Of a DNA stretch of 64,000 nt, positions 1-64,000 are shown piece after piece. Within the stretch, counting starts at the first letter, position 1. Every line of letters begins with the position of its first letter. Source of the DNA: an uncultured Planctomycetaceae bacterium (lineage in GTDB: Bacteria > Planctomycetota > Planctomycetia > Planctomycetales > Planctomycetaceae); the NCBI GenBank assembly GCA_963976765.1, contig CAXBME010000002.1, forward strand, positions 186,001 through 250,000, given 5' to 3'. Position numbers and translations under genes: made by a program. The notes beneath the pieces were generated by a model that made no database searches, was not told the origin of the DNA, and saw only the letters and a program-made list of their open reading frames with translations.

Positions 1-22
1 ACTTTATCTGGAAAACTTACGA

Positions 23-487
23 CTACGGTAGCAGATGCTCCGGAAACGGCTGCGGGTTCTGTGCCTGATGCTCATGCTCAGAGCCGCAGACCAGCCGAAG
101 CTTTTCGATCATCCGGCGTGCCAGCTTGTTCTTCGGCAACATCCTTCGAACAGCTTCGTACAGAATCTTTTCCGGTTTCGTATCGAGCAACTTGGCTGCC
201 GTTGTCACCTTACGACCACTTGGGTAGCCCGAGTAGGTTTCGTAGGTTCGCATTTCCATCTTCGAGGTATAGTAAGGGTGCGTAGGGTGACGGCCTTCTG
301 CCCCGGAAAACCGGACTTTGTCAGCATTAAGCACAATGACGACATCACCACAATCGACGTGCGGCGTGTAGCTGGCCTTGTGCTTCCCCATCAGAACTGT
401 CGCAATTTGCGTCGCAATTCGACCAACAATCATCCCGTCGGCATCGAGCACCAGCCAGTCTGGCGTAGTTTCCTGCTTCTTTGCCAT
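23..487 (-). CDS. rplM: 50S ribosomal protein L13
   Basis: Motifs WLVLDADG..VGRIAT.IA..LMGKHK..YTPHVDCGD.VIVLNA and AVRRMLPKNKLAR. ATG start chosen at MAKKQ; the ORF track extends to 514. Confidence 0.97.
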   Translation of the reverse strand: MAKKQETTPDWLVLDADGMIVGRIATQIATVLMGKHKASYTPHVDCGDVVIVLNADKVRFSGAEGRHPTHPYYTSKMEMRTYETYSGYPSGRKVTTAAKLLDTKPEKILYEAVRRMLPKNKLARRMIEKLRLVCGSEHEHQAQNPQPFPEHLLP

Positions 488-637
488 CGAAGTTTTCTGA
501 GTAATAGCCGGCACGTTTCTCTACCTTAATCAGACGCAAATGTATCGTTCAGAAATGCTGCAACGAATCGTCGTAGCCTGTTTGACTGTAATCAGTTACG
601 CAGAATCTTCGCAAAAGTTGCTGCGAAGGAACGCGGA

Positions 638-666
638 AGGTTAGCGAGATCCCACTGGCGATTCAA
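638..666 (-). promoter_or_regulatory. Putative sigma70-type promoter of rplM
   Basis: Minus strand TTGAAT-N17-TAACCT upstream of rplM. Confidence 0.45.
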
Positions 667-805
667 CCTGGCCAGTCAAAATAGCAGACAAGATGGTCTG
701 TGATCGGAATCCCAGCCCTGCCGACTGCAACTTTCCGTGGACGGGAAGTTCGAATCGGCCTGCTGAATTCTTAAAAGAGCCGTTCAGAACTGCGTCAGAT
801 CGCCT

Positions 806-1807
806 TCAATCGTCGCTGAGAATTTTCTGCCAGAGTTCCCGAATCTGCTTAAGCCGGCGTTCCACTGTTCGAGTCGTGATGTCGAGCTTGCCAGCGATCT
901 CCTGGTGAGTGAACCCTTCAATTTTGAGAGCGGCGACTCGCTGAGCTGTTTCGTCAGGAAGCTCAGCCAGTAGTTTCCGAGTCTGGTCAGCCATGACGGC
1001 AGCGATGTCCGGAGACGGACTTCCTGAGGTCAGCCTGTCAAACCCGCCGGAAACAATGCCCTCGTTTTTTCGAGCCATGACTGCTGAATCGCCGCGTACG
1101 TCACCTCCACCGCGTTTCTGGCGATGATCCTTCTCGATGGCGGCAGCGGCTTTTCGAGTTGTAATGACCATGAGCAGCCGCCACAGCTTTTCACGTTGAT
1201 CCAGCTCAGGAAACCGTCCGGCAGAGATGCCAGCCAGCAGGCTTTTAAAAGCGATAACGGCGACGTCTTCCTCGTCCTGAACGCGGCGCGAAGCGTCTTT
1301 CAGGCTACGGCGAGCGACCTCGACAATTCTTTCTGAATATTTATCCCATAATGCCTGAGCGGCAGCTTCATCGCCCAAACGGACCTGTCTAATCAGGCCC
1401 GTCACATCGCTGGCATCACTCGATCCATCCGGGTCTTCACCCAGAATATGTGGGTCGCCGGTCGGTCGCCCCCCCGGATCGCGAAGCATGAACTGCAGAA
1501 TCGGCCCTCGCTTGCCCAGTCGCACGACCGTGCCGGGTTCGACGAACAGGGTGTCGATCTTGTCGCCATTCGCGTACGTGCCATTAACGCCGAGGTTGTA
1601 GTACTCCCAGCACTGTCCGTCATGCAGCAGAACGGCGTGGCAGCGGGAAATCTTTCCCCCCTGATCCTTGATGGTCACGTCGGACTCTGAAGACCGCCCA
1701 ATCGAGACCGTGTCGGGCGGACGGAATTCCTGCTGAAAAACTACATCCCCTTCGCTGGAGACGACTGTAATTTTCAGACGCTGCATTGACGAAGCCTTAC
1801 CGGGCAT
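806..1807 (-). CDS. FHA-domain / ECF-type RNA polymerase sigma factor fusion
   Basis: N-terminal FHA motifs (IGRS..SDV.I....ISRCHA, GVNGTYANG). C-terminal planctomycete-type ECF (GDEAAAQALW..Y, DEEDVA..AFKS, LWRLL..IT.RKA; sigma4 EGFTHQEIA.KL....RTVERRL). Confidence 0.88.
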   Translation of the reverse strand: MPGKASSMQRLKITVVSSEGDVVFQQEFRPPDTVSIGRSSESDVTIKDQGGKISRCHAVLLHDGQCWEYYNLGVNGTYANGDKIDTLFVEPGTVVRLGKRGPILQFMLRDPGGRPTGDPHILGEDPDGSSDASDVTGLIRQVRLGDEAAAQALWDKYSERIVEVARRSLKDASRRVQDEEDVAVIAFKSLLAGISAGRFPELDQREKLWRLLMVITTRKAAAAIEKDHRQKRGGGDVRGDSAVMARKNEGIVSGGFDRLTSGSPSPDIAAVMADQTRKLLAELPDETAQRVAALKIEGFTHQEIAGKLDITTRTVERRLKQIRELWQKILSDD

Positions 1808-2238
1808 TCGGGCCGTCCCATTGATTAACTCGGAGGATGTGAAGGCGATGAGGTCTGAACGGGTGTTTTCCGTGGAGCATAGAACTGAGGTCAGAGGTTG
1901 CTACCGTCGCAACGTGTCTCGAAACCGTATCCATAACACTGAGAACAGCCCGGAAGAATCCACAGAAAGCGACAGTGGCCCGAATGTCGCGAGGCGAAAC
2001 AGCTTTGTCTGGTGATGTCTGAAAATTCGGCCTGATGCGTAATTGACTGAAGGAAAATCAGGCTGGCAGCAGTATGTTCATCAGTTTCTGGTGTTTGCCA
2101 GTCGCTGATTAACACGCATGTCGTGAAGCGACCGGCAAGGGACGTCCTGAAACACACACCGCGGCGTTGTTATGAATACCCCAGCGACTGCGCGAGTAAA
2201 TCGTGCGGGCGCGGGACACTTTAGCTGGAGATTCGGTT

Positions 2239-3969
2239 ATGCAGCTTCGTACGACAATGCTGATTACGATTCTGATCGCCAGCTCCCTTTTAAATCAGCG
2301 TTTGACGCTGGCCGCCGAATCAGCACCAATACCCGCCTCGTGGAAGCAAGCTGCCGTTGCCGCCGACCATCCACTGGCCAGCGAAGCGGGCGTCGAAATG
2401 CTTCGCCAGGGAGGCAACGTCGTCGATGCTGCCGTGGCGGTTGGATTTGCGCTGTCCGTACTTCGTCCGGGAAGTTCCGGCATGGGCGGTGGCGGATTCA
2501 TGGTCATCTGGGATGCGAAGAACCAGCGGGCGATCGCACTGGATTATCGCGAGCGCGCACCTCTGGCGGCAACGCGGAACATGTACGCCCAGGGCGGAAG
2601 CGAAGCCAGCCAGCGAGGCGCTTTGGCTGTCGCGGTGCCAGGGCATGTTCGAGGTTTGTGCCACGCGTTGAAGAAGTACGGAACACTTCCGCTGAGCACC
2701 GTCCTGCAACCGGCCATTCGTCTGGCGAAGGATGGCGTCACGCTGGATGCTCACGAACTGGCCGTCCGTCAAAGCAAAGTTCAGTCGGCGCGCAAGCTCA
2801 GCAAAGAGTTCTCTGACCTTTGGAAGGAGTACCTGAGCAGCGGAGAACTGTCGACAACCAGCGACGACGAAACAACTCGCCCCTGGAAGTCGCCGCAGTT
2901 ACCGGCTCTGGAATTGCTCGCCAGCGACGGTGTCGATGCCTTTTACCAGGGCCCGATCGCCGAAAGCATCGTCAGGCACATCCAGAGCCGCGGCGGGATT
3001 CTTACGCTCGAGGATTTCCGGCAGATGGATGTCGTCGAACGTCGCCCGCTTTCCAGTGATTTTGACGACATGCAGATTGTAGCCATGCCGCCTCCATCGA
3101 GCGGCGGAGTGGCCATCATCGAATGCCTCAACATCCTCACCTGGCTGGAGAAGAACAAACTGAATGGTCGTCTGGAATCTCTCGGCCACAACTCGTCGAA
3201 ATATCTGCACATCCTGACCGAAGCGCTCAAACATTCGTTCGCCGACCGAGCGACGTGGCTGGGCGATCCCGATTTCGTCGACATTCCAGTGTCGCGTCTG
3301 ACAAGTCCCGAGTACGCCGCGAGGCTCGGGCAAAGGATCAGTCTGAGCGGGACGCGACCACTCAGAGATTACGGCCGCTACTTACCCGTCGACGACGGAG
3401 GCACGTCCCACTTTTCGATTATCGACGCCGCCGGAAATGCCGTCGCCTGCACGGAAACTATCAACACAGTCTTTGGCAGCTGGGAAGTGGATCCGAAATT
3501 CGGCATCGTCCTGAACAACGAAATGGACGACTTCGCCGCGCGGCCCGGCGAGCCCAACGCCTTCGGGCTCGTCCAGTCAGAAGCCAGCGCCGTCGGCCCG
3601 CGCCGAAAGCCACTGTCGAGCATGTCCCCGACGATTCTGATTCGAGATGGCAAAGCGGTCTTCGTTGCCGGGGCGTCCGGCGGGCCGAGAATTATCAGCT
3701 CAACGTTGCAGGTTCTGCTGAACATGACCCGGTTCAAGATGTCGCCGACCGAGGCACTCAGCAAGCCTCGCATTCACCATCAGTGGCTGCCCGAGACGCT
3801 GCTGCTTGAGTCGCCACTCGACACAACTGTGGCCGAGAAGCTGCAGAGCTTCGGCCACGAAACAGCCAGGCGGGACAACCTGGCCGTGTCCCAGGCGGCT
3901 CGTCTCACAAGCAAAGGTATTGAAGCCGCCAGCGACTCCCGCAAGCACGGCCGCGCCGCTGGCTTTTGA
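2239..3969 (+). CDS. ggt: Gamma-glutamyltransferase (signal peptide)
   Basis: GGNVVDAAVA, GSSGMGGGGF, autocleavage site GTSHFS, NNEMDDF, PLSSMSPT, GASGGPRI. GGAG RBS precedes the ATG at 2239. Confidence 0.95.
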   Translation: MQLRTTMLITILIASSLLNQRLTLAAESAPIPASWKQAAVAADHPLASEAGVEMLRQGGNVVDAAVAVGFALSVLRPGSSGMGGGGFMVIWDAKNQRAIALDYRERAPLAATRNMYAQGGSEASQRGALAVAVPGHVRGLCHALKKYGTLPLSTVLQPAIRLAKDGVTLDAHELAVRQSKVQSARKLSKEFSDLWKEYLSSGELSTTSDDETTRPWKSPQLPALELLASDGVDAFYQGPIAESIVRHIQSRGGILTLEDFRQMDVVERRPLSSDFDDMQIVAMPPPSSGGVAIIECLNILTWLEKNKLNGRLESLGHNSSKYLHILTEALKHSFADRATWLGDPDFVDIPVSRLTSPEYAARLGQRISLSGTRPLRDYGRYLPVDDGGTSHFSIIDAAGNAVACTETINTVFGSWEVDPKFGIVLNNEMDDFAARPGEPNAFGLVQSEASAVGPRRKPLSSMSPTILIRDGKAVFVAGASGGPRIISSTLQVLLNMTRFKMSPTEALSKPRIHHQWLPETLLLESPLDTTVAEKLQSFGHETARRDNLAVSQAARLTSKGIEAASDSRKHGRAAGF

Positions 3970-4022
3970 CCGATTTCCTTGCGTCCCCTACTGATGAACA
4001 AGAGCAGTCCCGACAAAGAATT

Positions 4023-4094
4023 AGCCACAGAAATCACAAAGGACACCGGAAAATTATCAGGAACAACTCCGTACCTTCGGTGATCTCTGTGGCT
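4023..4094. repeat. Long imperfect inverted repeat between convergent ggt and rtcB
   Basis: AGCCACAGAAATCAC...GTGATCTCTGTGGCT arms, extendable inward (AAGG/CCTT, CGGA/TCCG). Confidence 0.7.
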
Positions 4095-4098
4095 GAAT

Positions 4099-5562
4099 TC
4101 AGCCCTTCACAACGCCGATCGGGCGCATTCTGGCCACTTTCTTTGAGATGCCAGCTCGATCCACAACGTCGACAACCAGGTTGACGTTTTTGTAAGCGTC
4201 GGGTTGTTCTTCCGCGAGACCTCGCCAGCTTTGGGCCTTCGCAATGACGCCTCGTGCTGCGAGTTCCCGATCGATGCGTCGCCCTTTGGCTTCTTTGACC
4301 GCTCGGGTTCGGCTCATCAGTCGCCCGGCCCCGTGACAGGTTGTTCCGAAAGTCTGTTCCATACTCCCCGACTGGCCAGCGAGTACCCAGCTCGCGCGCC
4401 CCATATCTCCGGGGATAAGAACCGGCTGACCGATCGCCTGGTACCGCTCGGGAATTTCCGAGTGCCCCGGCGGAAACGCCCGCGTCGCCCCTTTTCGATG
4501 AACCCAGACTTTCTTATCAACACTGTCGATGCGGTGCTCCTCGAACTTCGCAATGTTGTGTGCGACGTCGTAGACCAGGCTCATGTTCAGACTCTGCCAC
4601 GAATCTGAGAACACCTTTTCGAAGACTTCGCGAGCCTGCCACATCAGCAGCTGGCGGTTGCACCACGCGTAGTTCGCGGCGGCTCGCATCGCTCCGACGT
4701 AGTGGCTGCCTTCGAGACTGTCGACCGGCGCGCAGGCGAGTTGTCGGTCTGGGAGTTCGATTCCATACCTCTCCGGGACTCCTCGCAACAGTCGCAGAGC
4801 ATCGTCGCAGACCTGGTAGCCCAGCCCGCGCGAGCCCGAGTGGATCATCACGCAGACCATGTCTTTGGCCAGGCCCATCGCTTCGGCAGCTTCTTCGTCG
4901 ACGACAGCTTCGACTACCTGGACTTCCAGAAAATGGTTTCCCGACCCCAACGTTCCGCACTGACTGCGACCTCGTTCGATGGCTCGGTCGCTGACGTTGT
5001 CCGGTTCGGCTCCGGCCAGACAACCGCCAGCCTCGGTGAATTCGATATCGTCGTCAGTCGCCAGCTCTCGACCTTTGAGAAAAGGTACGCCTTCGGCCAT
5101 CAGTTGCCGAAGTTCCGGCTCAGAGAAATGGTATTTGCCTTTTCGACCGGTACCTGCCGGGACGTTGCGGAACAGGCTGTCGACCAGCCGTTCCATGTGA
5201 GGCTTGACGTCCTGGTAAAACAGGTTCGATCGAAGCAGTCGGACTCCACAGTTGATGTCGTATCCGACGCCGCCGGGTGAAATGACTCCGCCTTCGTTGG
5301 GATCGGTCGCGCAGACGCCGCCAATCGTGAATCCGTATCCCCAGTGAATGTCAGGCATGGCGAGACTCGCGACCTGAATGCCCGGCAGTGCTGCCACGTT
5401 CGCCACCTGGTCCGGAGCCTGATCGCTGCGGACCTGCTGGATCAGATCGTCGCTTGCGTAGATCAGCCCATCGACTCGCATGTCCGATCGGTAGCTGCGA
5501 GGAATTCTCCAGCAGTAGTCGTTCACCCTTTCAAGGGGGCCGCTGAATCCTTTTTTGTCCAT
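4099..5562 (-). CDS. rtcB: RtcB family RNA ligase
   Basis: MPDIHWGYGF.IGG, GVGYDINCG, GTLGSGNHFLE, HSGSRG, HNIAK, HRKGAT, HGAGR, EEQPDAYK. Confidence 0.96.
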   Translation of the reverse strand: MDKKGFSGPLERVNDYCWRIPRSYRSDMRVDGLIYASDDLIQQVRSDQAPDQVANVAALPGIQVASLAMPDIHWGYGFTIGGVCATDPNEGGVISPGGVGYDINCGVRLLRSNLFYQDVKPHMERLVDSLFRNVPAGTGRKGKYHFSEPELRQLMAEGVPFLKGRELATDDDIEFTEAGGCLAGAEPDNVSDRAIERGRSQCGTLGSGNHFLEVQVVEAVVDEEAAEAMGLAKDMVCVMIHSGSRGLGYQVCDDALRLLRGVPERYGIELPDRQLACAPVDSLEGSHYVGAMRAAANYAWCNRQLLMWQAREVFEKVFSDSWQSLNMSLVYDVAHNIAKFEEHRIDSVDKKVWVHRKGATRAFPPGHSEIPERYQAIGQPVLIPGDMGRASWVLAGQSGSMEQTFGTTCHGAGRLMSRTRAVKEAKGRRIDRELAARGVIAKAQSWRGLAEEQPDAYKNVNLVVDVVDRAGISKKVARMRPIGVVKG

Positions 5563-5837
5563 GTTGTGTGCCTTGCCTCACAGTTAGCGGAAAGCCGTCC
5601 GACGATCGTCCGGCCCGACGACGTAAAAGTCGCTCGTGGCGTGTTTAAACAGCGCGTCTGGCAGCTTTGGCAGAGTGGGCAACCGGGGCCAGTGTGCGAT
5701 TCTGACCGGTCGGAAGCCCGCCTCGTCAGTTCGGGAATGATGGTCGCTTCTGACAGTCCGAACTGTTGATGAGGTTCGGACCAGCCGCCAGGATGCGACA
5801 CCTTTCAGGACTCAGAAATATGCGGAGGCAGGGAGCT

Positions 5838-6404
5838 ATGCGTAACTTTTGCGGGTTAACTACGATTCTATTGATGGCTGCGGGCATGCTCTCAGCCGCC
5901 GAAGACTCAACATCTAAGAGTGAAGAACCAGTTCCAACGAAGTCGGTATCGACCGTTGGCGATCAGGCGTTGAACCTGAAACTCGCTGTCAGAATTGGCG
6001 ATTCGAAGGGTGGTACCGAGAGCGTAAAGGCCGACGAAGATTTTTCGGGCAAGGTCGAACAGACCTCGGCAAAATCCAGATCGTCCAGCGGAACGGCGTC
6101 AAAGCCTTCAACGTTGAAGCCGCTCAAACGCAAAATACTGGTGTTTAAGGCGACCTGGTGCGGCGCCTGCCAGTCGCTGAATTACGAATGGCCAAGCATG
6201 AAGAAGGTCGGATGGCGAATCGGTGGTAAGCTGACCGACCACATCCAGCTGGTCGACTCAGATGAGCGGCCTGACCTGGTTTCGAAATACGGAATCACAG
6301 CATTGCCAACGCTGGTGCTTGTTGACGATGACAAAGAGCTGGCTCGCCAAGGCTCCCTCGGCGCTAGAAATATTGCCGAGTTTTACTACGGGCGGCTTGA
6401 GTAG
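5838..6404 (+). CDS. Exported thioredoxin-like protein
   Basis: Signal peptide, low-complexity linker, F.ATWCGAC motif, YGITALPT (cis-Pro loop). Confidence 0.8.
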   Translation: MRNFCGLTTILLMAAGMLSAAEDSTSKSEEPVPTKSVSTVGDQALNLKLAVRIGDSKGGTESVKADEDFSGKVEQTSAKSRSSSGTASKPSTLKPLKRKILVFKATWCGACQSLNYEWPSMKKVGWRIGGKLTDHIQLVDSDERPDLVSKYGITALPTLVLVDDDKELARQGSLGARNIAEFYYGRLE

Positions 6405-6436
6405 TCTCAGCGCTTTGACAGGCCCTGTGAATAAAG

Positions 6437-6471
6437 AAGCCGCTTCCGGACCACTTCCGGGCGGCTTTTTT
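6437..6471 (+). terminator. Rho-independent terminator
   Basis: AAGCCGC(TT)CCGG...CCGG-GCGGCTT hairpin followed by a T-run. Confidence 0.7.
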
Positions 6472-6735
6472 GCTGCGCAAGCCATTGCAGGCAAACAGGT
6501 TCAGTCCGACAGCCGCGTCTCTTGTCTCGGTTGAATCTGAAGTTGAGCACAGGTAGTATCGGCGGAACTTCTGACGCTGCGTCCGGTTGTGCGTCAGCCT
6601 GTCTGACTTGAACCAGTTGTCGTGCGGTCGTTGAATTTCTGAGCGGGCCTTCCGACGTTCTACGAATGGGCGCGTACCCGTTTGGCAACTTCAGAACAGT
6701 AAGTCCATCACCTGAAATCGCGGTAGGTTTTAAAT

Positions 6736-7239
6736 ATGGCCGACGAAGATAAGTCTTCAAATGAGTCCTTCAATCTGGAAAAGCTGAAGGAACTGATCGA
6801 GCTGATGGAAAAGCACGATCTGACCGACGTTCATCTGCGGCATGGTGCAGAGCAGTGGCGTTTGCGTCGCGGCCCGCAGGTTGTTGCGGCGGCGCCCGCA
6901 GCTCCTGTCTCATATGCACAACCCGCAACAGCACCAGCGCCTGCTCCTGCAGCATCGGGCGCGGCGCCGACAGCCGCCGCAGCCGCGCCGGCAAGCAACC
7001 TGCTTGAGATCAAGAGTCCGATCGTCGGGACGTATTACTCGTCGCCAACTCCTGAGGATCCAGCGTTTGTGACCGCAGGGTCAAAAGTGACGCAGGACAC
7101 GGTGGTCTGCATCGTGGAAGCCATGAAAGTCTTCAACCAGATCACCGCCGACATCAGCGGCACCATTGAAGAAATTCTCGTTAGCAACGGCGACCCTGTT
7201 GAGTCCGGGCAGGTTCTTTTCCGGGTGAAGCCAAACTGA
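6736..7239 (+). CDS. accB: Acetyl-CoA carboxylase biotin carboxyl carrier protein
   Basis: Ala/Pro linker, SPIVGTYY, biotinylation motif EAMKVFN. Confidence 0.97.
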
Positions 7240-7387
7240 GCTGATCGCGTTCCTGGTAAGTCGGTTATCAGTGGCTCACCTTGACGATTGTCCGATACGA
7301 GCTGACGACAATACCACAGTCGATGCCTGCCGATGCTGTTCCACAGTTTTCCGTTTCGTTCCCGCTAATCCGTTGTTCGAGTCTCGC

Positions 7388-8749
7388 ATGTTTCAGCGCA
7401 TTCTGGTTGCCAACCGCGGGGAAATCGCCCTGCGAATTATCCGAGCCTGTCGCGAACTCGGCGTCGAATCCATTGCTGTCTTCAGCGAAGCAGATCGGGG
7501 AGCCCATTACCTCGATCTGGCCGACGAGAAGTATTGCATCGGGCCGGCGTTGTCGTCGAAGAGCTACCTCTTCTTCAACAATATCATCGCAGCGGCCGAA
7601 ATCGGAAACGCGCAGGCGATCCATCCTGGATACGGATTTCTTGCCGAGAACGCCGAGTTCGCCCGCATCTGCCGGGAGTGCAATATCGAGTTCATTGGCC
7701 CTCCACACGAAGCGATGGAAAAACTGGGCGACAAAGTCGCGGCCCGTCAGATGGCGATGAACGCCAACGTGAATGTTGTCCCCGGTAGCGAAGGTCTGAT
7801 TCAAAACGAAGCCGAAGCAATTCGGCTGGCAAACGAAATCGGTTACCCGGTTCTCATCAAAGCGACAGCTGGCGGTGGCGGAAAAGGGATGCGCGTCGCC
7901 CGCGACGAAACGGATCTGAAATCCGGCCTGAAAGGTGCGGCGACCGAAGCAGAAAAGGCATTCGGCAACGCGGGCGTTTACCTTGAAAAGTTCGTCGAGA
8001 ACCCTCGCCACATCGAAGTCCAGGTACTGGCTGATCAGCACGGCAACGCCGTGCATATCTGGGAACGCGAATGTTCGACGCAGCGGAAACATCAGAAGCT
8101 GATCGAAGAATCGCCAGCGCCGCGTTTGCCGGAAGATGTTCGGCAGGATCTCTGTCAGTCAGCTGTACGGCTTATTCAGTCGGCTGGGTATTACAACGCC
8201 GGAACCGTCGAGTTCATCGTCGACAAGGACAACAACTTCTACTTCATCGAAGTGAACGCACGAATTCAGGTTGAACATCCTGTTTCGGAAGAGATCTCCG
8301 GGATTGATCTGATCGAACAGCAGATTCTTGTCGCGGCTGGTGAAAAGCTGAGCTTCACTCAGGACGACGTCGCGCGAAACGGTTGTGCGATTGAAGTTCG
8401 CATCAACGCGGAAGATCCGAAGCACGACTTCCGAGGAAGTCCAGGAACGATCACCAGGTTGCGAGTCCCCGGCGGTCGTGGAGTTCGTTTCGACTCGCAC
8501 GTCCACGAAGGCTACCGTATCAGTCCGCACTATGACTCAATGATCGGCAAGCTGATCGTGAATCAGCCGACTCGTCAAAAGGCAATTGCCTGCATGCTGC
8601 GAGCACTCGACGAATTCGTCATCGAAGGCGTCAGCACGACAATTCCGCTCATCATGCAGATCCTCAAAGAGCCAGTCTTCCAGGCCGGCGAAGTCGATAC
8701 TCGCTGGCTTGAACGGGAAATGGACAGAATTCTCCCGAAAGTCGTCTGA
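7388..8749 (+). CDS. accC: Acetyl-CoA carboxylase biotin carboxylase subunit
   Basis: [53 protein letters not shown]; follows accB. Confidence 0.97.
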
Positions 8750-8901
8750 GCCAATTCGATAAATCTTCAGGCGGGCACCGTCAGGTAGCTTGCCCCCTTC
8801 TTCTGCATGAAGTCTGCGGAGGCACAACGCTGAGCCTGGTGTTCGGCTTCAGCGAGCCAGTAAAGACTGAATCTAACCCAAACATGAATTCGGAGTTTTC
8901 G

Positions 8902-10215
8902 ATGGCAGAATCTGCCCCACTCTCTCACCCCACTCGATCAGAACACAACTTCAGGAAAGTCGCCATTCTGTTTTCCGGTGGACCGGCTCCGGCAGCCAAT
9001 GCAGTCATCTCGACCTGCGCTGCGAGCTTCAGGAAAAGCGGCATCGAAGTCGTCGGCGTAATGCACGGTTACCGACACCTGATGGAATACAACGCGGACA
9101 ATCCGATGCAGGAAGGCCGCGACTTCATCATGCTCAACGACACAACGTTGAAGCGAACCCGCAACCAGCGCGGCATCATCATCGGCACTGCCCGGGCAAA
9201 CCCAGGCAAGCTGATTCAGTCTCCGGTCGATCTTCAGGATGCTGAAAAGACGGCTCCAATGAAGACGACCTATGAAGCACTCTGCTCGCTGGGTGCGGAC
9301 GCACTGATTTCGATCGGCGGTGACGACACGCTCAAAACAGCGAACAAGTTCAAGCTTTATCAAGACACACTTCCGGATGGCAGCAAGAAGCTTCCGGTTG
9401 TTCATATCCCGAAGACAATCGACAACGACTACCACGGAATCGATTTCACCTTCGGATTCTTCACCGCCGTCGACGTGCTCAGCGGAGAACTCCGCAACCT
9501 GCTGGCTGACGCCGAAGCCAGCGAGAGTTACTTCATCGCTGAATGCATGGGCCGCAGCGCTGGCTGGCTCGCTTATGGAGCTGCCATTTCCAGCGAAGCC
9601 AGCCTGGTCGTCAGTGTCGAAGATATTCAGGGAGGCCTGGCCGGCACGGAAGAATGGACCAGCCCAAAAACCGGCCAGACAGAAACCCGCAAGATCATGA
9701 ACATCGACGCTCTTGTCGGTCGAATGGTGAAGACTATGCGTGCTCGCGATGCTGCGGGGAAACGATTCGGAACAATTGTCATGGCCGAAGGTCTTGCCGA
9801 GATGATGCCGGCCAGCCAGCTCGAAGGCATCCCTCGCGACGATCACGGCCACATTTCGGTGGCTCATGTCGACCTTGGAAAACAATTCGCCAAGCTGATC
9901 GCTGCTGAGTACAAAGCTCAGACTGGCCAGTCTCGAAAAATCACCGGCCTGCAACTTGGATACGAATCCCGCTGTGCACCTCCGACAGCATTTGACGTCA
10001 TGCTGGGCAGCCAGCTTGGTGTCGGCGGATTTCGAGCCATCGTTGAGAAAGGTCTGAACGGCGTGATGGTTTCGATCGAAGGCCAGCTAGACCTTCGTTA
10101 CGTGCCGTTTGAGGAACTCGTCAACCCAGCCGACCTGGTCACCAAGGTTCGATTTATCGAAGCCGGTTGCGATTTTCATCGACTCGCCAGATTCCTTGAA
10201 ACTTACGTTGATTAG
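8902..10215 (+). CDS. pfk: 6-phosphofructokinase, probably PPi-dependent
   Basis: GGPAP, IGGDDT, PKTIDND, MGRSAG, LGYESR. The start could instead be 8884. Confidence 0.88.
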   Translation: MAESAPLSHPTRSEHNFRKVAILFSGGPAPAANAVISTCAASFRKSGIEVVGVMHGYRHLMEYNADNPMQEGRDFIMLNDTTLKRTRNQRGIIIGTARANPGKLIQSPVDLQDAEKTAPMKTTYEALCSLGADALISIGGDDTLKTANKFKLYQDTLPDGSKKLPVVHIPKTIDNDYHGIDFTFGFFTAVDVLSGELRNLLADAEASESYFIAECMGRSAGWLAYGAAISSEASLVVSVEDIQGGLAGTEEWTSPKTGQTETRKIMNIDALVGRMVKTMRARDAAGKRFGTIVMAEGLAEMMPASQLEGIPRDDHGHISVAHVDLGKQFAKLIAAEYKAQTGQSRKITGLQLGYESRCAPPTAFDVMLGSQLGVGGFRAIVEKGLNGVMVSIEGQLDLRYVPFEELVNPADLVTKVRFIEAGCDFHRLARFLETYVD

Positions 10216-10477
10216 TCATCTGACAGCAGACCGGTGTCGCGAATCGTCCTTCTCGCAACCGGCATGACGGCTATACTTCCCGCAGCGGCTGGAGGGGTTG
10301 GTGGAGCGAGGTCGCGATTGCGGCGTCAATTCACTGACCCGGTCAGCCGTTGAGCGATTAACGACGTATGTAGAGATACGTTCGTAGTCCATAGTTGCCT
10401 GCCTCAGAAGCGGCGGAACGGAGCCGATTCCGGACCAGCGGTTCGCGCAGATTTACTCAGGGAAAGAACCTCACTCG

Positions 10478-12517
10478 ATGTCCGATTCCGACCAGCGACC
10501 AGCGCAGACTCCAAAGCCCGGCAAAGATTCCAAAGGCAGCCAGTCGCGCAAGCCCGAGTCGCCCAATTCCAATCGCACGGTCCTCTACCTGTTGATCGTG
10601 GCGACGATTTTTCTGGTCTTCTCACCGCTGTTGTTTACGAATTCTGAAATCAAGACTCTAACACTCAGTGAGTTTGAAACAGGTCTTGCCGACGGCACCT
10701 TCAACAAGACCAACGTCCACAATCTGATGATTGGACGGACGGCAATCACGTTTCAGGATCAACCGCTGCCAGAACCTGAGGGGGCCGTTCCGGAAGTTGA
10801 ACCGAAAGGATTCCGGATCCCAATCGCCACCATCGGCGATACCTGGCAGGCCCAGATCAAGGAAGAGATCAAAAGTCACGGTATCAGTGTTTCGCCTGCC
10901 GAGGCTCCGTCTGACTGGCAGTCGTGGGCGTTGCTGATGATCATCGCAGCGCCGCTGATCCTGCTTCTGGTTCTGATGATTCGGCGAGTTGGTGGCGCGG
11001 GATCCGCGCTTTCCTTCGGCCGAAGTCGCGGCAAGGTTTACGCACAGGACGATCTCGACACGACGTTCGACGACGTCAAGGGAATCGACGAAGCCGTTGA
11101 AGAACTCAAAGAGGTCGTTGAGTTTCTCAAATCTCCTGGCAAGTACCAGGCCCTGGGTGGTCGTATCCCGAAAGGCGTCCTGCTCGTTGGCCCTCCAGGA
11201 ACAGGCAAGACGATGCTTGCCAAAGCGGTTGCTGGCGAAGCGGGCGTCCCTTTCGTCAGCCTGTCAGGTTCTGACTTTGTCGAGATGTTTGTCGGTGTGG
11301 GAGCTGCTCGCGTTCGAGACATGTTTCAGCAAGCCGCCCAACGTTCACCCTGCATCATTTTTATCGATGAACTCGACGCGCTCGGAAAGGCTCGCAACGC
11401 AGGCATGCCCGGCGGCAACGACGAACGTGAGCAGACACTGAATGCATTGCTCGTCGAGATGGACGGTTTCGGTTCAGACCAAAGCGTCATCGTCATGGGA
11501 GCGACGAACCGGATCGACGTGCTGGATCAGGCGCTGCTTCGTCCCGGCCGCTTCGATCGGCATGTGCTGGTCGATCGACCGGACATTAAAGGTCGCGAAG
11601 CGATCCTCAAAGTCCACATGACAAAGATCAAGATGGATGAGTCGGTCAATCTTCCCCGCATCGCCAAACTGACCGCGGGTTTCGTCGGCGCAGACCTCGC
11701 GAACCTCGTTAACGAGGCAGCCCTGCTGGCAGCTCGAAATGACAAGAAGTGCGTGACGCAGATCGAATTTGAAGAGGGCGTCGACCGTGTCGTCGCCGGG
11801 CTGGCAAAACAGACACGCATTATCGATGACGAAGAACGAGAGCGTACGGCGTATCACGAATGTGGCCACGCGCTGACTGCGTGCAGCCTTCCGAATGCCG
11901 ACCCTGTCCACAAGATTTCGATCATTCCGCGAGGCAGAACCCTGGGATTCATGATGCAGAGTCCCGACTCGGAACGTCACAACATGACGAAGTCAGCACT
12001 GCTGGCCGAGATCTGCGTGATGCTCGGCGGAACGGCGGCCGAACACGTGATCTACGATGAGCCATCTGTCGGCGCTCAGAACGATCTTCAGCGAGCAACT
12101 GACACTGCTCGCCGGATGGTCACTGAATGGGGCATGAGCGAAAAGATCGGCAAAGTCCATTACAGCGAGTCCCGTTCGTCGCCATTCCTGGGTGGACGCA
12201 CCGCCGAAGAGCCTGCTCATAGTGAAGAGACAATTCGCGAAATCGATCTCGAAGTGAAACGGATCATCGACGCCAGCTACGAACAGACGCTCGAGATCAT
12301 CCAGAGCCGCCGACAGGTTCTTGAGCAAATGACTCGAGAACTGATCGAAGTCGAAACAATGGACGCCGACCATCTCAAGAGGATTCTCGACGAGCATCAT
12401 CCAGGCGCGCAGATCGTGCCTGGTACGCATCCCAAAACCGGTTCGGCTGATTCGACGACCGATTCCGCTCCAGCGATCGACGACACCGATGTTGAGAACT
12501 CAGGGACAGACGACTGA
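10478..12517 (+). CDS. ftsH: ATP-dependent zinc metalloprotease FtsH
   Basis: Two TM segments, [15 protein letters not shown], second region of homology [15 protein letters not shown] zinc motif. Confidence 0.97.
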
Positions 12518-12623
12518 CACCAGACGTCTTCCGACGCTGTCAGGCTCGTCGTGCCGCATAACGGCGCCGCGAGAATTAACGGCTCGCAGGACACACGCAG
12601 CTTCAGCGCTCGCTGGCAACCGT

Positions 12624-13025
12624 TTACGTACCGAAGACAATATCGATACCGGCATACAGGCAGCCGACTCCAAGTACGGTCACCGCAAGCGGGCCCGCCC
12701 AGACACCCATGAAGGAGTTGACCACCGCTTTTTCGGGAGCGGCAAGGGCGTAGATAACAGGCATGTTCTGCCCGATTTCGCCCGGCTGAATCGCGGAACC
12801 ATAGCCGTAGGTAAACAGGACTGGTTCGCCGCTGATTGTGTGAAACTCGATTCTTGCGTGGTAGTAGAGCCGCTTTTTATCGCCGACTGAACGCAGCTTC
12901 TGGTCAAAGCCAACGATCCTGCCCTGGGTGCGTTCTCCGGTCATCAGAAGCCACACAAGCTTGAGGGTGCTCCAGACGGCAAAGAGAGAAATCATCGCTC
13001 CTATGAAGAGGAAGTAGTATCCCAT
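12624..13025 (-). CDS. Small membrane protein, DUF3592-like
   Basis: N- and C-terminal TM helices flanking a beta-rich segment (G.IVG...YHARIEF...G..MPVIY....PEKA). Confidence 0.65.
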   Translation of the reverse strand: MGYYFLFIGAMISLFAVWSTLKLVWLLMTGERTQGRIVGFDQKLRSVGDKKRLYYHARIEFHTISGEPVLFTYGYGSAIQPGEIGQNMPVIYALAAPEKAVVNSFMGVWAGPLAVTVLGVGCLYAGIDIVFGT

Positions 13026-13063
13026 GACTGGGTGCCCAGCGTTGTTTGCCCGGGAAGGACTAA

Positions 13064-14194
13064 CTAAATCAGGATGTCAGCAACTTCCTGATGCGTCAGC
13101 ATGTTCATGACGAGCGGCTGTGAAAGGTCTGCCTGAGACTGCTGCCAGGTGGCTAGTAAGCCGGTCTTCGTTGAAACGACATCCACATATCGACTGCAGC
13201 CCGTACCGAAAGGGCTGACAAACTGCGGGAGATATTTCGACAACCGCTCGATGTGATCGAAACTGCCGTTCTGAATGTACGCCACGCCGCCGAGTTCTTC
13301 GCACGAGTAGCCTCGCGGTCGTTTAACGGCTGTCGAGTGTTCATCCAGATCCCGCAACGATTCGCCGCCGTCGTAGAAGAACAGGCTCGCGTCGACATTG
13401 GCGAACGCTCCAACTTTCGGAACGTCCAGTACGCAGGTGCCGCGCGTCATGGCGACGTCCCATGTCGTTCCCCGAGGAAAGAAGTCGTACTCCGTTTTTC
13501 CGAACAGCGGCGTCTGATTGACATTGCTGGCAGAGTCGGCGCTGGCTGATCGGTAGCCCGTGTTGGAACTGGACCAGCTGAACGGGTGGCTGCAGAACAG
13601 CAGGTTCAGGTTTCCGCCCGCCCGTTCATAGAGAAACGGATCTTTGATATGCAGCCATCTTAGATCGGAACACTCGGCGACGGTTACGAGTGACGCCTGC
13701 CTCAAGCCGTCAAGAGTTGAGGCCGCGAGACGTTCGATCGTCCAGACGCCGGTGCCGGGCTTGAGGAAACCTTCATAACCTTCCGGGTATCCGATGCCGT
13801 CTTTTTCAGTGGAGACGTAAAGCTCGTAACCATTCGTTGTTCGTCGCAACGCGCTGCCTTCAATGGACAGAACGGTTCGGTCACCGACGTTGAGATCCGG
13901 TTTTGAAAAGCTGACCGTCTTCTCCCAGTTCTCTCCACCATCGGTCGACGTGAAGATCGCCAGTTCCAGGCCACGTTCGCCGGCAGCGACTCCCGTCCGC
14001 GAGTCTCCATGATTGCGGTAACGCCCCACGACATGCAGCTCACCGCTGACGTCTTCAATCGTATTGCCGCCTCCGAACCAGAATCCGGTCGATGCTTGCT
14101 GAGCCGGAACGATCGTGCGAGCTCGTTCCTGATCAATCAGAGCGTTCGCGAGATTTGAGAGTCGTTCTTCCAGTGTGGAGTCCAGCGTAGACAT
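13064..14194 (-). CDS. Sialidase/BNR-like beta-propeller protein
   Basis: 376-aa ORF with Asp-box STDGGENW, KDPF motif and RYVD; no signal peptide. Confidence 0.6.
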   Translation of the reverse strand: MSTLDSTLEERLSNLANALIDQERARTIVPAQQASTGFWFGGGNTIEDVSGELHVVGRYRNHGDSRTGVAAGERGLELAIFTSTDGGENWEKTVSFSKPDLNVGDRTVLSIEGSALRRTTNGYELYVSTEKDGIGYPEGYEGFLKPGTGVWTIERLAASTLDGLRQASLVTVAECSDLRWLHIKDPFLYERAGGNLNLLFCSHPFSWSSSNTGYRSASADSASNVNQTPLFGKTEYDFFPRGTTWDVAMTRGTCVLDVPKVGAFANVDASLFFYDGGESLRDLDEHSTAVKRPRGYSCEELGGVAYIQNGSFDHIERLSKYLPQFVSPFGTGCSRYVDVVSTKTGLLATWQQSQADLSQPLVMNMLTHQEVADILI

Positions 14195-14531
14195 GCGAAG
14201 TTATTCCCTGAGCAGGTGTCAGAATTCATTCAGAATAATTCAGTCGCCAGCGGTGAGTCCCGGCAGCCGAATTCAAGGCGCAAGTATCAGATGTATCCTG
14301 TTCCGATTATGACGGACATCGTTGCCGCAACTGTGTTTTGTGGGGCTGACGCTTCTTTACGGAGCGACAAGGCACTCGTATCATGCTGGCTTGAAACAAC
14401 CCGTCAATTCGACACAACCGGCGGGTTACGCCGAGCGGCGACATTCGGCGGCAAGGTAACTGCCAGGGCTCTGGAGAAACAGATATCGAGTAGTTGCGAT
14501 TTAAGCGGGCACAAAAACATGCGGGCAAAAC

Positions 14532-15536
14532 ATGTCAAAAACACGAACGAGGGCTGCGAAAGACGCGAGTAAGCGATCCCGTAATCCCCTCAGCAGGAAA
14601 GTTTCCAACCGGGAAGCGGTCTGGCTGAACGGTCCGGTTCCAACTGGCTACTGGACAATTCCTGAGAACCAGCGTCTGTATCTGATCTGGCTGGGGCAAC
14701 GGCTTGGTTATCGAAAGATTGATGACTACTACCGGATCAGAACAAGTGATTTCAAAGAGAATCGAGGCAGCGGCGCACTTCTGCACTGCTGGGGAAGTTC
14801 AGCTGTCGCTGCGGTGATGGGAACTTTTCCCGACTATGACTGGCACGAATGGTTGTTTGTATCATGTCCCCGTTCGTTCTGGGCGGATCGAGCAAACCAT
14901 CGCCGCTACATGAAGTGGCTCGCCGAACAGTGCAACATCAACGAGCCGGACGACTGGTACGGGATTACCAACCGAGACTTTCGTAGGCACAAAGGAGGAG
15001 CGTTTCTTCTCCACTACGACAGCACAATTTCCGAAGCTGTGAAGTCTTACCAGCCAAAACGAAACTGGAACGAATGGCAGTTCGGCAAGACTCCAAAAGG
15101 TTTCTGGGAAGACCGCAAAAACCGCATTCGATACATGAAGTGGCTTGGGAAGCGACTGGGGTGTAAGAAGCTGGATGATTGGTACGGAGTCACTCGCAAA
15201 GATTTTGAGCACCACTTCGGCAACCAGTTGATGAAACACTATAATGGCTCCCCGCTCGCCGCCGCGATGGACTGCTTTTCGAATCACAACTGGCTCGAAT
15301 GGAAGTTTGCTCGTGTTCCGGCTGGCTTCTGGAAGAAGAAGACAAACCGAGAACGGTATCTCGACTGGCTGGAAAAAAAGCTGAAGATTCGCAAGCCTGA
15401 AGATTGGGGCCGGGTCCGCAGGGCAGACCTGAAAGACAACTACGGCGGCGGACTTCTGGCGATGTTCCGATCGATCGAAACGCTACTCCGGCAGTCAGGC
15501 CGTACGAAAGCAGTCACGAGTGGTTCCCGCCGTTGA
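14532..15536 (+). CDS. Basic Trp-rich tandem-repeat protein of unknown function
   Basis: Four ~75-aa repeats: P.G(F/Y)W....N...Y..WL...L.....DDWY.(V/I)...DF....G...L..Y.......F....W.EW.F. Confidence 0.8.
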   Translation: MSKTRTRAAKDASKRSRNPLSRKVSNREAVWLNGPVPTGYWTIPENQRLYLIWLGQRLGYRKIDDYYRIRTSDFKENRGSGALLHCWGSSAVAAVMGTFPDYDWHEWLFVSCPRSFWADRANHRRYMKWLAEQCNINEPDDWYGITNRDFRRHKGGAFLLHYDSTISEAVKSYQPKRNWNEWQFGKTPKGFWEDRKNRIRYMKWLGKRLGCKKLDDWYGVTRKDFEHHFGNQLMKHYNGSPLAAAMDCFSNHNWLEWKFARVPAGFWKKKTNRERYLDWLEKKLKIRKPEDWGRVRRADLKDNYGGGLLAMFRSIETLLRQSGRTKAVTSGSRR

Positions 15537-17118
15537 AGAGTTGCAAACTGTCCCGTCACCAGCCGACGCGTTACAGGCGTTTGCTGGTTCGGAAGGTTTG
15601 ATTCTCTTTGACAGCGCGCTGCAACGTGGACGCCTTGGGCGCTACTCGTTTCTGGCGGCGGACCCGATCGCTTCGTTCAACGTCGAGCGAGCTGTATTTT
15701 CGAGCGATCCATTTAATGCCGTGCGGTCGACAGTCGCTCACCTGAATGACCAGTTTCGGTTGAACCGTCTGCCTGATCTGCCTCCATTTCAAGGCGGAGT
15801 CGCTGGCATGCTTTCGTACGAGCTTGGCGCCTGCTGGGAACGGACCCCGCGCACCGGCAAGGACGAATTCGAATTGCCGGATGCCTGGTTCGGAATTTAC
15901 GACTGGGTCGTTGCATGGGACCATGAGGAAGGTCGAGCATGGGTGATTTCACACGGCTTACCAAAGATCGCGGATCGGATTGCCGACGATTCTGAACGTC
16001 TGACTGGCAACGTCGATCAGAAACTCTGCCAGGACCGGGCTGCGGCACGAATTCGAGACGTCGTCGCCAGACTGAATGCGGCTGGGGATGAACGGGCGGT
16101 TGATGACCAGCGGCAGCTCTGCGAGCCGTTGCCGGAATCTGAACTTGCAAAGCAGCATCCGCTGCCTGGCTGGGACGGCGTCACTTCCGACTTCACTCGT
16201 GAAGAATATCTGTCAGCCGTCGAGCAGGTCATTGAGTACATCCGCGCGGGCGACATCTTTCAGGCCAACCTGTCACAACGCCTGATGGCTCGCTGTGACG
16301 TACCACCGACCGAACTTTACTCAACGCTGCGAGACTGTAACTCGGCGCCATTTGCAGGCTTCCTTGCTCACAACGACTGGGCAATCGTTTCCGCGTCTCC
16401 GGAACGGTTCCTGCGAGTTGAGAACGGCATTGTCGAAACGCGACCGATCAAAGGCACCCGGCAGCGGAGAACTGGGCCGGAAGCAGACCTCTTCACCCGT
16501 GACGAGTTGCGACAGAGTGAGAAAGACGTCGCCGAGAATGTGATGATCGTCGACCTGCTCCGTAACGACCTTTCACGAGTATGTGAGCCGGGTTCAATTT
16601 CCGTGCCGGAACTCTGCGTCGTCGAGACTTACGAAACGGTGCAGCACCTGGTCTCTGAAGTTCGAGGAACGTTAAAAGGGATGAAGGAGTTCCAGGTTCC
16701 GGGTTCCAGGTTCCAGGTTGACGGTGCAAACGATTCGCAACCGCAATCCGAATCTTTGAACAGGGAACATCGGCCGGAACAGTGCGACATCTGGTCGTTG
16801 CTGGCCGCCTCGTTTCCTGGAGGGTCGATCACCGGCGCACCGAAAGTGCGGGCAATGGAGATCATCTCAGAACTCGAGCCGACGGTTCGCGGCCCCTACT
16901 GCGGAAGCCTGTTTTATTCAGCATTTGACGGCACAACCGACAGCAGTATTCTCATTCGCTCGTTCGTATGGCGGCGAGGCTGGGTCCAGTGCCGAGTTGG
17001 CGGCGGGATCGTCGCTCAGTCAAACCCGACGGCTGAGTACGAAGAAACATTGCACAAAGCGGAAGGGATGCTGCGAGCACTCCAACGCTCCGGCATGTGC
17101 CAGCAAACCAGTAAATAG
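15520..17118 (+). CDS. pabB: Aminodeoxychorismate synthase component I (anthranilate synthase I family)
   Basis: PPFQGG..G.LSYE, GDIFQANLSQ, SASPERF, PIKGT, ENVMIVDLLRNDL, FPGGSITGAPK, GGGIV. Confidence 0.9.
   Translation: MVPAVEELQTVPSPADALQAFAGSEGLILFDSALQRGRLGRYSFLAADPIASFNVERAVFSSDPFNAVRSTVAHLNDQFRLNRLPDLPPFQGGVAGMLSYELGACWERTPRTGKDEFELPDAWFGIYDWVVAWDHEEGRAWVISHGLPKIADRIADDSERLTGNVDQKLCQDRAAARIRDVVARLNAAGDERAVDDQRQLCEPLPESELAKQHPLPGWDGVTSDFTREEYLSAVEQVIEYIRAGDIFQANLSQRLMARCDVPPTELYSTLRDCNSAPFAGFLAHNDWAIVSASPERFLRVENGIVETRPIKGTRQRRTGPEADLFTRDELRQSEKDVAENVMIVDLLRNDLSRVCEPGSISVPELCVVETYETVQHLVSEVRGTLKGMKEFQVPGSRFQVDGANDSQPQSESLNREHRPEQCDIWSLLAASFPGGSITGAPKVRAMEIISELEPTVRGPYCGSLFYSAFDGTTDSSILIRSFVWRRGWVQCRVGGGIVAQSNPTAEYEETLHKAEGMLRALQRSGMCQQTSK
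16690..16717 (+). repeat. Heptamer tandem repeat TTCC(A/G)GG x4 inside pabB
   Basis: TTCCAGG TTCCGGG TTCCAGG TTCCAGG. Confidence 0.85.
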
Positions 17119-17140
17119 CCACTCCAAAATCGGCGGCTGC

Positions 17141-17839
17141 ATGATCCTGCTGATCGACAATTATGACAGCTTTGTTTTTAACCTCGCCCGCTACGTCACC
17201 GAACTGGGCGTTGAGGCTGAGGTCGTTCGCAACGATGCGGTCTCGATGTGTGACGTGATCGAGTCGAAGCCCGAGGCGATTATCCTTTCACCTGGACCGT
17301 GCACGCCTTCGGAAGCGGGCATCTGCGTCGAACTTGTCCGCGAAGTCTCCGGCAGGATTCCGCTGCTTGGAGTTTGCCTTGGTCACCAGGCAATTGCGGC
17401 GGCTTTCGGAGCCGGCATCGTAAGAGCACCTGAACCGGTTCATGGACGAACGTCGCAGATTACTCACGATGCGACACGGTTATTCGAAGGGCTTCCGAAT
17501 CCGCTTCGTGTCACGCGGTACCACTCGCTGATTGCCGATGAAAAGTCGTTGCCAGATGAGTTGAAAGTGACTTCTCGAACTGACGACGGGCTGGTCATGG
17601 CGATTGAACATCGCCAGCACCCGACGTTCGGAGTCCAGTTTCACCCTGAGTCCATTCTTACTCAGATGGGTCATGCTCTGATGAGAAACTTTCTGATGCT
17701 GGCGGGCATCGAAGCATCAGAATCACCGGTTGGCGATTCGCTGGGTGAGATCGGGATCCGGGCTGAAGCAGCCACGAGACTGGAATCCGGCGTTGAGCAG
17801 CCGTGGGACCATAATCCCGACAAACCGCTTCACTGGTAA
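17141..17839 (+). CDS. pabA: Glutamine amidotransferase component II (PabA/TrpG)
   Basis: MILLIDNYDSF, LSPGP, GVCLGHQ, RYHSL, GVQFHPES. Confidence 0.93.
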   Translation: MILLIDNYDSFVFNLARYVTELGVEAEVVRNDAVSMCDVIESKPEAIILSPGPCTPSEAGICVELVREVSGRIPLLGVCLGHQAIAAAFGAGIVRAPEPVHGRTSQITHDATRLFEGLPNPLRVTRYHSLIADEKSLPDELKVTSRTDDGLVMAIEHRQHPTFGVQFHPESILTQMGHALMRNFLMLAGIEASESPVGDSLGEIGIRAEAATRLESGVEQPWDHNPDKPLHW

Positions 17840-18004
17840 TTCAGGACGGCCTCGCTATCGACCATCGAGAGCAATTTCTTCGCCGATTGTTGGGACGAAC
17901 CAGCGACCGTACAATGTTGCCCCTCGCTGGCGAAGTGCGAAACAGCCGTCGTCAATTCGCTGCCAGGGCAAGGCGACAACACGGAGATTGTCAATCAATG
18001 GGCA

Positions 18005-18787
18005 GTGTCAGAACAGAAATCCACAGAACACTCAATGTCAGAATTCACTGAAACCTCAGTCTGGACTTCGCAAGGCCGGGCATCGGCATCGCTGGAGGTC
18101 TACCTGTTGGGAGTCGTGGATTTCGACGCAGCGATGGCTCTTCAGGAACGCCTCGTCAATGAAGTTACTGGACGTTCAGATCGACAGGGAATGTTGATTA
18201 TCTGCGAGCATCCGCCGGTTGTAACGATTGGTCGCGAAGGCCGAATCACCGACCTGCCGCTGGACACGCGAGACTTCACGTCGCGCATGATGGAAATTCG
18301 CCGAGTAGACCGTAGCGGCGGAACGCTGGTCCATGCGCCGGGGCAAATCGCTGCTTATCCAATTCTTCCATTGGACAGAATCGGCTGCAGTCTTGTCGAC
18401 TTCCAAAACCGACTTCAAAAGGCGACGGTGGCAACCGCCGCCGAACTTCGAGTTCCCTCACAGTTAACGCAGACCCCTTACGGAACGGCGTGTCGCTGCG
18501 GTCAGTTTTCCTGGGTCGGTGCGTCCGTGCGGGACGGAGTCGCTCATCATGGCCTGTTCATGAATGTGTCGCCGGTTCTGGATACAGTTCGTCTCGTTCG
18601 ATCGACCGCAGACCGCGTTAAGATCTCGTCGTTATCGATGCAACGGATGGAACCCGTGCCAATGCACAAGGTTCGAGAGGCGTTGATGAGGCACATCGCC
18701 GACCAGTTCAGCTACGAAGAAACAAACCCCTACACCGGCCACTCCATGCTTAAGCGAACGTGGCGAAAGGTGATGCAGCATGCTTGA
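18005..18787 (+). CDS. lipB: LipB-like octanoyltransferase-fold protein (divergent)
   Basis: YLLG.VDF..A..LQ, CEHPPVVTIGR, DR.GG..VH.PGQ..AYPI, HGL.MNV; overlaps the lipA start. The start may be 18035. Confidence 0.8.
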   Translation: MSEQKSTEHSMSEFTETSVWTSQGRASASLEVYLLGVVDFDAAMALQERLVNEVTGRSDRQGMLIICEHPPVVTIGREGRITDLPLDTRDFTSRMMEIRRVDRSGGTLVHAPGQIAAYPILPLDRIGCSLVDFQNRLQKATVATAAELRVPSQLTQTPYGTACRCGQFSWVGASVRDGVAHHGLFMNVSPVLDTVRLVRSTADRVKISSLSMQRMEPVPMHKVREALMRHIADQFSYEETNPYTGHSMLKRTWRKVMQHA

Positions 18788-19745
18788 CAGTCCTGAATTC
18801 AATCTTTCACTGCCCGTCGTATCGGACACTTTTTCGAGCGATCCGTCAGTTTCAGATTCGGTAACCGCTGCTCCACGTGAAAAGCGTCGATTACCGAGAT
18901 GGCTGAAGCGACCACTCCCGCAACCTGGCATGTACTACACCGACAGTGTCATCCAGGACTTGAAACTGGAGACCGTCTGCGAAAGCGCTAAATGCCCTAA
19001 CCGAACCGAGTGCTGGTCCCAGCAAACGGCGACGTTCATGATCCTCGGCAATGTCTGCACTCGGCCTTGCGGATTCTGCTCGGTTCCGAAAGGGAAGACT
19101 GAGATCGTCCAACTCGACGAACCGGAGCGAGTCGCCGAAGCTGCGGAACGACTTGGACTGAAGTACGTCGTCATCACGTCCGTCACCCGTGACGACATGG
19201 CCGATGGCGGTGCCGACCACTTCTACAACTGCGTACTGGCTGTCCGCGAGCGAACCGGGGCGAAAGTCGAAGTCCTCACGCCGGACTTCATGGGCAACCG
19301 CGACGCAATCAGCCGCGTGATCGAATCTCGACCGGACGTCTTCAACCATAATACGGAAACGGTCCCGCGACTGTACCACCGGGTCAGGCGAAACGCCGAG
19401 TATCAGAGGACGCTCAACCTGCTGGCTCAGATCAAAGAAGAAGCGCCCGACATGCCCACCAAGAGTGGCATCATGCTTGGGCTCGGTGAAACGATCGAAG
19501 AAGTCATGGATGTCTGCGCAGACCTGCGGTCCGTCGGCTGCGACATGATCACCATCGGCCAGTACCTTCAACCGTCAGGTGTGCATCTTCCTGTCGAGCG
19601 TTACCTTCCGCCGGAAGAGTTCGATGAAATCGGCGAACGAGTCCGAGCACTCGGCTTCACGATGGTCGCCAGCGGCCCGTTCGTCCGATCCAGCTACCAC
19701 GCCGGCGAAATGGCATCCGAACACGAACACACGTCGATTTCGTAG
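18780..19745 (+). CDS. lipA: Lipoyl synthase
   Basis: CESAKCPNRTEC and CTRPCGFC cluster motifs, VITSVTRDD, FNHNTET, GPFVRSSY. Confidence 0.97.
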   Translation: MLDSPEFNLSLPVVSDTFSSDPSVSDSVTAAPREKRRLPRWLKRPLPQPGMYYTDSVIQDLKLETVCESAKCPNRTECWSQQTATFMILGNVCTRPCGFCSVPKGKTEIVQLDEPERVAEAAERLGLKYVVITSVTRDDMADGGADHFYNCVLAVRERTGAKVEVLTPDFMGNRDAISRVIESRPDVFNHNTETVPRLYHRVRRNAEYQRTLNLLAQIKEEAPDMPTKSGIMLGLGETIEEVMDVCADLRSVGCDMITIGQYLQPSGVHLPVERYLPPEEFDEIGERVRALGFTMVASGPFVRSSYHAGEMASEHEHTSIS

Positions 19746-19762
19746 GTCAGGCTCCGCCTGAC
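19742..19762 (+). repeat. GTAG-type REP-like palindrome overlapping the lipA stop
   Basis: GTAG-GTCAGGC-TCC-GCCTGAC. Confidence 0.6.
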
Positions 19763-19951
19763 GAATTCAACGTAAAACCGACGCCAATGTGAATCTCCAC
19801 CGCGGCGGCAGCCCGATTTCGATCACAAACTTCAATCACAATCATGGTGTCGCCGCTTCCGTGGCACGGTCTTGAGATCCACTCCAGTTATTCCATCCGG
19901 AGCAACCGAACTTCCGTGTCGAACAAGCCTTCAAAAAAGCTGCCTCACGAC

Positions 19952-19980
19952 TTGTTCGGACATTCGCCAGTCTTTATTCT
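19952..19980 (+). promoter_or_regulatory. Putative sigma70 promoter of tRNA-Leu
   Basis: TTGTTC-N17-TATTCT followed by a GC-rich discriminator, ~18 nt upstream of the tRNA. Confidence 0.55.
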
Positions 19981-19998
19981 GCCGCCTCGCAACAGCGA

Positions 19999-20084
19999 GC
20001 CCAAGTGGCGGAATTGGCAGACGCGCTAGGTTCAGGTCCTAGTGGGATTCAACTCCCGTGGAGGTTCAAGTCCTCTCTTGGGTA
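19999..20084 (+). tRNA. tRNA-Leu (anticodon CAG)
   Basis: Acceptor GCCCAAG/CTTGGGT+A, D-arm TGGCGGAATTGGCAGACGC, anticodon arm CTAGG-TTCAGGT-CCTAG, long variable arm, T-arm GGAGG-TTCAAGT-CCTCT; CCA not encoded. Confidence 0.96.
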
Positions 20085-21356
20085 CTCGGCTGATAGAACA
20101 AGTTGGAACCCTTCGGAATTCAAAGGAATTTCGAGGGGTTCTTTCTTTTGACGGTCGCCTGTTTCCGGCCATTCCGACGTATGGTGCGCCGGATTCTGCG
20201 CCGCTTTTTTCGGGGCCGATGGAACAGCCACGTCGAGTGATGCCGCCTGCTCGAAATGGTCGTTGGTCGTCATCAGGTAATGCTTCAGAGCCACGGTCGG
20301 AGTATTTCCACACCAGGCGGTCACGACGTGCAATGGCAGTCTGCTGGCCAGTTCGGTTTCCCGAGTCGCTCGCAGTGCCTGAAACATCTTCGGCCACGGT
20401 TCCACGCCAGCCCTTCTGACGATTTTCGTGAACATCCGCCGCCAGTTCACGGAATCCCCCTGTTCGGCGAAAAGGATCGGTGCGGAGAACGGACAATCGA
20501 GCCCCGGCTGGACAATGTCCCGTAGTTCGATCAGCAGACTCAGGACAGGCTCGAAAATTCTCATCGTGCGCGTCGGCTTGCCTCGGGTTTCCATCTTCGG
20601 CTGGTGAATCACCATCGTCTGCTTTTCGAAATCGAGGTCACACCATCGCAGCCGCAAAGGTTCTGACGGTGTCCGCAATGCCTGCCAGCGAGCCAGAGCG
20701 AAGATGAGCTTCCATTGGAGCGTCGGGCACGCTTCCAGAATTTTCAGAGACAGTTCTTCATTCAGGAAGAATTGCCGCGACGGGTCGCTGGGAGCCGCTC
20801 CGCAGTTCCGCATGTCCGCGAATGGGTTCTCGACCAGCAGCCTGCGACGAATCGCCGCTCGAAAGAATTGTTTTGCCCGTGAGCAATGCCGCCGTGCGGT
20901 GTTTTCTGCCAACCGTTCCAGCATCCACACCCGCCACTGGTCACACTCACCCGGCGTAATGCTGGCCAGAGTCCGGTCACGTCCGAAGTGCTTTATCAGA
21001 TTGTTCGCCGCCTGCTGATAATTGATCGTGGTGCGTTCGCGAACGTCGGTACGGCCTGCAATGTACGAATCGAGAAATTCGCCCAGCGTTGTTTGCCCTG
21101 TCTGCCGTGGCTCGATGAGACCGACGTTGACGAGCCTGCGAAGCATCGCGCTGTCAATTGTGCTCAGCCATCGGCTGGTTTCATCATCGCAGGCGTGACC
21201 GGAGAATCGTTCTCCAACCAGTTGCTCAACTCGCCTGGCCACGTATTCGGCCTGCCGCTTCGTGACCTTGCCAAGCCGCAACGCCCGGCGTTTGCCTGAG
21301 CCATCGAAAAACAGAACCCGCTTCGAGCCGCCTTTATCGTTGCTGACGCTGGCCAT
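20049..21356 (-). CDS. Tyrosine recombinase / phage-type integrase
   Basis: SAM-like middle domain (T...Y..A...L..HFG..R.L..IT), catalytic-type motifs ALRTPSE, QPK, FQALRATRETE, W.GNT..VALKHY. The stop codon lies inside the tRNA. Start chosen at MASVS. Confidence 0.92.
   Translation of the reverse strand: MASVSNDKGGSKRVLFFDGSGKRRALRLGKVTKRQAEYVARRVEQLVGERFSGHACDDETSRWLSTIDSAMLRRLVNVGLIEPRQTGQTTLGEFLDSYIAGRTDVRERTTINYQQAANNLIKHFGRDRTLASITPGECDQWRVWMLERLAENTARRHCSRAKQFFRAAIRRRLLVENPFADMRNCGAAPSDPSRQFFLNEELSLKILEACPTLQWKLIFALARWQALRTPSEPLRLRWCDLDFEKQTMVIHQPKMETRGKPTRTMRIFEPVLSLLIELRDIVQPGLDCPFSAPILFAEQGDSVNWRRMFTKIVRRAGVEPWPKMFQALRATRETELASRLPLHVVTAWCGNTPTVALKHYLMTTNDHFEQAASLDVAVPSAPKKAAQNPAHHTSEWPETGDRQKKEPLEIPLNSEGFQLVLSAEYPREDLNLHGS
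20063..20086 (+). repeat. attL (tRNA 3' end)
   Basis: GGTTCAAGTCCTCTCTTGGGTACT, repeated at 25997-26023 with a 3-nt insertion. Confidence 0.9.
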
Positions 21357-21498
21357 TGAGAGGTTTCCTTCCTGAGAACGCGGCCACGGGATGTCTGGGT
21401 TCTCAGGACCAAACAGAGCCCGCAGCCGCAAAGGTGTTGAATCAAGGTATCGAGTCCGGGCCGAAGGGACCAGGCGCGTTTTGCTATCGAGTCGCAGC

Positions 21499-21563
21499 GT
21501 ACGAATTAAGCGAATTAACTCCGGCGCGTGTCACCCACGTGAGTTAATTCGTTTGTTTCGTAC
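21499..21563. repeat. Inverted repeat, candidate replication origin of the element
   Basis: GTACGAATTAAGCGAATTAACTC vs reverse complement of GAGTTAATTCGTTTGTTTCGTAC: 20/23 match, 19-nt spacer, immediately downstream of the helicase gene. Confidence 0.65.
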
Positions 21564-21564
21564 T

Positions 21565-22926
21565 TCACGATGCAAAGTAGGTTACCGCTGGCCTGCCAGC
21601 AGACTTTCCTTTTGACGAGTCACGACGAATCAGCCCGGAGCGATCCAGAACGCCGAGTGCTTCTCGTATTTCGCTGGCACTTTTGTTGCGGTTAAACAAC
21701 CCGGAGAGTTCCGTTGATGAAAGCCCCCGAGGCGCGACTTCTCGAAGTGCCAGCAGTATTTCATCCGCCGTACGGTTTCCGAGGCTACCGCCGAACGCCC
21801 ATCTGGCTGACGCCTCGCTGTACGCCCAGACGGCCAACGCCGCTTCAATGTGTGGCTCATCGATTTCGTTCGATTCGTCGAGGATTGCGTAGAGCATTGA
21901 AAGGCGCAGGACCTGAGCTTCCGCCCGCGTCGTGACCTGCCCGAAGATCCCCGGTCGGGGGGCAGTCAGTTTGCCGTAAACATCATGCCAGAGATTTCTG
22001 GCCTTGTCTGTGCGTACCATTCGCCCTGGAGTCTGGCCGAACGCGACCGCCCGCAGGATTCCGGCCGTGAGGTTGCTCAGGTTCCGAAGATGCAGTTCGC
22101 CTCCATCTGGTAACAACTTCGACCGCTTCGCGGCGTACCACAGAATGCGGTTTGCGAATCCGTTCGACACGTCAACCTTACTGAGAGTTGCTCGCAGTTC
22201 CTCCCGAGTCACATGGCCAATCAGATTGATGTGCGGGTGAGTCGCCCGGGCAGGTTCTCGTTTTGCCAGCGATCGGAGACTCTTCCCGTCCCAGGCATCC
22301 CGGATAACCGCGGACAGGTCGTTTTCCTTCCGCTGGCAAACCTTCAGGACTCCACCGAACTCCGACTCGATCACCAGCAGTCGTTTGTCGTCAACCTCAT
22401 CGAAATCTTCACCGTCCTGGCGATCACGAACATGCCAGACAAGCCCGGCACCTGATGTCAGACCGCTGACGACGTTCTCGGCAGCGAACTCCCCGCCGAG
22501 ATCCACCGCCGCGAAGACATGGCTGACCGCGTCGAGGGCCGTGCCTTTTCGGCCGGATGATGTTCCGCCAACGGCCACGCTAAACAGCCGAGCGTGGTGA
22601 TTGGTCCCACTGACCGGGAAGTAACGTTCCCGGCCAATCATTGCAGCCGAATAGCCGAGGAGGTGAAACAGCAACGCCGCTGCATCGGCTTCCGTTTCTG
22701 GCAGAACCACGTCGATAAATTCACCAGCAAGTCCATGAAACGCCGCATCCTCCAGTGCATCCGGCCAATCGTCATCCGGGTCTTCGCGAAGATCCACAAT
22801 TGATAACTGAGACTTCTGCCCCATGTCGTTACGAGTTTGATCACCATGTGTCGCCGCTCGCTGGCTGGCTGATTTCCGCCGTGCGTCGTCGTCTGACAGT
22901 GCCGCAAGTCGTGAAATGTGGCTCAT
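21565..22926 (-). CDS. DUF3987/YfjI-like P-loop helicase with C-terminal winged HTH (replication protein)
   Basis: Walker A-like VGGTSSGRKGTA, SGLTSGAGL, Walker B-like LLVIESEF, IRDAWDG, NGFANR, C-terminal HTH. The start overlaps the upstream stop (ATGA). Confidence 0.75.
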   Translation of the reverse strand: MSHISRLAALSDDDARRKSASQRAATHGDQTRNDMGQKSQLSIVDLREDPDDDWPDALEDAAFHGLAGEFIDVVLPETEADAAALLFHLLGYSAAMIGRERYFPVSGTNHHARLFSVAVGGTSSGRKGTALDAVSHVFAAVDLGGEFAAENVVSGLTSGAGLVWHVRDRQDGEDFDEVDDKRLLVIESEFGGVLKVCQRKENDLSAVIRDAWDGKSLRSLAKREPARATHPHINLIGHVTREELRATLSKVDVSNGFANRILWYAAKRSKLLPDGGELHLRNLSNLTAGILRAVAFGQTPGRMVRTDKARNLWHDVYGKLTAPRPGIFGQVTTRAEAQVLRLSMLYAILDESNEIDEPHIEAALAVWAYSEASARWAFGGSLGNRTADEILLALREVAPRGLSSTELSGLFNRNKSASEIREALGVLDRSGLIRRDSSKGKSAGRPAVTYFAS

Positions 22927-23207
22927 ACCGCGTCCTCCATTCGAAGCACCAATCTGAGTGCTTTCGCGAAGTCGGGGTTTTCGATGGCGGTCAACACGAC
23001 ACGTTCGCGCCACATCTCACTGTGCGACTTCAGGCGACCGTAGAATGCGGGCAGCCCGAGGTGCCTCATCTCTTTCCGAGGGGGAAGGCATTGATGGCCT
23101 GGGTAGTTTTCCACCAGCCACCGGAATTGATCTTTATCATTCGGAAATACCGGTAAGTTCTTTCTGATTCGTTCTTCGGCATCCTGTTGCCATTGTGAAA
23201 ACGTCAT
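22923..23207 (-). CDS. Hypothetical protein of the element
   Basis: 94-aa ORF translationally coupled (ATGA overlap) to the helicase gene. Confidence 0.55.
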   Translation of the reverse strand: MTFSQWQQDAEERIRKNLPVFPNDKDQFRWLVENYPGHQCLPPRKEMRHLGLPAFYGRLKSHSEMWRERVVLTAIENPDFAKALRLVLRMEDAV

Positions 23208-23316
23208 CTAAGATCTGAATCCTTAAATGTGCCTGAAGTGACGTGGGGCGTCGCAGGCGAAGAAATGATTGATTGCCGGCCCGGCCTTGTGCCGGGTCGG
23301 CATCGATTTCCGAGCG

Positions 23317-23523
23317 TCAGGAGTCCTGTGCTTCGGAATCGAGCCAGCGTTGCAGCTCGCTGACCGGGATCAGTCGCCGTGTTCCGACCTGGACGCATTT
23401 CAGCCGGCCCTCGGTTATGAGCCTGCTGACGGTCTTGGAGCACAGCCCAACCGCCTGACTGGATTCTTCGAGACTCAGGGCAAGCCTCGGGATCGGTGAC
23501 ACTCGGATTGAGGCGTCAGGCAT
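23317..23523 (-). CDS. Excisionase-like HTH DNA-binding protein
   Basis: LALSLEE..Q.VGL..KTV.RLI.EG.L...QVG.RRLIP..EL.RWL (HTH_17-like). Confidence 0.85.
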   Translation of the reverse strand: MPDASIRVSPIPRLALSLEESSQAVGLCSKTVSRLITEGRLKCVQVGTRRLIPVSELQRWLDSEAQDS

Positions 23524-23752
23524 GTGACACCCCGCTTCCAGTTTTGGCGAGGGTCGGCTTTACCTGTTCCCACTTTGAGCGGACAGGACACCCGTTATCG
23601 CACCAACTGGCCAACTCATGAGAGTCCCATCGCTTTAATCGCCCAAAAATAACAGGGGCTGGGATTCGTTGGTTCGCGTCGTCGTCACGAACTTTGCGGA
23701 GTGAGTAGCCAAGAAATTCCGCAACCTGCTGAGCATTCCAGAACCGTTTCAT
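23516..23752 (-). CDS. AlpA-like transcriptional regulator
   Basis: WNAQQVAEFLG.S.RKV.......IPAPV.FG...RW...EL..W...GCP; overlaps the next gene start. Confidence 0.8.
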   Translation of the reverse strand: MKRFWNAQQVAEFLGYSLRKVRDDDANQRIPAPVIFGRLKRWDSHELASWCDNGCPVRSKWEQVKPTLAKTGSGVSHA

Positions 23753-24811
23753 TTCATTCCCTCGCATCGACTAGGTGACTTGTAAGCAAGTCTTCGCGAC
23801 TCACTTCATTCACCTGTGAGCCTATGCACTTCAATGACTCCTGCAAGGATTTCTTACACCGCCGTTTCACCACATTTCATCGCGTATCAGCACAAAAAAA
23901 TTGGCAATATGTTCAAAACAGATTGGACCAATCGGCTCAAGATGATTTACATGGTGGATGATGGTGGTTGCACGGGACTAAAAATTCACAAAAAACATTG
24001 AAGCGCGATCGTCAGACTTCGGGCAGCGCCACAATCAAACTACACCGCGTCTGACTCGCCCACGGATGCTCGCCTGCCACGATGGCCACGGATTTCCAAC
24101 GGCTTGCGGTTTGCGATTCCAGTGCCGCCGAAAACTCACTTCGAAAGTCGAGTCTTCAGACGGTGACCATCGCAACGCTGGTATTGCTCAAAGCGCTGCG
24201 GCGAGCGTTCCGGGAGTATCTCGTGTACTCCCGGAATTCTGCGTCTGCAATGTGGCGCGTGGATAACGAGTCAGGCAACGCTGAGGCCGATTCCTGAGTC
24301 TGTGGTCTGCATGAAGTATCCCTACTGCGAGCGACCGACAGCGTGGTGAAACGGAGTCGATGACTCGTAAATCCTAAGCACGACACGGGCGGAAAATTCC
24401 CGTGCGGTGACGGTGCCCCGAGGCTCTTTGACGGCGGCCTGGGGGGGCCGGTGGGGGCCACCTGGACGCGGTTTCCTGGCAGGGTCCTCCGGCATCGATA
24501 CGTCGGCCCGCGGTTATGTAATCGCAAAAAACGTGTCGACAGGGGTGAAAAAATGCGCCTCACTCCTCACTCCCGCCCGCCGCCACGGAGACGAAAGAGC
24601 GAGTTGAATAACGAATTCCCTGTGCGTCGAGTGGTTCAACGTGTTCTCACTCGAAACCGCGCGTCTCACCAGCCTCGGCACCGGTAACCGCAACTCCCGC
24701 AACGAGGTGAACTGCTGTACGATGGATTTCCACCGAGTTCAGGCCACACGGCAAATGCCGACGACGCACAAAGGCCACTCCGGAATTCAGAACGGAGGGA
24801 GCAAACGCACC

Positions 24812-25735
24812 ATGATTGAATTCACCTGCCCACACTGTGGTCGAAGCGGAAAAGCCCCGGTCGAGTCAGCAGGCAAGCTGGCCAAATGTAAGTGCGAGGG
24901 GCAGTTTCATTTGCCACCCATCCCGACAACGGACGCCTCCGCCGAAAACGCTACAGAACAGCCCATCGACGATTCTGTACCTCTTGAGCCCGCCGCGGAG
25001 CCTGTTGAACATACCACCCACCCCACTGACCCATGGATGATGCGATCGACCATTATTGCCAACTGGGTGATTGTGACGACTGGTGGTGCGCTCCTGGTAC
25101 TGCTCCTTGTGTTGGCGCAATCTCATTTCGCATTGAATGATCAGGACCGGAAGTCAGAAGTGGCCGGTAAAGCAATCGCCGATGTCCTGATCGAAGAGGT
25201 CATTGCTGATAATGACTCAGAACCAGAAAAGCCTCCTATCGTTCAATTTGAAACACTCGGTGTAAGTGAAGGCGTCTTAATTGATGCACTTAGAACGATG
25301 GCTTCCAGTCAAGTGTCTCCGCTTCATTTCTTTTACTTCGGACGAAACGCCGCTTCCGAAGATCTTGGATTACCCTACGTCATCTTTGCGGATTCAGGTT
25401 CCGGAATCATTGTGACATGGCAGGGAAAACCAACTGATCTGACTCAGATCAGAGTCGGGATTAGCGCCAAATTGTTGGACAACGAAGAAACAGATAGTGC
25501 TCGGAAATTTGACAGGACGTTACCTCTGGTTGTGAATGCAATTAATCCGTCAGCGAAATACGACGTGACGAACTGGCTGAATGAGAATTTTGCACGAGCG
25601 ATTCTTACACCGGGCGGATTATCGACTTCAATTCGCGGCGTTGAATACTCGGTTTACACAACCAGATCAGAAGATGACATGACCATGTGGATGAGGATGA
25701 GATCGGCCAGCGGTGATTTTCCAATTGATCCGTGA
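24812..25735 (+). CDS. Cargo membrane protein with N-terminal zinc ribbon
   Basis: MIEFTCPHCG...GK.AKCKC zinc ribbon, Pro-rich linker, one TM helix, soluble C-terminal domain; GGAGG upstream. Confidence 0.7.
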   Translation: MIEFTCPHCGRSGKAPVESAGKLAKCKCEGQFHLPPIPTTDASAENATEQPIDDSVPLEPAAEPVEHTTHPTDPWMMRSTIIANWVIVTTGGALLVLLLVLAQSHFALNDQDRKSEVAGKAIADVLIEEVIADNDSEPEKPPIVQFETLGVSEGVLIDALRTMASSQVSPLHFFYFGRNAASEDLGLPYVIFADSGSGIIVTWQGKPTDLTQIRVGISAKLLDNEETDSARKFDRTLPLVVNAINPSAKYDVTNWLNENFARAILTPGGLSTSIRGVEYSVYTTRSEDDMTMWMRMRSASGDFPIDP

Positions 25736-25781
25736 CTCTGATCGCAATCGGCTTGCAGTTGAGTTTCTGTAGCATGGCCCG

Positions 25782-26009
25782 CTACGGCTTTCCGGCCTGA
25801 CCAGTCTGCCGGCAAACCGCGGGATCGCTCTGAGCCAACCGCAGAATCTCACTGACGGTCGAGTCCGACAGCCCCGGCCAAACATCATTCAACAGCCGCA
25901 ACGCGGCCTCCCGTGCATGAGGTGCGCCGGATTCTGCGCCACCGGGTGACACCGGCAAGCCGCAACCTGTTGAGTCTTCAGGCGTTTCCGTCGATCGGTT
26001 CAAGTCAAC
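25782..26009 (-). other. Orphan in-frame C-terminal module of the integrase, joined on excision
   Basis: Open frame from the attR core (VDLNRSTETP...GGAESGA...LRLLNDVWPGLSDSTVSEILRLA...GKP*), in phase with integrase codons across the shared core. Confidence 0.65.
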
Positions 26010-26023
26010 CTCTCTTGGGTACT
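25997..26023 (+). repeat. attR (duplicate of tRNA 3' end)
   Basis: GGTTCAAGTC-AAC-CTCTCTTGGGTACT. Confidence 0.9.
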
Positions 26024-26030
26024 GAAAAAT

Positions 26031-26067
26031 AAAGGACTTACGTCGAATTCGGCGTAAGTCCTTTTTT
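26031..26067 (+). terminator. Rho-independent terminator, probably the displaced original tRNA-Leu terminator
   Basis: AAAGGACTTACGTCG-AATT-CGGCGTAAGTCCTTTTTT directly after attR. Confidence 0.8.
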
Positions 26068-26380
26068 CGTTGGCACGTCGTTCAGTGAGCGTATTGTGGG
26101 CGCTGTTGGATTCGAGCACGGTTTGCGTCGACAGTCGACGCTTACTTCTGACTCCTATGTTTGACTCGTTTCAAGCGATCGCAGGAGTCGAAAAATGGCG
26201 TGAGACAAAACGTGTTGCCGATACTTCGTACAACCACAATGTGATACTTGCAGTCCCACTTCACGTGGGACTGACTTTGCCAACCCTCGTCGCGTACCAC
26301 GGGCTGCCTGCAACCACCTCTTACCGGATTTTATTTTCTGGCGTTGAGGTGGTGCTGCCGGTCAATAATCATGGCCTGCC

Positions 26381-27808
26381 TCAGGCGAAGACTTCACTCA
26401 CGACCTCACCACCGAGGTTCGTCGCGATTTCGTCACGACCGTGGTGTGACCACGTCAATTCGTGCTGATCGATACCAATCGAATCAAGCAATGTCGCGTA
26501 GAAGTCGCTGATGCTGACGGGACGCTCGACCGCTGCGTAACCCAGCTCGTCGGTAGCTCCGACCGCCTGACCACCTTTGACGCCGCCACCAGCCAGCCAG
26601 ACGCTGTAGCCGAGTGGATTATGATTTCGTCCTTTGCCCAGCCCCTCCATGGTTGGAGTCCGACCGAATTCGCCGGCCCAGACGACGAGCGTGTCGTCAA
26701 GTAGACCTCGCCGTTTCAAGTCAGTCAGCAGACCAGCCACCGGGCGATCTGTGCGTTGAGCCATGCCGTTGTGGTTGCCGGTCAGATTTCCGTGAGCGTC
26801 CCAGCCTCCGACCCGGACCTGGACAAACCGCACGCCACGTTCAACCATGCGACGCGCCAGCAGGCAGGCCGTTCCGACGGGCTTCGACGGTGCGATGTCG
26901 GCACCATAGAGCTGCTGGGTTTCCGCCGTTTCGCTCGCAAGATCAAACAGCTCGGGCGCCGTTGACTGCATGCGATCAGCCGTGTCGTACGATTGGATTC
27001 TCGCTGTGAGTTCCGAATGCTTCGTCAGCTTTTTCAAATGCCGCTGGTTGAACCAGTCGATCAGTTCGAGTTGCTTGCTGCGAGCCGCTTTTGAAATGTG
27101 AGTCGGCATGTCGACATCGCGAATGCCTTTAGCCGGATCCACGACAACGCCCTGATAACGCGCGGGCAGAAATCCAGTGCTCCACCCGGGAGCCTGTGGG
27201 TACTGCATTCCGCTGGTGAGAAGATTCATCACGAGGAATGCGGGCAGACCGGCATTCGTTGTGCCGGCTCCAAAGTTAACCCACGAACCAAAACTTGGGC
27301 GGTCGCCCTGGGACGTGCCGGTCAGCGCGACGCATTCTCCTGGGCCGTGAACCGGAGTGAGATGGTGCATTGACCTGATGATGCACAGATCGTCCGCATG
27401 TTGAGCGGTTCGAGGGAACAGGTCCGAAACGGGCAGGCCGCTCTCACCGTAATTTCGAAACCGGTACGGCGAGGCCATCAGGTTAACCAGGCTGGCTTCT
27501 TTCAGACGCGGCAGGGTGGCAGCAAGACTTTCCGGAACATTCTGGCCAGCAAGTCGGGTCAGCTCAGGTTTTGGATCGAACGTGTCAACCTGGCTTGGCC
27601 CACCAGCCATAAAGAGCCAGATGATGCTTTTCGCTTTGCGTTTCTGATGGGGGACGACTGACAGTCCTGCCGCTGTTTGATCGCTCGCGTTGACACACTT
27701 CAGCTCCGCCAGAAGTGATGCCAGCGCAACCGAGCCCAGGCCAGTCACAGACTGATTCAACCAGTCGCGTCGTCCAATCGGTCGATCGAATTGTTCGTTC
27801 AGGGTCAT
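26381..27808 (-). CDS. DUF1501 family protein (Tat-type leader)
   Basis: RRDWL leader, AKSIIWLFM.GGPSQVDTFDPKP, LLARRMVERGVRFVQ, GWDAH, GEFGRTP, GRNH. Confidence 0.92.
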   Translation of the reverse strand: MTLNEQFDRPIGRRDWLNQSVTGLGSVALASLLAELKCVNASDQTAAGLSVVPHQKRKAKSIIWLFMAGGPSQVDTFDPKPELTRLAGQNVPESLAATLPRLKEASLVNLMASPYRFRNYGESGLPVSDLFPRTAQHADDLCIIRSMHHLTPVHGPGECVALTGTSQGDRPSFGSWVNFGAGTTNAGLPAFLVMNLLTSGMQYPQAPGWSTGFLPARYQGVVVDPAKGIRDVDMPTHISKAARSKQLELIDWFNQRHLKKLTKHSELTARIQSYDTADRMQSTAPELFDLASETAETQQLYGADIAPSKPVGTACLLARRMVERGVRFVQVRVGGWDAHGNLTGNHNGMAQRTDRPVAGLLTDLKRRGLLDDTLVVWAGEFGRTPTMEGLGKGRNHNPLGYSVWLAGGGVKGGQAVGATDELGYAAVERPVSISDFYATLLDSIGIDQHELTWSHHGRDEIATNLGGEVVSEVFA

Positions 27809-27820
27809 GAGCTCTGGTCG

Positions 27821-30800
27821 TTACGGGATGTAGGCAAACTCGTTGAGGTTCAGCAGGGCGTGGCAGTACTGAGTCAGGGATTCGACAGGACCGATGCTGG
27901 CAGTCGGCGTTGCGAGAAAATCGATCGATCGACTCAGTTCTTCATCATCAGGTGATCGACCAAGGATGAGCAGGAAGGCCCGTTCAATCTGGTCGGCAGC
28001 GATTTTTGCCGGGGCGTTGCCTGGCTTCTCGTCAGCAGAACCGCTCAACAGTCTCGCAGCAATCTTCCGAGCACGAGCGTGCACGAAGCCGCTATTCAGC
28101 AGAAACAGCGGCTGCAGTGGAACCGTTGAAACTCGCCGAGTGCTGCAACTCGTCAGGGCAGAGGGGCCATCGAATAAGTCCTGCATGTGAGGCATGACGT
28201 TGCGTTTCTGAAACTGATAAACACTCCGACGGAATGACGCAGCTCTGACTGAATCCCGGACGCCTGGCCCGCCGAATTCCAGGGAGAGTTCGCCGGACGA
28301 AGCGAGCATGCGATCTCGCAGCGTCTCCGCTTCCAGTCGACGAGGCACCCACCGCCAGAACAATCGATTGTCGGGATCAACGACTGCATTGTTCTCGTCG
28401 AAAGTTGACGACAGCCGGTACGTGCTTGAGTTCAGAATCAACCGGTGAATGTGTTTTGTGCTCCAGCCACTCTCCATAAGTTCAACCGCCAGCCAGTCAA
28501 GCAGTTCGTGAAGTTCAGGCTGTGGAGTTGTCAGACCGAAGTTGCCAGCCTCTTCAACAAGCCCCTGTCCGAAATGCCCCTGCCAGATTCGATTGACCCA
28601 GACTCGAGCTGTCAGTGGGTTGTCCCGAGAAATCATCCAGCGAGCCAGTTCAGTTCGAGGCTTCGCAGAATCGGCTACGCTGGCCGGAACGTTTCCAAAC
28701 ACGGCGGGCCAGCCGGGAGACACGACGGGCCCCGGACTTCCGGCGTCTCCGCGAACAAAAAGTCTCTGCTGATGTGCTGCCAGACCTGCTGGCTCGTACG
28801 GAAGTGGCCAGCGCAAAGCCAACGGCGGGACAGCAAGCTCCGCCGAAGCATTAACCGGCGAGTAAAACGCCCACGCCTGTGGCATCTCTGCCAGCTGTTG
28901 TCCGATCTCGTCATAACGTTGTCGCTCCGGTGGCCGCATTCCTTTCACGACGGTTGTCGGAAGAATGAAGATGTCACCTTCAGGACGATTTCGCCGCATC
29001 GCAGCGAACAATCGATCATGGGTTAAATTGAAAATCGTCTGACGCTCTTTGCACAACGCGATCTGTCGCGCGGCGTCTGGCCGGATCTCGAAAACTGCGT
29101 TTGAATCGGTCGCCTCCTGATCCGACTCGTCGATGCGGGATTCTACTCCACCAGGAAGCACGACGTTGACCGGCTGCCCTTTCGCAAAGAAGGCCTGAAA
29201 CCGGTAGTAGTCTCTGGCCGAAATCGGATCGAACTTATGGTTGTGACACTGGCAACATTCGAACGTCAGCCCCAGCATCGCGTTTCCCGTCGCGTTGACC
29301 ACGTCGACGAGAATGTCATAACGCTGCAGCGTCTTATTTTTTTCGTTGCCGCTGTACTGAGCTGCCGCAAGGAACCCCGTCGCGATGATGTGTTCATCGG
29401 TCAGCGGCTCCAGCTCATCGCCGGCAAGCTGCTCGGTGACAAACTGATCGAAAGGCTTGTCGGCATTGAAGCTGTCGATAACGTAGTCTCGATATCGCCA
29501 GGCGTGGTCACGTTCCCGGTTATGCTGATACCCGTTACTCTCGGCCCAGCGGGCAACGTCCAGCCAATGGCGTCCCCAACGCTCGCCATACTGCGGCAGG
29601 TCAAGAAGTCGATCGACGTGTCTGGCCCATTCGTCGTTTGATTTTTCCGTATGAACAGCAGAAGCCGCTGGTTCCTGGTTCTGTTGAATTGCCGAGTCTG
29701 TCAGCTCGACAAATCCCGCAGGGAGTCCGAGCAGGTCGAGTGCTACTCGTCGATTCAACGTCGACCGATCAGCAACTGCCACCGCGCAAATGCCTCGCTC
29801 GACATGGGCTGCCGCGATGAATGAATCAACCGGCGTCTGGATTGGAAAACCGTCGCGTTTGATCGCCGGCACGCTCGGCCTTTCGACGCGTTGAAAGGCC
29901 CAGTGGTCAGAGGTTGTCGACGCCGGAGGCAGCAGATCGTCGTCCCATGCGAGACCTTCCTGGATCCACGTTTGGATAAGCGCAACCTCTTTGTCGCTCA
30001 GTCGTTCGCCCTTTCCTTCTGGCGGCATCAGGTAAGCAGAATCTGATTCTGCGGAAACAGCTTTCACGAGTCGGCCGCCTGCTGAATCGCCTGGCTGGGC
30101 AAGCGGTTCTCCGTTGGTTTCGCCCAGAATTTCCTCGAGTAAGTCCAGTCGGTAACCAGCTGTCGGGTTCAGACCTCGATGACACTGGAAACAGCTCCGT
30201 TCAAGAATCGGGAAGATGTCGCGTCGAAAACTGACGGTCGGCTGTTTGAGCATCTCGCGTCTGGGACGCAGTTCGACTGGAATTTCAGCCGCTTCATTCA
30301 GCAGTTTTTCAGCGACTCGTTCGGGCTTTGGAAAAGTGACACTGTTCCGTGGCAAAGAGAACAAGCCTTCCCAGCTATCCGCGACGACTAAGTCGTCAAC
30401 GATGATTCGATCGGCTGTCTCCGTCTTTCGACCGGTTGAAAAACCGAGCCAGTTGACGACCTTTACTCGACCTGGGCTGAACGTCGCGGCATGAGGCAGT
30501 GTCGGTTCGGCAGGGCTGGGGTTCACCCAGAGTTCGATCTGGTCAAAAGCTCCCTGCTTCTTGCCGGATGATTTGGCGACTCTGGCGGCAACCAGAAACG
30601 TTCGGTCGCCAGTCAGCTCGACCGGAGCAAAGGAACTGCTGTCCGAACCGAATCTCACCATAAAGGCGTTGCGATTCTGGCTATCGACATGCAGTCCGAT
30701 ATTTGGCACGCCGGAGCTGTGAGTCGCCGAGTCCCCGCCGTCGACTGAATCAAGCCAGAGCACGAAGAATTCGCCGTCCGACTGCGGCACTTTGTCGATC

Positions 30801-31267
30801 GACAGTTCGTCGTAGCTGATCAGGAATCGAACAAACAGCTCTGCTCCATCGAATGGTTTGCTGAGTTGCCGCCGCAGCGGATTATTCCGGTCCTTCGTTC
30901 CACAGATCTCTGCGCCGAAGTCCGTCAGTTCAGCAGGACTCGTTCGTTTCCGAATGGCTGGAGCGGTTCTGGACAAAACCCAGTCTCCACTCCAGCCTGT
31001 CTCGTTCGACCCGGTTTCCGACAAGTCTTCAACAAACGATTCCACCGCGATTGGAAGTGCAACCTGTGATTCGGGTCTGGCCGATTGTCCGCGAGCGTCG
31101 TGCCGACAAAATGCGATCGCGATCAGAAGAACGAACATTGCAACTGGAAACCGACCCTGGCAAGGAGCCTGCGCGACCGACGCAGACGCCAACCTTAACT
31201 GCCGCGATGGCAGAATTCGAAATTCTGATCGCTTTGTCATCACTGAGTCCGTTACCGCGTGAGCCAT
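27821..31267 (-). CDS. Planctomycete cytochrome c / DUF1549 / DUF1553 protein with extra N-terminal beta domain
   Basis: CFQCH and CCQCH heme motifs, HWAF, YGERWGRHWLDVARWAES, NPLTARVWVNRIW, RRLEAE, PLQ.LFLLNS, LLNLNEF. Confidence 0.92.
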   Translation of the reverse strand: MAHAVTDSVMTKRSEFRILPSRQLRLASASVAQAPCQGRFPVAMFVLLIAIAFCRHDARGQSARPESQVALPIAVESFVEDLSETGSNETGWSGDWVLSRTAPAIRKRTSPAELTDFGAEICGTKDRNNPLRRQLSKPFDGAELFVRFLISYDELSIDKVPQSDGEFFVLWLDSVDGGDSATHSSGVPNIGLHVDSQNRNAFMVRFGSDSSSFAPVELTGDRTFLVAARVAKSSGKKQGAFDQIELWVNPSPAEPTLPHAATFSPGRVKVVNWLGFSTGRKTETADRIIVDDLVVADSWEGLFSLPRNSVTFPKPERVAEKLLNEAAEIPVELRPRREMLKQPTVSFRRDIFPILERSCFQCHRGLNPTAGYRLDLLEEILGETNGEPLAQPGDSAGGRLVKAVSAESDSAYLMPPEGKGERLSDKEVALIQTWIQEGLAWDDDLLPPASTTSDHWAFQRVERPSVPAIKRDGFPIQTPVDSFIAAAHVERGICAVAVADRSTLNRRVALDLLGLPAGFVELTDSAIQQNQEPAASAVHTEKSNDEWARHVDRLLDLPQYGERWGRHWLDVARWAESNGYQHNRERDHAWRYRDYVIDSFNADKPFDQFVTEQLAGDELEPLTDEHIIATGFLAAAQYSGNEKNKTLQRYDILVDVVNATGNAMLGLTFECCQCHNHKFDPISARDYYRFQAFFAKGQPVNVVLPGGVESRIDESDQEATDSNAVFEIRPDAARQIALCKERQTIFNLTHDRLFAAMRRNRPEGDIFILPTTVVKGMRPPERQRYDEIGQQLAEMPQAWAFYSPVNASAELAVPPLALRWPLPYEPAGLAAHQQRLFVRGDAGSPGPVVSPGWPAVFGNVPASVADSAKPRTELARWMISRDNPLTARVWVNRIWQGHFGQGLVEEAGNFGLTTPQPELHELLDWLAVELMESGWSTKHIHRLILNSSTYRLSSTFDENNAVVDPDNRLFWRWVPRRLEAETLRDRMLASSGELSLEFGGPGVRDSVRAASFRRSVYQFQKRNVMPHMQDLFDGPSALTSCSTRRVSTVPLQPLFLLNSGFVHARARKIAARLLSGSADEKPGNAPAKIAADQIERAFLLILGRSPDDEELSRSIDFLATPTASIGPVESLTQYCHALLNLNEFAYIP

Positions 31268-31375
31268 TCAAACAATAGAAGCCTTCCAACAATTGTCGGT
31301 CGGCTTCGGTAAAAGTCAAAGACCACACACCACTATTATTGATGCCTGCCTCTGGTTGTGCTTCACCGAGTGGAA

Positions 31376-32758
31376 TTATTGGAAGCGGAGCGAGTACACA
31401 TCGGCGTTCCGAACGTTGAATCGCAGCCGAATCCTGCCCTTGCTCAGGTCAGGCTCCTGTTTCCAGCTAACAGGAGCGTCGACAGCATCACCTTCCAGTG
31501 GAAGCGATTGACCAACCACCTTGCCCGAGTCATCCAACGCATCAATCGTCAATCGACCATTCAGATTGACGACATAGTTCAGCAGCAGATGCTGACCGGT
31601 AAAACGAAGCGATTTCGTTGTTGCCTGTCCGCCATCTGCACCGCCTCTCAATGCGACAAAGCCATCCGTTCGGTACACGAATCGGCGAACGCGACCAGGC
31701 GTTTTTTCGTAATAGTTCTCGGTCCCGTAGACCGAGATCTCATTTGGCTGACCGGGCAACTGAAACATTCCCCAGACCATGTAGTTGCTGCGGTTGTGGT
31801 TCCGATCTTTGGGAGCCGTGCGTGGAATAACCGCGTCAGGGTATCGATGAAACAATTCACCATCGCGGCTGGTCATCAGGATCGGCTCGACCTGCTGACT
31901 CTTTGGTTCGTAACGCGTGGGAAATCCGATGAAGAGATGCGGTGCGCGGAAATACTTTTGAATCGCGTTCGTATAGAGATGCTCTGTCGGCGTTCCCTTG
32001 GGGTATGTAAGGTCGGCTTCGTTTTCCCAGTGAATGAAGTCTTTGGATGTCGCCGTGCGGATGGCTCGAACTCGGTTGCCGAAGTACCGCCAGTAGGCTC
32101 GATACTCGTTTCGGTCGGTGTCCCAGAAGGCGAGGTTCTGCGAGTCGAAAGCCCCGTTGGTGATCACCGGTTTGTCCTGAGTCAGCTTCCAGTGCGTGCA
32201 GTCGGGAGACTCGAACGGTACCAGCCCGCCTCCGAAACTGCCGACGCCACCAAATGCCTTGTAACGCGACTCCGGTGAAGCCTTCGGATTCTGATCGCGG
32301 AACGCGGTGAAGTTGTGCGTGCCGGGCCCCAGCCAGACAATGTTGTTGTCTCTCGAACCGTTCCACTCAAACAACCCGAGCTTTGGCTTCGTCCAATGAA
32401 TGCCGTCTTTGCTCTCAGCGTAGCACGTGACTTCCTTGTGAGCGGCCTTCATCGCCGCGTCGTGCTGCCACCCTCGATAGATCATGCGATACAGGTCGCC
32501 GTCCCGAAACACCGTGTAGTAGCCGCTGGTGTTTCCTTCCCACGGTTCACCCGTTTCGAGGACCACTTCTTTCGGCTCGGGAAGCATCATTTGCCTGCGG
32601 ACGTCGCCTGTAGTTTCGCTGATGAGATGGTCGTCTACAAACAGCTCCAGTCGACTGCCAATGTCAATGGGTTCTGCACTGAATGCAAACCGGCCGGTTG
32701 ACAGCAGAACCAGCAAGACAGAGAGGCGTTTCGTCGTCCGGTAACGGCATCGGTACAT
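31376..32758 (-). CDS. Secreted beta-propeller glycoside-hydrolase-like protein
   Basis: Signal peptide, IGSRLELFVDD, YAESKDGIHW.KP.LG, repeated S.DG..W blades, FDSQN. Confidence 0.7.
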   Translation of the reverse strand: MYRCRYRTTKRLSVLLVLLSTGRFAFSAEPIDIGSRLELFVDDHLISETTGDVRRQMMLPEPKEVVLETGEPWEGNTSGYYTVFRDGDLYRMIYRGWQHDAAMKAAHKEVTCYAESKDGIHWTKPKLGLFEWNGSRDNNIVWLGPGTHNFTAFRDQNPKASPESRYKAFGGVGSFGGGLVPFESPDCTHWKLTQDKPVITNGAFDSQNLAFWDTDRNEYRAYWRYFGNRVRAIRTATSKDFIHWENEADLTYPKGTPTEHLYTNAIQKYFRAPHLFIGFPTRYEPKSQQVEPILMTSRDGELFHRYPDAVIPRTAPKDRNHNRSNYMVWGMFQLPGQPNEISVYGTENYYEKTPGRVRRFVYRTDGFVALRGGADGGQATTKSLRFTGQHLLLNYVVNLNGRLTIDALDDSGKVVGQSLPLEGDAVDAPVSWKQEPDLSKGRIRLRFNVRNADVYSLRFQ

Positions 32759-33201
32759 GAGGAACTCCTTTGTAACTTTCAGAGGCCGGTCGCTTTTAAC
32801 GATCGTGTGACGTTGTCATGGTCAATGTGTCGACTCGACCAATGATCAAACAGGGACACTGACCATTCTGGCTGTACCGATCACAAAGCGAAAGAAAGTC
32901 ACCACTGCATCGAGAAACCGTCTCTCAGTCGGACAAGCGATTTCGGCCAGAGATTCCGACAAGCGCTTTCCGTCAGATCGGACCTGGATTGACACAATCC
33001 GAAATGGGACACCGGCCTTGCCTGGCCCGAACTTCGTCGGGTGGAGCCTGACCTGTCCAAAATTGCTGAGCGCACATCCGACATGGCGTTGTGCAGCTTC
33101 TCGGTTCCAGGCAGGCAGAAGCGGGGAGTACCATATTGATGACTCGAATTTCCAGTCGACTTCTTTAAGTCTTTCCTTTTCAACCGTTCGGAGAACTGCA
33201 C

Positions 33202-35526
33202 GTGCCAGCCGAATCAAGAGGTTCTGGTGCGAATCGGCAAGCTGGTTGGCTGAGACGCAGCCAACGGTTCGAGGCGTGCGAGACCGCTTATCGCGTCACC
33301 CTGAGTATTGCGATCGTTGTGGCGGGGCTGTTGACGGTCTCGCGTTGCGAGGCCGCGTCTTCATCCTCAGGACATCGCCACGTGTCGCAGGTTTCGCCAG
33401 CTTTTGTGCCGGTGGCTGCCGGGCTTCTCGACCATTTCCTACGACTTCCCTGGATGATCAGCGAGAAAGTCAGCCAGCTTGACGATGATTGCGATTTCTA
33501 CGATCAGCGGTTGCAGTTTTTTCCACCGTACTCGACACAGTCTAAAATCCACGCCGGTTACCACAGCCCATTTGTCGTGACCAATAAGGTCCAATGGGTT
33601 CAGGTCGACCTGGGACGCGAGTTTCAGGTTTCCAACATCGTACTTGTCCCGGCGGCGGTACAACTGGAGAACGAGATTGTCGAAGGGTACGGATTTCCGA
33701 TCCGGTTTCGCGTTCAGATTTCCAACGACCCGGATTTCAAAGATTCGGATCTGGTTGCCGACCACTCCAGTAGCGACTACGTCAACCCTGGTCGCTACCC
33801 CGTTCAGTTTCCGGCCTTGAACCTTTCCGGGCGGTACGTTCGAGTCACTGTCACCCGTCATTCCAGATCCAGTGGTCGAGCGTTCTTTGCGCTGGGAGAA
33901 CTGATCGTCCTGTCTGGGAACCGAAATGTGGCCGCGTGGCGTCCCGTTCAGTCGACCGGTTCAGTCGAGGTCGAAACTCGGTGGTCCCGCGAATATCTCG
34001 TGGACGAAGTCTCGATTCTGCCGTTGCCGATGGGGAATTCCGGAAGAAATTATTCGAACAAACGCTACGGATATCTGTCCAAACCTTCGACGAAACAGAA
34101 GACGTCACAGTGGGTCCAGCTTGATCTCGGAAAGGAAGTCCTGATCGACGAAATCCGCTTGGTCCCGGCTCGACCTCCTGACCAGGCAGACATTCCGGGA
34201 TGGGGTTTCCCCTTGAGTTTTCGAGTCGAAGTTTCTCTCGACCCGGACATGAAGGATGCCGTGCCTTACTGCGACTTTTCGAATTTCGAAATTCAGCATT
34301 GGACCGACAGGCCACTGGTTCTACCCGCGGAAACTCGCGAAATGTTCTCCAACCCGGCTGCCGGTCAACGATGGAATCCAAGCCCGAAGAATTTTCCTTC
34401 TGAACCGGTTACTGCCCGGTATGTTCGATTAACCGCCACCGCGCTTGACTCGCGCATCACCCCTTACCGCTTTGCGCTGGCAGAAATCCTGGTCTATTCC
34501 GGTGACGTGAACGTCGCTCTTGATACGGTGGTCACAGCTTCCGATCCTGCCGAACAAACCCTTCCGAAAAATCACGATCAGCGCGAGGAACAAAGCTGGG
34601 CTCCCGAGTGGCTGGTTGACGAATTCACAAGCCGAAGTCCGTTGCAGGAATACCCCGTATGGCTCGAAAAAGTGGAAGATCGACGTGACATTGAGATAGC
34701 CTTGCTCGAACTGACAGCGGCACTTGACGCAGAAGTCGCTCGCGTCTGGTTTCAAATTGGAAGCGTCACCGCGGCAATCGTTTTTGCCAGCATCGGAATG
34801 CTCGCCTGGGTGAACTGGAGGCAGGGTTCGCAACTAACAATCCAGACAGAACAATTGCGAAGTCAGATCGCCAGCGACCTGCACGACGACATTGGCAGCA
34901 ACCTCGGGATGATCGCTTTGCTCTGCCAGACGATGAATCATCGAGAAGGCATTCCTGGGGAGCTGAAGCCCGATCTGGAAGAAATGCGTGAGGTCGCGTT
35001 GGAAACCAGCGATGCCATGCGCGACATTCTCTGGCTGCTCCGCACACCAACGTCGAAACTCGAAGACTTCATTGGGCGATTGCGAATAACTGCAAACCGA
35101 CTGCTGTCGCACAATGAAATCGTCTTTGTTTGCCCGGAACAGTTGCCCGACACTTCGATCGTGCTCAGTTGGCGGCGCAATGTTTTTCTCTCGTTCAAAG
35201 AATCGTTACACAACGCCGCTCGTCACAGCAACGCGACGTCCGTCACAGTGACGATCGACATTGACAGCGATCGTCTCAGAATCACGATTACCGACAACGG
35301 AGTTGGATTTGATTTTGAGAATCGCCGGGACGGCTTCGGCGTGGGGAACATCATTCGCAGAATGGACCAACTGGGAGGTTCTGCTGAGTTCAAGTCTGCT
35401 CCCGGCGAGGGAACACGTGTCACGCTGGATGCTCCGTTCCACCAGTTGCATTATATTCGGCGGCAGTGGCGGCGAATTCTTGCTGCCCGTCAGAAGCTTC
35501 GCTTCCTGAGTTCATCCAATCACTGA
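33202..35526 (+). CDS. Sensor histidine kinase (HisKA_3 type) with tandem discoidin/F5-8-like sensor domains
   Basis: Two WVQ.DLG...GFP..FRV..S...RYVR.T repeats, a TM helix, IASDLHDDIGSNL H-box, KESLHNAARHS, DNGVGF, GFGVGNI. The start is uncertain. Confidence 0.9.
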   Translation: MPAESRGSGANRQAGWLRRSQRFEACETAYRVTLSIAIVVAGLLTVSRCEAASSSSGHRHVSQVSPAFVPVAAGLLDHFLRLPWMISEKVSQLDDDCDFYDQRLQFFPPYSTQSKIHAGYHSPFVVTNKVQWVQVDLGREFQVSNIVLVPAAVQLENEIVEGYGFPIRFRVQISNDPDFKDSDLVADHSSSDYVNPGRYPVQFPALNLSGRYVRVTVTRHSRSSGRAFFALGELIVLSGNRNVAAWRPVQSTGSVEVETRWSREYLVDEVSILPLPMGNSGRNYSNKRYGYLSKPSTKQKTSQWVQLDLGKEVLIDEIRLVPARPPDQADIPGWGFPLSFRVEVSLDPDMKDAVPYCDFSNFEIQHWTDRPLVLPAETREMFSNPAAGQRWNPSPKNFPSEPVTARYVRLTATALDSRITPYRFALAEILVYSGDVNVALDTVVTASDPAEQTLPKNHDQREEQSWAPEWLVDEFTSRSPLQEYPVWLEKVEDRRDIEIALLELTAALDAEVARVWFQIGSVTAAIVFASIGMLAWVNWRQGSQLTIQTEQLRSQIASDLHDDIGSNLGMIALLCQTMNHREGIPGELKPDLEEMREVALETSDAMRDILWLLRTPTSKLEDFIGRLRITANRLLSHNEIVFVCPEQLPDTSIVLSWRRNVFLSFKESLHNAARHSNATSVTVTIDIDSDRLRITITDNGVGFDFENRRDGFGVGNIIRRMDQLGGSAEFKSAPGEGTRVTLDAPFHQLHYIRRQWRRILAARQKLRFLSSSNH

Positions 35527-35555
35527 AATCAATCAGAAACCGGAGCCGATCGGAA

Positions 35556-36221
35556 ATGCCTGATTCCCCCGCCGACTCAGAAGACAGAATAACGAACGTC
35601 TGGCTTTGTGAAGACAACGAGCGGTTTCGCCGTACGCTTTGCTCGGCAATCAATCAAATCGAAAATCTAAACTGCGAACAGTCGCTTGGTTCCGTCGAAG
35701 ATACATTGAACCGAATCGCCGAGTCCGGTCCGCCGGATGTGCTGCTGCTGGATATTGGCCTGCCAGGCATGGACGGTATTTCGGCTCTGCCTTCGCTGCG
35801 ATCCGCCGCGCCGGGCACACGGATTGTGATCCTCACCGTCTTCGACGATCACGACAAAGTCTTCCGCGCTGTCTGCGCCGGTGCAGACGGTTATCTGCTC
35901 AAGACGTCAACGGTTGAGCGAATCGGAGAAGCGATCCGCGAAGTGGCCAGCGGTGGCGCATCGATGAATCCCGAGATCGCTCGAAAAGTTCTGGATGTTT
36001 TCGCCGGCAAGCGGGAAACACACAATGGCCCGGCACTGACCGACCGCGAAACGGAAGTTCTGCGACTTGTCGTTAAAGGTATGACCAAAAAAGAAGTCGC
36101 GACGGAACTGGACCTGAGCCGTCACACCGTCGACTCTCACCTTCGCAATATCTACCAGAAACTGCATGTCAACAACCGGGCCGGAGCCGTCGCTGCGGCG
36201 CTTCGAGAAGGTCTCGTGTAA
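35556..36221 (+). CDS. NarL/LuxR-family response regulator
   Basis: EDN...LLLDIGLPGMDG...GADGYLLK receiver plus LTDRETEVL...TVDSH.RNIYQKLHV HTH. Confidence 0.95.
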   Translation: MPDSPADSEDRITNVWLCEDNERFRRTLCSAINQIENLNCEQSLGSVEDTLNRIAESGPPDVLLLDIGLPGMDGISALPSLRSAAPGTRIVILTVFDDHDKVFRAVCAGADGYLLKTSTVERIGEAIREVASGGASMNPEIARKVLDVFAGKRETHNGPALTDRETEVLRLVVKGMTKKEVATELDLSRHTVDSHLRNIYQKLHVNNRAGAVAAALREGLV

Positions 36222-36308
36222 CGGCGAAGCAAGTCCCTCGTGACGATGACGTGGGGCGTCGAGAGCCGAATCGTTTGCGAGTTTTCCGCCGAGTGCGACA
36301 AGCGACTT

Positions 36309-38165
36309 TTAACCGTTGGCTGCAATCGTCGAAGCAGCGTCCGCGGTAGAGTCAGGAGTTTCGCAGTCGCCGGTCCCATCATAATTTTCAATGCACGCCA
36401 GGAACGCTTCGCCGTAATCGGCCAGCTTCTTGTCGCCGACTCCGTGGACAGCCCGCATCTCGGCAAGCGTCGTCGGTTTTCGGGCCGCGAGCTGTCTCAG
36501 AGTTTCATCCGCGAAGACGATGTAGGCAGGAACTCCGGCCTGGGCCGCCAGATCGTGCCGCAGATTCCGCAATTCGTCGAACAGTTCGCGATCGACACCT
36601 TCCCAGCTCGTTTTCTGCCGAGTGACCTGTTTGCTGAGTCGCGTTTGCGAGTCGCCGCTTTTGAGCAACGTCGGTGTCACTTCGCCTCGAAGCAGCTCCC
36701 CTCCTCGCTCTCCGATTGCCAGAACGCTGTACTCGCCTTCTCGAATGAGAAAATCCTGCGACACCAGCTGCTCAATCCAGTCACGAATTGACGGCACGGG
36801 CTGGTCTTCCAGAAGCCCGTAAGTGGTCAGGCGATCGTGACCGTTGCTGCGAATTCGCTTGTCTCGCGAACCTTTCAGAACCATCGCCGTGTATTCACCA
36901 CCGTATCGCTGCCCTTGTCGGACGACGCTGGACAGGATCTTCTGGCCGATGACCAGTGCATCATCGACAACGTTCAATTCTCCGGTGCAGACGTCACACG
37001 CGCCGCACGAATCCTGCTCGAACTTCTGTCCGAAATATTCAACAAGACTCTTGTGCCGACACCGAACTCCGGTGCAGTAATTCACCATCGCGCGCAGCGT
37101 GGCGAGTGAATTTCCGCGGTTCTTTGCGGCACCTTCCTCGATGTTCGCTTTCCATCGAGCGTAGTCGCCCATCGAGTAAAACAGGACGCAGTCTGCATCC
37201 AGACTGTCTCGACCAGCTCGACCGCTTTCCTGTTGATAGTTTTCCAGGGATTTCGGCATGCCACAGTGAATAACGTACCGCACGTTCGATTTGTCGATAC
37301 CCATTCCAAACGCCACCGTTGCCACAATCGTGTCACACGACTCCCGAATGAACGCTTCCTGATTTCGGCTTCTTTCTTCGGCGTCCATCCCGGCGTGGTA
37401 AGGCAACGTGCGAAAACCCTGGCCGTTGAGAAGTTCTGATAATTCATCAACAGCCTTCCGGCTTGTGCAGTAGATAATGCCTGATTCTCTTTTGTGCCGG
37501 CGCAGGACTTCGCGAACCTGGGCCATCCGGTCGTCCATCCGCTCGGCCCGGTAAAACAGGTTCGGGCGATCGAACGAACCAACAATCATTTTCGACTTCT
37601 TAAGGCCAAGCTGTTTGATAATGTCCGCTCGAACCTGCTCGGTCGCCGTCGCCGTGTAGGCATGCAAAGCGACTCCCGGAAAATGCTTTCGCAACATCTT
37701 CAGCGACCGATACTCGGGGCGGAAATCGTGACCCCACTCGCTGATACAGTGCGCCTCGTCGATGGCGAAAAACGAGACGTTGGCCGTCTTTAGAAATTCG
37801 ATCGTGCGAGCCTGGACGAGCCTCTCCGGCGCGATGTACAGGAGCCGGAGCGTTCCTTCGCGGACCGCTTCGGCCACTCGACGATGTTCATCATTCGTCT
37901 GAGAACTGTTGATAAACGCCGCAGAAATCCCAGACGTGCGGAGACTGTCAACCTGGTCCTTCATCAACGAAATCAGTGGCGAAATTACAATGGCCAGCCC
38001 GGCCCGGCAGACTGCGGGAGCCTGATAACAAAGCGATTTCCCACCGCCGGTCGGGAGAACGACCACCGAATCCTGGTCGTTCTGAACACAGGTCATGGCG
38101 TCCTGCTGATTCGGACGAAACTGCTTGTAGCCCCAGTGCTTGTTGAGTGCATCCAGCAGCTCCAT
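36309..38165 (-). CDS. recQ: DNA helicase RecQ
   Basis: PTGGGKSLCYQ, DEAHCISEWGHDFRP, ATVAFGMGIDK, QESGRAGRD, Zn/RQC and HRDC domains. Confidence 0.96.
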   Translation of the reverse strand: MELLDALNKHWGYKQFRPNQQDAMTCVQNDQDSVVVLPTGGGKSLCYQAPAVCRAGLAIVISPLISLMKDQVDSLRTSGISAAFINSSQTNDEHRRVAEAVREGTLRLLYIAPERLVQARTIEFLKTANVSFFAIDEAHCISEWGHDFRPEYRSLKMLRKHFPGVALHAYTATATEQVRADIIKQLGLKKSKMIVGSFDRPNLFYRAERMDDRMAQVREVLRRHKRESGIIYCTSRKAVDELSELLNGQGFRTLPYHAGMDAEERSRNQEAFIRESCDTIVATVAFGMGIDKSNVRYVIHCGMPKSLENYQQESGRAGRDSLDADCVLFYSMGDYARWKANIEEGAAKNRGNSLATLRAMVNYCTGVRCRHKSLVEYFGQKFEQDSCGACDVCTGELNVVDDALVIGQKILSSVVRQGQRYGGEYTAMVLKGSRDKRIRSNGHDRLTTYGLLEDQPVPSIRDWIEQLVSQDFLIREGEYSVLAIGERGGELLRGEVTPTLLKSGDSQTRLSKQVTRQKTSWEGVDRELFDELRNLRHDLAAQAGVPAYIVFADETLRQLAARKPTTLAEMRAVHGVGDKKLADYGEAFLACIENYDGTGDCETPDSTADAASTIAANG

Positions 38166-38486
38166 GACACAATTCCTGTGGATTTTCAGGGACGCCACGT
38201 TGCAGCAACATCCAGGCTTCTGATTGGCTTTGATCGGTCCGCGACCGGTCACGACCGACGCAGGCCGGGATTGTCGCAACGCCGCTGCGACTTCGCTATC
38301 GTGTCGTCAATCCCGGTCAGGCTGGCGACCTGCCTTCACCCGGGACCGCCTGCTTCAATGAATCATTCGATGAAAAGACTGCGGGCCACTTTTCTGAACG
38401 AACACTCGCGATTCTTCGCGGGTTCGTCAGCAGAGTCTTTTATAAGATCAGATACTCATGCAACTACCGATTCTTCAGGAAACAGC

Positions 38487-39683
38487 ATGCGAATTCTTGC
38501 GATCTGGGACAACGAAGCCGAATGCGACCTCGTCGCCATGTACCTCGGCATCGACGACAATGAAGTGATATCTGCTCCTGGTGTGGAAGAAGTCGAGCAG
38601 CGACTCAAAGAAGGTGGCGAATTCGACATTATCCTGATGCCGATCGATCTGCCAGACCCTGACGCTGGCTACGAGATCTTCGGACGAATCAGGAAAGTAT
38701 TTCCGGGCACGCCCATCGTGGGCGCCTGCCAGCCGGCTGATGTCTTCCGCATTGTTCGTTTCATGGCCAACGGCATGAGCGCCTACGTGATTCGCGACGC
38801 CAGCGGCGACTACATGTTCATGCTGCAGGCAATTCTCGACAGCACCGTCGATGCCGTCCGAGCCGCTCGCGAGGAACAGATTTCAGCCAAACTGCGCGAA
38901 GAAGTCGAGTCCGTTCGCAAGCTCCAGGAATCCGTCATTCCGAAACACCTGGAAGCTCCGCACGGCTACAAGATTGTTGGCCGCTACGAACCGTCACAGA
39001 TTCGGGTGCTCGGTGGCAGCCCCGTGACCATGGCCGGGGGAGACTATTATGACGTCTTCACGCTGCCGGACGGAAAGATTGCACTGATCGTTGGTGACGC
39101 GTCCGGACATGGCATGAAAGCCGCCATGTCGATCATGACGATGCACACGCTGATGCGGATGATCAGAACTCAGGAGCACAATGACACATCCCACTTCGTG
39201 GAAGTCATCAACCAGCAGTTGTACGAGCAGGCGATTGTCAACGAAGAGGGCGGTTTCATCACATTGCTGTACGCCATCCTCGATACCGAAAAGCAGGAAC
39301 TGCAATGGACGTCCGCTGGCCATCCACCGCCAATTCTGCAGAACTATGAGACCGGAGAAGTCGCGTTTCTCGGTGACGACGATGCCGGTGGTCTTCCGCT
39401 GGCTGTTATCGAAGAAGCCGAGTACGAGACGTACCACTCGCACATTCCCAACAACATCCGACTGCTGATGTTTACGGACGGCCTGGAAGAAGCATTTCCG
39501 GCGGGCATGACGACCAAGCATGATCAATTCGGCAATGATGGGATCATGGAGACGCTTCGAAAGTCAAAGGATAAGACCCTCGAAGAAGCTCTCCAGCAGT
39601 TGTTCGACGATTCCAATGCCTTCACCAAAGGTACTGGCCGGCACGACGATACGTCGGTCGTTCTGCTGGAACGATTCGAATAG
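38487..39683 (+). CDS. PP2C/SpoIIE-type phosphatase with N-terminal receiver-like domain
   Basis: GGDYYD, VGDASGHG..AA, AGHPPP, FTDGL.E, DDTS; N-terminal REC-like fold. Confidence 0.88.
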   Translation: MRILAIWDNEAECDLVAMYLGIDDNEVISAPGVEEVEQRLKEGGEFDIILMPIDLPDPDAGYEIFGRIRKVFPGTPIVGACQPADVFRIVRFMANGMSAYVIRDASGDYMFMLQAILDSTVDAVRAAREEQISAKLREEVESVRKLQESVIPKHLEAPHGYKIVGRYEPSQIRVLGGSPVTMAGGDYYDVFTLPDGKIALIVGDASGHGMKAAMSIMTMHTLMRMIRTQEHNDTSHFVEVINQQLYEQAIVNEEGGFITLLYAILDTEKQELQWTSAGHPPPILQNYETGEVAFLGDDDAGGLPLAVIEEAEYETYHSHIPNNIRLLMFTDGLEEAFPAGMTTKHDQFGNDGIMETLRKSKDKTLEEALQQLFDDSNAFTKGTGRHDDTSVVLLERFE

Positions 39684-39715
39684 ACAGGCAAAAAGCCCCC
39701 ACGTGAGAACGTCTG

Positions 39716-40624
39716 ATGTCCCGCACCATCCTGTCGCGATACCTGGATCCGGCGACGCTGAGCCGAGTGGCGAAGCGGCACGTCGAGCCGCGTGGACTGG
39801 TTATGGGAAATCTGGCCGGCGCCCACAAATCGCCGCTGGCTGGTTTTGCCGTCGAGTTTGCCGGGCATCGTGAATACGTCCCCGGCGATGAACCTCGTCA
39901 CATCGACTGGCGGCTGTACTTCACGCGCGATCGATACTTCATCAAGCAGTACGAGATGGAGACGAATTTCGTCGCTCACCTCGTTCTCGATATCAGCGCA
40001 TCAATGCGGTACGGTGACGCCAATCAGCAGAAACTGAGTTACGCAGCCAGCATGGCCGCAACGCTGGCGTTTTCGATTGCCCAGCAGAATGACAAAGTCT
40101 CGCTGGCCACATTTGACGACCGGGTGCGGGGCTTCATCCCTCCGAGCAACTCGATGGCCCAGATGATTCGTATGTCGAGCCTGCTCGACGAAGCGGATCC
40201 GGTCGACAAGACCAACATGGCTGCCTGCCTGAACGAATTGGCCGGTCGCATGGCACGTCGCGAAATCGTGATGATCTTCAGCGACTTTTTTACGGACCTC
40301 GACGCACTGGAGCCAGCGTTGCAGTTGCTCCGTTTCAACCAGCATGAAGTCGTCCTGTTTCAGGTGATGCACCACGACGAGGTCGCCTTCGAGTTCGACG
40401 GAATGGTTCGATTCGATGGTCTGGAAGCTCCGGAGCAGTACCTCACCCAGACCGACGATATCCGTCAGGGATACCTGGCCGCAGTCGCCGAGTTCCGGTC
40501 AAATCTGGGAGACATCTGCCAGCGAAACCGCGTCGAGCGAGTGGAAGTTGACACCAGCCGTGACATCGCCGAAGTCCTGATCGACTACCTGAATCATCGC
40601 AGTTTGCTGAACCGCGGCCGGTAG
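39716..40624 (+). CDS. DUF58 family protein (MoxR-associated vWA-like)
   Basis: G.H.S...G...EF..HREY.PGD..RHIDW, LD.SASM.YG, IFSDF. Confidence 0.92.
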   Translation: MSRTILSRYLDPATLSRVAKRHVEPRGLVMGNLAGAHKSPLAGFAVEFAGHREYVPGDEPRHIDWRLYFTRDRYFIKQYEMETNFVAHLVLDISASMRYGDANQQKLSYAASMAATLAFSIAQQNDKVSLATFDDRVRGFIPPSNSMAQMIRMSSLLDEADPVDKTNMAACLNELAGRMARREIVMIFSDFFTDLDALEPALQLLRFNQHEVVLFQVMHHDEVAFEFDGMVRFDGLEAPEQYLTQTDDIRQGYLAAVAEFRSNLGDICQRNRVERVEVDTSRDIAEVLIDYLNHRSLLNRGR

Positions 40625-40662
40625 CGCAGCAGGGGCAAGCACAAAACTGATTTGGAAGCTGA

Positions 40663-42582
40663 CTACAGAAACTGGATCAGGCTCAGCTGAAATCCCTGGC
40701 CAGCAACCTGGTAGGTCGCTTGAAGTACCTGCTGCTGGGCAACAAGATTTGAAAGCACCTCGGCGAGGTCGGCGTCAAACTGCTGCGAAAGATCCTCGTT
40801 GATCAGAACCTCATCGTCGAGCAGGCGATTTTCAACGGCTTCCAGTGTCTGAGCCCGGACACCTAATTCTCCCAGTGTTTGAAAGAAGCGATCAGCTTCA
40901 GCGTCGACCTGAGTACTGATTCTGGTCAGCGCGGCGTCGTCACCGGTTCTTAATGCCTGTTCGAGTGACGTCAGGAGACTGATCAACCCGTCCGACTTCT
41001 TTTTGTGGACGTCGTCGCCGACCAGATCGACCGCCGGATTGGCCTGAGTTCCTGCCACTCCCAAAGCAATAGCAACATCATTTCCGGCAACTGTCAGCGG
41101 CCCCGTGCCGGAAGTATCGGAAATCGAAATTCCATTTCCGACCGAGTTGAGACTCGCCGTCAACGTGCCTCCACCAGCAGCCCCGATGGTGTCGATCACG
41201 TCCTGAACCGTTTGCGCGGCCGAGAGATCCACTGTTGTCAGTGAACCATCACGTCGCGTGATTTCAAGTGTGCCTCCTGACTGAAGCTGCGCACCGGCAC
41301 CGCTATTCAGGTCGCTCAGCAGCGTGTCAGCAGTCAGTGTGCGAAGGCCGAGTGCTGTTGCCACCCCGCCGCCGTTTTCACCGATGGAAAATTCTGCACC
41401 AGACAACCGGCTGACGATCGAAATACCGGTTCCGTCAGCACTGATTCCTGCGTCCAGGTCGAGACCGGCCAGGCGGATTTCGTTAAAAAGATCCTGAACG
41501 GTGACTGCCGACGAAACATCCACAACCGCAGACTTCCCACCAACGTTGATCAGCAGCCCCGTCCCGACGGTTGGACCAATTCCGGCGCCGTTGTTGAGAT
41601 CAGACAGTCGAGTATGAATCGAAACGGCCGGGTTGAGATCGCCTCCGGAAATCTGCGTCGTTGCGGTGCTGGAGATCCCAAGATCCGATGCGACTCGTGA
41701 ACCGGCAACGTTTGAGACAGCAACTGTTCCGCTGGAAGACGCCACCCGTAAACCCGACGGAGACGACGGATCGACGTCGACAGTCACAGTTAGAGCCTGA
41801 CCAGCAAACGCGTCTTCGATAAACGTCTTCACGTCGCCGATTGTTTCAGCCAATGACAGGTCGACATTCCTTGAAACCACGGTGCCGCCATCCTGAAGAA
41901 CGACGTCGATACTGCCGGATCTGAGCCCCGCGCCGCCATGCAGATTTGCAAGCCGGGTTTCCGTCGTCACGGCGACATTCAGATCGTCGCTCTCGACCGT
42001 CGTCAGAACGTTAAACGCTGACTGGCCATCAAGATTGTTGACAATCTGCTGCCCGGAATCGATGTACGAGCGGATCTGCTGAGTGTTCCCCGAGTAAAGA
42101 ACATTGCCCGCCGCCTTCAATTCAAACGGAGCAGAATCTGATTCGGTACCTGCAAAGAGAAACCGCCCCCGGAATTTCGTATTTGCGCTGTTGAGCACCT
42201 GATCGATCAGACCGCTGACCTCGGTGGCCAGCCCGAGTCGTTCAGTTTCTGTCACCGTCGATCCGATGCCTTGCAGAATCAGGCTCTTCGCACTGTTGAC
42301 TACATTGGAGACCGACCCCAACGCGTTTTCGGTCGCTGCCAGCAATGAACGATCAGTCGCGACGTTCGCTTTGAACTGCTGCTGCCGCTCAAGCCGAGTC
42401 TGCAGGACAATCGTGCTTAACGCCGACGAGGGATCTTCACTGGGAACCAGATACTGCTGCCCGGTCGTCAGTTGATCCTGAATTCGCTGTAACTCGATCT
42501 GCCCATTCTGAATCTGCTGATTCAACCGGCGGAACGAGAACGAGTTCGGCAGTCTGCCGGGCAAAATCGGGCTAATGCTCAT
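40663..42582 (-). CDS. flgL: Flagellar hook-associated protein FlgL (long form)
   Basis: Flagellin-type N-terminus (QLTTG....PSEDP, N.K..GRFLFAG) and C-terminus (DADLAE..SNL...Q..LQA.Y......SL..FL); downstream of flgK. Confidence 0.88.
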   Translation of the reverse strand: MSISPILPGRLPNSFSFRRLNQQIQNGQIELQRIQDQLTTGQQYLVPSEDPSSALSTIVLQTRLERQQQFKANVATDRSLLAATENALGSVSNVVNSAKSLILQGIGSTVTETERLGLATEVSGLIDQVLNSANTKFRGRFLFAGTESDSAPFELKAAGNVLYSGNTQQIRSYIDSGQQIVNNLDGQSAFNVLTTVESDDLNVAVTTETRLANLHGGAGLRSGSIDVVLQDGGTVVSRNVDLSLAETIGDVKTFIEDAFAGQALTVTVDVDPSSPSGLRVASSSGTVAVSNVAGSRVASDLGISSTATTQISGGDLNPAVSIHTRLSDLNNGAGIGPTVGTGLLINVGGKSAVVDVSSAVTVQDLFNEIRLAGLDLDAGISADGTGISIVSRLSGAEFSIGENGGGVATALGLRTLTADTLLSDLNSGAGAQLQSGGTLEITRRDGSLTTVDLSAAQTVQDVIDTIGAAGGGTLTASLNSVGNGISISDTSGTGPLTVAGNDVAIALGVAGTQANPAVDLVGDDVHKKKSDGLISLLTSLEQALRTGDDAALTRISTQVDAEADRFFQTLGELGVRAQTLEAVENRLLDDEVLINEDLSQQFDADLAEVLSNLVAQQQVLQATYQVAGQGFQLSLIQFL

Positions 42583-42630
42583 GACAACGCGTCGTCTACT
42601 TTCGACCTGAAGTTTGAAACGTATGCCACG

Positions 42631-44328
42631 TCAGAGCGTGACAAGGATGTCGAACAGTTCGTCGACAGAGCGAATGACTCTTGCCGACGCTGCATACGCC
42701 TGCTGAAACTCGATCAGCCGAACTGCTTCTTCGTCGAGGCTCACTCCGGAAAACTGCTCACGCTGACTCAGGAGCGACTGACGAAACTGCTCAAGTCCGG
42801 TTGCTTTGGCATTTTCGGCAGACACTCCCTGAGCAATTCCCGAGACCACGTTCTGGTAAAAGTCTTCAATACCTCTGCCGCCAAGCTGGTCAAGCGGCTG
42901 CTCAAGAACCGTCGCCAGTTGCAGAACATTTCGGTTATCAGAAGGCCCAGCTCCCTGGCCGGTTGCCAGTAGATTCTGGTTCCCTTTAACAAGCGCATTG
43001 ATGCCAATAGTGGCTGAGTCAGAGCCGGTAAAGAACGTGTTGATGCCGAGTGCCGCCAGAACGCCGCTGGTGTCGTCGGCGAATCGTAGCTCGAACTCAG
43101 GGTCGGCATCGAGTTTCAGTTCGCCGGTCGTCGTGATTGTTGCCGACACGTTTGCCGCCAGATCGATCGACGCCCGCAAATCTTCCAGTGACGTGTCGTT
43201 CCCACCAATTCCGTCGAGGTCGATCCGAATCGTTTCCACCCGAGTGATGCCGGTTTGTCTGTTCGTTACTTTCAAGTCGAAGCTGCCGTGATTGATGGAA
43301 CCAGGCAGATCAACATCGCTGAGCACGGCGTTCGCATCGTCAACTCGATTTGTTGAAGTAATCGTGGAATAACCTTCCAGGCCTTCGCCGGATGAGTGAA
43401 TCCGGTTGAACGCGGAGATCAAACTGCCGGCAATCTGGTCAAGATCATCGACGAAAGCTCCCAGAATCTCGTCTCGCCCGTCGATGACTCCACGAATCTC
43501 ACCGCCAGGCTGTGAAATCTGGAAGTGCGTCTGAGTGAACCGCACAACATCAACGGTAACACCACGATCCTCAATCGTCGCCGTCTCGATGTGCTGACGA
43601 TGACCGGAGAACAGTACGTATTCGCTTCCACTGTAGACGTCGACGTTGCCATTCGGCTGCTCGGTGAACTTCACAGGGATGATCTCTGACAACCGATTCA
43701 ACGCGTCGTATCTTTGAGTTCGCAGCCCGCCAGCCTCGCTCGCCAGAAGCCCGTTTGATTCCTGTTTAGTAATCTTCAGATTGAGATCTGCAATCTCGTC
43801 AATAAGGTTGTTGGCTTCTTCAACCAGGTTTTCAATTCGAACGGTCTGACCGGTTCGCAGCTGATCAACGCGAGTTCGCAGGTTCGTAATATCGGCAACC
43901 AGCAGCTCGCCTTCAGAAATGATGCTGTTCCGCAGCGGGCCCTGTTCCGGTTGATTTACCACTTCGTTGATGGCGGCAAGAAACGAACTGAACCGACTCG
44001 ACAAATCCTGATCACCGAGTTCGCGAAGCTGTCCTTCGAGCTGAGTGTAGATTGACTCTCGAGCACTCGATGCATGCGCTTCAGAATTCGTCAAGTGAAT
44101 TCTTGATTCGAGAAACTGATCGATCGCCTGCCGGACAGCCGTTGCTTTGACACCCGCTCCAACGATGAGTCCGCCCCGATTGAAGGGAGCCTCCGCTGAC
44201 AACGTCAGCTCTTCGCGGATGTAACCGGGCGTGTTGGCGTTCGCGATGTTGCTCGACGAAACCTGCACCGCGGTGCTGAACACTTCAAGCGCGCGGCTCG
44301 CTGTTGCCAGTGCTGCGGTGAGTGACAT
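42631..44328 (-). CDS. flgK: Flagellar hook-associated protein FlgK
   Basis: NIANANTPGY.R N-terminus and SGVSLDEE...L..FQ.AY.ASARVI C-terminus. Confidence 0.95.
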   Translation of the reverse strand: MSLTAALATASRALEVFSTAVQVSSSNIANANTPGYIREELTLSAEAPFNRGGLIVGAGVKATAVRQAIDQFLESRIHLTNSEAHASSARESIYTQLEGQLRELGDQDLSSRFSSFLAAINEVVNQPEQGPLRNSIISEGELLVADITNLRTRVDQLRTGQTVRIENLVEEANNLIDEIADLNLKITKQESNGLLASEAGGLRTQRYDALNRLSEIIPVKFTEQPNGNVDVYSGSEYVLFSGHRQHIETATIEDRGVTVDVVRFTQTHFQISQPGGEIRGVIDGRDEILGAFVDDLDQIAGSLISAFNRIHSSGEGLEGYSTITSTNRVDDANAVLSDVDLPGSINHGSFDLKVTNRQTGITRVETIRIDLDGIGGNDTSLEDLRASIDLAANVSATITTTGELKLDADPEFELRFADDTSGVLAALGINTFFTGSDSATIGINALVKGNQNLLATGQGAGPSDNRNVLQLATVLEQPLDQLGGRGIEDFYQNVVSGIAQGVSAENAKATGLEQFRQSLLSQREQFSGVSLDEEAVRLIEFQQAYAASARVIRSVDELFDILVTL

Positions 44329-44377
44329 GGTTCGATCCGTCGAAAGAGTCGGCTGCCTGCCGTGATTTTAGAACAGT

Positions 44378-44401
44378 GTTAATTCGTTAATTCGTTAATT
44401 C
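44378..44401. repeat. Octamer tandem repeat GTTAATTC x3
   Basis: Three perfect copies in the flgN-flgK spacer. Confidence 0.85.
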
Positions 44402-44462
44402 AGGAATTGAATTCTGACGACCGCTCGAGGCAGTCAGAAAATCTGCGTCGAAGAAAATTGGC

Positions 44463-44981
44463 TTACACCGCCGTGTCGATCAGCGCTCCGCCTGAAACTG
44501 TGCATCCTGGTCCGCCTTTCTGATCCGCTGGTCGCTCTCCGCAATTCGCAATCAGGTTTCGAATTTCTGTGAACTCGCGGCAGCCTCGTCGTACCGCATG
44601 CCAGTTAACCCAGCTCGTTTGCCTGAGTGACCAGCTTCGCTGTTCGATTCTCTTCATCCAATCGACAGTCTGCTGATATTGCCCGGCGTCGATCTCCCCA
44701 TGAGGAGCGACAAATCGCGACAGGTCATGCAACAGCTTTCGAAGGTTTGTTGAAACCAGACGCTCGCGCCGAGCCTTTCCCAAAATCACCGCTCGTTGTT
44801 GAAGCTGTTTGCGCAGCCGTGTCTGAATCGTCTGTTCCTGCTGGACGAGCTTCAGCAGAAGCGCCGGCTCGATGGATGCCAGCGCTGCCAGACGACGTTC
44901 GTAAAGTTGCTCCAGCTCAAGCTGAATCGGCTCCAACCCGGAGAGAAATTTTACGAGGTCACGAAACAATTCAGATGACAT
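44463..44981 (-). CDS. flgN: Flagellar export chaperone FlgN-like
   Basis: Helical protein immediately upstream of flgK, with N.W motif and terminal G.LID..V. Confidence 0.65.
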   Translation of the reverse strand: MSSELFRDLVKFLSGLEPIQLELEQLYERRLAALASIEPALLLKLVQQEQTIQTRLRKQLQQRAVILGKARRERLVSTNLRKLLHDLSRFVAPHGEIDAGQYQQTVDWMKRIEQRSWSLRQTSWVNWHAVRRGCREFTEIRNLIANCGERPADQKGGPGCTVSGGALIDTAV

Positions 44982-45353
44982 TGGACACACAGCCTCGTGA
45001 CTTTCAGGTCAATAAAATCGCCGCTTCCTCTCCCCCTTGAACGAAGGACATTCGGCGAGAGTGATAGAAGCCACTGTTCAAGTTCGACACCGGGCAGTCG
45101 TTCAATTCCGGATTTCCCCGTCGACGACTCTCCTTGACCGAGCTTACGCAGACTGACAGTCAAAAACGGCACTGTGTCAGGTAGATACCTCCCGCATTCG
45201 CAAACTGGGCCGGAGCACTTCTTCCCAAACGGAAGCGACAACGTAATACTCGACTGATGCCGCTCGCAGTGAGAAATGAGATATTTTCCAGCGCTAAGCG
45301 CAAGCGGTTTATTCGAATTCTCCACGAAGTAACTTTGTCGTCGCAGGTGCCCG

Positions 45354-46490
45354 GTGAGTAGCAACAAACTGATCGACATGGCGAAACGCGGGCGCGCCGC
45401 GATCGCAAGATGGCGACGGGCGAATCCTGATGTACTGCTTCTGCTGACCGATGCCGATCTCCAGGACGCGGATCTTCGCGGCGCAAATCTGAAACGGGCC
45501 GATCTGACCGGAGCCGACCTTCGAGGTGCCAACCTTATCGGCGCTCAGCTGTCCGAAGCCGATCTGACGCGGGCCGACCTTCGAGGAGCACGGCTCACCA
45601 AGGCTGACTTCTACGCAGCCCGTTTGTTCAAAGCGACGCTGGATAATGCCGAAGCCGGCGGCGCCTATTTCCGCCGGGCCGATCTGACAGAAGTCGACTG
45701 TTCGGGGGCGGATTTGACGAAAGCCGACCTGCGCGAAGCGAACTTCCGTAATGGATCGCTGGCGGGCGCCAGCCTGGTGGGAGCGAACCTTGGCTTTGCC
45801 AGACTGGCTGGCGTCGACATGCGGGACGCGATTTTTGGATGGACAACACTCGGACACGTTGATCTGTCACAGGTCATCGGGCTGGACCAGGTCAATCATG
45901 TTGGGCCAAGTTCAATTGGTCTCGACACGGCGAGGCTTTCTCATGCAAAAATGTCAGATACATTTCTGCAGGGATGCGGTATTTCTGAAGGAGTGATTCA
46001 ACACTGGAAGTCACTCTTCGGACATCCAACGGAAGAGTTTTCGTGTTTTATCCGGTTTGCGCCGGACGACGAATCCTTCGCCCGACACCTGGCCGAACGA
46101 GCACAGGCACGCGGCCTTCGTTGCTGGCTCGACGAAATGCCGAATTCTTCGAAGGAGCGGCGAGCAAGGTCCGCTCCGACGAGTTACGAAACAACTGAGC
46201 GAGTGCTGATCTGCTCGTCAAAGGCGTCGTTGACAAGCTGGTGGATCAACGACGAAGTCGCCAGGCTGGCCGCTCGCGAAAAACAGCACAAAGAAGATAC
46301 TGGCAAGTCTGTTCGTTTTTTCTTCCCGCTCAATCTGGACGGCTTCATGTTCAGCGGCGACTGGAAACATCCACAGGAAAAGCAGATCGCCAGGCAGGCC
46401 ATCGACTTTGTGGGCTGGCGACGCAACAAAGACAAGTTCGATCAGGAACTCACGAAACTTGTCCAGTTTATGGTCGCCGAGAATCGTTAA
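45354..46490 (+). CDS. Pentapeptide-repeat protein with C-terminal TIR domain
   Basis: A(D/N)Lxx repeats, then GPSSIG.DT..FL.GCG linker and TIR-like FA..L......G.RCW.D, LICSS..SL.S.W...EV, P..LD. Confidence 0.88.
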   Translation: MSSNKLIDMAKRGRAAIARWRRANPDVLLLLTDADLQDADLRGANLKRADLTGADLRGANLIGAQLSEADLTRADLRGARLTKADFYAARLFKATLDNAEAGGAYFRRADLTEVDCSGADLTKADLREANFRNGSLAGASLVGANLGFARLAGVDMRDAIFGWTTLGHVDLSQVIGLDQVNHVGPSSIGLDTARLSHAKMSDTFLQGCGISEGVIQHWKSLFGHPTEEFSCFIRFAPDDESFARHLAERAQARGLRCWLDEMPNSSKERRARSAPTSYETTERVLICSSKASLTSWWINDEVARLAAREKQHKEDTGKSVRFFFPLNLDGFMFSGDWKHPQEKQIARQAIDFVGWRRNKDKFDQELTKLVQFMVAENR

Positions 46491-46681
46491 TTGGTTCCGT
46501 GAAGTATTTTCCCAGGGAATGGTGACTCGACCGGACTGAATACTTATTGCCGGCAGTGTGTGATAAACCACCGATGGCTTGTTGCCTTTTGAGGAGAATT
46601 GCGACTACTGAATGTTCGCCCTGGCATGTTTTCAACGTTCCAGAGTGACTCTCCAGCTTTTAAAGAATGAAGGACCAAGAG

Positions 46682-47200
46682 ATGAAGAAGACTGATCTGA
46701 GCCGACGTGATTTCAACCGACTTTCAATGGCAGCATTTGGTGGAGTCGTTGCAGGAACCTTTGCTGGCTGTGCCAATGACGGCGGTGATGCCTCTGTTCC
46801 CGATGGAGCACCAGCAGGCGGAACCAGTCCCGAGGGCAGCGGTACCACTGAAACAGAAAGTGGCGAGCCTGCTGCGGGTGAAGAAACCGCCAGCCTGCTG
46901 ATGGGCGACAAGAATGTTTGCCGCGGCCTCAACATCTGCAAAGGTCACGGAGCCGGTGGCGAAAATGCATGTGCTGGAACCGGCGCCTGTGCAACGATCG
47001 CTGCTCACGAATGCGCCGGAAACAACGAGTGCAAAGGTCAGGGCGGCTGCGGAGCGAAGCCTGGCGAGAATGCCTGCAAAGGCATGGGCAGTTGCGCTGT
47101 TCCTCTGAAAGATCACGCCTGGGGCAAAGCCAGGGCCAACTTTGAAGCAGCCATGAAAGCGGCAAGCAAGGAAGTTGGAGCCGCTCCAGCTGCTGGCTAG
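46682..47200 (+). CDS. Tat-exported Cys-rich lipoprotein (bufferin/MNIO-precursor-like)
   Basis: SRRDF Tat motif, FAGC lipobox, acidic linker, repeated (N/H)xCxGx(N/G)xC units. Confidence 0.75.
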   Translation: MKKTDLSRRDFNRLSMAAFGGVVAGTFAGCANDGGDASVPDGAPAGGTSPEGSGTTETESGEPAAGEETASLLMGDKNVCRGLNICKGHGAGGENACAGTGACATIAAHECAGNNECKGQGGCGAKPGENACKGMGSCAVPLKDHAWGKARANFEAAMKAASKEVGAAPAAG

Positions 47201-47233
47201 GCTGAGAGGCACATAAACCAAAGCACAAACAGA

Positions 47234-47268
47234 AACGGGATGAGCTGATTGAATCAGCTCACCCCGTT
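47234..47268. terminator. Hairpin/terminator between convergent genes
   Basis: AACGGG-ATGAGCTGATT/AATCAGCTCA-CCCCGTT stem. Confidence 0.65.
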
Positions 47269-47333
47269 GTTCGTTTCAGGAAGGATGTCGCCGCATGAGA
47301 GCCTGAGTTTACCTTCGCCTGGCAGAGCCCGAC

Positions 47334-50300
47334 TTACGCAGGATCGTAGCCCAGGTTCGGAGCGAGCCAGCGTTCGACATCTTCCACCGTCGTCCCTTTG
47401 CGTGCGGCGTAATCTTCCACCTGATCTTTGCTGATTCGATCGACCGAAAAATACCGCGACTCTGGATGGGCAAAGTAGAGCCCGCTCACTGACGCCGCCG
47501 GGAACATCGCGAATGACTCGGTCAGAGAAATCCCCGTTTGCGACTCCGCATCCAGCAACTTGAAAAGGGTACTCTTCTGAGTGTGGTCAGGGCAGGCTGG
47601 ATAGCCAAACGCCGGACGAATACCACGATACTTTTCGCGGATGAGATCGTCGGTCGAAAGTCCCTCAGCCTTCCCGTAGCCCCACTCGTCGCGAGCAATT
47701 TTGTGAAGGCGTTCTGCAAATGCCTCGGCCAGACGATCAGCCAGTGCCTTCGTCATGATCGACAGATAATCATCGTGCTCGGCCTCAAACTTCGCCACGA
47801 GTTCATCGCAGCCGATTCCCGTCGTGACTGCGAATGCGCCGAGATAGTCGGTTCGTCCAGAATCAATCGGGGCGATAAAATCGGCCAGCGATCGAAAATC
47901 TTTCTGCCCTTTCCGCTCCCATTGCTGTCGCAGAGCGGGGAATCGGCAACGCTCTTCCCGGTCCACATCCTGCCAAACGACGATGTCATCGCCTTCTGAA
48001 TTTGCCGGCCAGAAGCCGAACACTGCTTTGGCAGTGAGCAGCTTCTTCTCGACAATTTCGCCGAGCAGTTTCCTCGCGTCACCAAAGAGGCGTGTCGCTT
48101 CTTCTCCAACTACTTCGTCTTCGAGAATAGCAGGATATTTCCCGCGAAGTTCCCAGGTTTGAAAAAACGGCGACCAGTCAATGTAGTCGACGAGGTCTTT
48201 CAGCGGGTAATCGTCGACCGTGCGAAGGCCGGTGAACGACGGCGTCGGGATGTCGACGCTGCCCCAATCGGTCGCGAATCGCCGGGCCTTCGTCTCAGCA
48301 TACGGAGTGAGCACCTTCTGTTGTCGGTTCTCGAACGATGCTCGATCGCGCCCCTGCTCCGCCAGATTTTTCGCAACGAAGGCTTCCTTACTATCAGGGT
48401 CAAGCAGTTTCTCGACAACCGGCACTGACAGCGACGCATCAATCACGTGCACGACAGGATGATCGTAGTTCTGAGCAATCTTGACGGCCGTATGTTTCGC
48501 ACTGGTCGTTGCGCCACCGATCAGCAGAGGCAATGTGAAGCCTTGCCGTTTGAGTTCCCTTGCGCAGTGGACCATCTCATCCAGCGACGGTGTGATGAGA
48601 CCGCTGAGCCCGATCAGGTCTGCCTTCTGTTCGATGGCCGTCTGCAGAATTTTATCGGCAGGGACCATGACTCCCAGATCGATCACGTCAAAGTTGTTGC
48701 ATCGCAGAACGACTCCGACGATGTTTTTGCCGATATCGTGGACGTCGCCTTTAACAGTTGCCAGGACGATCGTTCCTCGCGACGTCGAGTCACCTGCTTC
48801 AGCTTTCTCTGCCTCCATGAAAGGAGTCAGCCACGCGACGGACTTCTTCATCACGCGAGCACTCTTGACGACCTGCGGCAGGAACATCTTGCCCGCACCG
48901 AACAGCTCTCCAACAACAGCCATTCCGGCCATCAGCGGCCCCTGAATCACATTCAGCGGTCGACCGTATTTCAGGCGAGCTTCTTCTGTGTCCTCGTCGA
49001 CATAGTCGGTGATGCCTTTCAGAATGGCATGTGCCAGCCGTTCTTCGACCGTCCCGTTTCGCCACTCGGCAATCTTCGCTTCGCTTTGCCCGCTCGACCG
49101 ATTCTTGATTTTCTCTGAGTAGTCAACAAGTCGTTCGGTCGCGTCGAGGCGACGGTTCAGCAGCACATCCTCGACGTATTCGAGCAGCTCTTTGTCGATC
49201 TCGTCATAAACTTCCAGTTGCCCGGCGTTGACAATTCCCATGTCCAGGCCGGCATTGATCGCGTGGTACAGAAACGCCGCATTCACCGCTTCCCGCACGA
49301 CATCATTGCCGCGGAACGAGAACGAAACGTTACTCACGCCGCCCGACGTCTTTGCACCGGGACACTCCTTTTTGATCTGTCGCACCGCTTCGATGAACTC
49401 AACCGCGTAGTTCGCGTGTTCTTCCAGGCCCGTTCCGACGGTAAGAATGTTCGGGTCAAAGATGATGTCTTCAGGAGGAAACCCAGCCTGCTCAATCAGC
49501 AGCTTGTAAGCTCGTTTGCAGATCCGAACTTTGTTTTCGCAATCGACCGCCTGCCCTTCCTCATCGAAGGCCATCACGACAACAGCCGCGCCATATTTGC
49601 GGATGGTCTTTGCCTGACGAAGAAACTGTTCCTCGCCTTCTTTCAGGCTGATCGAGTTGACGATTCCTTTGCCTTGCAGACACTTCAAACCAGCTTCGAT
49701 AACGCTCCACTTCGAACTGTCAACCATGATCGGGACGGATACGTCGGGCTCATCGTTATCGCTGAGCAGGTACAGAAACTTCTGCATGCAGGCTTCGCTG
49801 TCGAGCAGACCTTCGTCCATGTTGACGTCGACAATGTTTGCTCCACCTTCGACCTGACCTCGAGCGATGCTGAGGGCTTCGTCGTAATTCTCTTCCTTGA
49901 TGAGTCGTGCGAATTTTCGAGAACCAGTGACGTTGGTCCGTTCGCCGACCATGATGAACGTCGTTTCCGGACGAAGTTCCAGACGATTGAGCCCGCTGTA
50001 CGTTGAGAATCCGGGTGTCTGCGGAATCTTCCGCGGCTTCAAGCCTTTGACTGCCTCGCCGATCTGATGAATGTACTCAGGCGTGGTTCCACAACAGCCA
50101 CCGACGATACTGACCCAGCCCTGCTCGGCGAAGTCGCGAATGTTTGCGGCGACTTCTGAAGGCGAGGAATCGAACCCGCCCATTCCATCCGGCATGCCGG
50201 CGTTCGGGTAACAACTGATGTGGCAACCCGCGAGCTGAGACAAACTTTCGACGTACGGTCTCATTTGAGCCGGGCCAAGTGCGCAGTTCAGGCCGATGCT

Positions 50301-51011
50301 CAACATCGGAAAGTGAGACAGCGACGTGTAAAACGCTTCGATACTCTGGGCAGTCAGCGAGCGTCCGCCGTCGAAAATCGTGCCGGAAACCATGACGGGA
50401 ACTTCAACGTTGTGCTGCTCGAAGTACGTCGCGATGGCAAACAGGCACGCTTTCATGTTGAGCGTGTCGAAAGAAGTTTCAGGCAACAGCAGGTCAACGC
50501 CACCATCAATCAAGCCGCGAACCTGCTCGGAATAAGAAGCGACCATGTCATCAAAATTGACGGGCCTCACACCAGGCTCGTCCGGGTTCAACGAAAGCTG
50601 AACCTTCGTCGGTCCGATGCTGCCGGCCACGAATCTCGGCTTGTCCGATGTTGAGAACGTGTCAGCCGCTCGCCTGGCAATCTCGGCAGCGGCTTTGTTG
50701 ATGGCGTAGGTGTGCTCAGCGAGTTCGAACTCTTCCATCGAAATTACGTTCGCATTGAACGTGTCGGTCTCGATGATGTCTGAGCCGGCCTCCAGATACT
50801 GTCGATGAATCTTCTCGATAATCTGTGGCTGAGTCAGGCACAGAACATCGTTGGCATTTTTCAAATCGATGGCGTGATTCTTGAACAGCTCGCCGCGGTA
50901 GTCAGCCTCGGTCGGCCCCTGCCCCATAATCAGCGAACCCATCGCTCCGTCGAGAATGAGGATTCGGTCTTCGAGCAGATTACGCAGCGTGTCCTGAGTT
51001 GAGCTTGTCAT
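47334..51011 (-). CDS. metH: Cobalamin-dependent methionine synthase
   Basis: [34 protein letters not shown]12 motif, [18 protein letters not shown]. Confidence 0.98.
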
Positions 51012-51143
51012 GGGAACTCGAAAAGAGAAAGCGTTCAGAAACGGGTCGAAACCAGACAGGCTTAGCGGGACCGAGGTTCGATCCGATCACCCGTCAATCA
51101 CACACTTTAAGTGTCTTGAGTCACGACGAAAACGCACATAACG

Positions 51144-51177
51144 AAAGAATCCCGGCCTGATGCTCAGACCGGGATTC
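51144..51177 (-). terminator. Terminator hairpin after the DUF1080 gene
   Basis: GAATCCCGG...CCGGGATTC stem with a short T-run on the minus strand. Confidence 0.6.
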
Positions 51178-51207
51178 CTGTTGTCGTCATTCTCGCAGCT
51201 CTGCTGG

Positions 51208-52602
51208 CTACTTCGTAGCTTCGGCGGAAGGCTCAGCTTTTTTCGCCGGTGGTTTATTCTCTGCCGGAGTCTCGTTGGCTGGAGCGAGTTTCCGGAGCCG
51301 GACATTTCGGTACTGGACAGCATCGCCGTGGCCAGCAAATCCGAAGTAACCATCGAACCGGTCTATTCCGATATGACGTTTGCCGCCCATGTGCTCTTCC
51401 GGCTTCGTAACATCGGCGTCGACGATGACTGTTCCGTTCAGCTCGACCTTCACCCACGATCCTTTGACGGTAACTTCCTGATAGTTCCACTCGCCGACCG
51501 GTCGCTGATAACCGCGATGAGCAGCGACCACTCCGTAAACTGACCCGTGATACTGTCTCGGATCGAGTTTACCGGCATATTTCTCGGCCGAGTCATCAAG
51601 AACCTGCAACTCGCAAAGCCCGACGTAAGCCGTGTCCCCCTTTCCGGGGTAACGAATGGCGAGACCGTTGTTTCCTCCGGGTGGCACTTTGAATTCGAGT
51701 CGAGCAACAAAGTCCGTCAAATTCTCGTTGTAGTAAATCGTGCCGCCCTTGCCTTGCTTGCAGCGAACGGTGCCATCGACAACTTCGTAGTTGTCGACCG
51801 GGCCGGCCCAGCCTTCGAGCGATTTACCGTCAAAAATCGTTTTGAACTCCTCGTCCGCGCCGGCCAAAGACTCAGCAGCTTCTTCCAGACCAACTTCTCG
51901 AATGAAAATATTCCGCCAGCGAACTTCGTTGCCGTGAGTCTGCAACTGGACCGGACCTTTTACTCGCAACGGCAACGCTCGATTCCAGTAGTTGTGCAGA
52001 GCCGCACCGTCGATAACGAGCTTGCTGTTCAGCCAGACCCACGTGCGAGCACCAATCTGCTTGATCCGGAAACTGTTCCATTCACCGATCGGCTTGTCCG
52101 CGTGAGCGATCGGATCTTTACCCGGCGAACCAGCGGCGTTGTTCCACAGTCCTCCCGACCCTTTATCCGCACCGAGACGCCAGTAGCCAGCTTCCTCCGT
52201 TGTATCCCAGATCTGAACCTGCGGGGTTGCCTTAAGATAGATCCCCGAATCACCTTTCGGCAGTAGTTTGAAGTCGACCATCAATTCGAAATCGCGATAC
52301 TCGTTGGGCGTCGTCATGTAGACACCCTTGCCATCGTTGACCAGTTCGCCGTTATCAACCGACCAGTGCACGACCGCGTTCTTCCACTGCTCTTCGAGAA
52401 ACGTTTTGCGCTCCTCTTCAGACATTGCCTCCAGTTTGTACGGGTTCTGGTTATGAGCAATCCAGCCGTCGAGATTCTTCCCGTTGAACAAAGCGGTGAA
52501 GCCCTCGGGCGCATCGTTATGAACTAAATCGTCGGCACCGGACATCGTCGACGTCTGCGAGCAGGCGAGAATCGTGGCAAGAATCAACTGTGGACATCTC
52601 AT
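51208..52602 (-). CDS. Tandem DUF1080 (3-keto-disaccharide hydrolase-like) protein
   Basis: Two LFNG..L.GW...(D/N)SG...GEWN...G...Q/GH...RN domains; signal peptide. Confidence 0.9.
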   Translation of the reverse strand: MRCPQLILATILACSQTSTMSGADDLVHNDAPEGFTALFNGKNLDGWIAHNQNPYKLEAMSEEERKTFLEEQWKNAVVHWSVDNGELVNDGKGVYMTTPNEYRDFELMVDFKLLPKGDSGIYLKATPQVQIWDTTEEAGYWRLGADKGSGGLWNNAAGSPGKDPIAHADKPIGEWNSFRIKQIGARTWVWLNSKLVIDGAALHNYWNRALPLRVKGPVQLQTHGNEVRWRNIFIREVGLEEAAESLAGADEEFKTIFDGKSLEGWAGPVDNYEVVDGTVRCKQGKGGTIYYNENLTDFVARLEFKVPPGGNNGLAIRYPGKGDTAYVGLCELQVLDDSAEKYAGKLDPRQYHGSVYGVVAAHRGYQRPVGEWNYQEVTVKGSWVKVELNGTVIVDADVTKPEEHMGGKRHIGIDRFDGYFGFAGHGDAVQYRNVRLRKLAPANETPAENKPPAKKAEPSAEATK

Positions 52603-52797
52603 GAGGTAAAACTCCGGCAGTGCGGAAAACAGGACGCCCATAGTGAGTCGGGACCGTTCCCGAAAGGCGTCGTGGTGGAAGCGATGAGGCTAGACACTGG
52701 GAGCCAATGTGTCGAGCCATCGACGACTGTCGATATGTTCTACTGAAAGGCAAACAGTAGCAGGCAACAAAAGACTGACTCGCGACACAGCCCTTCG

Positions 52798-54273
52798 TCA
52801 ACCAGCGAGCAGTTGCTGCTCGATCGACTCCATGACGTCGCTAAGCTGCCAGTTGCGACCGGCGAAGGTCAGCTCTTTCTCAGCTCGCAGCCACGTGTCG
52901 ACCTTCTTTTCGGCAGCGACCACGGTGCTGTGATTTCGCCCGCCGAAGAAGTCTCCAATTTCCTTATAGGCTGCCTGTGTGTGACGTCGAGCCAGAAACA
53001 TGGCGAGCATTCGAGGCTGGCTGACACTGCGCGTTCGTTTGTCAGATTTCAGATCGCAAGCGTCAATGCCAAACAACTGGCAGACCGCCGCTTCGATATC
53101 CGGCAGACGGACAACTCGAATACAGTCTCGCTCCAGCTCGGATAGTGCCTGTCGAGCGGTCTGCAACGACACTTTGCTCTTCGTCATTGCGTACCAGGTT
53201 CGCAGCGTGTTGAGCGCTCCTTCAAGTTCTCTGACGCTGTGAGTGAACCGCCGGGCGACAAAGTCCAGTGCGTCCTCAGAAATCTGCCCGGCAAACGGCT
53301 GCATCTTCACTCGAACAATCTGACGACGGGTCTGCAAGTCCGGAGTTTCCAGTCGACTGACAAGTCCGCAGAGAAAACGAGTCGTCAACTCGCCGCTCAT
53401 CTTTGACATCAACCGCGGGTGACAATCAGCGGTGACAACGACCTGCTTGCCGTGGCTGGAAAGTTGTTCGAACGTGTGCAGAAACTCTTCCTGCATACCG
53501 GGCTTGCCATTCAGAAATCCGATGTCGTCGACAATCAAAACATCGACATTGCGGAACCGGGCGCGGAAGCTCGGCAGCGACTGGTTTCGTAGTGCGTGTG
53601 TGAACTGATTCCCGAAGCTCTCGGCCGTCATAAAGACAACCTGCATCTCCGGATTCAGCTTACGAACTTCGCAGTAAATCGCTTCGGCGAGATGTGTCTT
53701 TCCAACTCCGACGCTTCCATGAACGTAGAGCGGGCTGAATCGTTCGCCAGGGTGGCTGGCCACCTGCCTTGCTGCCGTGACAGCCAGTTCGTTACACGCC
53801 CCCTGAACAAAACCATCCAGTTTTGCGAATCGACGACCATCGCGTCTGGTTTCCCCTCGCTGCGTTCTTCCGCGTTGGGATGAGGACTTTGCGGCGCTGG
53901 ACGCCACGATCTGCTGAGAAAGTTTTGCAGCGATTGCTGAGCCGGCTTCTGCCGAGCCGGACGTCGACGACTTATCCGATTCCGTATCTGATTCAAGGTT
54001 TTCGTTGATGATCCAGTCGACGTTGCAGCCGGGCACGATCCCCCGAGCAACCGCCAGAGTGTCACTGCTGAACCGACGCTGCATCCACGTCGACAAAAAC
54101 GTGCTGCCCACCGCAACGATGAACGTCGAACCTTCCAGACTGACCTGTGAACGGTTCACAAACCAGTGCTGAAAATTATGTTCGCCGATCTTCGCTCGGA
54201 GCGCATCCAGAAAGCAGCTTGTGCTTTGCTCATGCGACACTGGCTGCACGTTTGCCAGAATATCGGGCTGCAT
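52798..54273 (-). CDS. dnaA: Chromosomal replication initiator DnaA
   Basis: Domain I (IG..NF.HWF), F..G.CN.LA, G.VGVGKTHL, DVLIVDD, QEEF.HTF, SVRELEGA, domain IV PR..AM.L.R......IG..FGGR.HSTV. The ORF is open to 54453. Confidence 0.93.
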   Translation of the reverse strand: MQPDILANVQPVSHEQSTSCFLDALRAKIGEHNFQHWFVNRSQVSLEGSTFIVAVGSTFLSTWMQRRFSSDTLAVARGIVPGCNVDWIINENLESDTESDKSSTSGSAEAGSAIAAKLSQQIVASSAAKSSSQRGRTQRGETRRDGRRFAKLDGFVQGACNELAVTAARQVASHPGERFSPLYVHGSVGVGKTHLAEAIYCEVRKLNPEMQVVFMTAESFGNQFTHALRNQSLPSFRARFRNVDVLIVDDIGFLNGKPGMQEEFLHTFEQLSSHGKQVVVTADCHPRLMSKMSGELTTRFLCGLVSRLETPDLQTRRQIVRVKMQPFAGQISEDALDFVARRFTHSVRELEGALNTLRTWYAMTKSKVSLQTARQALSELERDCIRVVRLPDIEAAVCQLFGIDACDLKSDKRTRSVSQPRMLAMFLARRHTQAAYKEIGDFFGGRNHSTVVAAEKKVDTWLRAEKELTFAGRNWQLSDVMESIEQQLLAG

Positions 54274-54644
54274 CTTGCGACCCTCGATGCGCACCCCATC
54301 AACAAAGAATGCCACCGTCAAAAGACGAACAGCATCCTTGATTCTTCTCGTGGGACAGACGATCGATCGCGAAAAAATAAACCGTCGCGAAGAGTCTCTG
54401 TCGGGAGCAGGGTTCACCACGAACACACATGAAACGACCAGACGTCGATCCACAGGCTCGCCCGAACGGGCACTCCGTTGCCAGCGATTAAATCTCGAAT
54501 CAGGAGATACGATATGACCAGGAAAAAAGGAAACGCCGACCTGCCTGTCTGTCGATCTGGTCCGTCAGGCACCACCCTCGAACGGATCAACTCGTCAATC
54601 AGACACCACCTGGCCGGCGGTTCCCGTCACTCACTCAGAGGCCG

Positions 54645-54672
54645 ATACTACTCCCGTGAAACTGGAAGTCAA
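54645..54672 (-). promoter_or_regulatory. Putative sigma70 promoter of dnaA
   Basis: Minus strand TTGACT-N16-TAGTAT. Confidence 0.55.
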
Positions 54673-55078
54673 ACCTGAACTGTCGGCATTCTGATCGACT
54701 TTCCTGAGGTCTGCCGAAGGCAGCCAGAATCCTCACGAATTCGTACTGTCCGACTTTTCTGCTACGAGAATCACGACACAAGACATGTTAAGAAATTGTG
54801 GATCAAACACGGTGGCAGGTGGCTTGACAGACGACGCAAAATCGAGTCTCTCAAGGCTAGATCGCAAACACTCGGCAAACATCAGCGGTCGAGCAGAACA
54901 GAGAAGCCGCCAGTAACACTCCGAGGACGTTCGTTTCAAGATTCAATCCGGAAAGCACGACGAGCAAAACCAGCGAGAAAATGCCGCCTCGAGGAAAACA
55001 GAAGCTTCATCACGTGAATGCGTCCTGAGAGACGATCCAGCAGATCAGAGCCTCTGGGTGTGCATTCTGTCCGGCTAC

Positions 55079-55116
55079 AAAAAAACGGGCGTCTGAAAGA
55101 TCCATTCAGACGCCCG
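55079..55116 (-). terminator. Rho-independent terminator
   Basis: CGGGCGTCTGAA...TTCAGACGCCCG 12-bp stem followed by T7 on the minus strand. Confidence 0.85.
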
Positions 55117-55171
55117 AAGAATCCGCGGATTGCATGAGGCAAAGCGTTTTCCGGCAACAGAGCAACAACTG

Positions 55172-55816
55172 CTACCTGGTCCGCGCAAAGACAACGTACC
55201 TGTCCAGAGAATCTTTGAGGATTAAGAAATGCCAGTCACCGCAAAGATTTTTACGAAAGCCGTCTGCGATCAGGATTCCCGTAAACAACACCGCCCCTGA
55301 AGCTCCAGCAGTTGCCGCAGAGCTGCCAATAGCGGCTTTCATGGTTGCATCTCGGATCCGGTCGTACTTCGCCTGATCTGACTTGTAGATGGGAAGTTCT
55401 GTCATCAGTGACAGAATTGTTATTCTTGCTGCATTTTTTAATTCCTGATTGTCGCCTTCGTACCACTCTCTGAACATTTTGGGGACTTTCTCTGCCTCAA
55501 CAGCCATGAGCGTCCCATGGCACCATTCGCCACGGAAGTCGTAATTCAACTGTTCGCCTGGCTTAATCAAGACGGGCCCCTCTACTGCCCAGTCGGTGTC
55601 GGCACCCTTGTCACCCCGTAAGAATCTTCCTTCGTAATCAAGCTTACCCCAGGCACGCGGCGAAATGTACAGCGCCTTTATAGGAGTGGCTGTCAAACCA
55701 GGAGCTGCGGGCTCAACGGGCCCCTCGTCTTCTGCAAGCTCGTAATTATACTCTTTCGCATTCAGACTGAATGCCCACAACAAAACACCGACTGCGGCGA
55801 TGTAAGATATTTTCAT
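55172..55816 (-). CDS. Secreted hypothetical protein (paralogue 1)
   Basis: AGGA RBS, signal peptide MKISYIAAVGVLLWAFSLNA, Gly/Ala-rich hydrophobic segment; AT-richer DNA. Confidence 0.75.
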   Translation of the reverse strand: MKISYIAAVGVLLWAFSLNAKEYNYELAEDEGPVEPAAPGLTATPIKALYISPRAWGKLDYEGRFLRGDKGADTDWAVEGPVLIKPGEQLNYDFRGEWCHGTLMAVEAEKVPKMFREWYEGDNQELKNAARITILSLMTELPIYKSDQAKYDRIRDATMKAAIGSSAATAGASGAVLFTGILIADGFRKNLCGDWHFLILKDSLDRYVVFARTR

Positions 55817-55922
55817 TTCGGTCCTGCTTTCACTACGAATCCGAGACAACATGACTGAGTGATCAAAAACTGCCTTTAACGTCTTGTTCACTGTAGCAAT
55901 ACAACTGCTGACGGCGAGCCCT

Positions 55923-56684
55923 CTACTTTGACTTTGCTGCTTTGACGGCTCTTAGCAGATTCTTTAGACCTCCCTCGGCAACGCTTTTGCCAACTCGATC
56001 CCACCAGTCTTCGTCTTTCCATTTTTCAGGATCTGCTGCGCTCTTGAGAATTTCCTGATGATCTTCGTTACTCACTTCGTTTCCATATTTTGCCACAGCC
56101 AAATACTTGCTGATAAAACCAGCTGTCATTTGTGATGGGGCCACTCGACCTTTGACACGAAACGGATTTGGCGCAATACAAAACGTATAGTTTGCGCAAA
56201 GGGCGTCCTTGAAAATACTACCGAGCGGTGTAACAGTATCACTGAATGCTGTTAATATCAGGCCAGCAGCTGTACCAACTACTGGTGCTTTTCCTACAAC
56301 CTTTGACGCATTGGATGAGACAACTGCCAGAGTTGAAAAAACGGCATCGTATGACTCTCTGTCGTCCTTAGCTTTTGTCAGATATACCGGAGCCATCTTA
56401 TCCACAGACTCACCAACCAGGATTGTGTGCAGACAGAAAACTCCAACAAACTTGAAGTCAGCGGTATCGTGAGCAGCAACCTTCTGTGGCCCTTTCAGCT
56501 TCCACGAATCACTGGCTCCCGTGTCCCCAATGAAACCTGTACCTTTCGCTGCGAAAATAATATCGACGTATATGTCGCGGGAACCCAGATTCACAATGTG
56601 ATAGTCATAGGCCCTAAGTGACTGTGTGGTAAGCATCAGGCATGTGAATACTGCGAAAGCAACCTTCGTATTTCTATTTTTCAT
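55923..56684 (-). CDS. Secreted hypothetical protein (paralogue 2)
   Basis: GGAG RBS, signal peptide MKNRNTKVAFAVFTCLMLTTQSLRA, hydrophobic segment; AT-richer DNA. Confidence 0.75.
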   Translation of the reverse strand: MKNRNTKVAFAVFTCLMLTTQSLRAYDYHIVNLGSRDIYVDIIFAAKGTGFIGDTGASDSWKLKGPQKVAAHDTADFKFVGVFCLHTILVGESVDKMAPVYLTKAKDDRESYDAVFSTLAVVSSNASKVVGKAPVVGTAAGLILTAFSDTVTPLGSIFKDALCANYTFCIAPNPFRVKGRVAPSQMTAGFISKYLAVAKYGNEVSNEDHQEILKSAADPEKWKDEDWWDRVGKSVAEGGLKNLLRAVKAAKSK

Positions 56685-57634
56685 GTCGTACTCCAGTCTT
56701 GAATGATTGTCTGCAGAACCCAACGGCTCCAACTACATTTTATCGAGTCTCCTGACATTGATTTGACAACCCTGCCGGAGTTTAACGAACCAGAGTTCGG
56801 CCCCTATCTTCTGGTGCCAAGATTTATTCCAGCAGGAATGTTTTAACTACAAGCAGAGTCAGGGTGGCCCACGGTAAGCATTCATCTTCACGGCAATATC
56901 TTCATTAAATGGCCTCTGTAGCCGGAATACCCAGACAGGATGTGCTGCATATCTATGTGATCAAAACTTCGAGCAGGAACTCGAAGTTCGCAAACATTCT
57001 GCTGCACAATCAAGAACTGCCGAATGCTGAAGGTGACAGAGTAGCCTTTGTCTACTTAGCGCCCAGGTAATCATCCTCTACCTGTGTTACGCTGATGCCT
57101 GCAAAACCTTCCCGCTTTTTTGGCTATTTTCTTTCATCTGATCAGGATGAGACCCTGGCATGGAGGAACGCGGCGGCGACACGCCGTTTGCGAAATTAGT
57201 CGCGACCATGCGAATGTACGCACAAAAACACCACTGGACGATCTTCATCGACGTTGAATAGTTCTCCCTATCTTGCCAGCTTCGATATTCCAGCGTTTGA
57301 CCTGTTCATGGCCATCGTCCACCTGGGCAAATCGAAAACACTCTGGAACGTAGGCAAAGTTCGGTTCGTAGCCCCGATCGCGATCGACTAGAGATAACTC
57401 TCCACCTTCTGCTCAGAGATATTTATCTACCTGCTGACTCACCAGCCGGGAATTTGACGACACTCTGATTTCACAGCTGTTCTACCTTCCCGGCCGCTGA
57501 TTGGCAGATCAGTTCTGAATTCTCCGCTGCGGCAGCACATATCGCCTGTTGAGAGTTCCAGATGAACCAGTGCCCGCCATGAGGGATGAGCATCCATTCG
57601 TGTTCTGGAGAAGGCGTCGGACACTGCCCGTGAT

Positions 57635-58327
57635 CTAACCTGTCGACGTGATTTCTCTCTGCCAGACGCTTCCAACTCCGAGACCGTCAACGAGACGAGC
57701 AAGGCCCAGGTCAAGGATCCGCACCTCTCCCTGACGAGTGAGTATGATGTTCGCCGGCTTGAGATCACGGTGAACCAATCCGCTCTCGTGCACATGCTGC
57801 ATGCCCATCGCAACGTGGCGAATGAGCTCGCACGCAGCTTCGAATGGCAATGGCCCGCTGACGCTGAACAGCGCCGAAAAGTATTTCCCCAGCGACATAA
57901 TCCATCGGCAGGTAATGGAGACCCGTGCTGTTCATTTCCGTCGTATGCCATGACAATATTCGGGTGATGCAGTTTGCGGACGAATGCGACCTCACTCTGA
58001 AATCTGGCAACGAGGCCGGGACGTATCGAGGCCGAACAGGTAAGAATTTTGTAGGCCACCTGACGCGGCTGCCAGACGCGATAAACCACGCCCATGCCGC
58101 GTGCGAGCGAGCAGCCCCTGAATTTCACAGTCGGGTATTTGCGGAAGAGCCGTCCTGATTTTCAGCGAGGTCAAAAAGTCCGGTGTCTGAACTTCGACAG
58201 CCACGCGTCGAGCCAGACGGTCCAACACGGCGTCACAATGTTGGAGCGCGATGTCAAATTCCTGATCGGAGTTTTATTGGTGCAGAATCTCTGAATCTTT
58301 TTTCGAACGCTGCCTGGACGTGTTCAT
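57635..58327 (-). pseudogene. Degraded Ser/Thr protein kinase
   Basis: Kinase motifs split over three frames: GMGVVY..VAYKIL..RFQSEV..L.HPNIV.AYD; HYL.MDYV.G; HRDLKPANI..ILDLGLAR. Truncated after subdomain VII. Confidence 0.85.
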
Positions 58328-58346
58328 GGCCCGCTCTGTTCCTGTT

Positions 58347-58769
58347 TCAACACGCGAAGACTTCCACAGAGTCATTTTCGAGCAATTCGATTTCATTACG
58401 AATCATCTGCTGCACCTTTGATCGCGTCGAATAAACGGCGGCGAGATTGATATTCAGTTGTTCCAAAACCTATCCGCCAGCGATCTGCTCAACCGCTGTC
58501 ATCTCCCAGACCTTCCAAAGATTCAAGTCGATGCGTGCTTTGACTCAAGCTTTTGCATGCTCGATCAACTCATAATCGAAAGCTTCGGTCAGTCTGCGAT
58601 TGAGGTCTTCGCGGGCTTCTGCCGTATCAACCGGATTGAGTTTCCGGCTACGACACCACGAGCAAACTCGCGTCCCATACCGCTCGACGAATTCACGCCA
58701 TGCCTCTTTTTCACTGTCACGAATTCTGGCAAGAAGTGTGTCGCTGGTATTCGACGACGAGCTGCCCAA
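58347..58769 (-). pseudogene. Degraded ECF sigma factor
   Basis: TS.TLL.RIR....AW.EFV.RY N-terminus. In-frame stops at 58545-58547 and 58470-58472 interrupt a sigma4-like tail (AVYSTRSKVQQMIR.EI); the central region appears deleted. Confidence 0.8.
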
Positions 58770-58861
58770 AACCTCTTACTTCCATCGAAACGAAAACCTT
58801 CCGGTATTTTCTGAGAATTCCCTGGCTGACCGGAACTGCGATCACAGCCACGATCGAATCG

Positions 58862-60982
58862 TCAGTACGAGCCGATCACCAGGTGCCAACCGTCAACGAC
58901 GTCGACTTCCGTGCCAAATTCAATGGCAGGTGTGTCCTTGAGCAACGCATAGTAAGTGTCTGGTGGCAGTGGGATGCTGCGTTCGACGTTTCGTCGCAGT
59001 TCAGCAATCGTTCGTTCCGTCTGCCCCTGCGAAACTCGAAAGGCTTCGGAGTATCCGTATCGGCGATAACCGAAGATCGCCGATGAACTCAGCGAACGGA
59101 TATCGTGTTCATCCTGAAGTTCTTCCGGTCTGGCTGGAGCTGATCGGTCCATCAGTTTGCAGAACTCCAGCCGGTTGGCATCGGTGATTTGCTTCAGTGG
59201 CCGACCGCTTCCGGCGGCCAGGTCAGTGCCGAACCACGCCTGACCGTCCTGATCGATGAGGATCAACGATTCGATCGCCCATTCCAGACCGTTCGTGACG
59301 GGCAACTCGTCGGCTGTTCCGGCGGCGACAGTCAGGCGACCTCGTTCCGAGCGGACATTCTTCGTCAGAAACTGAGTGCGGGTTCGAGATCGAAGCCAGC
59401 CGGATCGTAGCCACTGTGTCTCGGTCCAGTCAGTGCGAGCGGATTCAAATTCTTCACCGCTGGGGCGAATCGGCATGACCAGTGTCGACGGAGAAAAACT
59501 CAAACCCGTCGACGGCGCCATCCCCGCATAAAGCGACACCCTGGCCGTCGACACCGCTTTGTTATTTCCCTGATCAATGATCGTCAGACTTCGAACACGA
59601 GACTTGACCGAGAAACCGTGCGACAACGCCGAATAACCAAACAGAAACAGACTGGTCACAATGGCGATCGCAGGAATCGTGACGACCAGAAAATTCAGCT
59701 TCTTCTTCCGGGCCAGCATGAAATAATTCAACGGGCCAATGATCATTGTGAAGAGCGAGATGAAAATCAGAAACGCCATGACCGGCACGCTGCGGATTCC
59801 GGGAATCAGAAATTCCAGGAATTCCGCGTTGTCTATCCGTCCCGCAACTCCCGTCCGACTGGTCTGCCGCAGTTCGTTGATCGGAAACGACTTCAGCAAC
59901 CAGCCCCAATCCTGAATCGTCCCCGTTGAAAACGGATTGTCGACAAACCCAATCAGCCGCCCCTGTCCGAACTCACGAATTTCAAAGGGTGCCTGGTCTG
60001 TCGGCCAGCTGAATTTGTTTTGTGAACTCTGGTCAGGATTCTTCTGTCCGACCTCAACTGCCTCAGGTTCTGAGTCGACTGGAATCTCAATGAGAGCGTC
60101 CGCTGGCGATGAGATAAGATTGCCGTACTGATCCAGGTGTACCACCGGAATTGCCTGCTGCCTTTGGGGATCTGCCGCGACCCACTTAACGATCGCCGAC
60201 TGAGTTCTCGCTTCAGTCAGTTCGGCAAGCTTCCGCGAACCGCTGACGAGCTCGCCTGCGGAGAAAACAAGCAGAGTTCCGCCGGCTCGGGTCCAGTCGA
60301 GAATCGCGGCCCGCTCCGTTTCGGCGAGCCCACCGAAGTCTGCGAGCGAAGTGATGACCAGATCAACGCTTGAGTATGCCAGCCAGGTTTCCGGAAGCCG
60401 GTAAGGTTCGATGGTCTGATTGTCTTCGGTCTTTCCGTAGCCATACCCGTAACTGTGACTTCGGTGGCTGGAAGACGTGAGGGATGTAATCGCGTCTTCC
60501 AGTGGCTGCATCGCCAGTGGGGCTTTCGAAATGGCCAGGAGCGAAGGACGGGAATTCTGATAGTCCGTATCCGGCAGTGAGATCGTGTTTTGCAGTTTTT
60601 CGAGTTCGCGACCATCGTGAGAAACGGTGAGCCTTCCATAGTTCCCCTGACCGGCCAAAGGAATGAGCAGCGTGAAACTTGCGGAAGCATTCTGGTCGAC
60701 AACGATCCGTCGCGAGACGGACGGCAGTCTGGTGCTGTGCAAAGGCTCGAATTCGATATCGAGTTCCCGCGTAAGTCCTCGATTCTGCAAGGCAATACGA
60801 ATCGGATAGTAGCCACCGACCGAACCACCAGCCCAGCGATAGTCGACGGACATTTGAATGTCGGCTTCGCTGGCGCCGTACTGTTCCCCGACCGCCATCG
60901 CGATTCGCTGCGGAAACGTTGCTGCGGAGCAGATCGCCAGAATGGCCATTACAACAAATCGCCTGGTCAGTCGACTGCCCAT
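58862..60982 (-). CDS. Conserved membrane protein of MoxR-type loci
   Basis: Signal peptide, GYYPIRI, LPE.W.AYS.VD.V...W...GG.L (glutamine amidotransferase-like fold), two TM helices (IIGPLNY...TIPAI). Confidence 0.7.
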   Translation of the reverse strand: MGSRLTRRFVVMAILAICSAATFPQRIAMAVGEQYGASEADIQMSVDYRWAGGSVGGYYPIRIALQNRGLTRELDIEFEPLHSTRLPSVSRRIVVDQNASASFTLLIPLAGQGNYGRLTVSHDGRELEKLQNTISLPDTDYQNSRPSLLAISKAPLAMQPLEDAITSLTSSSHRSHSYGYGYGKTEDNQTIEPYRLPETWLAYSSVDLVITSLADFGGLAETERAAILDWTRAGGTLLVFSAGELVSGSRKLAELTEARTQSAIVKWVAADPQRQQAIPVVHLDQYGNLISSPADALIEIPVDSEPEAVEVGQKNPDQSSQNKFSWPTDQAPFEIREFGQGRLIGFVDNPFSTGTIQDWGWLLKSFPINELRQTSRTGVAGRIDNAEFLEFLIPGIRSVPVMAFLIFISLFTMIIGPLNYFMLARKKKLNFLVVTIPAIAIVTSLFLFGYSALSHGFSVKSRVRSLTIIDQGNNKAVSTARVSLYAGMAPSTGLSFSPSTLVMPIRPSGEEFESARTDWTETQWLRSGWLRSRTRTQFLTKNVRSERGRLTVAAGTADELPVTNGLEWAIESLILIDQDGQAWFGTDLAAGSGRPLKQITDANRLEFCKLMDRSAPARPEELQDEHDIRSLSSSAIFGYRRYGYSEAFRVSQGQTERTIAELRRNVERSIPLPPDTYYALLKDTPAIEFGTEVDVVDGWHLVIGSY

Positions 60983-61085
60983 GTCGTCTCAACTTTCTAA
61001 CGAAGACAACTTTTCAGATTCTCACCTGTTATCACAACAGCCTTGCCTGAAATCTTTATCAATCTCTCACAAAGGTACGAAGCGG

Positions 61086-62120
61086 TCATGCTTGAATGTC
61101 TGCGGGGATCGATCTGCCGATTTCCGGAACAGAATTCAGCAGCGTGTCGACCATGCGGGCAGTCGTCCAGCCTTCCATCCGTGCTGAATAGTCCAGGATC
61201 AGGCGATGCCCCAGCACGTGTGGAGCGACTCGCCGCACTTCGTCAAATCCAGCGTTCGGCTTGCCGGCCAGCAAGGCCGCCGCGCGGCATGTTCCGGCCA
61301 GAGCGATGGCCGCTCGCGGAGAAGCACCGTACCGCACAAACCGTCGCACTTCTTCCGGAGATTCGTCGCGGTCCGGATGCGTGGCCGTGACCAGGCGAGC
61401 GATGTAATTCCCGACGGCTTCCGGCAAATGGACCCGGTCGACCAGCGCGAACAATCGAGCCAGATCGTCGCCCGTCATGATTTCGTTCAGCGTCGGCGCG
61501 ATGCCGTGCTGGCGAGTTCTGATGATCTGCTCCAGCGTGTCGCTCGTCACGCTGCTGACGTTGACCTTAAAAGTGAATCGGTCAATCTGCGCTTCAGGCA
61601 GCGGATACGTACCTTCCAGTTCGATCGGGTTCTGAGTCGCCAGCACAAAGAACGGCTGCGGCAGCGTGTGAGTTTCTCCCATGACCGTGACGCGGCGTTC
61701 CTGCATCGCTTCCAGCAGAGCGGCCTGAGTCTTCGGCGTAGCTCGGTTGATCTCGTCAGCCAGAAGCAGGTTGGCAAACACCGGTCCCTGGTGAAAAACA
61801 AGTTTCCGGCTGCCGCCCTGATCTTCCAGAATCGGCGAGCCAAGAATGTCACTCGGCAGCAGGTCCGGCGTGAACTGGATGCGACGAAACTGAAGACTCA
61901 GCAGCGACGCCAGCGACTTAACGAGTTCGGTCTTTCCCAGCCCCGGCAAACCTTCCAGCAGCAAATGACCGCGAGCGAGCAGGCAGGTGACAACGCGGTC
62001 AAGCAGTTCGTCCTGTCCAAGAATTGCCTTGCCAAGTCCAGCAAGCAACGACTGAATTGTCGTCTGAGCGCGGCTGACGTCGTCCGGCGACAGAAGTTGA
62101 GAACCTGCAGAATCTGACAT
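61086..62120 (-). CDS. moxR: MoxR-family AAA+ ATPase
   Basis: GHLLLEGLPGLGKT, RIQFTPDLLPSD, LADEINRA.PKTQ.ALLEAMQE, TQNPIE.EGTYPLPEAQ.DRF. Confidence 0.95.
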   Translation of the reverse strand: MSDSAGSQLLSPDDVSRAQTTIQSLLAGLGKAILGQDELLDRVVTCLLARGHLLLEGLPGLGKTELVKSLASLLSLQFRRIQFTPDLLPSDILGSPILEDQGGSRKLVFHQGPVFANLLLADEINRATPKTQAALLEAMQERRVTVMGETHTLPQPFFVLATQNPIELEGTYPLPEAQIDRFTFKVNVSSVTSDTLEQIIRTRQHGIAPTLNEIMTGDDLARLFALVDRVHLPEAVGNYIARLVTATHPDRDESPEEVRRFVRYGASPRAAIALAGTCRAAALLAGKPNAGFDEVRRVAPHVLGHRLILDYSARMEGWTTARMVDTLLNSVPEIGRSIPADIQA

Positions 62121-62159
62121 GCAGCACCTTTGCTAACTTTTCGGCGTTCGACCGTGATC

Positions 62160-62690
62160 TCAACCCTGCAGAACCTGAATCATGCCTCGACAGAAATCCG
62201 GAAGGTCGTCCGGTTTGCGACTCGACACAAAATGCCGATCCACCACCACCGCCGCATCCTCAAACTCCGCACCAGCGTTCACAAGATCGTCCTTGATCCC
62301 CGGCGAACCGGTCACTTTGACGCCTGAGTAAACTTTCGCTGAAATCGGAATCCAGCCACCGTGGCAGATCGCGGCGACAAGTTTGCCGGCGTCTGCAAAT
62401 TCACGAACCAGCTCCAGAACTTTCGGATCCCGGCGAAGTTTATCCGGCATAAAACCGCCGGGACACAGCACCCCGTCGAAGTCAGCAGAGTTCATGTCTG
62501 AGATGGCCGCATCGGAAACGCAGGGGTAACCATTCTTGCCGGCATAAGTTCGCCCGGCTTCCGGCCCGGCAATGACGACGTCGGCTCCGGCCTCGATCAG
62601 TCGAAGCTTCGGGTACCAAAGTTCGAGGTCTTCGTAGATGTCGCCCACGAAGGCGAGAACTCGTTTGCCCTGCAAAGGCAGATTGGACAT
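62160..62690 (-). CDS. pfpI: PfpI/DJ-1 family protein
   Basis: YEDLEL.YP, PGG..PD.LR, AAICHG, SSR.PDDL. Confidence 0.92.
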   Translation of the reverse strand: MSNLPLQGKRVLAFVGDIYEDLELWYPKLRLIEAGADVVIAGPEAGRTYAGKNGYPCVSDAAISDMNSADFDGVLCPGGFMPDKLRRDPKVLELVREFADAGKLVAAICHGGWIPISAKVYSGVKVTGSPGIKDDLVNAGAEFEDAAVVVDRHFVSSRKPDDLPDFCRGMIQVLQG

Positions 62691-63082
62691 GGAAAGCTTC
62701 CTGAGAACTATTGAAAGGACGTTTCTGCAAACCAGTCGGAAGTAATCGCCATCGCAATCATTTGATCATGCCGGTTCTTCCGAATCTGCAAGGATCGCTG
62801 GTCGGCGATGACAGAGCAACCGTCAACGTCTGAGCGTCGCCAGACATGCAGGCCAGACGCCCTGTCCGTCGCGGGCGTATTTTCGGCACAAACGGACGAC
62901 TCGCCGGCCGTTGCTCAGGCTTCGCTGACCGATCGACTTTGCTGAAAGTTTCAAACCGTCCGAACCCGATCAACATTCTCAGCAGAAACTGTCTCCGCCA
63001 CCTGTCGAAACGCGTCGGTTCAGACGCTCGGCCAGTGAGCGATTGATTGCTGGCCCGGAATTACTGTTGAGCCAACCTGACT

Positions 63083-63580
63083 ATGAGCGACTTCAAAAAC
63101 AATCTGGTTCAATCTGCCGACGCAGCCGCACGAGTGGGCGTGCTGTTTGTTGCCGTCGCCCTGTTCGCGGCGATGTGGGAGTCAGACTCGCCCCCAGCCG
63201 AAGCGAGTGACAACCACTGGCTGGCTCGTCGCGCCGGAGCTTTGACGATTGACGCGGCAGGAAACGAGCCTGCCGAGTCCGTCAACCAGACTCGAGACCA
63301 GATCAAAGCTCAGCCGGTCTTCGAGCCGGTATCGCACCCGGCAGTCATCACCCAGCCGTACCCGATGCCGGTTGGCATCGCTCCTGGCGAATATCGCGTC
63401 GTCGACTCGCGAGGCATGACCGAAACATTGAACGTGAGCGCCGAAATGGTTTCGATGCAGAAGTTTGACGAAAATCGAGACCAGTACATCATCGAAAATG
63501 GCGATCGGAAAATTTTCTTCATCCGAATCCGGAATGAAAACGCAACAGCCAGCAGGCACTCCGGACCGATTCGAAGATAA
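63083..63580 (+). CDS. Hypothetical membrane-anchored protein
   Basis: 165-aa ORF with an N-terminal TM segment and P.GIAPG.YRVVD..G motif. Confidence 0.6.
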   Translation: MSDFKNNLVQSADAAARVGVLFVAVALFAAMWESDSPPAEASDNHWLARRAGALTIDAAGNEPAESVNQTRDQIKAQPVFEPVSHPAVITQPYPMPVGIAPGEYRVVDSRGMTETLNVSAEMVSMQKFDENRDQYIIENGDRKIFFIRIRNENATASRHSGPIRR

Positions 63581-63652
63581 GCACTGTCACGCTCAGAGCT
63601 TCAAACGGGAAAGCAACGTGGGGAATGGGCATCGCCCACCGTCCCTGTCCAT

Positions 63653-64000
63653 CTACTGCTGAGCTTCCCAGAGCCGCACGATGACGCGCCAGCGTTCTGA
63701 CGAAGAAGGCAACCCGGCAGCTCGCAGCAAACGTTCGACGTGCGGCCACTTGATTGGTTGCTTCGCTTCCACACGATAAAGATCGCGGAGCAGGACTGAG
63801 TAATTAAACGGGAGCCGTTTGGCGAACGCTCGTAGAGTTGGGGCAACCTCGGCGATCAGCAACCGCAACTCGACCGCCAGCAACGAATCGCTCTTCCTCT
63901 TAAGCTGTTCGCGGTAGCGGTGGATCCAGTTAATGTGGACGTCGCCGAGTCTCGTGACGCCGCACGATTCCGCAATACCGTGCAGCAACGACCAGCTGGG
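63653..64000 (-). CDS. 3' part of a hypothetical protein running off the window
   Basis: Frame open from the window end to the stop at 63653; helical, protein-like composition. Confidence 0.5.
   Translation of the reverse strand, partial: PSWSLLHGIAESCGVTRLGDVHINWIHRYREQLKRKSDSLLAVELRLLIAEVAPTLRAFAKRLPFNYSVLLRDLYRVEAKQPIKWPHVERLLRAAGLPSSSERWRVIVRLWEAQQ

Follow-up and report, generated by a model that had tools for sequence, protein, structure and literature searches.

The 64,000-nucleotide stretch of planctomycete DNA analyzed here, referred to as the window, contains a 5.9-kb mobile element inserted in a tRNA-Leu(CAG) gene. This small integrative element, which targets a tRNA gene, carries an integrase, two excisionase-like HTH genes, a primase-like gene, and one cargo gene; no capsid gene was found in it. 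In window coordinates, the features are:

19999..20085, plus strand: tRNA-Leu(CAG), the target gene, remade at the integrase-side junction
20049..21356, minus strand: tyrosine integrase in its integrated (short) form, 435 aa, ATG at 21356, final 7 residues from the tRNA antisense strand
20063..20086: integrase-side att junction, with a 10-bp T-loop block (20063–20072) and a 15-bp core (20072–20086)
20105..20142, plus strand: terminator-like hairpin for the tRNA, supplied by the element; the integrase tail reads through it antisense
20183..20202: arm-type repeat of the integrase-side arm, two hexamers with a 12-bp period, a presumed binding site
21565..22926, minus strand: primase/helicase-like protein (PHROG primase families, best E 1e-8)
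22923..23207, minus strand: 94-aa ORF, no family
23317..23523, minus strand: excisionase-family HTH protein (HTH_17; TIGR01764 above cut-off), candidate directionality factor
23516..23767, minus strand: second small DNA-binding, excisionase-like regulator
24812..25735, plus strand: cargo ORF of 307 aa that falls in no family, Cys-rich at the N-terminus and with a single hydrophobic segment
25782..26008, minus strand: stranded integrase 3' end, 75 codons, rejoined in frame upon excision
25827..25919, minus strand: conserved WPxL two-helix hairpin, residues 29–59 of a 73-aa ORF
25921..25940: arm-type repeat of the far arm, identical to 20183–20202 and translated in another frame (GAESGA)
25997..26023: far att junction, with the T-loop block, a 3-nt insertion, and the 15-bp core (26009–26023)
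26031..26064, plus strand: displaced host terminator-like hairpin, matching the empty site of L310

The ends of the element are confirmed because L310, a genome of the same genus, carries the empty site, in which the same tRNA is followed directly by the flank seen here past 26023. The two att copies share the 15-bp block (20072–20086 and 26009–26023) and the 10-bp T-loop block (20063–20072 and 25997–26006), which three additional nucleotides separate at the right end. As an earlier note on this DNA had reported, this insertion is the sole difference between the copies. The reading frame is kept with either block. Crossover most likely occurs where that note had placed it, within the 15-bp core at the T/acceptor junction.

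The integrase ORF stops at 20049, antisense within the tRNA, which it overlaps by about 37 nt. Recomputation reproduced the central observation of the earlier note, namely that the integrase reads through attL as a 435-aa protein and that joining the two ends at the core extends it into the otherwise separate ORF at 25782–26003. Excision computed at the 15-bp block exchanges 7 residues for 75 and yields 503 aa, excision at the 10-bp block yields 502 aa, and both products are in frame with this ORF; the two remaining frames past the right-hand core shut after 1 and 8 codons.

The crossover lies about 68 codons past the catalytic tyrosine, and the catalytic domains all remain together. In the family alignment, R228, K254, R329, and Y360 are invariant across 32 sequences, and all four fall within the 435-aa integrated form; the histidine of the HxxR motif is a glutamine in this integrase and Q or H among relatives. 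PF00589 scores 24.9 bits, slightly below its cut-off of 27.1, and the SAM domains exceed theirs. A model of a natural relative (L172) shows three N-terminal strands plus helices and matches lambda Int (1z1b) in Foldseek with an E value of 3e-11 over 368 columns, which predicts an arm-binding, core-binding, and catalytic fold for the integrase. In the AlphaFold prediction of a natural long form, the core is followed by a disordered linker and by the hairpin at good confidence.

Conservation of the fused frame was assessed in 32 deduplicated elements found through their integrases, which are at most 60% identical (median 43%) and are associated with nine tRNA isotypes. Left out before counting were two duplicates (L130 and L133), one element whose 13-bp match lay 2.2 kb off, away from the tRNA 3' end, and was judged a chance occurrence (L107), and two with an att repeat whose integrases stop short of the core (L043 and L065). 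L089 was excluded as identical to the window. The integrase frame is open for at least 45 codons beyond the far att copy in 31 of the 32, compared with 8 and 7 of 32 for the other two frames (15 of 64 control frames), and because of this difference the open fused frame is not attributable to chance. Relative to the tRNA, a single frame is common to 29 of the 32 elements, and related elements do not count as independent. The hairpin profile reaches at least 10 bits in 23 of 32 integrase frames and in 0 of 64 other frames, a comparison that is partly circular in that the profile was built from database proteins with in-frame extensions, a few of which are tested loci. Of the nine elements scoring below 10 bits, some have divergent W-hairpins, others have different helices, and one has only 29 codons. 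In the integrated forms (n = 32), 7–23 codons separate the start of the core from the stop.

The converse search, from module to integrase, began with 22 modules, 7 of which had no repeat in the sequence examined and 1 of which, C4, had only a non-tRNA repeat. All 14 elements whose att pair derives from a tRNA join to an integrase, and 12 of these fusions involve a second integrase clade that is 19% identical. The hairpin keeps to the frame of its integrase in all three antisense frames and also in three cases of sense orientation, which each use a different frame. Seven contigs, six of them distinct viral ones and one from a MAG, encode integrase and W-hairpin as a single ORF with no adjoining tRNA, and both arm repeats are present in the six viral long-form contigs. 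For the second clade, no full-length natural fusion was found among 37 viral loci, the only candidates being database fragments (P0094, P0074, and P0077). Word-index protein searches, which have low sensitivity, returned no full-length fusion, and such proteins do exist in the loci. Among public runs, two DNA runs of one study and no RNA run were listed as containing the sequence; the contigs of these two contained neither an attP nor an attB joint, although absence cannot be demonstrated from contigs. The expectation that circularized relatives would fuse the integrase in frame to a WPxL module above chance was thus borne out in both search directions and at the level of protein conservation, and the fusion is almost certainly real and selected.

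What is conserved in the tail is the hairpin. The earlier note had described a 75-aa C-terminal module with an amphipathic helical hairpin; the hairpin itself stands, but it accounts for only about 30 of the 75 residues, the remainder being a variable linker that shares its DNA with a repeat (20183–20202 = 25921–25940) that had gone unmentioned. The linker measures about 90–145 residues among elements, with about 110 aa disordered here. Judged from its sequence, the GAESGA motif is this arm-type repeat overprinted; a block of 20–29 bp is common to both arms in 24 of 32 elements, compared with maxima of 13–17 bp after shuffling. Across 74 hairpins, which had been chosen by profile, the tryptophan and two leucines are near invariant, information at codon positions 1, 2, and 3 amounts to 0.67, 0.95, and 0.31 bits, synonymous codons are randomized (34.0% identical versus 33.6% expected), and the other two frames are interrupted by stops in 39 and 31 cases. 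By these codon statistics, the hairpin is conserved as protein.

Comparisons with known families gave no discriminating match for the hairpin. No Pfam family matches more than 1 of 118 hairpin members, Foldseek gave no match with this very short query, and a PDB sequence search gave a single match at an E value of 0.73. The best VIA-align hit of the short hairpin was NblA (Z 3.5, rmsd 4.5, 51 aligned), from which other helical pairs are not distinguishable. Searches of the Atlas matched solely unnamed Planctomycetota clusters with scores below 0.9, and no credible hairpin was found in GenBank phages or plasmids. At an E value of 0.001 or better, 5,171 clusters match the hairpin, some of them falsely, such as a HEAT-repeat protein. 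The WPxL micro-ORFs near planctomycete tRNA islands that the earlier note mentioned do exist, and they are numerous. The idea that the hairpin repeats the W-containing helices of the integrase N-terminus was rejected, as these gave no profile match.

Based on these data, a model is proposed in which the integrase loses its tail on integration and regains it on excision, and in which this exchange steers its activity; we assign this reading a probability of roughly 0.6. By sequence, attP lies within the integrase gene near its 3' end, past a complete catalytic domain. The integrase encoded by the free circle carries a disordered linker of about 110 aa, overprinted on an arm site, the terminator, and the att core, followed by the WPxL helical hairpin. 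On integration, 7 residues encoded antisense in the tRNA take the place of the final 75 and the hairpin is left stranded 5.9 kb away; excision returns it. The long form would be efficient in attP × attB integration, and the short form would be damped and, as has been reported of Mx8, still sufficient for excision when an excisionase is present. That the fusion biases activity or direction is probable. The hairpin would serve as a tethered interaction module; self-association is its most likely mode of action and is put at somewhat less than even odds. A homodimer prediction for the hairpin (score 0.32, mark 0.42) was counted neither way. The element encodes its own excisionase-like proteins, and directionality therefore does not need a tail switch. 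Many viral homologues stop 13–40 residues past the catalytic tyrosine.

Alternatively, the hairpin may bind a conserved partner of host or element, such as a nucleoid protein, a protease adaptor, or a replication protein, or may set the half-life of the integrase, in which case the switch would govern the amount or location of the enzyme rather than synapsis. The near-invariant W and two leucines fit a specific partner, and the occurrence of one hairpin in two integrase clades just 19% identical, on a linker of such length, makes a fixed surface of the integrase core an unlikely target. However, other amphipathic helices replace the hairpin in some elements and in Mx8, which is easier to reconcile with a generic interaction than with a specific host target, and neither the long nor the short form has a conserved degron-like end at its C-terminus. 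This alternative is considered unlikely.

Still less weight is given to the possibility that the integrated element also produces the stranded hairpin by itself, as a small free protein from the far junction, and that this protein acts in trans, for example by inhibiting excision or the integrases of superinfecting elements. An in-frame ATG, GTG, or TTG lies near the core at 24 of 32 far junctions, so that a free peptide could be made; here the codon is TTG at 26003, after a purine-rich stretch within the core, and gene callers call thousands of such small proteins. Yet the same codons occur internally at 25 of 32 integrase-side junctions and so stem from the sequence of the tRNA 3' end, the minus strand at the far junction has no promoter-like site, and a free peptide by itself leaves the covariation of frame with the integrase unexplained.

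Retroregulation, as in lambda sib, offers a model for a switch acting mainly on the mRNA: the integrated int transcript, ending complementary to tRNA-Leu, would be destabilized, and the tail would be secondary. The antisense overlap described above and the 64 of 74 tRNA-adjacent integrases that read into the tRNA (10 stop before it) are in keeping with this, but protein-level conservation of the hairpin and the sense-orientation elements with the same hairpin are left unexplained, and the idea is regarded as very improbable. An accidental open frame, or conservation of a DNA site rather than a protein, draws on the GAESGA repeat, whose reading frame differs between the arms, and on GC-rich DNA making long frames, as in the 15 control frames, but is already contradicted for the hairpin by the in-frame counts (31/32 and 14/14), the natural long forms, the random synonymous codons, and the stops in other frames.

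The tail-exchange model has its closest precedent in the myxophage Mx8, whose tyrosine integrase gene contains attP in its 3' part and in which integration gives a new C-terminus without destroying the enzyme, as described in PMC6070905; the forms are known as IntP, giving way to IntX/IntR (Tojo 1996, Magrini 1999, Tojo and Komano 2003). Both traits recur here: attP is located in the 3' region of int past the catalytic domain, and a long native tail is exchanged for a short host-derived one (75 to 7). In the Mx8 protein, about 113 residues come after a GLEP motif that resembles the antisense peptide of the tRNA T-arm. The Mx8 tail is unrelated: the hairpin profile finds no match in it, the top score of 1.8 bits falling in another part of the protein, and the relationship between the integrases themselves is distant. 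Here, in contrast, one conserved hairpin recurs across Planctomycetota in two integrase clades, at many tRNA targets, and in both orientations.

The architecture also resembles that of lambda-type arm-binding integrases (Islander class J), with a three-domain fold that matches the Int proteins of lambda and Tn1549, arm-type repeats that flank the core, an excisionase-like gene, and a subsite at the tRNA T/acceptor junction. In lambda-type systems the gene ends ahead of attP and recombination leaves it unchanged, whereas here it spans attP and its tail is altered. Of the two precedents named by the earlier note, Mx8 fits and SSV1 fits less well. The "suicidal" archaeal integrases of SSV1, pTN3, and pT26-2 likewise have att inside the integrase gene and are split on integration (PMC8371274), but the SSV1-type split, as presented there, parts Int(N) from the catalytic Int(C) into inactive halves, whereas the 435-aa form retains the whole catalytic domain with all catalytic residues. 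Self-disrupting integrases are described in that one review as exclusively archaeal, and the literature cited treats self-editing of an integrase by its own recombination as a trait of Mx8 and archaeal SSV-type elements. What is new, on the comparisons made here, is the Mx8 layout with an unrelated, apparently undescribed tail domain that is common to many elements across a bacterial phylum.

Tail swapping is here the common layout for two integrase clades in Planctomycetota, and the question raised by Mx8, the role of the tail, can now be put to the test, since there are many natural pairs and one near-invariant residue to work with. The genome-annotated integrases of these elements are truncated forms, with a large set of hypothetical small ORFs as their tails, and mining them as tools would lead to the short form being cloned. 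More generally, but doubtfully, the hairpin could be a portable self-associating switch domain of about 30 aa that distant integrase clades of Planctomycetota park across attP in any frame and either orientation, such that one recombination switches both the direction of the enzyme and its oligomeric state, and the stranded copy may counter incoming elements in trans. If so, thousands of "hypothetical small proteins" would be integrase tails cut off by recombination, and one-way tyrosine integrases could be built with the domain as a part.

The integrase of the ~5.9-kb element terminates inside the tRNA gene at which the element resides:

19999–20085, tRNA-Leu(CAG), the sole tRNA in the window
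ATG 21356 to stop 20049, minus strand, tyrosine integrase ORF of 435 aa, with its stop inside the tRNA

Residues R228, K254, R329, and Y360 of this integrase are unchanged in an alignment of 32 relatives. A copy of the tRNA 3' end, located 5,937 bp away, is made up of two blocks, of 15 bp and 10 bp, with 3 extra nucleotides between them. Computed excision yields a 503-aa protein if the ends are joined at the 15-bp block and a 502-aa protein at the 10-bp block, with ORF 25782–26003, which holds the stranded tail, in frame with both. Recomputation agrees with the earlier note, which had described both the 435-aa integrase stopping in the tRNA and the in-frame 503-aa product. The element ends are fixed by L310, a locus in a same-genus genome that carries an empty site and the same downstream flank as the window.

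That the att copies differ by a frame-preserving 3-nt insertion, as had been proposed, is supported by database protein P0001 (83% identity to the stranded ORF), which reads across the junction in a close relative without the additional codon; the insertion is therefore a frame-preserving polymorphism. Identity between att copies over 34 elements defines a common overlap 7–13 nt from the tRNA 3' end, at the T/acceptor junction, the lower bound resting on only two elements. The crossover is thereby assigned to the 15-bp core, which favors 503 aa over 502 aa for the excised form. Both arms contain an element-specific DNA repeat of 12-bp period, the GAESGA motif, whose reading frames usually differ between the arms and which behaves as expected for putative arm-type integrase sites.

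The element interior comprises a primase-like gene, a pair of small genes for excisionase-like DNA-binding proteins, and a single cargo ORF. No capsid family was matched among the element ORFs scanned, and the element appears to resemble a small satellite-like island. Upstream of the integrase start lies a 32-bp inverted repeat (21499–21563, 78% complementary), a candidate operator or origin. Just beyond the element, a short minus-strand ORF (26142–26300) lacks a match in a Pfam search; its motif resembles an IS200-type transposase start, and DNA related to its region also adjoins other tRNAs of this genome.

Ten paralogous integrases adjoin tRNAs in the window's genome; nine end within the tRNA antisense strand and one continues beyond, and the extension is in frame in all six for which a second att copy could be found. 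Relatives were sampled in two sets, one of 60 stretches taken from family members and one of 162 loci drawn from collections of genomes, viruses, and metagenomes; of the 80 genome records, 77 bear Planctomycetota lineages in their titles. Once duplicates had been removed, along with a single repeat judged to be chance and two elements with an integrase ending before the core, the integrase-first set contained 32 elements (integrase identity at most 60%, nine tRNA isotypes). At least 45 open codons followed the far core in the integrase frame of 31/32 elements, compared with 8/32 and 7/32 in the other frames; in-silico circularization of related tRNA islands, suggested in the earlier note, thus reveals in-frame fusion beyond chance. 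A profile of the ~30-aa hairpin scored at least 10 bits in the integrase frame in 23/32 and in other frames in none, although this comparison is partly circular and one tRNA-relative frame is common to 29/32. For these reasons, the reverse, module-first test was run.

Profile matches occurred in 38 of 151 genomes, representing many families of Planctomycetota. Among 22 modules traced into elements (18 from other genomes, 4 from the window's), 14 had a tRNA-derived att repeat within the available DNA, and in all 14, including one decayed remnant and two close kin, the module continued the frame of an integrase C-terminus. A second clade, with 19% identity to the window's clade in a profile alignment, accounts for 12 of the integrases; PF00589 was confirmed for three of them. 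Three second-clade elements are reversed in orientation, with the hairpin downstream of the intact tRNA and no two of them in the same frame. When the two sets are combined, the hairpin tracks the integrase frame in all three antisense frames, for which selection on the integrase–hairpin fusion is the simplest reading. Fusions in two clades and the breadth of the matches bear out the proposal of a widespread split-integrase system. One sense-orientation element carries a second tyrosine-recombinase-like ORF, by motif, immediately upstream of its integrase (L282:5214–6464).

Long forms also exist as single ORFs. Six distinct contigs among 80 viral loci (L172, L179/180, L182, L184/185, L205, and L207) encode 479–508 aa comprising integrase, linker, tRNA-like core, and W-hairpin, with no adjoining tRNA; phage-type genes flank both sides in L180. 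L239 carries a fusion with a variant helix pair, and a fusion is also present on MAG contig L095. Among the best 150 database hits, first-clade C-termini run into the hairpin in P0013, P0018, P0050, P0051, P0062, and P0115, as do second-clade-like tails in P0094, P0074, and P0077. The long-form contigs could instead derive from head-to-tail arrays; the junction exists as DNA in both cases. Viral long forms L219, L222, and L217 have basic, Arg-rich helical tails in place of the WPxL hairpin.

The helical hairpin anticipated for the fused tail is recovered by structure prediction, both in natural long form L172 (lambda-like three-domain core 1–373, disordered linker, confident two-helix hairpin 463–494) and in the window's module (helices 29–44 and 47–59). 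Across 74 non-redundant, profile-selected hairpins, conservation is highest at second and lowest at third codon positions, and agreement at synonymous codons does not exceed that predicted from pooled usage. P0010, P0035, and P0059 each show two profile-matched stretches. Integrases of this kind do not always have the tail: the reading frame closes ahead of the tRNA in 10 of 74 tRNA-adjacent integrases, many viral homologues extend only slightly beyond the catalytic Tyr, and in 9 of 32 elements the tail is weak, different, or short.

Related integrase-side arms follow the same tRNA-Leu in six of seven same-genus genomes (L303, L305–L309), with L310 empty; the site is an integration hotspot. 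Integrase elements or remnants linked to tRNAs, from both clades, number at least 11 in the window's genome, on contigs C2, C4, C5, C16, C17, C21, C31, C40, C42, and C44, with seven hairpin matches; C5 also arrays 38 tRNA genes in ~5 kb (82893–88140). At L297, L285, and L293, a single tRNA hosts several att copies and elements arranged in tandem or nested, and L297 has two hairpins.

The likeness to Mx8 and SSV1 drawn in the earlier note holds better for the former. Mx8 has the same layout, and its integrase also has a GLEP motif and a ~113-residue tail, which gives no match to the hairpin. In SSV-type integrases, the split falls ahead of the catalytic domain (PMC8371274), unlike in the window integrase. 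The consulted part of the Islander report names only Mx8 and SSV as integrases extending across attP (PMC4383910). A literature search of listings and abstract openings in a mostly open-access collection returned no account of such planctomycete integrases or of the hairpin, and TIGER/Islander tables may already list split genes of this type; by word search, "planctomycet" and "Mx8" are both absent from PMC8138268, PMC12884075, and PMC13626063.

At the level of predicted proteins, recombination is shown to add or remove a selected hairpin while leaving the rest of the integrase intact. In the proposed mechanism, the long form would drive integration, and the short form would be damped yet able to excise; the element's own excisionase candidate counts against a switch role. 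The preferred molecular role is self-association, because the hairpin is amphipathic, sits on a long tether, is common to distant clades, can give way to other helices, and is present as four tandem copies in P0102. The latter, an unrelated-looking database protein of 286 aa, has a lipoprotein-like N-terminus and carries its WPxL hairpins C-terminally, with no Pfam family above cut-off. The main rival holds that the hairpin meets a host partner or affects stability. Whichever putative role applies, the comparative data argue that the fusion is real, selected, and widespread, and that it represents an Mx8-like arrangement made new by its undescribed conserved domain.
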